Assembly: GCF_037042905.1 (NCBI RefSeq)
Contig: NC_087251.1
Coordinates: 20,524,001-20,588,000, forward strand
Direction of reading: 5' to 3'
DNA from: Lytechinus pictus
Lineage: Eukaryota
Length of the DNA stretch: 64,000 bases
In this document: positions 1 through 64,000 of the stretch, piece after piece
Layout: each line of letters begins with the position of its first letter
How positions within the stretch are numbered: the stretch's first letter is position 1
Made by a program: the position numbers and the translations under genes
The notes under the pieces: model-generated
What the model saw: the letters and a program-made list of their open reading frames with translations, nothing else
Databases searched by the model: none
Told to the model about the DNA's origin: nothing

Positions 1-216
1 ATGACCCTCAGATTACATGGTGATCACTACACTGTAAAATTACTAAGATATACATGCAAGATATAAACCATACATCAAATGATTAACAATGAATAAAAAA
101 CATTCTAGCACAATATTTCAACAAGCAGAAATAATTTTTAAAGTCCTCCTTAATGTTGAATACTTGATAAATTCAAAAGAGATGCTCTATAATTAATATT
201 TAAACTGGGTTCCAAC

Positions 217-779
217 AGGAAAGTGTGAGACCCATTTAACAAAAGTTTTCATACAATATTTTTATGAGAAATTTTCCTAATCTAAACTGGGTTCCAACAG
301 AAACTTATCAACTTCACAAGCGCACGACACAAATTCATACATTATCCTTTTTTTTTTTACCTCAATGGTGTGTTTAAAATGTTAATTTTAACTTCCAGTA
401 ACTTCTTAGTTATTGAGGCAATCAATTAAACATGCCAATGGTCATACTGTGAACTTTTATAAACGCCAACGGGTAAGTTTGTTTAATCCATTTTCATTGG
501 TCTTTCTTTTGGCATTTGTGACTTTGGATTCTGGAACCATTTGGTTTGAGAGGCTACATCCTCTTTGTTATAAAACCAATCTTTTAATTATTGACATGTG
601 CTTAGTAAAGATTATTGAAGCTAGCCTGTGTCAAACGTTTGTTCATTTTGACTGAGTGCAATTTGTGTCGTGCGCTTGCAAAGTTTGATAAGTTTCTTTT
701 GGAACCCAGTTTAGATTTAGAAAATTTCTCATAAAAATATTGTATGGAAACTTTTGTTACATGGGTCTCACACTTTCCT
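217..779. mobile_element. Foldback/MITE-like element with ~120-bp terminal inverted repeats
   Basis: 217-335 (aggaaagtgtgagacccat..gcgcacgacacaaatt) is the near-perfect reverse complement of ~660-779 (aatttgtgtcgtgcgcttg..atgggtctcacactttcct). Confidence 0.75.
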
Positions 780-1559
780 CCAAGACACAGGAGTATGAGG
801 GATCACAAATAAAAAGATCTTAAAGACTGTTGAAAAAAAAAGTTGAAAATTAAAGACCTCTCATACTATTATATAGAGGAAAGTGGAAATAAGCTGAAAT
901 TAAGCTGAAAATCAAAACCAAAAATAGCTGAAATCGGCTATAAACCTCAAACCTCGCACCACTGAAATTTGTCTTTAAGAGGACTTCAGCAGTCAGCACA
1001 CTTATTGTACCTTTTGAGATCACCAATCTGAATCCGAGTTTCAGCATGACAGATAACAAGTTCATATATCTTCATAAAAAGTACACAATTTTGTGCACAA
1101 ATTAAATGCTTGACATCAATGTCATCATCATGAAATTCAAGGTAGAAATGATTTCAGAGGCATTAACTCTTGTCGAGATGAGGAAGACAATTAATTTGAG
1201 ACTTCCTAGTGGCAACTACCATCAATTATTATGTCATTGCATGTTTAAGAAAGGCAAATATAACTTACAGAGGTGTAACACGTGCAAATTTTGTTGGACC
1301 ACATGCTTATATAATGAATAGAATTCATTATATATTGAATATATATTGAATAGCCATTACTGGTATTTTTATTCAGTTTCCTTGAAGAATAAATTGACAC
1401 ATTGCATGGTTCAAATTCAATTTTTAGGAGTATCCAATAGTGTATTTCCCTTTACAAAATACACTTGCATAAATATAGATAACATTTGTACTAGTAATAT
1501 TTACTAGTACACAGTATATATTTCCAAAACATATGGAAATAGAAAGCCTTAGCACCTTG

Positions 1560-1998
1560 TAATAAGCCAGTTCACGGTTAGCTCATGATCAACTTTTCTC
1601 AAATGACCTTTGTGATTTTTCATTAGGATAAGCACTATCATTTTCAAACGTAGATGTTGCGTAAGCTTTACCAGTAGAGTATTCAAATTCTAAGAACAAA
1701 AGGCATTGTGTAGACCGGGTGACTAGAATAGTACATCAGGGATAAAGTTTGGAAATCTGTTTTATTGTCTGCCTTTGGCACATTTGACTATTGTTTAGGC
1801 TACTGTCAAATACCAGTGATTATGAAGGCTCTATTTATTACTCTTCAGCTTGGATGTGATAAATATTTTGAAAGGAATACATGAATAATCATCAAATCAC
1901 AAATGCCTATGTCAGTGAATTTGAAAGCCACCTTCATGGTTGTCTCCAATGACCTTTTTCTACTCGTGCGCAGTTTACAACCGTGAACAGGCTTATTA
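1560..1998. mobile_element. Small MITE with ~20-bp TIRs
   Basis: taataagccagttcacggtt at the left end, aaccgtgaacaggcttatta at the right end (1 mismatch). Confidence 0.55.
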
Positions 1999-2529
1999 TG
2001 TAATTCTATCAAAAAACCTACCTAAGATGCTAGGCAATAATCTGGTGAAGGACTAAATGTGTCCCCCACACCTCCCCCCCCCCCCTTAAAATTTCCCTCA
2101 ACTAAGTTGAAGTACTAATAACTCTTTGAAAAGCTAAATTTTCCTAGCTGATCATGATCACTTTATATAAATCAAATGTTGGTATTCTTACAACACTGAC
2201 ATTGCTAAGTGAACTTAAATCAGACTTTTATAGTCGGTTAATTGTCAACACCATCCTCAAGTACAAATAAATCTTGCAGTGAAAAGTGTGCTAGGATCTA
2301 AAGACTAATTTCACAATCAAATTTCAAAAATGAAATTAATTTCACTTTTGCCATGAATCGAATGAAGATGAAAGCTGAAATTCCATTCAAGTGTGGGCTG
2401 CAATTATTGTTTAGTCTAGATTTTTATCTGAGTTAAAAAAGCAGAATCCAACACAGGTGGAGTTGTTTCAAAGAAAATATTTTCAAAAAAAAAAACAATA
2501 AAAAAAAAATCAAATGTGGATTCAAATTG

Positions 2530-3567
2530 AATTGACCTTAGACCTTGGTCACGCGACCTGAAACTCAGGCAGGATGTTCAGTAATACTTGATTACCCTGA
2601 TGTTTAAGGGTGTGTTTATGCTTCCATTGCGAGGACGGAATCAGCGTTTTCAAACGTCGATTCAAAACGCCGATCGTAAACGTGGTTCTGGGAGTGCTGT
2701 TTATGCTTAACTTTTCATAGGTGAAATCACGATCTCCAGCTGGCTTCGCATCGTAATTTTCGTTGAGCAGGAAAGCAAGGTCAAATTGGGCGCGCCCTTT
2801 CTCGAAAGTTATTTTTCCGAGTGTTCTTATGGGGAAGGTACGTCGACTGTTATATAAACATCTAACAATTTCCGATATTTTAGTCATTGCATGGAGCTTC
2901 TTGATATAGCCACATAATTTCCACCATGGTGAGGATAATAGTAAGAAAAAATAAAGAATATTAAGTATACAAAATAATAAAATATCAATTTGTTTATGCT
3001 ACTGGGGCATCTGGCGATGTCTCCTCATTATAACTCATATTCCGGGTTTTTTGGTGTAAATCCCTCAACGTTCATCGTGATGACAAATTGGAAGAGTAAT
3101 ACTAGTAATAGTACTAAACATGCAAAACAAGGGAGGTGAGAGGTGATTCCGTGGAGGTAACATGCGACCATGGAGCAATGCGATTGTATTTGCCCGCGGA
3201 TTTTCATCTCACCGGAAGCATGTACCAAATGACGTAATTTAAACACGTTTACGATCGTTGTTCTGTTTATACTTCCCCAGAAAGCCTGATTCTGGTCAAA
3301 CGACGTATACAAACGCACCTTTTCGTGAGTTTACGATCGGCGTTTTGAAACAGCGTTTAAATGAAAGTAAGCATGGACGCAACCGTGTTTTGGACTAATC
3401 ACGTTTGGAAACGCTGATTCTGGCCTGAAAAGTGGAAGCATAAACACGGCCTAAGTTTCATGAACTAGGTCCATATACTTTCTAAGTTATGATGACATTT
3501 CAAAAACTTAACCTTAGTTAAGAGTTCAATGTTGACAACAACGCCGCCGTCGGAAAAGCGGCGCCTC
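2530..3567 (+). mobile_element. 3' part of Helentron/DINE-like family A, interrupted by the Harbinger element
   Basis: gaccttggtcacgcgacctgaaactcaggc... and gccgccgtcggaaaagcggcgcc match 51750-51925. Confidence 0.7.
2608..3451. mobile_element. PIF/Harbinger-like non-autonomous element with TAA target-site duplication, nested in a Helentron-like repeat
   Basis: TAA|gggtgtgtttatgcttcca...tggaagcataaacacggcc|TAA. The flanks rejoin to match the uninterrupted repeat copy at ~51810 (ttatgtctaagtttcatgaac). Confidence 0.85.
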
Positions 3568-3845
3568 AAGTCTAAACTATGTGAAAAAATACAAATAATT
3601 AGGTACACGAAGAGTGGTTTCACCACCAATTCTCATTTTTCTCCTTTCACTAAAATCAACAAACGTTGAATTTTCCTTTAACTTAATATGAGAATATTAA
3701 ATAAGTGACAAATTTCTTTTGGCTACAATTTGATTGGTATAAAAAATAACTTTCCTCAATAATTCAGATATCTATATCTTTAAAAAGAAAAATGGAACTT
3801 CAAAAGCTGCCATTCCTTCAGTTGTTTTGTGAAGTCTCTTGATCA

Positions 3846-22852
<19,007 letters not shown>

Positions 22853-22971
22853 GATGCAAGAAAAACTAATATTGTCTGCAAACAGTTAATCCGGCACCGG
22901 TACGTACCCTTCAAGACGACAGCTGCATTACCATCCGCCGCTTCCGCATATTCGGGATCCAGGATGCAATA

Positions 22972-25900
22972 CCGTACGCTGCCCAATCGTCGCTCAGTTT
23001 ACGTATTTTCCTTTATGTTTCATTCAATGAGCTACGATATGCTTACTTCCATATGTCATCTGAAAGCGAAAATACTGGAAAATCGTTTCATAGGATAATA
23101 ATTATATGTCTTAGAAGCCCCGCTGCGTAATTCGCCGTTTTTGGCACCCCTTGCGCCTGCCCAATCGCCGCTCACCATTGCCCTAACTCCGCTCGCTTAG
23201 CGCGCGCATATATACATGGTGTTTCATAAGGCCTGATACTGTCTAACTCTTTTTTCTACCATTTTTTCTTGCACTTCTGAGTGAGAAAGTGTGTAATTTT
23301 GTTGTGATTAAATGTATTGTTTACAAGTTTTATAGTACCCGGTACTATACACTGTATAAAATGTTTCTTTCGCCAAGTGCAATTATTTTTAGGGCCTCAA
23401 AGTAACTTTTTGTTACTGATCTACGCCTATATATCGGTTTTTTTTATCCTCCAAACTTTATTCCGTATTTTTTATAAAATACATATTTTCAAAAAACCTT
23501 TCCCGACAAACTTTTAACTGATTTCAATTGTCTAATAATATGAATATGATTCTAATCCATTCATGAATTTTATGAGTATATTATTATTTATTTATTTATT
23601 TCGGAAATGAAAAGTATATGAAATTGGAACAATTAATGTAATACAACATTAACAGAGTATATATAGATTGAGCACCCACTGGGTCAAATAAATTACTGTT
23701 GTCAATAAAGACCATGACCCTAACCAGTGCTATAATAAGGGTGCTTACAAAAAATCGGAAGCGGATAAAAGAGTCAGCATGGACAAAAATGTTTAAAGAA
23801 CAATATATATAATAGAATAACATGCTTGATATAGTTAAGTTAACTTAATTAACTTAAAATATCAATATTGATGAATTTACATTCTTATAAATAAAACGCT
23901 ATAAAACTCTTTTAGCACATTCGCCATTCAAAGTAATAATTTTCGCCACTCATCCAACTTGAGTGCCCCCCCCCCCCTTTGTCGTCCCTTCCGCTCATCG
24001 CCCCCAGATGCCATTGGCCATTGATTTCCATTATTATTTTTTTTTATTAGAAATAATTATTTGCATCCTCCTTCAGGTTCTAAATCAAATTTGTTGCTTT
24101 TACACTATCTTGACTCATTATTTATCAAGTATATGTATTCGTGTATCCCACTTTTTTGTTTACTCTTTACTTTTTCTTGTCGTATTGATATTTTATGGGA
24201 CTCTCACTGCATAATTCTTTGGAGCCTTCAACCAACAAGCTTTGCTTTTACTTTTAGCTCCCTCATATCCACATCTCTCATTTTCTTTCTTTGTCATAAT
24301 TTTAGAACCAATTACAAGAATACATTCTAGTACTTTTTTCTATTGTTATATACATTTCATATTTTTACGATGTTTATTTATGCTTATCTATGAAAACTTG
24401 TAGGCCTATTGTATGATTTTATTGTTTGTATTGAATTGTTGATTTTTTGAAAATGTGAAATGTTGATGTGCATAAACCTTGAACCCTGAACTCCGATAAT
24501 ATTTTTGGGGGGATTCCCTTATATTGACTTTCATTTTAAAAAAGCTCATCTTGAAAAACAACAATAAATATTTAATCACCTCGCTGGTTTAAGTTCATAT
24601 TCGAACTTCCGTCAATAATAGGAGAGGGAAAAAGGCACTCAAGAAAATTCTATTTGTTCAAAATAAATTGGTCAATTTAAATCCTGTTCCGTTTTCAAAC
24701 AAAACACAATTAAAAAAAGGAAATCTCCAGAAACATGACAAAGTTTCATCTATTCAAATCAATCAGGAAACTACTGACCGAGTTCAAAAAGTCTATATAG
24801 GCCCATTAGTGGGAGATTTTTTCTTATTTATTCATTTAAATTCTTTATTTTATTTAGATTTATAGATATGAATCAGATAGGCATGCAGATAATGCATATG
24901 GGCCTACCATAAAATATATGTATCATTAGGCTCATAAGTTATCACATATAGGCCTAATTACACATCTATTTCCATCATTCCAATTAAATTATCCCTAAAT
25001 GTCATACTCTGAGTAAATCATATTGGTAATCATCAAAATATGAATACGCCACATAAAAAACCAGTATTACGATCGATAATAGCCTAGAAGACATGCCAGC
25101 CTGCCAGGGGCCGCGGAACCGGGGGAGGGGCTTCACCCCAGAACAAAAAAAAAACTATCCCTATATCTCTAAGTTGTTTGTACGTCGGTATTTAGTGATA
25201 AACATCGAAGTCTCATTTTTTAGCATTGATGACCCTACGATTCGTTATAGAGCAAGATAATTTTTGTAAAACTTTTTCCCAAACACTTTGGGCCGGGACA
25301 ATGATTACAATTAAATCTCGAAATATTTCTGGTGAACAGTTACAAACTCTTTTGATCATCTTTCAACATTTCTGTAAACGTCAGCTTATCTGCCTGCTCC
25401 ATGATAAATCGTTGACGACCGAGGGGCTTTTATTTGCCGTCACCCTCAGCTAAAGGGAGAGAGAGGGGGGGAGATAGAGAATAAATCATAGGAGAAGTGA
25501 GAGAGGAAAATGTAAAAGAGTATAAAGAAGAAAAAATGGCCGCGTCGCAAAAAAGACAACGGAAGAGGTATCAATCAAGGCCGGAATAGGAAAATAATGA
25601 AATGAAAAAAAAAAGATTAAGAGGAAGGAAAATAAAAGGAAGAAGACAAGACGAAAATGAGAGTTGGGGGACCGACAAATACCTGTCCCCTTCATTTAGA
25701 ACAAAATAACTATTCAGCCTGCGCTTCGCACCCGCATTGCCCGTTTGTTTCATTATTCATGTCTTGTTTTCAAGTCATTCTCGGTTTGTAACATAAAACA
25801 CAGAAGCGGATCTAGAGGGGGGGTTGGGGGGGTTGCAACCCCCCCCAAAAAAAAAAAAATCCGGGGACCATTTTTTTAAATCTTATCTTTTTTTTAAAAC

Positions 25901-27634
25901 TTGTAATTTTATTTTAAAAGAGTGGTGTTTTAGATGCAAGAAAACGCCATTTTCACACACAGATTTTCAAAAATTTTCCCTACTGTGGGAGGGGGGACAC
26001 CCCCCTCCCACACCCTCCCCCCTCGCTCGCTCCGCTCGCTTGGACTCGGTCGCTACGCTCCCTCGCATACCACCCCAACCCCCCCCTTTATAAAAAGCTG
26101 GATCCGCCCCTGAAACATCATTACAAAAGTGCTTAAAATGTTTCGTTTTTTCTCTGAATCAGGGGCGGAAATCTCTCCCAAAAAGTAGGGGGGGGGGCAA
26201 GGGGCTGGAAAATTTGACAAGCAAAAAATTATGAATTATGACCTGAAATAAATTCAGACATTCCTACATTGTTTACACTTAATTTTCATCTCATATTAAA
26301 TTCACGAGTTGAATTAGTAGAGTAATCAGGCGTTACCATGGCAACATACCATTATCATGCATTCAAATGAACTTATATCCATGCAGAACACTCTGTTGTT
26401 TTCGATATTTAATTCAAACGAATTGGTCAAACCTATATAGATTTTGGCATTTTCATTGTCATTTTCCACCATTCATCTTTTCCCACCATAATGTTGATTT
26501 ATGATGGCAATTCAATAAATGCCCCCAACGTCATTGGCCAAAGTTCCGTCATTGACTTTAAATTACCTTTGACCGTGGCATGACCTGAAACTCACTATAG
26601 GATTTTCACTGACTCCCTTATTTCGAAGTTTCATGATAGCTATAAAAACCTGTAGGCCTATTTCAAACTTATGATTACATTTCACAAACTTATCCTGTTT
26701 TAAGATTTCAATGTTTACGACGCCGCCCGCGCCGCGCGGCGCCGTCGGAAAAAGCGGCGCCCTGCATGTCTCTGCAGGCAATCAAGACAATTGTATTTTT
26801 CTGCGGGAAAGATAAGCCGTTACCATGGCAATGTATCTTTTGCAAATACTTTGATGACTTGATAGGCCTATATCTAGAAATTGAATTTGGAAGGCTTAAG
26901 AATGATAGATTGGACCATTTAAATTGACAGGGTAATGTGCCATATATATAGGATCAACTTTTTTAAAAAACATATTAATCAGTTGCCATGGCAACGGCGG
27001 AAGGAGGCATTTATGAAACTGGCAACAAGCGGATTCATGTTCAGCACCATCAAAATAGAGGAAATGACACAAAAAATCAGATTCTAAAGAAAAGTCTACT
27101 TGAAAAATTATGACAATTCCGTTTAGGCCCTATACTCTTACAATGATTATCATACACAATCAGGGTGAGCGGAGTTAGGGCAGGCTGCTATCTCAAGGTA
27201 TGCCCTCGCTAATTCATTCACACAACAAATATTCATTCTAGAAAAAATTGTCATGACGACATATCAGGACCTCCCGCACCTACGACTCTCACATTTTCAT
27301 TCATCATATAAGAATATAACATTTTTCACTGTTTTTAGGAGTTTTTAAAGTGATTGAAAAAAAACGTAATTTGGTGCAGTTGCGGTACAGTTGATCGAAG
27401 TTCAAACAGTTATCGGGTTACTTTACATTTAAAGCAGTATTTCACGATGATTTATTAAGGGATTGATTTTATTTTTCCACACTTTGTTTTTTCATGTAAT
27501 GGTCTCCTCTTGGGTGCTTAATTATGCGAGTATACTAAACAATAAGGAATTTGGGACGAATTTAAAATGATAATCATAATAAGCAGCGTGCGCATCGCGC
27601 TTGTGAGGGTGAGCGAGAATTGGGCAGCGTACGG
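22972..27634. mobile_element. Tc1/mariner-pogo-like element boundaries (TA target) enclosing ~4.7 kb with nested MITEs
   Basis: TA|ccgtacgctgcccaatcgtcgctca at the left and tgagcgagaattgggcagcgtacgg|TA at the right (25 bp, 2 mismatches); related subterminal repeats at ~23155-23197 and ~27163-27186. Confidence 0.6.
25801..26112. mobile_element. GC-rich MITE with gcggatc(t/c)ag ends
   Basis: cagaagcggatctag...ctggatccgcccctg, with internal G/C runs. Confidence 0.65.
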
Positions 27635-27850
27635 TACCGGTTTTTGTTTTCCGATGAAAAAAAAAATCCGGGGTCAAAATAGAAAGAAGTTATACTTGTA
27701 AGACTTTACTCACGACAAGACAACACCATTTTATTGATAATTTCATTTAAGTAGGCCTATTTCAAAAGCTAATTCTTCTTTGAGGAAAGATTCCCATGTT
27801 CTTTTAAATTAACTGTGGGATTAACTCCATCTGAACAGAAGCCTAACACA

Positions 27851-28174
27851 CAGGGGCGGAAATCTCTCCCAAAAGGTAGGGGGGACAAGGGGCTGGAAAA
27901 TTTGACAAGCAAAAAAAAGTTATCACCCCAAATTTAATGTCATTTCGACGAAAATAAATTTGACAAGCAAAAAAAAAAGAAGAAAAAAAAGGTTATCATC
28001 CCAAAAGTAAGGTCATCTCGTCCTAAAATACATGTTTTATTTCGATTTTGAATGATGTATTTCTTACCATCATAAAAGACCACAAATAGTAGGGGGACAT
28101 TTGATATTGTGTCCCCCCCCCCCTATACTATTTTTAGTAGGGGGGACTCGTCCCCCCTGGGATTTCCGCCCATG
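27851..28174. mobile_element. hAT-type MITE with 8-bp TSD
   Basis: CTAACACA|caggggcggaaatc...gatttccgcccatg|CTAACACA; a truncated 5' copy lies at ~26160-26230. Confidence 0.85.
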
Positions 28175-28867
28175 CTAACACACCGTTTGTGTCTTCTTTA
28201 TGCGACCCTAGCTTATTCTTTTTAAACTGCACTTAAAAACGACTGAGGGCACTAGAAAATGCTCGCTTAAGTTCGATCATCTCTCAATTTGAGATCCAAA
28301 TAACAAATTTATATCAACTACTTTTTCAACCGCTCATATTTTATTCCCTTAAAAATACGTTCCGTATAATGCTTTTTCCAATCTAGTTAAAGTTTGATCG
28401 TGAATTGTAAGTATAAACATTGATTCGATATGATTACGAAAAGATGGATAACTATATATATAAGCCCTAGCATCTTCAATATAGCTCTTTATTTTGGGAT
28501 CCTCTAAATCTTGAAATTCTGGTACAGTCAGTCTATATGGCTATCACGGCCCTGCCAGTTCGGATTGCCGCTCTACAAAAATTAAGGGTGCCTAGTTTTT
28601 CCTCTTTAATTTAATTGAAAATCAATTTATAAAACTGTAAAGGGTATTACATTTTTGGAATGGCAATGATGAGTTTGAGTTATAGATTTTCAAACGAATA
28701 TTGGATTGGTTTGGGGGTGGTAGAAAGGGCACTTGCCCACCTCTCCATTTGGAGGATATATATCCGTCCTAGTATTTCTTCTTTTTGGGGAGAGGGTGGG
28801 GGCAATACGAGTTTTTGCCCCTCTCCCCATGTGCCCCTGGAGCCTAATCAATCGTTCAAAGACTTAA

Positions 28868-29476
28868 AGGTCAAGTCCACCCCAGAAAATTGCTGATTTG
28901 AATCGATAGAGAAAAAATAAACAAACATAACGCTGCAAATTTCATCGAAATCGGATGTAAAATAAGAATGTTATGATATTTTTAAGTTTCGCTTATTTTT
29001 CACAATACAGTTAAATGCACAACTCAGCGATATGCAAATGAGAGAGACGATGATGTCCATCACTCACTATTTCTTTTGTTTTTTTTTATCGTTGGAATAA
29101 TACAATGTTTCCATTTTTACAGATTTGACAATAAGGACCAACTTAACTTAACCATAAACTGTTAAAATGATGGTAATTCCACATTTTCAGGGAGAAATAA
29201 AACTTCTTTTCACTTGACAAGGAGGAGAAAATTAGAATATTTCATATTTCATATGATAAAATACAAAAGAAAATAGTGAGTGGGTGACGTCATCAATCTG
29301 CCAATTTGCATACCGACCAGGATGTGCATATTACTGTTTTGTGAAATTAAGCGAAACTTTAAAATGTCATAACTTTCTTATTTTACATCAGATTTTGATG
29401 AAATTATCAGCGTTTTGCTTGTTGGATTTTCTCCTTTTTTTTTAAATCAACGTTTTGTTGGGGGTGGACTTGTCCT
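28868..29476. mobile_element. Kolobok-like MITE with TTAA TSD and long internal inverted repeats
   Basis: TTAA|aggtcaagtccacccc...ggggtggacttgtcct|TTAA. Confidence 0.8.
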
Positions 29477-30836
29477 TTAACTAAACAATGAAGGTAATAT
29501 TTTTGTCTCGCCTGTAATGGGACACTATAAATTTAGTGTATAGATGGTAGCCTCGAGTCTTTCGAATATGCCCCATGCCCCAGTAATATTAGGCCTATCT
29601 CATAACCCTGAGAAGTGGGGGTGCTGAAGCACCCCCAGATTTCCTTTGGAGGTGCTGCGTGTATTATTCTCCATGTAGGCAGCACCCCCTGGAATTATGG
29701 TAGGTGTTTAAAAAAAGAGGGAGAAATGTAACTAAAATGACCTATATATTTTGTAGTAAAACCCCCTCTTTTCTTGCTTGTCAAATTTACATCAGCAACC
29801 CGAGTAGAAACTAATTATTAGTATTCTTTATTCAGGTTCATGAAATAGAGGAGAGCATAAAAAATTTAATGATAATTGAATTTTTAAAGAGTGTATAAAA
29901 GTAAAAATAACCATGAAAACCAATAAGAATCCTCAAAATGACTAATTTTTAAGTCATTTTTTCCCAAAAATTGCAGTCCTTCGAAGTACCTATATAGCTT
30001 GGTGGAGAAATAAGGCTCTATCATTTTTCTTAAAACTTCGGTCTAAAGCCCAGACAAAGGATTACCCCCCCCCCCTCCCAATTGCGTACAGACGTGGGTT
30101 TTGGCGGCCAAGGACCACTCTAAAAGTTTCACGACCTAGAAAGAAGGAAACCAAAACAAAAAAGGAAAAGAAAAAGGGTGAAATATGAAGATAAATTATA
30201 TTTTGAAATATCATGTCAAAATTTATCATAAAATAAGATATTGTATTAAAAGGTCAAATTTTTTGCTTCATCACTTTGCTCGCTCGCAGCTTGTTAAAAC
30301 AAGTAAATTTGGCGCTTTATGCCAAGTCTGCCCCCCTAGAAATTTTAGACTCGTAAAGCCACTGGAATCCCCTTTTAAACTAAAAGAACGCATTCCTTCA
30401 AAGAGAACAATATTGTATCAGTCATCCCCCGACCATGAATATCGATCGAGACCCATGCTTATACTGTTTTATTGTTGATTTTAGCATTACCTTACATGGT
30501 TATGTGTATCAATTGACGAATAATATGTGTATTGACTAATTAATAATTCCTTATGTTATATTTACGTGATGATCGAGCACTCAGTCGCTTCGTTCCCAAG
30601 CGCAAATATAAGTAAATGTTTCTGAATTGATTATGGAATATACAAGTTCCTGATATTTAGGATACAAGTAGTGGTTGCAGAAACGTGAATTCAACAAGAG
30701 CGTGATATTGACAGTGGGGGAAATGTACTGAAATGCCAAAAGGAAAGAGAGTAAACTTTTATGTATACCGAAATCACTTATCAGACAGTCATGCTCCTGA
30801 GGATATTGCATGACAAAATTTCTGATATCTTGAGTC

Positions 30837-31800
30837 CAGTGGCGTAACTATGGGGGCACGTGCCCCCCCCCCCCCATCGGTTGGCAAAAAAGGAGAAAAA
30901 GGGGGAGAAAGAAAGAGAAACGTAGTGGAGGAAGAAGAAATTGTATTATATTATACATAATAAATGTTTTAATAACTTTATGAAACATAGGGCATATCAT
31001 TCCTGGTGCTCGCATTGTCCGTTAAAGAGATAATCATGTTGTAACATCCCGCTTTCAAGTCAATATTCACCAAATATATTTCCTCGCACTTCGAGTTATT
31101 TTTGTTTTATGTAGTGACATATATTCATGACTAAAGTGATTGCCCCCTTTAAGGTCTGAATATAAAACATTTCCAATCCGTGCTTACGTTCGCATTAGTA
31201 GATTGGTGAGATATGTCTGCTCTTCATGAAAATTCCTACAAACAGTCCTTCCCTTTTCTTGTCTAAATGTCATATTTTCAGCTCGCGCTTCGCGCTCTCA
31301 ATATTTGATTAGTTAGATATGTATCAAATTCATGATCACAATGACTACAAAAAGTGCTTCATGTGTTTAGGTGTAATTCTAACCAAATCAGCAATTGCTT
31401 GGCGCTCGTATTTAGAATACTATGGTGAGATGGATATGCTCTCCATGAATTCCTAAATAAAATAATCCTTAAAATGTCCTTGGTCGATATATACAAAATT
31501 TTCAGCTCGCGCCTCGCGCTCGCATTGTTTGTTTAGTGAGACGGGTACGTATCATGATGACAAATGCTTATATATAATGTCAATTTCTAAGGTCTCAATT
31601 TTAAAAAAAAATCAGCTCGCGCTTCGCGCTCGTATTTTTTTATTAGTGAGATACATATCCGTTCAATGGCACAGTCCTTAAAATGTCTCTATATGTCGGT
31701 ACAGCTGACGATTGAGCGCGTTTCGCGAGCCAACTGAGTGACTCAACATTTTTGCTGGTGCCCCCCCCCCCACCATGCCGTGACCCACGGTACGCCCATG
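30837..31800. mobile_element. hAT-type non-autonomous element with 8-bp TSD and internal tandem array
   Basis: CTTGAGTC|cagtggcgta...tacgcccatg|CTTGAGTC; contains repeated gctcgcgcttcgcgctcg units. Confidence 0.85.
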
Positions 31801-32925
31801 CTTGAGTCAATAAAAGCGTAATATAGAATTTAATTAATCAGACGTGAAAAACATACGATGCATTCTAAAGCGCTCGATCGTTTGCTCTGCGCGTAATGAG
31901 CAAAATGGATAATTCCAGTCCTTTGCAGTGAATTTTAACTCTCTATAAATTTGTTTTTAACTTTATTATCATTATCATTTAGGACTTATCCTACTATAAG
32001 AACGGAGCGTAATTTAATTCCTTCTTTTTTTCCTCCTCCAATTCTTCTTCTTTTAAAATCTCTTTTATATTTTGAAATAATTATTTTCCCCCGTAATAGA
32101 ACATTTTAGATAAACAAAAATAAACATATGCCGGCGTGTTCACACGTCGTCTTTCTTTCAAAATTTTATGGAAATTCTTTGCATAAGCACTCAATGGGAA
32201 GCGCCTCCTATATGTAGCAAGCTTGGGGAGCGTTTTATTGATCTTTGAGCATGTTGAGTTTGTCATCACCAAACACGCACATTTCTGCAAATTCTAAACC
32301 CACCGTCATCTCAAATTAAAATCATCATTTTTTATATAGGTGATTCTCAAGGTTACAAAACACGGTGCAAGATTCAAAACATGAATATATGCAAAATCTT
32401 TTTTCCAGATAAATTCGAAAAAAACCTCTCATTTATGTGAGATCGATTGCCATTTATTTTACTTGAGAATGGGAGAAACATGATCCATCAAACAACACAT
32501 TTATTGAATGAATATCGTTGTTGTTAGTCATCTTGTTTGATTATGCAGATGAATACCACCGAGAGACACCGAGTTATACAGTTATATTGATTTACTGGTT
32601 AATATTAACTCCAATATTCCAAATGTTTACAATCTGGGCTTGCCCCGAGGCTTATCTCCTAAAAGCTCTCCAAACTGTATTATAGCAGTCATGAATGAAG
32701 ACCTAACAAACGGATGGTATAAAGTCTATTACAAACGTTAATAAGTAATCATGATTTTTATATCACATAGCATTTTGATGCTCTGAATTTCAGCAAATGC
32801 TAATAAGCGCCTAAGCGTGAACTTTGAGCCGCCAAAATAAGAGATAAGTTGGCTTCCATTTTACTTCAAGGAATTCATTCGGATTGAAGAATTTTGGTTA
32901 AAAATCTTTCCATCTCTTATTCAAT

Positions 32926-33883
32926 ATGTCTGGAAGTGTAAGAAAGCCTCCGAAGGATCAGATAGATCCAGTCGAGAGAAGAAAAGAAAGAGATTACAAG
33001 AAAGAAGCAGAGGAAGAAAATTTGTGGGAAAGCATAGTACAGCCAGCATTTGCGGAGTTTGCAGGAACCTTTTTTTACGCCTTCATGGTATGCCTGGCCG
33101 TTACAGCACAAGATGTACTGGAATATGCTATTGCAAGTGGTCTCGGAATAGCAGCACTTTGCATCAGTTTCGTCAATATCAGGTGATATAAAAATACATG
33201 TGAATGTGATAAAATATTGATAACATCGAAATAAATTGCATAGTAGTTACCGACGCAATTATCATTATTTCTGACGTAAATACGCATATACCCTTCTTTT
33301 GCAATTTTGACGATGTTTCCGGAATCTATTGTCGGATGTCTAAACAACTGATTTAATCATTAATATGGTTCGATTAACTATGTATTTTTATCAATTGGAA
33401 CTTTGTTAAAAGGTACATGCCTACATGCAATAGTTACAATGTCAGTTCGGACCGTTAACTGTCTTGCGCCATTTAAATTAGCAAAGGTCATATCATTACA
33501 TCCTGCAATGTTATTTCAAGAATCAGTCTAACCATCATTGCCTCTGTATATTATTGTCATAATTATATTGCATTTTGAACCTGAAGAAAGGATCAGATCC
33601 CAGATTATGAAGATCATCAAATTATTCAATTACATTGAATGCAACCTTTATCATATAACTCTTGTATTTGCGTTCACAGCTGGGGGCCCGGGTTCGATTC
33701 CCGGCAGAGACATTTTCGGCATCACTAAATTTTCCAAAGGGCAGGTAGCTCTGGGGAACCGTAAATTTAAGCTACGTCCACCATTTTTCTCTTCATTCAT
33801 TTCTTTCATAACATGTTTAAATACAAAAGTTGCTAAAGCTGTTGAACATGTTTATATATATTCACACACACACACACACTCAC

Positions 33884-33914
<31 letters not shown>

Positions 33915-36900
33915 GCCACTCAATGAATCATATTATAAATATATCCTATACATAAGATAAATTTATGGAAAATATTCGGGTCTTGTCAGCAATATCCCGC
34001 CACAAGTATGCCGAAATGTCATTCTGACTGACTAGATCTGTTGACTATAACGAAATTTTCATTGTTACACTCACACTCACACACACACACTATCTCTGTC
34101 TATCGCCCTCGATCTTCCCGCCCTTCCTCTATTTTTTTTCTCTTTCTCATATTCTTAGATTTCCTTTTCCCTCCCTTCCGTGCTACTTTCTGCATTGGTT
34201 AGTCAAAACGCATTGTTTTTTTTTTGTTACTTGGCCGCATTTATTAATTGGTTCATCATGATGGGGATGCATGTCATAATTTAATACATGCGTCCCTAAC
34301 ATGATAAATATGTATGTGTTTTGCTGTTTCTTATGATGTAGAATTCGTGTAAATTGAGCTTTTTAATTTGATATTAAATGTATTCTTATGTAAATTTTTG
34401 TAAAGGGTTATGCAATTCGGCTTTTCAGTCGTATATATACCCTTGTTGCAATAAACCGTTTTAAATAAATAAATAAAAACATATACAAATACATTGCAGC
34501 GGTGCGGATCGAACTTAATACAACGCAAGTTAAATTTATATAGCGTTCATTTATGTATATATAGGTTATGTTTATATGTATTTACATTTGACAGGGCTCC
34601 CTTGAAAAGCTGGCCAATTGGCTTGAACGAGACAACCCTGTCTTTTAAAGAAAACGTGAATAAATAAATAATAAATAAACAAATAAATCAGAAGCCATAA
34701 TCAGCGATAGTTCTCTATTTCACTTGTCCAAAATACAGTGGTGGTCACTTCAATCCTGCGATCAGTTTGGCAGCCTTCGTGTCTGGTGGGCTTCACATCG
34801 TCAATCTCTTATGCTATCTTCCTCTTCAGCTGGTAGGTGCCGTTCTTGGTGCAGCATTCGTAAAGGTAAGAATTGAAGCCTTTAATAATATTGATGTTCA
34901 AGAGCTCTGTTAGTCATTGTTCCGATGACACCAACTACTTTTGGCCCCATTAACCTCTGTCATATTCGATTTATGATTTTTCCAAAACTGACAGTTATAT
35001 GAAGATGATGATAACGATTGCATCACGTATAGGTTCATACTTCGAGTGCTACTGATATTTCGGCGGCTATATTCTTCCTCTTCTTCCCCTCATTTCACCC
35101 TCTTCATTATACTCGTTGTCTTCTACCTCCAATAGTCTTCCTCTCTTTTTCTTTTATCTTCTTGTCTTTCTCTTCCTCCTTCTTTTCACCCTTATCTACC
35201 TCCGCTCTCCTCTTCTTCCTTCTTCTGTGCCTTTTTCCACCCGTTTCTCCTCCTTTCAAGCTTCTTCTCCTGTTCTCTTCCTCTCCTCCTCTACCATCTC
35301 ATCATTTTTATAATTCTTTCTCTTCTTTTCTTTTTCTTCATTTTTGCCATTTGCCTCCTCTTCCTGCTTTTTTCTCATTCTTCCTCCTTCCCCTTCAGTG
35401 ATAAGCCTGATATTTTGAGAATCACCCATGGAATATTCATGTACATATTAATAAACATATAGTTAAATAAAAGAAAAAAGGTAATTTCCGCTCCTCTATT
35501 TTCAAATTGGCTCTTTTATGCCCCTCTTTTTTAAATCTTGGGTCTACAACTGCATGAAGTATTATAAACAAATCATAGATTTAAACAATAAGTAAATGAA
35601 ATGATTCTATAAATTAATAGGAAAAATATTTATATAAAATGGGGACAAGACAAAGCAAAATGGAGAAAGGTAGATGAATACTGTCCTTGCCACTGACTCT
35701 AAATTGTCTTACTGTTCTTCCAGGCCGCTCTCTATGAATCAACTTACGAGGAGATCAAGGGCGGAGCCTCTGTGTTCCGTGGCAACCATCTCGTCAATGG
35801 CTTCAACGACTGGATGAAGGTCAATAACTGGGATACCTCCCCATACCTTGCCATGATCACCGAGACCCTCCTTGCTACGATGGTTGTCATGGCATATCTC
35901 CAAGCCAACGTCGATGAGCGCCGGGCAGGCAAGAAGAAGGACCCGATGGTGTATGGCATAGCCATTGCTTCAGTGACAATTGCCTCGTAAGCATTCTCTG
36001 TCATTTCCTTTTATATCAATCAAAGTGTACAGCAATCCATATGTATAAAGTTAATTTATATTATTTTTCTCGATCTACATTACTCATATTGTCAAAGGAG
36101 TGTATTTTGACTATATCAGGGTGAACAAATTTTGACAGTCGAAAAACGGGACACTTTGAAGCCATACAGGATATTATATACAGGACCAAAATTTGGCAAG
36201 ATCTTACAGCAGTCTCCAAGATCACTGAAATTTGTCATCTCTGTGGAATGGTTAAGAAAGGAAAGACCCCTCAAAGAACTCTGAAAGTCTGATGGATATT
36301 TCTTGTCTTACTGGTCTGAGATTAGTCCTATAAAGATCTTTCAATGGTCTTTCAGAGATCTTTTATGCAACAAGTGATCTTCCAAAATTCTTTCCATGGA
36401 CTTTGCCTGGTCTTTCAATGATCTTTCGATGATCTCTCATGAGTCCTACAGTGAAATCTTGAGACTGCCGAAAGATCATGGAAAGACTAATCAGATCTTT
36501 GAAAGTTCATTGAAAGACCACTGACAGACTGCTGAAAGACCATCAAAAGACAATTTTCCTGTAAGACCGTTGAAAGACTGTTTTGAACCGTTTCAAAAAG
36601 TTTTGGGACACAAGAGGACCACGAAGACCATTAAAAGATCCATCAGGAATCGTGAAAGACCTCGGAGATCATTGAAAGTTCGTTGAAAGAACCTTGAAAG
36701 ATCAAGCAAGATTCATGGTCTTACAGCAGTCTTTCAGAGGTCTTGCTCTCTGTGGAATGGGGGTTTCACTTGTGAGAAAAACAGGCCTTGTGGACGCTCG
36801 GCTTGGTGGAAAGACCCGATGTAACATGCTTTTAAAGAAAGAATCAAGTATAATTATCATCATTTACCAATGGCTTTAAAATAATTTCAGTATCAACGTC

Positions 36901-39336
36901 ATTTCATAATCCCACGCCATTTTTGTTTCATTCAGATTCTACACAGCAGGAGGCGGCTTCAACCCTGCTGTGAGTTTTGGTAGCGCCATTGTTTCCGACA
37001 CATGGGATGCCCATTACATCTACTGGGTTGGACCCATGGCTGGAGCAGCAATAGCTTCACTTTTCTTCAGGTAATTTAACCCATTGCTTCCCCAATTCGG
37101 GAGGGCCTGTTCAAAGCGTGATTGAAGGAGAAGGAAACCCTGGAGAAATATTGATTTTAATGAATAGAGAAATTGGTCATGAAATGAAAGAATTATGAAA
37201 GTTTCACCACAATCACAATGTAATGAGAAAGTTAGAAAATTCTGAAATTTCAATTTAGTTATAATGGTGATTCTGACAATGAAAATGTTTCTTCAAACTG
37301 ACAGGTAGAAAAATAAAACTCTCCATACACTTTTTGCACAAAATTTAACCCACTTTCTCTCAAGGTACAGCTTGTCTCATTAGCCCAAGATACACAATGG
37401 GAAGATATATTTGACACTTCTCTTGAGTTCATTAAAAGACAAGCATCACCTCTATGACATGAGAGTTGTAAATTGGGATTTTTTAAACTTTCATAACTTC
37501 CTCATTTTGTAAAACTGATTTTGATGGAACTTTTTTTAATTGCTTGGAACTCTCTATTTTCTCTTTTCATTAAAATTGATATTTACCCACGGTTTCATTT
37601 TCCATTAAGAAACTTAAGAGATTCTCAAAGTCAGCTGGTAAATAAACAATTGAATGTTATCAAAAATAATCTTCAATTGAAAGAGAAGAGAGGTGCAAGT
37701 TATTAAAAAAAACATTTGATAAATGGCAAAGTATTGAATTTTGAAAATTCTTGATGTAAAATTTGAGGCAATATTCAAATGGAAATGTTGCATCATAATA
37801 ATAACATTTAGAAGAGCGTTCTCATCATGTTTTGAACACAAAAACTTCAAAATTCCTCGGTAATAACAGAGTGATTTCTCTGCAAAACTAGTCATTTTTT
37901 AGCAATATTGTAAATTTGGTTAATATGAGGAATTTGACGAGTACACAGAGTATTGATGCTTCAAACTTCATATCTTTTTATGGAACTTATTTTTGAAAAA
38001 AAATAGTATCTATTTTTCTGCCAATGTCTCATGAAGTGGTTATAAGAGGCTTAAAATTTCTTGAAAAGTTGAGCATATACAAGATTAGATGATACTTTTG
38101 TTGGCCCTCTGAAAAGCACACAAAAATGAGATAAAACTGAAGTTTTTATATACAAAATTGAAAAATAATAGTCTTTATTAATTTTGCATGAAACTTGATA
38201 TCTACGATTGATATCAAACATATTTGATATCTAAACACTGTTAGCATACACTGTGTAGTGCATGAGACATTCAAATAAACATTTTGTCTGATTTTTATTA
38301 CATAAGATTTAATACCAAGGCTGTGAAAAGAGTCTTTGCCTGAACATATTGAGTACTGTCCCATTTCTGATAGCCATTTTTTCTTTACCATTATTGGGGG
38401 CAAATAATTACTAAGAAATAAAATCATGTAATTAATTTGCATAATCATCATCTAACCAACAGTCAGTATTAAAACAAAACTTACTGATTTTTTCCTCCTT
38501 CAGCCTCACTCCACTCGTTATTTTCAATGAGATGAAATTTTTAAAAGCAACATCAAAACGTTGTTTACCATGTAGGCCTACCCTTCATTTTCTAGAATCT
38601 AAAGGCCCCTGTGAAGAACTCACATAAATTATAGAATAGCAACCTTGGCAGTACCGCTAGACAATATTGATATACACTCAAATTGAGAATAGAATAAATT
38701 GACGTTTGGTACAAAATTATAAAATCTCATATATATTGTACCAAATTTGATATTGTAATGTTTTTAACAGTGCTGTAAAAGGTAATAGAAGTATCAAACC
38801 AACTCTCTTTAACTTGCACACCTGGTTTGTTAGCCTTGGCTCAAACATTTTTTTTTTAAAGATGGGTTATTGGCTTGTCATATTACAGCTAAATGCTAAT
38901 CAAATATGCACTATTTGGCATCAAGGGGCTGCTTTGTTGGTTTATTTAAAGTACCTATGAAGAAGCGCACATATGGTGTGCTACATGTATCTTGGAATTA
39001 TCCCCATCCCCCCCAAAAAAATGACTCGTCTTGCTGCACACAAAAATACCTACAATGTATTCAACTCTAATATTTCAGCTGTTTTTTTTTCTTCATATTT
39101 TTATTGTCAAATCATCAGTCCTTTGAAATTGACAATATTTTTTTATATTTTTCTAAATATGATGAAAAGAAACTTAAAACTTGTTAATGACTATTTTCAC
39201 CTTTCTCACAACTTGAGTACCCTTTTATCTCCAGATTTGTTTCCCAATATCTTTTGACAATTTCTTTTGATTTCTTTTTCTTGTATCATCTTGTAGGATC
39301 TTGCTTGGAGATGAAGATCATCGTTTGCTGTGCTAG
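32926..39336 (+). CDS. AQP8: Aquaporin-8-like MIP channel, 5 exons, 273 aa
   Basis: Exons 32926-33182 (..[15 protein letters not shown]), 34739-34865 ([19 protein letters not shown]), 35724-35986, 36936-37070 ([19 protein letters not shown]), 39297-39336 ([13 protein letters not shown]). GT-AG introns, consistent phases, 822 nt. [11 protein letters not shown] and YWVGP signatures plus an AQP8-like C-terminus. Subfamily assignment is by recalled similarity. Confidence 0.9.
33670..33860 (+). mobile_element. tRNA-derived SINE-like fragment
   Basis: B-box in ccgggttcgattcccgg at ~33688-33704; no A-box or cloverleaf; followed by (CA)n/(TA)n. Confidence 0.4.
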
Positions 39337-39353
39337 GTTGCCCAAAGACACAC

Positions 39354-39657
39354 TGGCCCATATTCTGAACTCAAGTCTAATTCAAACTCTGGCCTAAAGT
39401 TGTGGTTTAACTATGGATAGCCAATTGCACCATTAATCTCTAGCATTAGAGGTTCACTTTATCAGCACATTTACTGCTCGATCCATTCATAACTGTCTGT
39501 GTATAATAACAAATAAAGTTTTCTTCACCATTGAGGCATAAGACAGACAACATGACAAACAAACAAAGTAAACAACATTATTGACATGTTTGGCTTCCCA
39601 TAATTTTTGAAGAATTAGACCATGGCCTAAGATAAACTGGACCTTGGAATATGGGCC
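39354..39657. mobile_element. MITE in the AQP8 3' UTR
   Basis: tggcccatattc...gaatatgggcca TIRs starting 17 nt after the stop codon. Confidence 0.65.
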
Positions 39658-40683
39658 ATAGAGATCACATTTGTAAGCAAGATATCTCTAGGGAAATAAA
39701 GTAAAATGGACTACATTAAAAAGAAAACTTATACCAATAGCTTTTGCATCACATATTAATGATGACAATTCAAAGTCGTGAGATATACTTGAATAAAACA
39801 TGGATGCATATTTAAAAGTAAGTGTTTGAATGTGACACTTGGTGGTGTTGGTAAAAATTATTGGAGCATACAATAAATGAGAACTAAAATATATTAAACA
39901 AGATAAATCCAAATACTGGAAAATAAGGTTAGCAACATTAGAAATGTAATATTATTTATATGATAAGGTATTGTACAATGAGCCCAAATTGATGTATAAA
40001 CTGTTTGTTTTTTCTTAAAGTTTCCATTCATAAATTCATGAGTGCTCCAAGCTTACTTCAGCTTCTTTGTATTACGTAGAAATTGTTATAACATGGAATA
40101 TAAGAATTCAAATCACATAGTTTTAAAGTGTCTTGGACATCAATACATTCTAAACTCTAATTAATACCTATAGGCAAAGTATGTAATGTAATATATTATG
40201 TAAAGAATAAGCAAGGTTTGTGAATAGCTTGATCCAATCTATGCTTTTGATATTAGTTTGTTCATTTCCTTTATTATTCTAGCTTGCCTTGCCTTTTGTA
40301 AGAAAATCTAATACAGTGTAAATTAATTGCTAGTCAAAACTCAGTACTGTATGAGCAAAGCATTGGAGAACTTAGCCAAACCGAGATTGCTAAATTATAT
40401 AATGTAAAGCAATCATTCAGATAAAAAAAAATAAAGAAAAATTATTTTATTTGTTCTAATTACTAATTTCTTTTTAAATATCTGCTATCTGCTTATCAAA
40501 TCTTAGGAAAATTTTGCAAAGTATTAATCAAAATGAAATACAACAGAATTGAAAAAAAAAGTACTTTAACTCAAATTGTTTGAATCTCAGTATATTTCTG
40601 TAACATAGTTGTAAACCTGATACTGTATCATTTTCTACATTAAAGCTTGTACATGTACATAGTAGCATCTTCTGTGTCTGACC

Positions 40684-43600
40684 TCAATTGTTGATGTCTG
40701 TATGTGTCCTCTTTGATGAGTCATCTAATTCAGGTGGCCAATCTACATGCACAGCCTGGGGGTAAAAAATACAGAATGAGATTAGAGGAAAATGATATCA
40801 TTAGCCATGAAACCAATATTTTGGGATACACAAAATAATCATATAACAATGACCAACAAACTGCATTGATTTCATCTGCTTAACCTACAAACTATAATTA
40901 TCTATTTACATTGCTGAGGTATGAATAATATCGAAGAGATATTTTGAGGAAATTAAAAACAACATAACTCTAGACAGTTTTATTTGGTCTTGAATCTACT
41001 TGAAAACATGAAATTTGCTTCAAATTTGCTGCAAATTTCTCCCCCACCCCCATCTTTTGATCTTGAAGTGTCAATTTGTACCTCAAAGCATACATAAAAT
41101 ACAATATTTACCAACTTAAAATGGAATAATGATACTCTATTTCTGGATGGTGATGAATATTTGAATGCCCCAGGCCTATTAAATAATCTGAAATGTTTGA
41201 CAGTTCTAGAGACAGATAAGATAAATGGTGATAAATGATGACATATTTAATTACTGATCAATAAACAGATTTGCGCCATTTCTCAAAAAACCTGCAAGGG
41301 AGGGGAAGTACTACCTAATATTTTATCTACATCATATCGTAAATAAAAAATGCAATATAGAATCTCTATGTAGAGGTAAATGAACTTACTGTGACATCCA
41401 GCTCTGTGATATCAGCATCTGTATTGAGAATCGTTCCTACATTAGGCTGAGTTCTGCCAAGGTCACCATGTACAAACTCCTTGATGTATCTAATGATCCT
41501 CATTAAGGATAATACAATGTAAGGTTACTTTGAATATCAGTGGTATGAAGTTGGTAAAATACAAATGAATTATTGGTTAATCACAACAAAATCATTTTTA
41601 CGAAAGATGAATTGCCCCCAACAGAATGATGCTTTGACACTGAAATACAAGTCATAAATTGACATTTATACAACAATCTGCATTTTGAATAAAAGTAATA
41701 TTTTGACATTTTAACACATTACAGCTAAAAAGATACAGTCCGATTTGCAACAGATTTCAGGATCTTATATATTTGCTGATATGTGTATGCTCCAACATCT
41801 TTGTTCTTTTGACTAATTCTTCTTGAAGGCAAACTTTCTTGTACATTATTTCTTTCAACATCAGCATCTTAATAAACTTCCTTTTTGAAAACAGTTTTTA
41901 AAGCTATAAATTAAAACAAGAAATGAACACATGAAGATTCTTTTTTTTTAATCGACTCTTTTATGTACTGCTACTTCAAGTCTAAAAATACATAAAAATA
42001 ACCATAATAGGTTAAAGTGGAAGAAATTCTTTGAAGATCAAAGTTTGTCTCTGCTGAGACTAGGTAAATCACTTCTTTAGTTCTTGCTTTCCCACACCAG
42101 GAATGGCTCAAAGAAATATAAATTCCTTGAAAATAAACAACATTTTAAATATTGTCACCTTTCTCATGAACCATTCCAAGGGGTACAAGAACACATATTG
42201 ACATGAATGCATTTCAAGTCTGTTTTAGAGGGTTAAAAATATGTGTAAATTCTTTTTTTTTATATACAACAATACATTGTCTAAGGAATCAAATGAGATC
42301 AATGTAGACTGAACTTTGTGGAATTATAGATATTTAAAAGTCTATCATCATTATCATCAAGTTCAATCAGCATTTTCCCTCTTACAAAGGTTTATCAAGA
42401 AAAAATCTATCTGGGGTGATGTTTTTTATGAAATTTGGTCTCTTGTGACAATATGTTACCAACAAATAAATCTCTCTTAATCAAAGTACATTGTCTAAGG
42501 AATCAAATGAGATCAATGTAGACTGAACTTTGTGGAATTATAGACATTTAAAAGTCTATCACCATCATCATCAAGGTCAATCAGAATTTTCCCTCTTATA
42601 AAAGTTTATCAAGAAAAAAAATCTACAAACATAGACTGAAGTAGACTTATTACTTGGTTCTACATTCAAAAGGATACGTTCCTGCTTGTGTACATAAAAA
42701 CAGTTTAAAGTTGAGGTCATCTATTCTCTCTGTTGTCATGGAATGAACAGAACGTTCCCTAGTGGCAAGGGGGCGCCTATGAAGAACTCTGATTGGTGTT
42801 TTCTGCTTCAAAACTATTTCCTGAAAATAAAAATCCAGTAAAACTTCCACTGAAAACATCGCAAATGTAATCCCTTTTCAGAGCATTCATAAATCACTCT
42901 TTCCAAACTAGGGTCCCACATTTTTAAATTCCTAGATTTCCTATGCCTCTGTACAAGTTTCTACAGTAGAACAACAATTATTTCTAAGTGATATGACTCA
43001 TCATTCACATGAGACCCTAATTTGAAATTCTGTAAAATTTGTATGAATTTCAAGCACATGGGGCAGGTCCACATGAATAATTGCCAACTCAGTGTAAAAT
43101 CATCTCGAACATTTCTGTATACTTCCCAGAAGAACTTCCCTGAATATCCCAGAACTTCTTCACCAAAATGAGCCCTGTTTTCATATACTGTACATAAATA
43201 AAATAAAAGGGTGATTTTATTTCAATACTCTTTCCCTGTAAACTTCTTTAAAAAAATTGAATTAGATTTGTATATTACCTGATCAGTATTTAATTTGTCC
43301 AGATTTTCTTGGCTTACTGGTGCTGCTACCCTAACTAAGGCCATGTATGACTTCTTCTTTTCAGTCTCTCCCTCTTTTAATTTCATTGTTGCATCTCTGT
43401 TGGTAAAGGATTGAGAAGAACATGGTATATTAGAAACAATGAATTGCGACTACTTGGCATAATTTACCTGTCTTTGGGTACCTTGCACGAATACTGACTG
43501 CACTGTCACCATATTTATGGAATGTAATCGGTAATCAAACTATTACAACATATATTTCATTTTCCAAAAATGTAATAAGTCTAGGAGCTGATTATATCCA

Positions 43601-46600
43601 CTTACTCTTGCTATTTAGACTGCATAATGGTTTAGGAAGAAATTGTGTTTGCTCTTGAATATGAATCAGTCTGTGCTGACCAAAGATCAACATGTATTTA
43701 GCTTCAAAAGGTTTGATAAAATATGGTGTTAAGAGCAGTGATAGTTATCAATGAATATGATTAATCATGCAAGTGCTATAATGTTTGACTTACTTGCCGA
43801 CAATCTGAAGATCCCTCACCCCAACATCTGATGTCCTTTTATTAATCTCCTACAGCAAGCACAGAGGAACAAAACAATGTATTAATAATTTCTCAAATGA
43901 AACTACTCTGAAAAAAGAGTGATTATTCATGAGTGACTGGTATAAAAATGTCATATCCATCAATCAACACTACTTATTGTGTTGGTCAGGGAAGCTAAAA
44001 TTCCGCAGCGAATCACCCTATCAAAGAGCATGTGCACAGAGCAAAAAATCTGAAGAATTTAGGTACATGTACATTTTCGTCCATATTAAAAACTGAAATC
44101 TATTAGTCTTTGTGTATACCTTGGCTGCTCAAAATGATACTGTGACCACACATACTGGCAAATTCTGATAGAAAATATATCTGTTTCATTAAATGACTAA
44201 CAAAAATGTATTTCCTTGAAGAACATATAGAGGCAGCCCATCATGTTAAGTGGCTTTGGTGTAAGTTTTCTACATCCCTAATGATTGTAGAGAGAAATAG
44301 AAGACTTTAAATAAAACAGATGCTGAGTTTGATTGTTGAAATTAACGGATACAGCAAAAGTGCCTCTAATTCGGGGTATTTTCCCTTCTTAATTCCCCAT
44401 TGTTTAGTCTGTGTTGAAATGGGAAAATCTGGGGGCCGTAACACAAAGCTTAGCAATGATCGTAGAAATTTTTTCTACGATTGACTGCAATGACTACAAT
44501 GTACAATCAATTGTGAAAATCAAACATACGATCAATCACTAACCTTTGTGTTACGGGACCCAGAAGAGAAAACAAGCTGAATGGGATTCCTGAGAAATGA
44601 CATGGTCAAATGTGTGTCTAAGATTGAAGATATGGAAATGAAATACATAATATTAACCCACCTCCTGGAGACCTTTGCATTCTTCTACACAGACAATATT
44701 CTTACGTGGGTTGACAACCTCTACCACAAACGGCCTCCCTGTAAAATTAGAAAATAATATATACAAATTGCATCATCTTGTGAATTAAAATGAATTCGAG
44801 TGCAATGAAATGCCCCCTGACACTATAATATGTATCACACATTTTTCTAATTATTCAAACAATACAGATAAAAAAATTTCAGCATCTCTTGTCCTACACA
44901 GTATTCATTAAGTTTAATTTAATTGTGGCTTTGAGAATTTCAAAGTCTTAACAAATCGTAAATATTGAAATTAATTGTGAATTAATTGTCAATTGCAAAA
45001 GGCAACCACAGCATTAAATAAAATAGATACACATTTCACCAACTCACCACTTTTAAAAGAAAGAAAATGTGGGAATGACTATAAGATTGCATTAAAGATA
45101 CTGAAACCCATTCTATTACATGTATTACATCTGTAATTAACATAAAGTATAATTTTCAAACTCACCTTTGCCTAATGTCCTTACATCAACATCCTCTCTA
45201 CCAGATGAAGCAAACCGATAATCTGGACGATAAAATAAATCCATAATTAGGACTCAAGTACTAGGAGCTGTAAATAGATTGGGAGCATTCTCTTACCTGT
45301 TCCATAAATATCATTTCAGAATGCCCAAGCGTAAAGCCTTTCTGGAAACGTATTGTGTATTTGATTAATTCAATGTTTAAAGAAAAAATTATATTAAACG
45401 AAAAATTATTAATAGTTGGTTTTGATTTCACACATGAAAAAGGAACAGATATAAATACAGTCCTTGTGTATGCTAAATATGCAATCTATTTGATGTATAT
45501 GATTAATTATTTTCAAGGTAAACCATACAACAGTTATTCTATATGGCATGTGTTTAAATATGAAATTCTTTTAGACAACATCTCAGATGTTGTCTCTAAG
45601 ACCCTGGATGTTAATACATGTTGGCAATTGAATGAATAAAGAACCTCTGACACGAGGAAAAAAATATATATCATTGATTAAAAAAGAATTCACATGATAT
45701 ATACAAGACGGGAGTCAGTATAAACATGCCTTCCCACATCAAACTTTTGCATAGTGTCACAGCCTCGCATTTACCCTACATCAAAATAATTAGCAATTGC
45801 GCTTATTAGCATCAGTTTCAGAGCTGCTCTGCAGCTGCTTTCAGACAGACAGTCAAGCAGCAACTTTGAATCAGCACTGCATCAAAACCATGTAGGCTTG
45901 TTTACAAGCTTGTGAACATAGCCATTAAGGCTTGCGCTTATCATTCTCGGACATGGAGGTCATGATGTGTTTTGGATTATAAAAGATTGTTGTATGGAGT
46001 AACTTGATCAAGTATGAATACACCATGGCAATTTAATGCAGCGTTTTATTGCTCACGACGAATGTGTTTGATGCAGGCTTCTTGTGGGATGATCACTCCA
46101 CAGCAGTCTCGCACCGAGTTTGAAATCCAGTACAATTGCAGTATTAAAAAAATTAAAAGAAAAAAAAAATCACCATTGCAACAAACAAAAAATGTTTATT
46201 GAATGTTTTTATTGAAGGATTTAACTAACCTGCTGCTCTCAATGCTTCTTGAATTGGTTCACATATATGCTCCTCTACAGAAGATTCTGTCTTCCTTTCA
46301 CCCTCTAGAATCCATGGGGTTTGTGATAGGTGTCGAGAATGTTTGGTGTAACGACCTGTATAAGTTTAAAATGTATTTAATGTAGTTATTTGTGGTGTTA
46401 GCAATTAGCATGGTGTTTATAGCATGGTGCTCAAAGTCACTTTGACAAAAATCCATAACACTGCTTTAGCAAAAATCCTTCTCAGTATTCTTCACAGTAG
46501 CTTTCCCAAATTTCCCACAGTCTTGTCTATACTAATATTAAGGATTAGAAAAGAAAAGATGCTCTGTAGGATTTCCAATTGAAAATCATGGCTCACTCAT

Positions 46601-49600
46601 GATATCGCGTACGACGTGCGCGCATCCACATATAGCGTCAAAAAGGGTCTGTTTTCAGCCCTTCTACATGAAGAGTTGCCTGTACTTTTAGCTTTGCTAT
46701 CTCCAACTTGCAACAAATTCACCCATACAGATGTATCAAACCAGTGGCAATTATTTCACGAGCTCTACAACAAGCACCTTCTTCCCGTACTTGGTCCTCA
46801 TGTGGGCCAAGCATCTGATGGAGATTCACAAAACGAAAGCTTATGGTACAAAGAGCCCTGACCAGTACTCAATAGACCATCCTAATTTTGGAATTTCCGC
46901 CTCTCTCAAACATGAGCAAGGGATGCCTCAAGTCTACAATCTCATGGAACAAGACTTCATTCACAATGCCAAGAAGCTTGTATCCTCCGTCCGAAATGGG
47001 AGCTCGATGCAGGAGGAAATACGATTCATATGTCACACTTGGAGCTACTTCTCGCAAAATGTAATCAAGCAAAGCATGGGCTCAGGGAAGAACGGCAAAA
47101 CTTGGAGTCAGTACAGCGGCTTGCCTTTCCCAGGGTACGTGAGTCATTACAAACCCTTCAAACTCATGGTCAAAAGCCAGTAAATCCATTATATTGGGTC
47201 CAAAACTTACATAGAACTTGTTTGGCCCTAAATATTCTATTCATACTCGACCACTCTTCAAGAGAGAATAATAAATGCGGCATATGTTGCAAATTTCCTA
47301 TGGTTGTGGAGGAATTGGATTGTAGCGATACCAGGATTAACATTGGCAACCAATTTGATTTTAAGAGAAACGTACACAGACATTGTACTGAGCTGCCATT
47401 TCATTGTCCTCATCAAGGCAACCAGAGACTTTACACCAAGACAACGCATCATGCCCCATCGGACTGGCTCTGACACGTGTGAAGATTACTTCAGTGAAAA
47501 CGGGTCCTTTGTCATAAACAAGCACACATCCATGTTTGGAGACATGGTAAATAATCTGGGCGCTATGAACCGACTCCAAGAAATAAGCAGTGATCCAGAT
47601 GGTCCTGTTATCAAGAAATCCGATGTTAAACAGGATAAAATATGGTACAAAGACAACGTAAAACCAGATAAGGGACCAGACATGAAAAACTACCTTTCAG
47701 AAAAGCCAGTGAATCCATTGGGTACAATAGCTTAACTAGAACTTGTTTGGTGGTATATAGAAATATTCTATTCATACTCGGCCACTCTTCAGGAGAGAAT
47801 AATAAATGCGGTGGTATCTGCTTGGCAAAGAGGCTACGAATAGGCACAAGTAAAGGCACTACAACTGGGTACAGAGTTTATTTTTGCATACAAATATATC
47901 CTAGTTCTATTAATATCATTTAATAACTTACTTGATCATTGGCATGATAACCAGTGTTTAACCACATAAAAGGCAGTATTTTTAATGTTTCATTTTGTTA
48001 AATGTTCACTTTCCCATGTGTTGATGTTATTCATAAATAATTGAACTTGTTTTATATAAATATATATCTTTTTTATGATATGAAAATGTAGTAGGCTACT
48101 CCCACAGTCAAAGTCTGATTTGAATGTGCATACTGTTACCCTGATTATGTAATAAATAATTTGTTTGCATGTGTAGCCATTCATGCAAGATTGCCATTAT
48201 CAAGATTTTCCATAGAATTTGTTTGAAAATATATATACATGTATATTGTTAAATTCTATTTTGGTTTTAAATTCAGATTTTTTTATTTTGATTGTTTTTT
48301 AATGATGGTTTTATCACTTTGAACACTTTAAACAAGTTGACAGACCAGTATTTTAATGGAGCGAAATAGCCCAGTTCAGTAAGGATTAAATGATAAAGAT
48401 TATCAGTGACTTACCAGCAAGGAAAACTGATTCATGAAGACATTCAATGGAGTATGAAGATCCACTCTGAGGGATGACTGGAGGATGAGGAAGCAATCTA
48501 GTGATATACAATATGAAATGTACATTATCATATGGGTGTGTCATCAAGTACAATCATGTATAACTTTATGAAATAACTTCAATATCACGGCCCAAAATGT
48601 GAGCACATAGCCTTTTCTTCAAAGTATAGCCTATAGGTATATCTGTAATTGCTATAATTTCATTTACATTCTGGTAAATAATGTGCTTTTTATTTAAAAA
48701 AAATATATATATATATATTAGCATGAATTAACATCTGAATATTTAAAATTTTATTTTATCAAATTGAAAATGAGTATGAGTAAAGACTCACTTGGCTTGC
48801 TATATTCTGGTCATTTGTTAAAGTCATGCATAACATTACAACAGACTGAGATTTACATTATTTTCTGATGATTTTACAATAAATCACATCATTTTATGGC
48901 AAAATTTCAAGTCTGTATCTTATCTCAATTTTCTCTTCTGATTAAATATGATTGAGTATCACATGTGGCTTGTCATACGTAAGTCATCAATAAACTCACA
49001 AATGACTTTATGAAAAGCCCTTCTGACCTGAAATGTTGAAAAATACAATAGATTTTTCAAATTAAATTGCTAAATGTATGTGTTTGGTTTGCCAATGGTT
49101 TGCCAAAAACTTATTGCATTACTGGGACTATACAATAATACATCTTCTTTTACCTCTTGAGATGCCTACTAGTCAGCCCTCGAAGTGCACTTCCAATCAG
49201 CTGTTTAGTAGGCCCTTCTTTCTTCTTGTGAGAATTCTTCCAAAACTTTTCAAAATGGAGAGAAAAGAGAGAGACATATGGACATGAAATTACATTGCAC
49301 CACACTTTACCACGGCTGCAACAATAATTATCAAGTATGTATCCTGGACTTTAGCTGATAAAACTATAAATGAACAAGGAGACATACGTACAGCATATAC
49401 TATGGGACAAAAATAGTATACAATGTGTTTTTATGTAAACCGAAATATATTATCTTTGTTAGTGTAGAGCTGTAGTGTGAACAGGGTTTTATAGATGTGT
49501 TCTTCATTATTCTTGATCATCCTCTCTTCTCTTTGTTAGTCGTCAAAATTCCATCTTTTCTTCCATCACCTTCTTTACATTCCTTTCAACATGCCAGATT

Positions 49601-52600
49601 CACTCTTCCATCCCTTTCTTTTGTTCATGCTCATGTTCACTCATACTTGACTCTTGCTAAGTTCTTATTCTCTGATTGGTTCTCTCCCTCTGACTTAGGT
49701 TAATTAATATTCATTAGCAGCTATTCATTTGCCATGTATATTCATGTATTTCTTTTATTTGCTATCTTTGATATTTGAATATTCATTATTTACCTTTGTT
49801 ATATATAAATCATGCATGTTAATATTTTATGCCAAATAGACCCCTGAGGTTTAAAGTTATTCAGCCCAGGGCAGTTCATCACAGGCAATCATTGAGTGAG
49901 GTTGTCTCATGTCTCTGTAAGTTTTTAGAACCACGCCCTTTACCGCTCTGGCCACTCTACATTAGTATCATCAGTGTGCCCATTTTGTATATTAGTTTTC
50001 ATTATTTCACAGAGATTAGGTTCATGTAAACTTACTCCATCTACAATAAAATGGGAAAAGTTAATCTTTGTTATAAAGACTCCTTCTGATATTATTGCTT
50101 GTTGCAAATAGTCAAGTTTAGGTTTCATATCAGTAGATTTCCCTCTCAGAAAGTAACTGAACCAACCCTGACATAAGCTTACCTTTTGTCTTTTGTGAGC
50201 TGGTTCTTTATCTGTTACCTCATCATATCTGGTAAAAACAACAAAATTATATTAGAATAAAGGTGTTTTCACAGTTGCCATAAAAATCATTTTTCTTTAC
50301 AGATACAGTACTGGCCATATACACGAGAAGAATGTTGGAGACCACCGTTTACACAGCAAGAATTTCACTAAAATGGCATCAAAGTCCATGATTTTTTTTA
50401 AGTTGAATTCTTCTGTTGCTATTAGAGAAAATATCTTTGGAATATTTTGAATATCCTTGGAATTGCAATTAAGAAAAGATTCTTCAGACATCATAATTAC
50501 AGAATTTGATTGGGTTTATAATTCTTTCTCTTCTTTAACATGTGCTTAGTCAACATGAAGTCACTTGTCTTTGATTTCGAATAATAAAGGGTCATACTCT
50601 TGACATCAACAATCATTCCTCTAATTTTGGTAGAAATAAGAAAAAATCCTCTTCTTAGTAGTCAATATTGCTGGTTCTAATGATCCTGACACATGATATG
50701 AGTATAAACACTAACATTTCATATTCCTCCATTGACATTTACATTCTAAGTAAGTAGTGTAAGTGGAAAACAAGTGGAGCGCCTCTGGCTGTCTCACCTG
50801 CATCGCGCGATTCAATATAGCAGTAGTGCTGACTTTGAAAACTACTATAAAATAATTATTAAAAAAAACACCATTCATATACCAAGAAAATACTAGTTCA
50901 TTGACAATAAATGACATTTGACCTTGATCATGCGACCTAAGACTTGTCAGTGATACTTGATTACCCCTATATCCACATTTTATAAACTATACATGTATGT
51001 TTAAACTTTGAAAGTTATGACAGCAATCTAATAATTACCTCAAAAATGGCCAAAGTTCAATGACCTTAAATGACCTTTGACTTTAGTCATGTGACCTGAA
51101 ACTCGCACGAGATGTTCAGTGATACTTTATTACTCTTATGTCCAAGTTCTATTAGGTAGACCAATACACTTTACAGAGTTATGTTGTTAATTCAACAAAT
51201 ACCCCCACCATGGCCAAAGTTCATTGACCTTAAATGACCTTTGACCTTGATCATGTAACCTGAAACTCGCACAGGATGTTTAGTGATACTTTATTACTCA
51301 TATGTCCAAGTTTCATGAATCAGATCCATAAACTTTTAAAGTTTGATGGTAATTCAACAGATACCCCCAACATGGCCAAAGTTCATTGACCTTTGACCTT
51401 GGTCATGTGACCTGATATTCGCACAGGATGTTTAGTGATACTTGATTACTCTTATGTCCAAGTTTTATGAACTAGACCAATACACTTTCCAAGTAATGAT
51501 GGTAATTCAACAAATACCCCCAACTTGGCCAAAGTTCATTAACCCTAAATGACCTTTGACCTTGGTCATGTGACTTGAATTTCCAGTAGGATGTTCAGTA
51601 ATACTTGATTAACCTTGTGTCTAAGTTTCATAAACTTGGTCCATATATTTTCTAAGTTATGATGATATTTCAAAAACTTAATCTTAGGTTATGATTTTGA
51701 TGTTGATTCCCCCTTCATGGTCTAAGTTCATTGACCCCAAATGACCATTGACCTTGGTCATGTGACCTGAAACTCAGGCAGAATATTCAGTAATACTTGA
51801 TTAAGCTTATGTCTAAGTTTCATGAACTATGTCCATACACTTTCTAAGTTATGATGTCGTTTCAAAAACTTAACCTTCGGTTAAGATTTGGTGTTGACGC
51901 CGCCGCCGTCGGAAAAGCGGCACCTATAGTCTCACTCTGCTATGCAGGTGAGACAAAAACCTGGTTAGACCTCCGGTGACACGACATTTGCTCCTGCGAC
52001 AATTGCTCCGGGCTTAATATTTCAGAAGGCATAGGATTAGAGTTAGGATTGTGATAGAGTTTTTGGTTCAGAATATTGTAATGATTACGAATAGGGTTTA
52101 TTTAGTTTTGGAAGTTAGGTTTTATGTTTTGCTTATTGTGTAGATTTTCCATCGGAGCAATTGTCGCCGGAGCAAATGTCATGGAACCAGACCTCCATAC
52201 TATATAATGATGACTTAAAAGACCAAAACACCTATAACCTTATAACAAATAGTTCACCTAAGATAGAGAGTTTTTCACTCCGTTCAGTTAATTTACCTTC
52301 TATATTTGTTATAAAATGTCATTGAACTGTCTATATTGTTTTGAATATGTACTATTACTTCGATTATATTGTTTATTTTGTTGAACGGAAATAAATAAAT
52401 CTAAATCTAATTTAAAAACAATGATTCTGTAATGCTAGGAATTAAGTGTGTTGAATCTTGCTACTCACAATGTGTCTACTTCTCCTTGTGTTTCCTGATG
52501 TTCAAAACTCAAGCCAACCTCAAATGAGCTCTACAAGGAAGGGGTTATAAATCAAAGCAAATTAGTTACAAATGGTCATAGTGAAAACAAGAGTGTCGCT

Positions 52601-54347
52601 AAGGCGAGCACATAATACGCCCGCCTGTAACATGGAAAATGGAGTTATTGGTCAAGCAAGAAAAGTGGAAGGTGGCAACTTCACCTTTGACCTTCTGACC
52701 TCAAAATCAATAGAATTGCTGAGATCTATGCTAGTATCATACACACCAAATTATATAGCCTAGGTTAAGTTAAACTAAAGTTATCGTGTTTACAAGGACT
52801 TCAGAAGGGTACGATGAAAACATGTCAGTGTGACCTTGACCTTTGACCTTTTGACCTCAAAATCGATAGGCTTCCTGGGATCCATGCTAGTATCATACAC
52901 ACCAAATTTTATGAGCCTAGGTTAAGTTAAACTGAAGTTATCACGTTTACAAGGACTGCTGAAGGGTAAGATGAAAATATGTCGGTGTGACCTTGACCTT
53001 TGACCTTTTGACTTCAAAATCGATACATTTCCTGGGATCTATGCTAGTATCATACACACCAAATGTTATGAGCCTAGGTTAACTTAAACTGAAGTTATCA
53101 CGTTTACAAGGACTGCTAAAGGGTAAGATGAAAATATGTCGGTGTGACCTTGACCTTTGACCTTTTGACTTCAAAATCGATACATTTCCTGGGATCCATG
53201 CTAGTATCATACACACCAAATAATATGAGCCTAGGTTAAGTCAAACTGAAGTAATCGGGTTGACAAGGAAAAGTTAACGGACGGACACCAAGCGTGATAC
53301 CATAATACGTCCTGTCTAGGACGGGCATATAAAAAATACACTGCAGAGAAGGTGAGTTACAACCCCTAGCCCCAAAAGAAAAAAAATGAGAAAATAAGAA
53401 ACAGTACTTGTAGGTTGCAAAGTGCCCAGCAAACTGCTACTGGGGTCAATACAGAATGTAATTTAGTATGAACAGAACTAGAACTGAGAAATCCCCTCTT
53501 CAGAAATTTTGTTTTTCCTTGTATACTTTAAAGTACATATATGCTTCATGTGATGAACAATCATAGCCAAAGTCTAGCCAATCTGTATTTCACAAAAAAC
53601 TAGATTTTAATTCGTCATGCGGACGAATTAGGTGGTCTGTCGTATAGATAGATAAACAGGAAAAAAATATTTAAACAGATATTAGATTGAAAAATAGATA
53701 GACAAACAGATTTACATAATCAAACAGATACATACAAGAAAGATAATTATATTAGATGGATGGAGTGATGGATGGAGAGATAAATTATAGGTGGTTATAT
53801 TAATAAAACATAGACATATATAGATAGATATAGAGAGACAGACATATAGATAGAGAGACAGACATATAGATAGATAGAGAGACAGACTTATAGATAGAGA
53901 GATAGATTGATAGATATATAGATATATAGATAGATAGAGAGATGATTGGTGGTTATATTAATAAAACATATATAAACATATAGATAGAAAGAGAGACAGA
54001 CAGATAGATAGATAGACAGATAGATAGACAGACATATATATAGATAGAGAGACAGACATATCATGAAGCTATTACGAGCTATCTCGTAATAGCTTCATGC
54101 TGCGTGGTCCTATCGCGTTATGTAAGCGGGCTCTAACTTTCGCCTGGCGGCTCGCCAATTGATGTTAGATATCGTTCCTTCGCCCGAAGGAAGCGATAAC
54201 AAAGGATTAAGAGAGAAATTGGAAGATGGTTCTCCTTCTCGTGATAGCTTCATGGATAGATAGACAGACATATAGATAGACAAACATATAGATAGACAGA
54301 GAGACAGAAATATAGATAGATAGAGAGACAGACATATAGATAGATAT

Positions 54348-54388
<41 letters not shown>

Positions 54389-57300
54389 CATATAGATAGA
54401 TACAGAGACAGACATATAGATTGATAGAGATCGAGACAGAGATAGATAGAGAGACAGACATATAGATGAATAGAGAGACAGACATATAGATAGATAGATA
54501 GATAGATAGACAGATAGATAGATAGATAGAGAGACAGACAGACAGATAGATAGATAGATATATAGATAGATAGATAGATAGAGACAGGCAGATGGATGGA
54601 TAGATAGATAGACATATCTAAACAGATAGATACATATATATTAGACAGAGAGAGAGAGAGAGAGATAAACAGACAGATAGATATACAATGTAGGTAGATA
54701 GACAGACAGACATATGGATAGATAGAGAGAGAGGGACGTATTCAAACAGAAAGATATATATTAGACAGAGAGATAGATATGTCATGTAGGTAGATAGACA
54801 GACAGATAAATAGATATGATATAAAAAAGTAATTATAATCTGTTTTATTTTGCAATATTTTAGCTATTATTTGTTAGAATTCTTATAATTGATCGTGGGC
54901 AAGATAGCTAAAAAAAAAAAAAAAAAAAAAAAATCATGTTCACCCGCGGACTCGAACCCCTGCCTGCATGATGGAATGAGAAGTAAGTCTGACGCCTAAC
55001 CGATTGAGCTAGAATATTTCCCATAGACTTAACACGTAAGCAAAACACCAGAATCTCAAATCCAATCTTGCAAGTGAATTACGGGCATGATCCCGACATC
55101 TGATCGGAAAATGAAGGAAACGCAACCGAAAGCTTAGAATCTCAGCTACAACATACTAAAAGCTCAGGGATAACTAGCAACAAAAATTGGAGATATGGCT
55201 TACGAAATAGAAGAATGTAGAATCTAGTTTTGAGAAAAAGTCATGTCCCATAGAGATTACACGCAAAATGAGTAAAAATGACATGCCATTATTATTTGCA
55301 ATTTTTGAGGATGATTTGTCTATCAAAATGAAAAATAAAGGCAATAACTCAGAAAGAGTAAGAACTAAGCTACAACATATCAAAAATTGGGTGAAAATTG
55401 ACCAATATTCACGGAGTTAGAGCAAGATTTGCATAATTATAATGACGTCATAATAGGCAAAATGGATTTTTTGAATTCCGACGCCATTTTGATGACGTCA
55501 TAATATACTTGAGGGTCAAATGAGACATGAAATTATATCTCTAGTTCATACTCTATCAAAATATGAAAAAAAAATTGGGGGTCCCCATGCGTTCTGAAGA
55601 GCTACAGCGGATTTTCTATAGGCATGTTTTTGCCCATATATGGCCTATAGTGAGAGCTCGCGCGCACACGTGCTGCAAACTTTAACGGGTGTTAATTTCC
55701 TTATTAATGGTCGTAGAAGGTTGATCAAGGTATCAAATTGCTCAAAATTATATGATCAATGCAATGAAATAAAAAAAAACGGTGTTTCTGAGTTGCATTG
55801 AGGCGTTACGCGCGGAAACGCGCGCGCATACGTTTGCGCGCGCAATTTTTTGAAATGCTTAAAATGACCTAAAACGTACTCTGTTTTGGTCAAAAAGTGA
55901 TTTTTAGCATTTTAAAATTTTGACGCGTGCGTACGCGCGCGTCGTGACCTTCAGGTGACCTTTGATGACATGACCTGATGACCCTTGATCTGAAGTTTAT
56001 GTCATGTGAATTTGATTTATTTTTGATAATTGATAATGGAGATATGATTGATAATGTGATTTTACAAAATGGCGTCTAGATGACGTCATGATGACGTCAT
56101 GACATTAAGATTCTTGCAGAATTGAGGTCTTATTGATGTTGATATGTGGTGATATTTTGATGATTATTGAATATGAACTTTCTGAGATTTGCTGTCCACA
56201 AGAAATGGAGGAAATAAAAATAAGAAATAAATAAATAAAGAAAGAAAATTCGGACAAACATAAGAGGTGATCTGTCATAGACAGACCACCTAATAATAAT
56301 TTTGAATTCAAACTCAACATTACATTATAAAAGATGATTGAAGTGGGGTGCAAGCACTGGAAGGGATTCAAGAAACAAACCTATTGTTAGTGGAATGAGT
56401 AGGGGTGGGGTGATCTATTGCTTTGTATCATCCCCCACCATCACCACATGTCAAAAAAAAAAAAAAAAAAATTTCAGAAAAGTCTTTGTTTCTCCACTAA
56501 TAATCACTTACCTTTGGAGAGAACCTGACCTTGAACCGGTAGCTGAAGAGACGACCACAAACCCACTTGAAGACATCCTTAATAGGTGTGATGTCGGTGG
56601 ACTTCAAAGACAATCTGAAAAAAAAATATACATGAAAATTATGGATAAAATGTCATGGTAACTTAAACTTCTAAGTAGTACTCATATTATTTATAAATTC
56701 CAGTTGTGCTAATAATCATAACATGAGCAAGAATAGAATCCAACAAAAATAACCACTTAAAATGTTTACGTATAAATATTATGTAACAAATCATAGCTAC
56801 GTAAATCAAAAATAAGCATTGAATTCTGTTTGGAAGATGGGCTTTTTTCTAGCTGTGTTGCCGATTTTAAGCTTACATGTTTCAGTCTAGATTACAATAT
56901 TTAAAGCATGTAGTTATGTCAAAACTAAATTTATCTATCCAACAATATACTTCCGTAACAATTACTAAATAGTGAAAAGCCTTTCTCTACTTATAATTGC
57001 AATGAATATTATTTGATCTTAAATTAAATTGCATCTCCTAGAAACATAAAGTGTTAATTATCTATTAAGCACAGCCAAAACTTTGCAAAACATGATAGAG
57101 AAAAATCAGATTCTCATTTCTGGACAAATATGTCACCAAATCATTCTACGCACTGTGTTTAGATGTGTATTACAGAACTCTCAAGAGATACACACATAAT
57201 GTTACATATCTGGTAATAACAAATTTGGACTTACTTGCAGATTTCATTGAGATGAGTTAGCAAACAATGCTGCAGAAACGAAAATGAAATACATATCTGA

Positions 57301-60300
57301 AGTAAATAATAGTTTAACTTGACATCTGTGACTATGTTCAAAAATATTTTTCATGCTACAAGTAGTTAGGCCCTACATATTAATTCCTCTTTTTTCTGCT
57401 TTTCCTTTTTTTCTACCTTTCTTCTAAACATCTTTCTCACCTCCCTGTCTCTCTTTGTAATTAACCGAAACAATATACGCGCAGTCGCGCTATGCCAGCT
57501 ACTGTATTGAGGATACGCCCAACGTGCCCCAGGCCTTCCTATTGGTTAGAAGGGCTCCCACTCGGAACAATGATTTTGACTGGTTTGTCTTTAAAAAAAT
57601 GGGCAGGAATTTAGATGGATATGACAGGGAAAAGACAATGTTCAAAATACTGAACTGTGACAATCATAGCGGTGTCACAGCTCTGCGAGAAATTACAAAA
57701 TTTATGACAGTTTTCCAGAATACCAACTGTTTTTTAATAATACAAAACTTGAAATGATATTTAAGAAATCAGGCCTGTACATATTCATCAGAATCATAAC
57801 AAGTTCCAGTTCAATCTCTATAAATGGTAAATGTATAAACCTAGGACATTAAAAAACAGATAAATAACTTAGATACATATTAAAGGAGCATAGTAATCAG
57901 ATAGTAAGAAAGGAAATACATGGATGAGATGTGTGTGTGTAAATAAGTTGATTTACATCAAACTCCTGGGGAAAACAAAATTATTTTTTATCGTTTTTCA
58001 ACATTGCCTCAGATTTTCAATGTTTAAAAAGCAACTTCCCATAGATATTAATATTTATAAATGAGTCTTTATTGCAACCGAAGGATCTTTATTACAATCA
58101 AAGATTGAATTTGAGACAATTGTTGGTATATTTAAGCTGTACTTAAAATGTTCTCACTATTTCTAACTAATTTATCCTAAGAAGTGCATGTAAAATTACT
58201 CAGCACTTAACCTGATGAACCTTAAAGGAGAATGAAACTCTTGGAGCAAGTTAGCTTTTGTGAAAGCAGAAAAATCAAAGAATAAGATCAACAAAAGTTT
58301 GAGTAAAATAGGACTAGCGATAGAAGAGTTATGAGCATTTGAATGTCGAGATCACTAATGCTATGGAGATCCTCCCATTGGCAATGCGACCAAGATCTAT
58401 GATGTCACAGATGAACAACTCTCCCCTTTTGGACACTGAAAATATACCCCAAAACATCTATTTTTGCTCATTCTAATCATATGACAAACGATTCATCAAT
58501 GATATAATGTTGTGAAACCTATGTACTTGTCCTCTCATAAAGAGAACACCTCACCTTGTGATAGACTCTATAAAAATGAGAATATAAGTGAAATAAGTAC
58601 TAAAGTAATGAGGGAGTTGTACGTGTGTGACATCACAGATCTTGGTCGCATTGCCAATAGGAGGATCTACATGGCATTAGTGATCTCAATATTCAAATGC
58701 TCATAACTTTCTTATTATTCATTCAATCTTCCTCAAACTTTCAACAATATGTTTCTTTGATTTTTTTCTTTGATATGGATTCAGCTGGTTTCAAGGGTTT
58801 CATTCTCCTTTAAGTAAAAAAAAAAATCAAGTACAATTAAAGACTGGCAAATGTATGAAATACCTGTCTAATGTCCAGCTGGAGAGGAAGTGCGAGAGTC
58901 AACATATAAGTCTTGAAATCATATTTTAAAGCCTCCACATCACAGCAAATCTAGTACAATGTATAATGATAAACAAGGCATAAGGGATATTGTGTCTCGC
59001 CCACTTGTGAAAGTAACCAGAAATATTGTGATTTGAGAGGGCACGCAACAGAATTGTATCAAAAGTTCATTGTAAAATAACTGGGATTGAATAACATTTG
59101 TCATAAGTCTTCCATGTAAACTTTAATGTTGACCTCAAAATGACCTTTGACCTTACCATGTGACCTCTGAACACAATAACATGCAGGTCTCCTAAGTAAA
59201 GCTACAACCGGAGTTTGGTTCAAAAGTGACTTATGGTTGTGAAGTTATATCACAACAATGACCTCAAAATGACAAGCTATAAAAACATTTTTTTCTAACA
59301 AATATCCTTTATGAATACATTTTTAGCTAACTCATCTAAGGAGGGGAAAACAGGGCAAACTCCATAGGTATTAACAGGGTTTCAAGACATTTGCTCTGCA
59401 ACAATTGCTCCGCTCTAAATTACACACACTAATCAGATGACCAACTTCAACCCTCCGTTTAACACTATAACCTACCCTGAACCTGACCCTAAACCTAACA
59501 TAAAACCCTAAATTGCAACCCTAACCCTCAATCTTTTACGAAATTAAATCCGGAGCAATTGTCGCAGGACGAGCAAATGTTGTGTCACCATCCACAGAAA
59601 TTCAAGCCCTTGAGAAAAGGACATTGATAGAATAGCAACACTCAGAACCTTCAAGGAATTAATCCTGCAAGGTACACATTCACCTCACCTGGCTTGAGTG
59701 AAGCACAATGTGGATAAGTTTTTTGCTGTTCGGGAAAACACACTAATGCTGGGATTTGAATCAAGATGTGGTGAATGTGTCGTAGTAGGATTATTTCAGC
59801 ATTATTATTCAGCATATATGCAGCAGAAAACATCCTGCCAAGGTTTCAATATTTGACTCATCTAAATCTGCAATATCATTAAATATCAATACAGTTCGGC
59901 CTATTAGGTAATTATGGACCATTCCAGCATATAAATTTATAATAATATATAAAGAAGTCAAAATTGAATTTTCACCCATAGCAAATGACTGGCAACAACT
60001 ATAAACTTTTCATTCTTAAAAAGTAGGTCAAAGAGTTTAATGTTCATGGCAGATCCAGCCAGGTTAAATAAAAATTCATTTCACAGGCCATAATTATTGC
60101 ACATAAATCAAACAAGATCTGCACCTGGATTACATATATTTCATTGTTACAATCATACGAATCAAGTACCTTTTCTACAGTCTGTTCATCACACAAAGAT
60201 TGTAGTATACCAAGACAAGCTGGGCAGATCTCACCATCTTTGCTCCCTTCACTTTTTAACTCAGACTGTTTAGCTTGATCAGGATTATGGTCAACTTCAG

Positions 60301-61364
60301 AGTCTGTACTGGCCTGCTTTGGGCCTCCCTCTCCGTCTTCCAATTTCCACAAAGATGGACAAGACTATTGAAACAAAATAAAGGATTTGGAAATATTTCC
60401 ATCCATCAACTGAGAGCAAAACCTACTATTTTTAATTCAATATTGAGTAATATATTAATACTTAGCAATAAATAGAAGTAAACGAGTGTGTATATCAAAT
60501 ATGAGAGCATCATATCTTTCTTTTTTTTAAGCCAGTCAATTTTTGTAGGTCATAACACTAAATTCTATCAGAGTGAATTCAGCATTTCTTCTGATTATAA
60601 TATAGCCAGAACGTCAAACTAATTCTTCCTTCAAGGTTCTATACAACAATTTGCAACCCCCAAATATATAAAGTCAATTTCAATTCATTGAAATAACCCT
60701 CGATATTCTCAGATTTAGGTAGAAATGATATCAGCATACTCCCACTTCCCCATTAGTATCCTTTCAACATCAGAGATTTTCTGCATGAAGAGTGGAGACT
60801 GCTGACCAGGAAAAGTCTGTTTATTTAAATGACCATTGAATTTAATATATTAGTAAACTGACATCTCTAGACCATGATTTATAAATACCTCTAAAGGATT
60901 AGCGTAGACATGGATATTCTTCCTTCCAAGGAATCGAAGGACACACCTCTGACAACAGTGGAGGCTGCGAAGCATCAACACAGTTTTTGATTCATCATCC
61001 TGCAAGCATTTAATTATTAAGAATACAAGAAAAAAAATATGGCTTGCCTAACCGGCTCTCTCTCAGAATTTCAAAGGATTAAAACATAGAAACACTTCCT
61101 ACTATAAATTGAAAAAAAAAATGGGCAGTTGCTGATATGAGGTTCAATATGAGTGAGCAGCAAGGTATAACACCATCAGGGGCTGCAGTTCATAAACAAG
61201 AATTGTCCAAGAAATCAAGGGTATCCTCACACGGATCAAGACAAATCATGTCCTGGTGAATTGACATTGTCCTCTTCTTAGGTGGCACTTATGCCTTTTG
61301 AGTGTGTGTGCTAAGGTAATTAAGTAGATTTAATGCCATCAAATACCTGTTGGGCCTGTTTCAT
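40684..61364 (-). CDS. PUS10: tRNA pseudouridine synthase Pus10, 18 coding exons, ~526 aa
   Basis: Exons: 61347-61364 (MKQAQQ), 60889-60999 (CQRCVLRF), 60170-60364 (CPACLGIL), 58864-58950, 57235-57269, 56512-56614, 52469-52530, 50183-50228, 49154-49245, 48415-48497, 46230-46355 ([15 protein letters not shown]), 45166-45222 ([15 protein letters not shown], catalytic Asp), 44662-44738 ([11 protein letters not shown]), 43794-43849, 43279-43396 ([11 protein letters not shown]), 42678-42820 ([16 protein letters not shown]), 41390-41489 ([16 protein letters not shown]), 40684-40755 (DWPP..TGA). Phases consistent; 1581 nt. First exon less certain. Confidence 0.94.
41490..42677 (-). other. U12-type (minor spliceosome) GT-AG intron of PUS10
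   Basis: Minus-strand 5' splice site GTATCCTTTT (42668-42677); branch-point box TCCTTAAT (41502-41509) about 10 nt upstream of the TAG acceptor; no polypyrimidine tract. Confidence 0.92.
44432..44560. mobile_element. Small Harbinger-like palindromic MITE
   Basis: CTG|ggggccgtaacacaaag...ctttgtgttacgggacc|CAG. Confidence 0.7.
45315..45663 (+). mobile_element. 3' remnant of an L1/Tx1-like LINE
   Basis: Reads [33 protein letters not shown], similar to the C-terminal zinc-knuckle region of Tx1/L1 ORF2; stop, AATAAA and A-tail at ~45635-45663. Confidence 0.6.
46590..47820 (+). pseudogene. Decayed DDE transposase with P-element-like motif order, antisense in a PUS10 intron
   Basis: Frameshifted pieces in order: [18 protein letters not shown] (DxxH); [44 protein letters not shown]. 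Confidence 0.7.
50769..51959 (+). mobile_element. Helentron/DINE-like non-autonomous element, family A, with ~160-bp tandem array
   Basis: 5' aacaag; subterminal IR gtctcacctgcat / atgcaggtgagac; 3' hairpin then A-run; about 5 monomers rich in TGACCT. Class assignment is inferred from structure. Confidence 0.7.
51975..52188. mobile_element. MITE with 8-bp TSD and degenerate telomere-like interior
   Basis: AGACCTCC|ggtgacacgacatttgctcc...ggagcaaatgtcatggaacc|AGACCTCC. Confidence 0.85.
52586..53336 (+). mobile_element. Helentron/DINE-like element, family B, with ~157-bp tandem array
   Basis: 5' aacaag..aatacgcccgcc; 3' hairpin tacgtcctgtc-tag-gacgggcata plus A-run; monomer repeats at 52831, 52988 and 53145. 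Confidence 0.7.
53690..54820. repeat. Compound (GATA)n/(GACA)n/(GA)n microsatellite
   Basis: Directly visible; interrupted at 54062-54254. Confidence 0.95.
54940..55015 (-). pseudogene. tRNA-derived Pol III head (SINE-like or tRNA pseudogene)
   Basis: Minus strand: A-box TAGCTCAATCGG, B-box GGTTCGAGTCC, then a long T-run; anticodon arm and acceptor stem do not fold canonically. Confidence 0.6.
58226..58809. mobile_element. Kolobok-like MITE with TTAA TSD and near full-length palindrome
   Basis: TTAA|aggagaatgaaac...gtttcattctcct|TTAA; internal arms ttggcaatgcgaccaagatct / agatcttggtcgcattgccaa. Confidence 0.85.
59378..59589. mobile_element. Second, inverted copy of the 51975-52188 MITE family with (AACCCT)-like interior
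   Basis: gacatttgctc..caattgctcc...ggagcaattgtcgcagga..gcaaatgttgtgtcacc; degenerate 8-bp flanks attaacag/atccacag. Confidence 0.75.
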
Positions 61365-61722
61365 GACGAGATGAGCGATACGTAGGAACGTCCTAGGACC
61401 ATTCTTCCGAGATAGGAAGATTGGCAACAAATCAGCGCTTTCCGTTTCACGAAGGCAATTTTGTATTCCAAGACTGCGACATTGTTTTATATCGATAGTA
61501 TCGGAAAAATATTTAGTCTTCATCATCACCTGAACCTTTTATTTCGGAATGACGGCTTTTCATAAAATCATATATTTCAATAAATGGAGATCAAATGATT
61601 TTTTATTTATTACTGATTGTAGAGTTGATGTATGGAGCTTACTTCATGAGGTAAAAAGAAAAAAACAACTTTAAAGATTCACAAACATAATGGGACAAAA
61701 TCAAAATTTTCATCATTTTCCT

Positions 61723-62246
61723 AATCTAGAACACGGTGCCCTATTAGAGACACCTTTCATTGATATTTCAACGAAAGAGGTCCGTGTCCGACATAAAAAT
61801 TGAAGTACCGTAACTAAGTAATATTGACATTGTATTAATTTAGTTCAATATTCTGAATTATTATATAATACTTATTTATAGTGATAATTTTGCAAATTAT
61901 GCTTTAAACGTTATTTATTGAGGTAAAAATAGGGTTTGAATGGAGTAAACAAAATCAACGTGTCTGATTGTATCAGACTAAAAAAATCTAGAACACGGTG
62001 CCCTATTAGAGGCACCTTTCATTGATATTTCAAAGAAAGAGGTCCGTGTCCGACATAAAAATTGAAGTACCGTAACTAAGTAATATTGACATTGTATTAG
62101 TTCAATATTTTGAATTTTTACATAATACTTATTTATACTTATAGTGATAATTTTGCAAATTATGCTTTAAACGTTATTTGTTGAGGTAAAATATGGTTTG
62201 AATGGAGTAAACAAAATCAACGTGTTTGATTGTATGAGACTAAAAA
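61723..62246. repeat. Tandem duplication (2 x ~263 bp) upstream of PUS10
   Basis: aatctagaacacggtgccctattagag starts at ~61723 and ~61986 with near-identical continuation. Confidence 0.9.
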
Positions 62247-63384
62247 GGAAAATATGAGAGGCTGCATGTGAAAAATCTAATTTATTTATTTTATTTGTCA
62301 GATATAACGCAAGAAATACAAACATATCTCTGTATGAAAAGTAACCGAAGACAAGGAAAATGTGAAGATTGCTGCAAACATGTCAATTGGGTAAAGTAGT
62401 GCTTTGCAATAATAAAACATAGAAAATAAGAGATAAATAAGAGATAAAATAAAATATTTTAAAGATACAATGACCTCAGAATACCGCCCCAGGATGTGCA
62501 TATAGATCTAGAGTAAAGTGCCCAAATATCGGACACTTAAGCATAATTGGACAAAAACAAAAATACAATCATTGAATCAAATAAAAATCATGTTTTTTCC
62601 GTAGTACAAATTTTTTTTTGGCGATAGATCGAACATGTGAAATCTCGGCAGCGATATTTCCGGCGGATATCACTTCCCCCTTACAAGATTTATTTTGGTC
62701 ATCGATCTTTTGGAGTCCATAATTAGCGAGGGTCACAAGAATCTCTGGAAGTCAAAATCATGGATTTTACCCCTGGAATATTTTTTTATTGAGCAGCAAC
62801 TTGGATCTACTGTGTGCAGTTCAATTGATATGTTCATGTATCTCATGCATGCAAGTCTCCTACCAGTGCGGGTCCCTGTAGTTATGGGGAGGAAGTTGAA
62901 GTCATTTTTGTGCGATATTTGGAACCGTCCGATGTTAGGGGACTTTACTCTGTTTTGTGAAATTAGGCAAAACTTTAAAATGTCATATTTTTGGCATTAT
63001 CGTGAAATAAGTCAAAGTCACCAGTGACAAATTTCCACCAGGATCATTTTTCTACTTGATAGACGGTCTCCACATCAGCCACATGGACTAGTCGTGTGCG
63101 CAATTTTTTTTCTTTGACGATATTACTCTGCCCTCTCTCGATCTCCCTCCCACGCGATCTCATTCTCTTCCCCCTTTTCGTTCACTTTGCTTTTTCAGGC
63201 CAGGCGCATTGCCAGGTGTTCTGTGTTGATTTCTACTTGTAAATTTCAAAATACGCGCAGAGTGCGTATTCTAGTTCATTTCTACTTCAGAAAACGCCCT
63301 AAGTGCGGTCTGAAACTTACAAGTAGAAATGTACTATTAAGACCGTTGTCTATTCCAATAGTCTGAAACCATGCACTTCCTATC

Positions 63385-63730
63385 AACTGTTCTTCAAATT
63401 TGTCACCAGCTATGGGATTTCGGAGATTTAATATACTGCTGGTGACAAATATGAAGAACAGTACGTAGGAGACGGATGGGTTGAGGCTATAATGGATAGC
63501 CTACTATCTTAATTGTTGAATTTCAAATTTGTCACCAGCTATGGGATTTCGAAGATGTAATGTACTGCTGGTGACAAATTTGAAGAACAGTACATAGGAG
63601 ACGGATGGGTTGAGGCTTTAATGGATAACTTACTGTCTTAATTGTTGAATTTCAAATTTGTCACCAGCTATGGGACTTCGGAGTTTTAATGTACTGCTGG
63701 TGATAAATTTGAAGAACAGAATATAGGAGA
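63385..63730. repeat. Tandem repeat (~123-bp unit x3) with internal hairpin
   Basis: aaatttgtcaccagc...gctggtgacaaat recurs three times; a second ~160-bp duplication runs from ~63770 to the window end. Confidence 0.85.
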
Positions 63731-64000
63731 TTGGATAATAAATTATAAACTTAAATATTTCTGTATTGTATTTATTGGATAGTTAACTGTCTGAAAGTGG
63801 CAGAGTGGTATTGAAGAGGAGGGAAAAGAGGGGTTGATGGAATAAAAGTTTAATTACTCTTAATTTAGTGAAAACAAGTGGTGACAAATTTCACGACCAA
63901 TACATAGAGTCTAAGAATATTGATTCATTAATTGGATAATTAACTGTCTAAAAGTGGCAGAGTGGTCTTGAATAGGAGGGAAAAGAGGGGTTGATGGAAT

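Follow-up and report, generated by a model that had tools for sequence, protein, structure and literature searches.

The window analysed here, a stretch of 64,000 nucleotides from contig NC_087251.1 of the sea urchin Lytechinus pictus, carries on its plus strand an AQP8-type aquaporin gene of five exons (32926-39336) in which the arginine of the selectivity filter is replaced by valine and the helix-2 histidine is missing as well. Judged from the sequence and by analogy with published channels, its product is probably a passive channel that admits, beside water, small neutral solutes such as ammonia, hydrogen peroxide and probably urea-sized molecules. Aquaporins lacking this arginine, including animal AQP8 paralogues, are already in print, and the surprise is therefore moderate unless ion conduction is shown. 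No published account of the filter of an echinoderm valine clade, or of its sister with a glutamate-arginine filter, was found in a search of mainly open-access literature. What stands out is that a replacement of arginine by valine, engineered in AQP1 to probe proton exclusion, is found here as a natural state kept in two echinoderm classes, and that sea urchins go further than sea stars in having dropped the histidine too.

Conceptual splicing of the five exons (Table 1) gives a product of 273 amino acids with zero internal stops, and all four introns are of the GT-AG type. The product is identical at 273/273 positions to the L. pictus RefSeq protein XP_054758705.1 (P0276, 'aquaporin-8-like'), in which the Pfam MIP domain scores 140 bits where the cut-off is 25. 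The product also shares 96.3% identity with the L. variegatus orthologue (P0001), and the urchin orthologues have 73-96% identity among themselves. Contigs of two runs from two studies (X1 and X15) contain all four GT..AG joints as modelled and cover exon 4, none of the runs that hold the gene being recorded as RNA. The raw RNA runs X19 and X20, each read to about 6%, have zero depth in the bins with exons 1, 2 and 4 and no read across a modelled splice joint; they are therefore uninformative on the valine codon, and expression of the gene is probably restricted by stage or tissue.

The codon directly after the second NPA box is GTG (Val228), and no variant at this codon is among the difference rows listed for the contigs. 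By the genetic code, GTG differs from every arginine codon by at least two bases, so a single base error cannot account for the valine. While the missing spliced reads of X19 and X20 might speak for an artefact or a decaying gene, the two base changes needed, the valine in 11/11 orthologue rows, the open frame of 273 codons, the spliced contigs of two studies and the 73-96% identity among urchins speak against it; sequencing error, a mis-registered alignment and a relaxed pseudogene were accordingly rejected as having practically no chance of being correct. An earlier note on this DNA had read the motif as NPAV rather than NPAR in an AQP8-like gene with an S/T/G/V filter, and had taken the gene for an intact, specialised paralogue and not a pseudogene; all of this is borne out by the data given here and below, to which they add a sister that keeps the arginine and a clade shared with sea stars.

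Table 1. Features of the aquaporin gene, numbered along the window
Feature	Position	Strand	Basis
Exon 1, with ATG and helices 1-2	32926..33182	+	gene model and spliced contigs
V55 codon, exon 1	33088-33090	+	read from sequence
Y67 codon, exon 1	33124-33126	+	read from sequence
S71 codon, H2 filter residue, exon 1	33136-33138	+	read from sequence
Exon 2, 127 nt	34739..34865	+	gene model and spliced contigs
First NPA box, exon 2	34752-34760	+	NPA at residue 91
Exon 3, with extended loop C and helices 4-5	35724..35986	+	gene model, contigs and alignment
S144 codon, likely loop-C filter residue, exon 3	35769-35771	+	alignment; loop C poorly modelled
T213 codon, H5 filter residue, exon 3	35976-35978	+	alignment
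Exon 4, with F217 and helix 6	36936..37070	+	gene model and spliced contigs
G222 codon, LE1, exon 4	36952-36954	+	gap-free count
Second NPA box, exon 4	36961-36969	+	NPA at residue 225
GTG, Val228, replacing the selectivity-filter arginine	36970..36972	+	Val in 11/11 orthologue rows
Exon 5, C-terminal tail and stop codon	39297..39336	+	37070-to-39297 joint in X1 and X15; agrees with P0001 C-terminus

Filter residues and predicted pore

Counted without gaps from the asparagines of the NPA boxes, the filter tetrad consists of S71 (H2), T213 (H5), G222 (LE1) and V228 (LE2). The same columns of alignment A4 read H/I/A/R in 71/90 rows, mostly vertebrate AQP8, and the register can therefore be taken as correct. 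Where a canonical AQP8 filter would have a helix-2 His, a helix-5 Ile or Val, an LE2 Arg and an aromatic residue in loop C, this protein has S71, T213, V228 and S144. The most likely place of the fifth, loop-C residue is S144, since it directly follows an invariant Gly and a near-invariant Ala; the other register, obtained via AQP0, points to N153. As read from the alignment, all five filter positions are uncharged and non-aromatic under either loop-C register. No substitute arginine at an invariant column near the filter and specific to the valine clade was found among the echinoderm rows: the loop-C residue R147 is the same in all rows of both paralogues (20/20 echinoderm rows), and only H/R150, within the poorly modelled loop C, and K/R200, within loop D, are basic residues limited to the valine clade.

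Aquaglyceroporins are marked by an Asp that immediately follows NPAR and by their own set of residues at positions P2-P5. Membership of this group was considered and rejected, GlpF and AQP10 being the weakest PDB matches and S229, A233, Y245 and W246 at P2-P5 following the TIP/AQP pattern as described in PMC4915720.

An AlphaFold model of the orthologue P0001 (96% identical; 90 sequences) has a pLDDT of 81.5 and shows the standard aquaporin fold, with six helices and two NPA half-helices. Its fold matches range throughout from Z 28 to 31.6, with AQP2 (4nef) at Z 31.6 (rmsd 2.2, 219 aligned), AtTIP2;1 at Z 30.0 and 7cjs at Z 29.4. Loop C (141-160) is poorly modelled (pLDDT 47-57) and is about 12 residues longer than that of vertebrate AQP8.

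The number of side-chain heavy atoms at the four filter sites rises from 8 here through 12 in sea stars and 16-17 in the sister group to 18 in vertebrate AQP8. One helix turn outward from S71, position 67 is Tyr or Phe in 7/7 urchin valine rows and Ile in 13/13 sea-star and sister rows; position 55 of helix 1 is likewise Val in 7/7 urchin NPAV rows and Ala in the same 13/13, and both echinoderm groups have an aromatic residue or Met at position 217, which is Gly in vertebrate AQP8. Helix periodicity and known structures suggest that these three positions face the vestibule. Counted over eight positions that were picked after the alignment had been seen (the filter, loop C, 55, 67 and 217), the bulk comes to 28 heavy atoms here and 21 in vertebrate AQP8, or 28 there when the loop-C Phe is added by hand. 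Moreover, Y51 falls in the same alignment column as a Tyr in helix 1 of AQP0 that presumably narrows the pore of that channel. The earlier note had expected a wide and uncharged constriction; the lack of charge stands, while the width is weakened, as it considers four residues only and Y/F67 and V55, in the urchin rows without His, may refill the space.

Sister paralogue and known relatives

Valine at LE2 is found in 7/7 urchin rows (Lytechinus, Strongylocentrotus, Diadema and Logan rows) and in 4/4 sea-star rows. The urchin filter reads S/A/C at H2, T at H5, G/A at LE1 and V at LE2, and that of sea stars (Asterias, Acanthaster, Patiria) reads H/V/G/V. Arginine, by comparison, occupies LE2 in 9/9 vertebrate rows and in 9/9 rows of a sister echinoderm group, which come from a crinoid, a brittle star, a sea cucumber, a sea star and the genome of L. 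pictus itself, and whose filter is E/I/A-G/R in all nine rows compared. The L. pictus member of this group lies on contig C10 (24794031-24801500, loci L016 and L017); it has an E/I/A/R filter and NPG as its first box, is 39.8% identical to the window gene and shares its four introns at equal positions and phases. Both genes have a second exon of 127 nt with the first NPA box, an exon length that the AQP8 genes of oysters are reported to conserve (PMC8925068). In the sister group, a helix-2 Glu facing the conserved Arg is kept in 9/9 rows from five echinoderm classes; it is likely to form an ion pair within the filter, unusual in itself.

A phylogeny of 134 rows was built with IQ-TREE under LG+G4 in a short search, with a midpoint root and with SH-aLRT values but no bootstrap. 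In this tree, the NPAV rows form one clade with a value of 98, the arginine group has 86 and both echinoderm groups together have 99; they share with vertebrate AQP8 one side of a short branch (98). The closest named relatives outside echinoderms are indeed AQP8: every one of the top hits in vertebrates is an AQP8 or AQP8-like protein, and those at E <= 1e-20 are AQP8 only. By its sequence, then, the window gene is of AQP8 grade by descent and not a canonical AQP8 by its filter. The placement fits a single change from Arg to Val after a duplication within echinoderms, and it agrees with the account of Finn et al. 2014 (PMC4245216), who describe 'two to three aqp8-like' echinoderm genes duplicated before the echinozoan-asterozoan split, in passages that list no filter residues for them. 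The orthologues, the alignment and the tree had been named in the earlier note as the places to look; valine turned out to be kept throughout the orthologue rows, and no canonical H/R pair appears in the filter.

The valine state is rare among close relatives. Specifically, the 102 single-domain representatives with both NPA boxes (from 148 new ids) comprise 99 with Arg, 2 with Leu and 1 with Val, the last being a sea-star orthologue; judged by the tree alone, the valine clade would have arisen independently of the Leu-type channels. A set of 61 NPAV rows was dropped as a measure of frequency, since many are tandem multi-domain proteins or half-matches in which the first NPA box is possibly mis-registered. 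Brittle stars, sea cucumbers and crinoids yielded no valine orthologue in a search that also missed the urchin valine representatives, and as searches were incomplete this is no evidence of absence.

Compared with vertebrate AQP8, an aquaammoniaporin or peroxiporin whose canonical filter is given as H-I/V-A/G-R (PMC13163493), the urchin gene has the same NPA boxes, invariant loop-C Gly, C-terminal GD motif and side of the tree, but is only about 35% identical, lacks the His, the Arg and the loop-C Phe, and has a longer loop C and an aromatic residue instead of Gly at 217. Plant TIP1 channels, with an H-I-A-V filter (PMC4915720), have undergone the same replacement of Arg by Val at one site and are nearly matched in their tetrad by the H/V/G/V of sea stars, whereas urchins share with them the Val only and lack the His as well. 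The resemblance is likely to be convergent: descent from TIPs is argued against by the position of the gene beside an echinoderm sister that keeps the arginine and shares its introns, in a tree without a named TIP row. Oyster Aqp8L4 and Aqp8L5, in which the filter Arg is replaced by Leu (PMC8925068; mentioned also in PMC12771848), are likewise invertebrate AQP8 duplicates without the arginine, in a subfamily with the 127-nt second exon. They differ, however, in having Leu, in a helix-2 Tyr reported to compress the pore and in being young, oyster-specific duplicates (PMC8925068), while the echinoderm clade has Val and spans sea urchins and sea stars. Other channels naturally lacking the arginine are Toxoplasma TgAQP (Val) and Trypanosoma TbAQP2 (Leu), the latter passing large drugs (PMC5436202), and human AQP11/12 (Leu; PMC6937295); these belong to other subfamilies and are likened here by their descriptions. 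TIP1 therefore stands as a valine exception, as the earlier note had it, but not as a lone case of arginine loss. The three natural states of one gene pair (E/I/A/R, H/V/G/V and S/T/G/V) form a series for testing the role of filter residues, and one that sits in a genetically tractable animal.

Predicted permeation

The reading preferred here is that an AQP8 duplication inside echinoderms would have given rise to a copy that kept the arginine (E/I/A-G/R) and one that changed it to valine, sea stars retaining the helix-2 His (H/V/G/V, TIP1-like) and sea urchins losing it afterwards. The loss of His fits with the hydrogen bond that this residue forms to the Arg in TIP2;1 and in AQP8 models: AtTIP2;1 is described with a fifth filter residue in loop C and with its helix-2 His bonded to the Arg (PMC4814140), and AQP8 models have Phe as their fifth residue (PMC5816522). 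The filter plane would then be lined by the small hydroxyls of S71, S144 and T213, the carbonyl of G222 and V228, and would carry no fixed charge; further out, a collar of the aromatic residues Y67 and F217 would, together with V55, probably re-narrow the entrance, and cations would be excluded mainly by the two intact NPA boxes, leaving a proton leak that is modest at most.

As for the solutes, AQP8 channels are reported to carry water, urea, ammonia and H2O2 (PMC13163493), and Val at the LE2 site is compatible with the TIP signature for H2O2 and urea (PMC4915720). By analogy, the product is likely to resemble the plant and parasite channels without arginine in passing small neutral molecules beside water. 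Permeability to ammonia is not assured, because the urchin protein has neither the helix-2 His nor the loop-C aromatic residue that ammonia-permeable channels are described as sharing (PMC4814140). Published mutants are instructive about width: AQP4 R216A and F77A/R216A gain urea and glycerol permeability, AQP4 H201A/R216A passes neither, and AQP1 R195V/A excludes both (PMC6937295). Since the AQP4 double mutant H201A/R216A and AQP1 R195V/A remain solute-tight, pore width does not predict solutes, and this weakens the suggestion of the earlier note that the channel may conduct larger neutral solutes; conduction of ions is only weakly suggested, with both NPA boxes intact.

If Y/F67, V55, F217, Y51 and the extended loop C made up for the volume lost with His and Arg, the product would be an ordinary or slow water channel that perhaps passes gas or H2O2 and has gained no larger solutes. 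The Tyr/Phe and Val of all seven urchin NPAV rows, set against Ile and Ala in the thirteen sea-star and sister rows, a bulk over eight positions close to that of vertebrate AQP8, the additional residues of loop C and the solute tightness of AQP4 H201A/R216A (PMC6937295) argue for such compensation, but the orientation of positions 55, 67 and 217 towards the pore comes from helix periodicity and known structures, and the retention of Val in urchins and sea stars beside an arginine-keeping sister suggests a distinct job; we regard this reading as unlikely, though worth keeping in mind. A channel that leaks H+ (or NH4+) at a useful rate, serving acid-base or ammonia handling in, for example, the gut epithelium, appears more doubtful still. 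As cited in PMC6937295 and PMC5436202, AQP1 R195V and H180A/R195V leak protons; the larval midgut and hindgut of L. pictus express an 'aquaporin-8' (PMC12516323), and the Diadema and sea-star rows have an Asp at loop-C position 153. However, the gut probe (XM_054907444.1) is not attributable to either paralogue, the two NPA boxes, in which PMC6937295 sees the chief barrier to protons, are intact, and the cited natural valine channels are described as solute and not ion channels. The conserved R147 of loop C, present in both paralogues, may moreover hold a positive charge near the mouth.

Sea urchins calcify and do not silicify, which counts against a metalloid channel for boric, silicic or arsenous acid with a small, hydroxyl-lined filter like that of the rice silicon channel Lsi1. 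The Lsi1 filter (Thr65, Gly88, Thr181, Ser207, Gly215/216 and Arg222; PMC12978542) does find comparably small and polar residues at the matching sites S71, S144, T213 and G221/G222, and the model matches the fold of 7cjs (Z 29.4); but this match is no better than those to water channels, Lsi1 keeps its Arg and has Thr at the likely site of Val55, so that this reading is very improbable. Finally, there is a small chance, on a par with that of the proton or ammonium leak, of an echinoderm aquaporin, conserved from before the divergence of sea urchins and sea stars, in which protons or ammonium and also large neutral solutes pass five filter positions without charge, aromatic residue or His, paired with a glutamate-arginine sister. 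If the valine clade did conduct ions in this way, the pair would amount to a natural experiment on how cations are excluded, and might serve acid-base and ammonia handling in echinoderm epithelia.

Surroundings of the gene

A search of the L. pictus genome gave 15 MIP matches, on contigs C2, C1, C5, C7 and C10; C2 carries clustered NPAR-type aquaporin genes and C5 two loci with glyceroporin-like motifs. Among the database proteins, P0129 (with 4 MIP stretches), P0134, P0142, P0147, P0152, P0182, P0190, P0016, P0018 and others are about 470-1400 amino acids long and contain several tandem MIP domains, many with NPAV in full-length domain matches, i.e. tandem aquaporins without the arginine, while some half-matches may be mis-registered.

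Within the window, first mates of X19 and X20 (both stranded) lie on the plus strand at 38143-39347, over intron 4 and the last exon, with depth up to 8; this suggests a minus-strand transcript overlapping the end of the aquaporin gene, perhaps the 3′ end of a convergent neighbour. On the minus strand, 60047-60364 matches the eukaryotic Pus10 N-terminal family, though weakly (E 5e-4, short of the curated cut-off), and is probably an exon of a neighbouring PUS10 gene. Rfam has no match at the gathering score inside the aquaporin gene, and no tRNA was found by ARAGORN. In intron 1, about 15,000 reads per run match the short piece at 33670-33716 alone and continue unlike the window, with tRNA-like flanks; it is likely a tRNA-derived repeat fragment that catches abundant small-RNA reads from elsewhere. 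About 36150-36770 in intron 3 and 39395-39427 are taken up by multi-copy repeats, where contig depth is high and variant reads are numerous.
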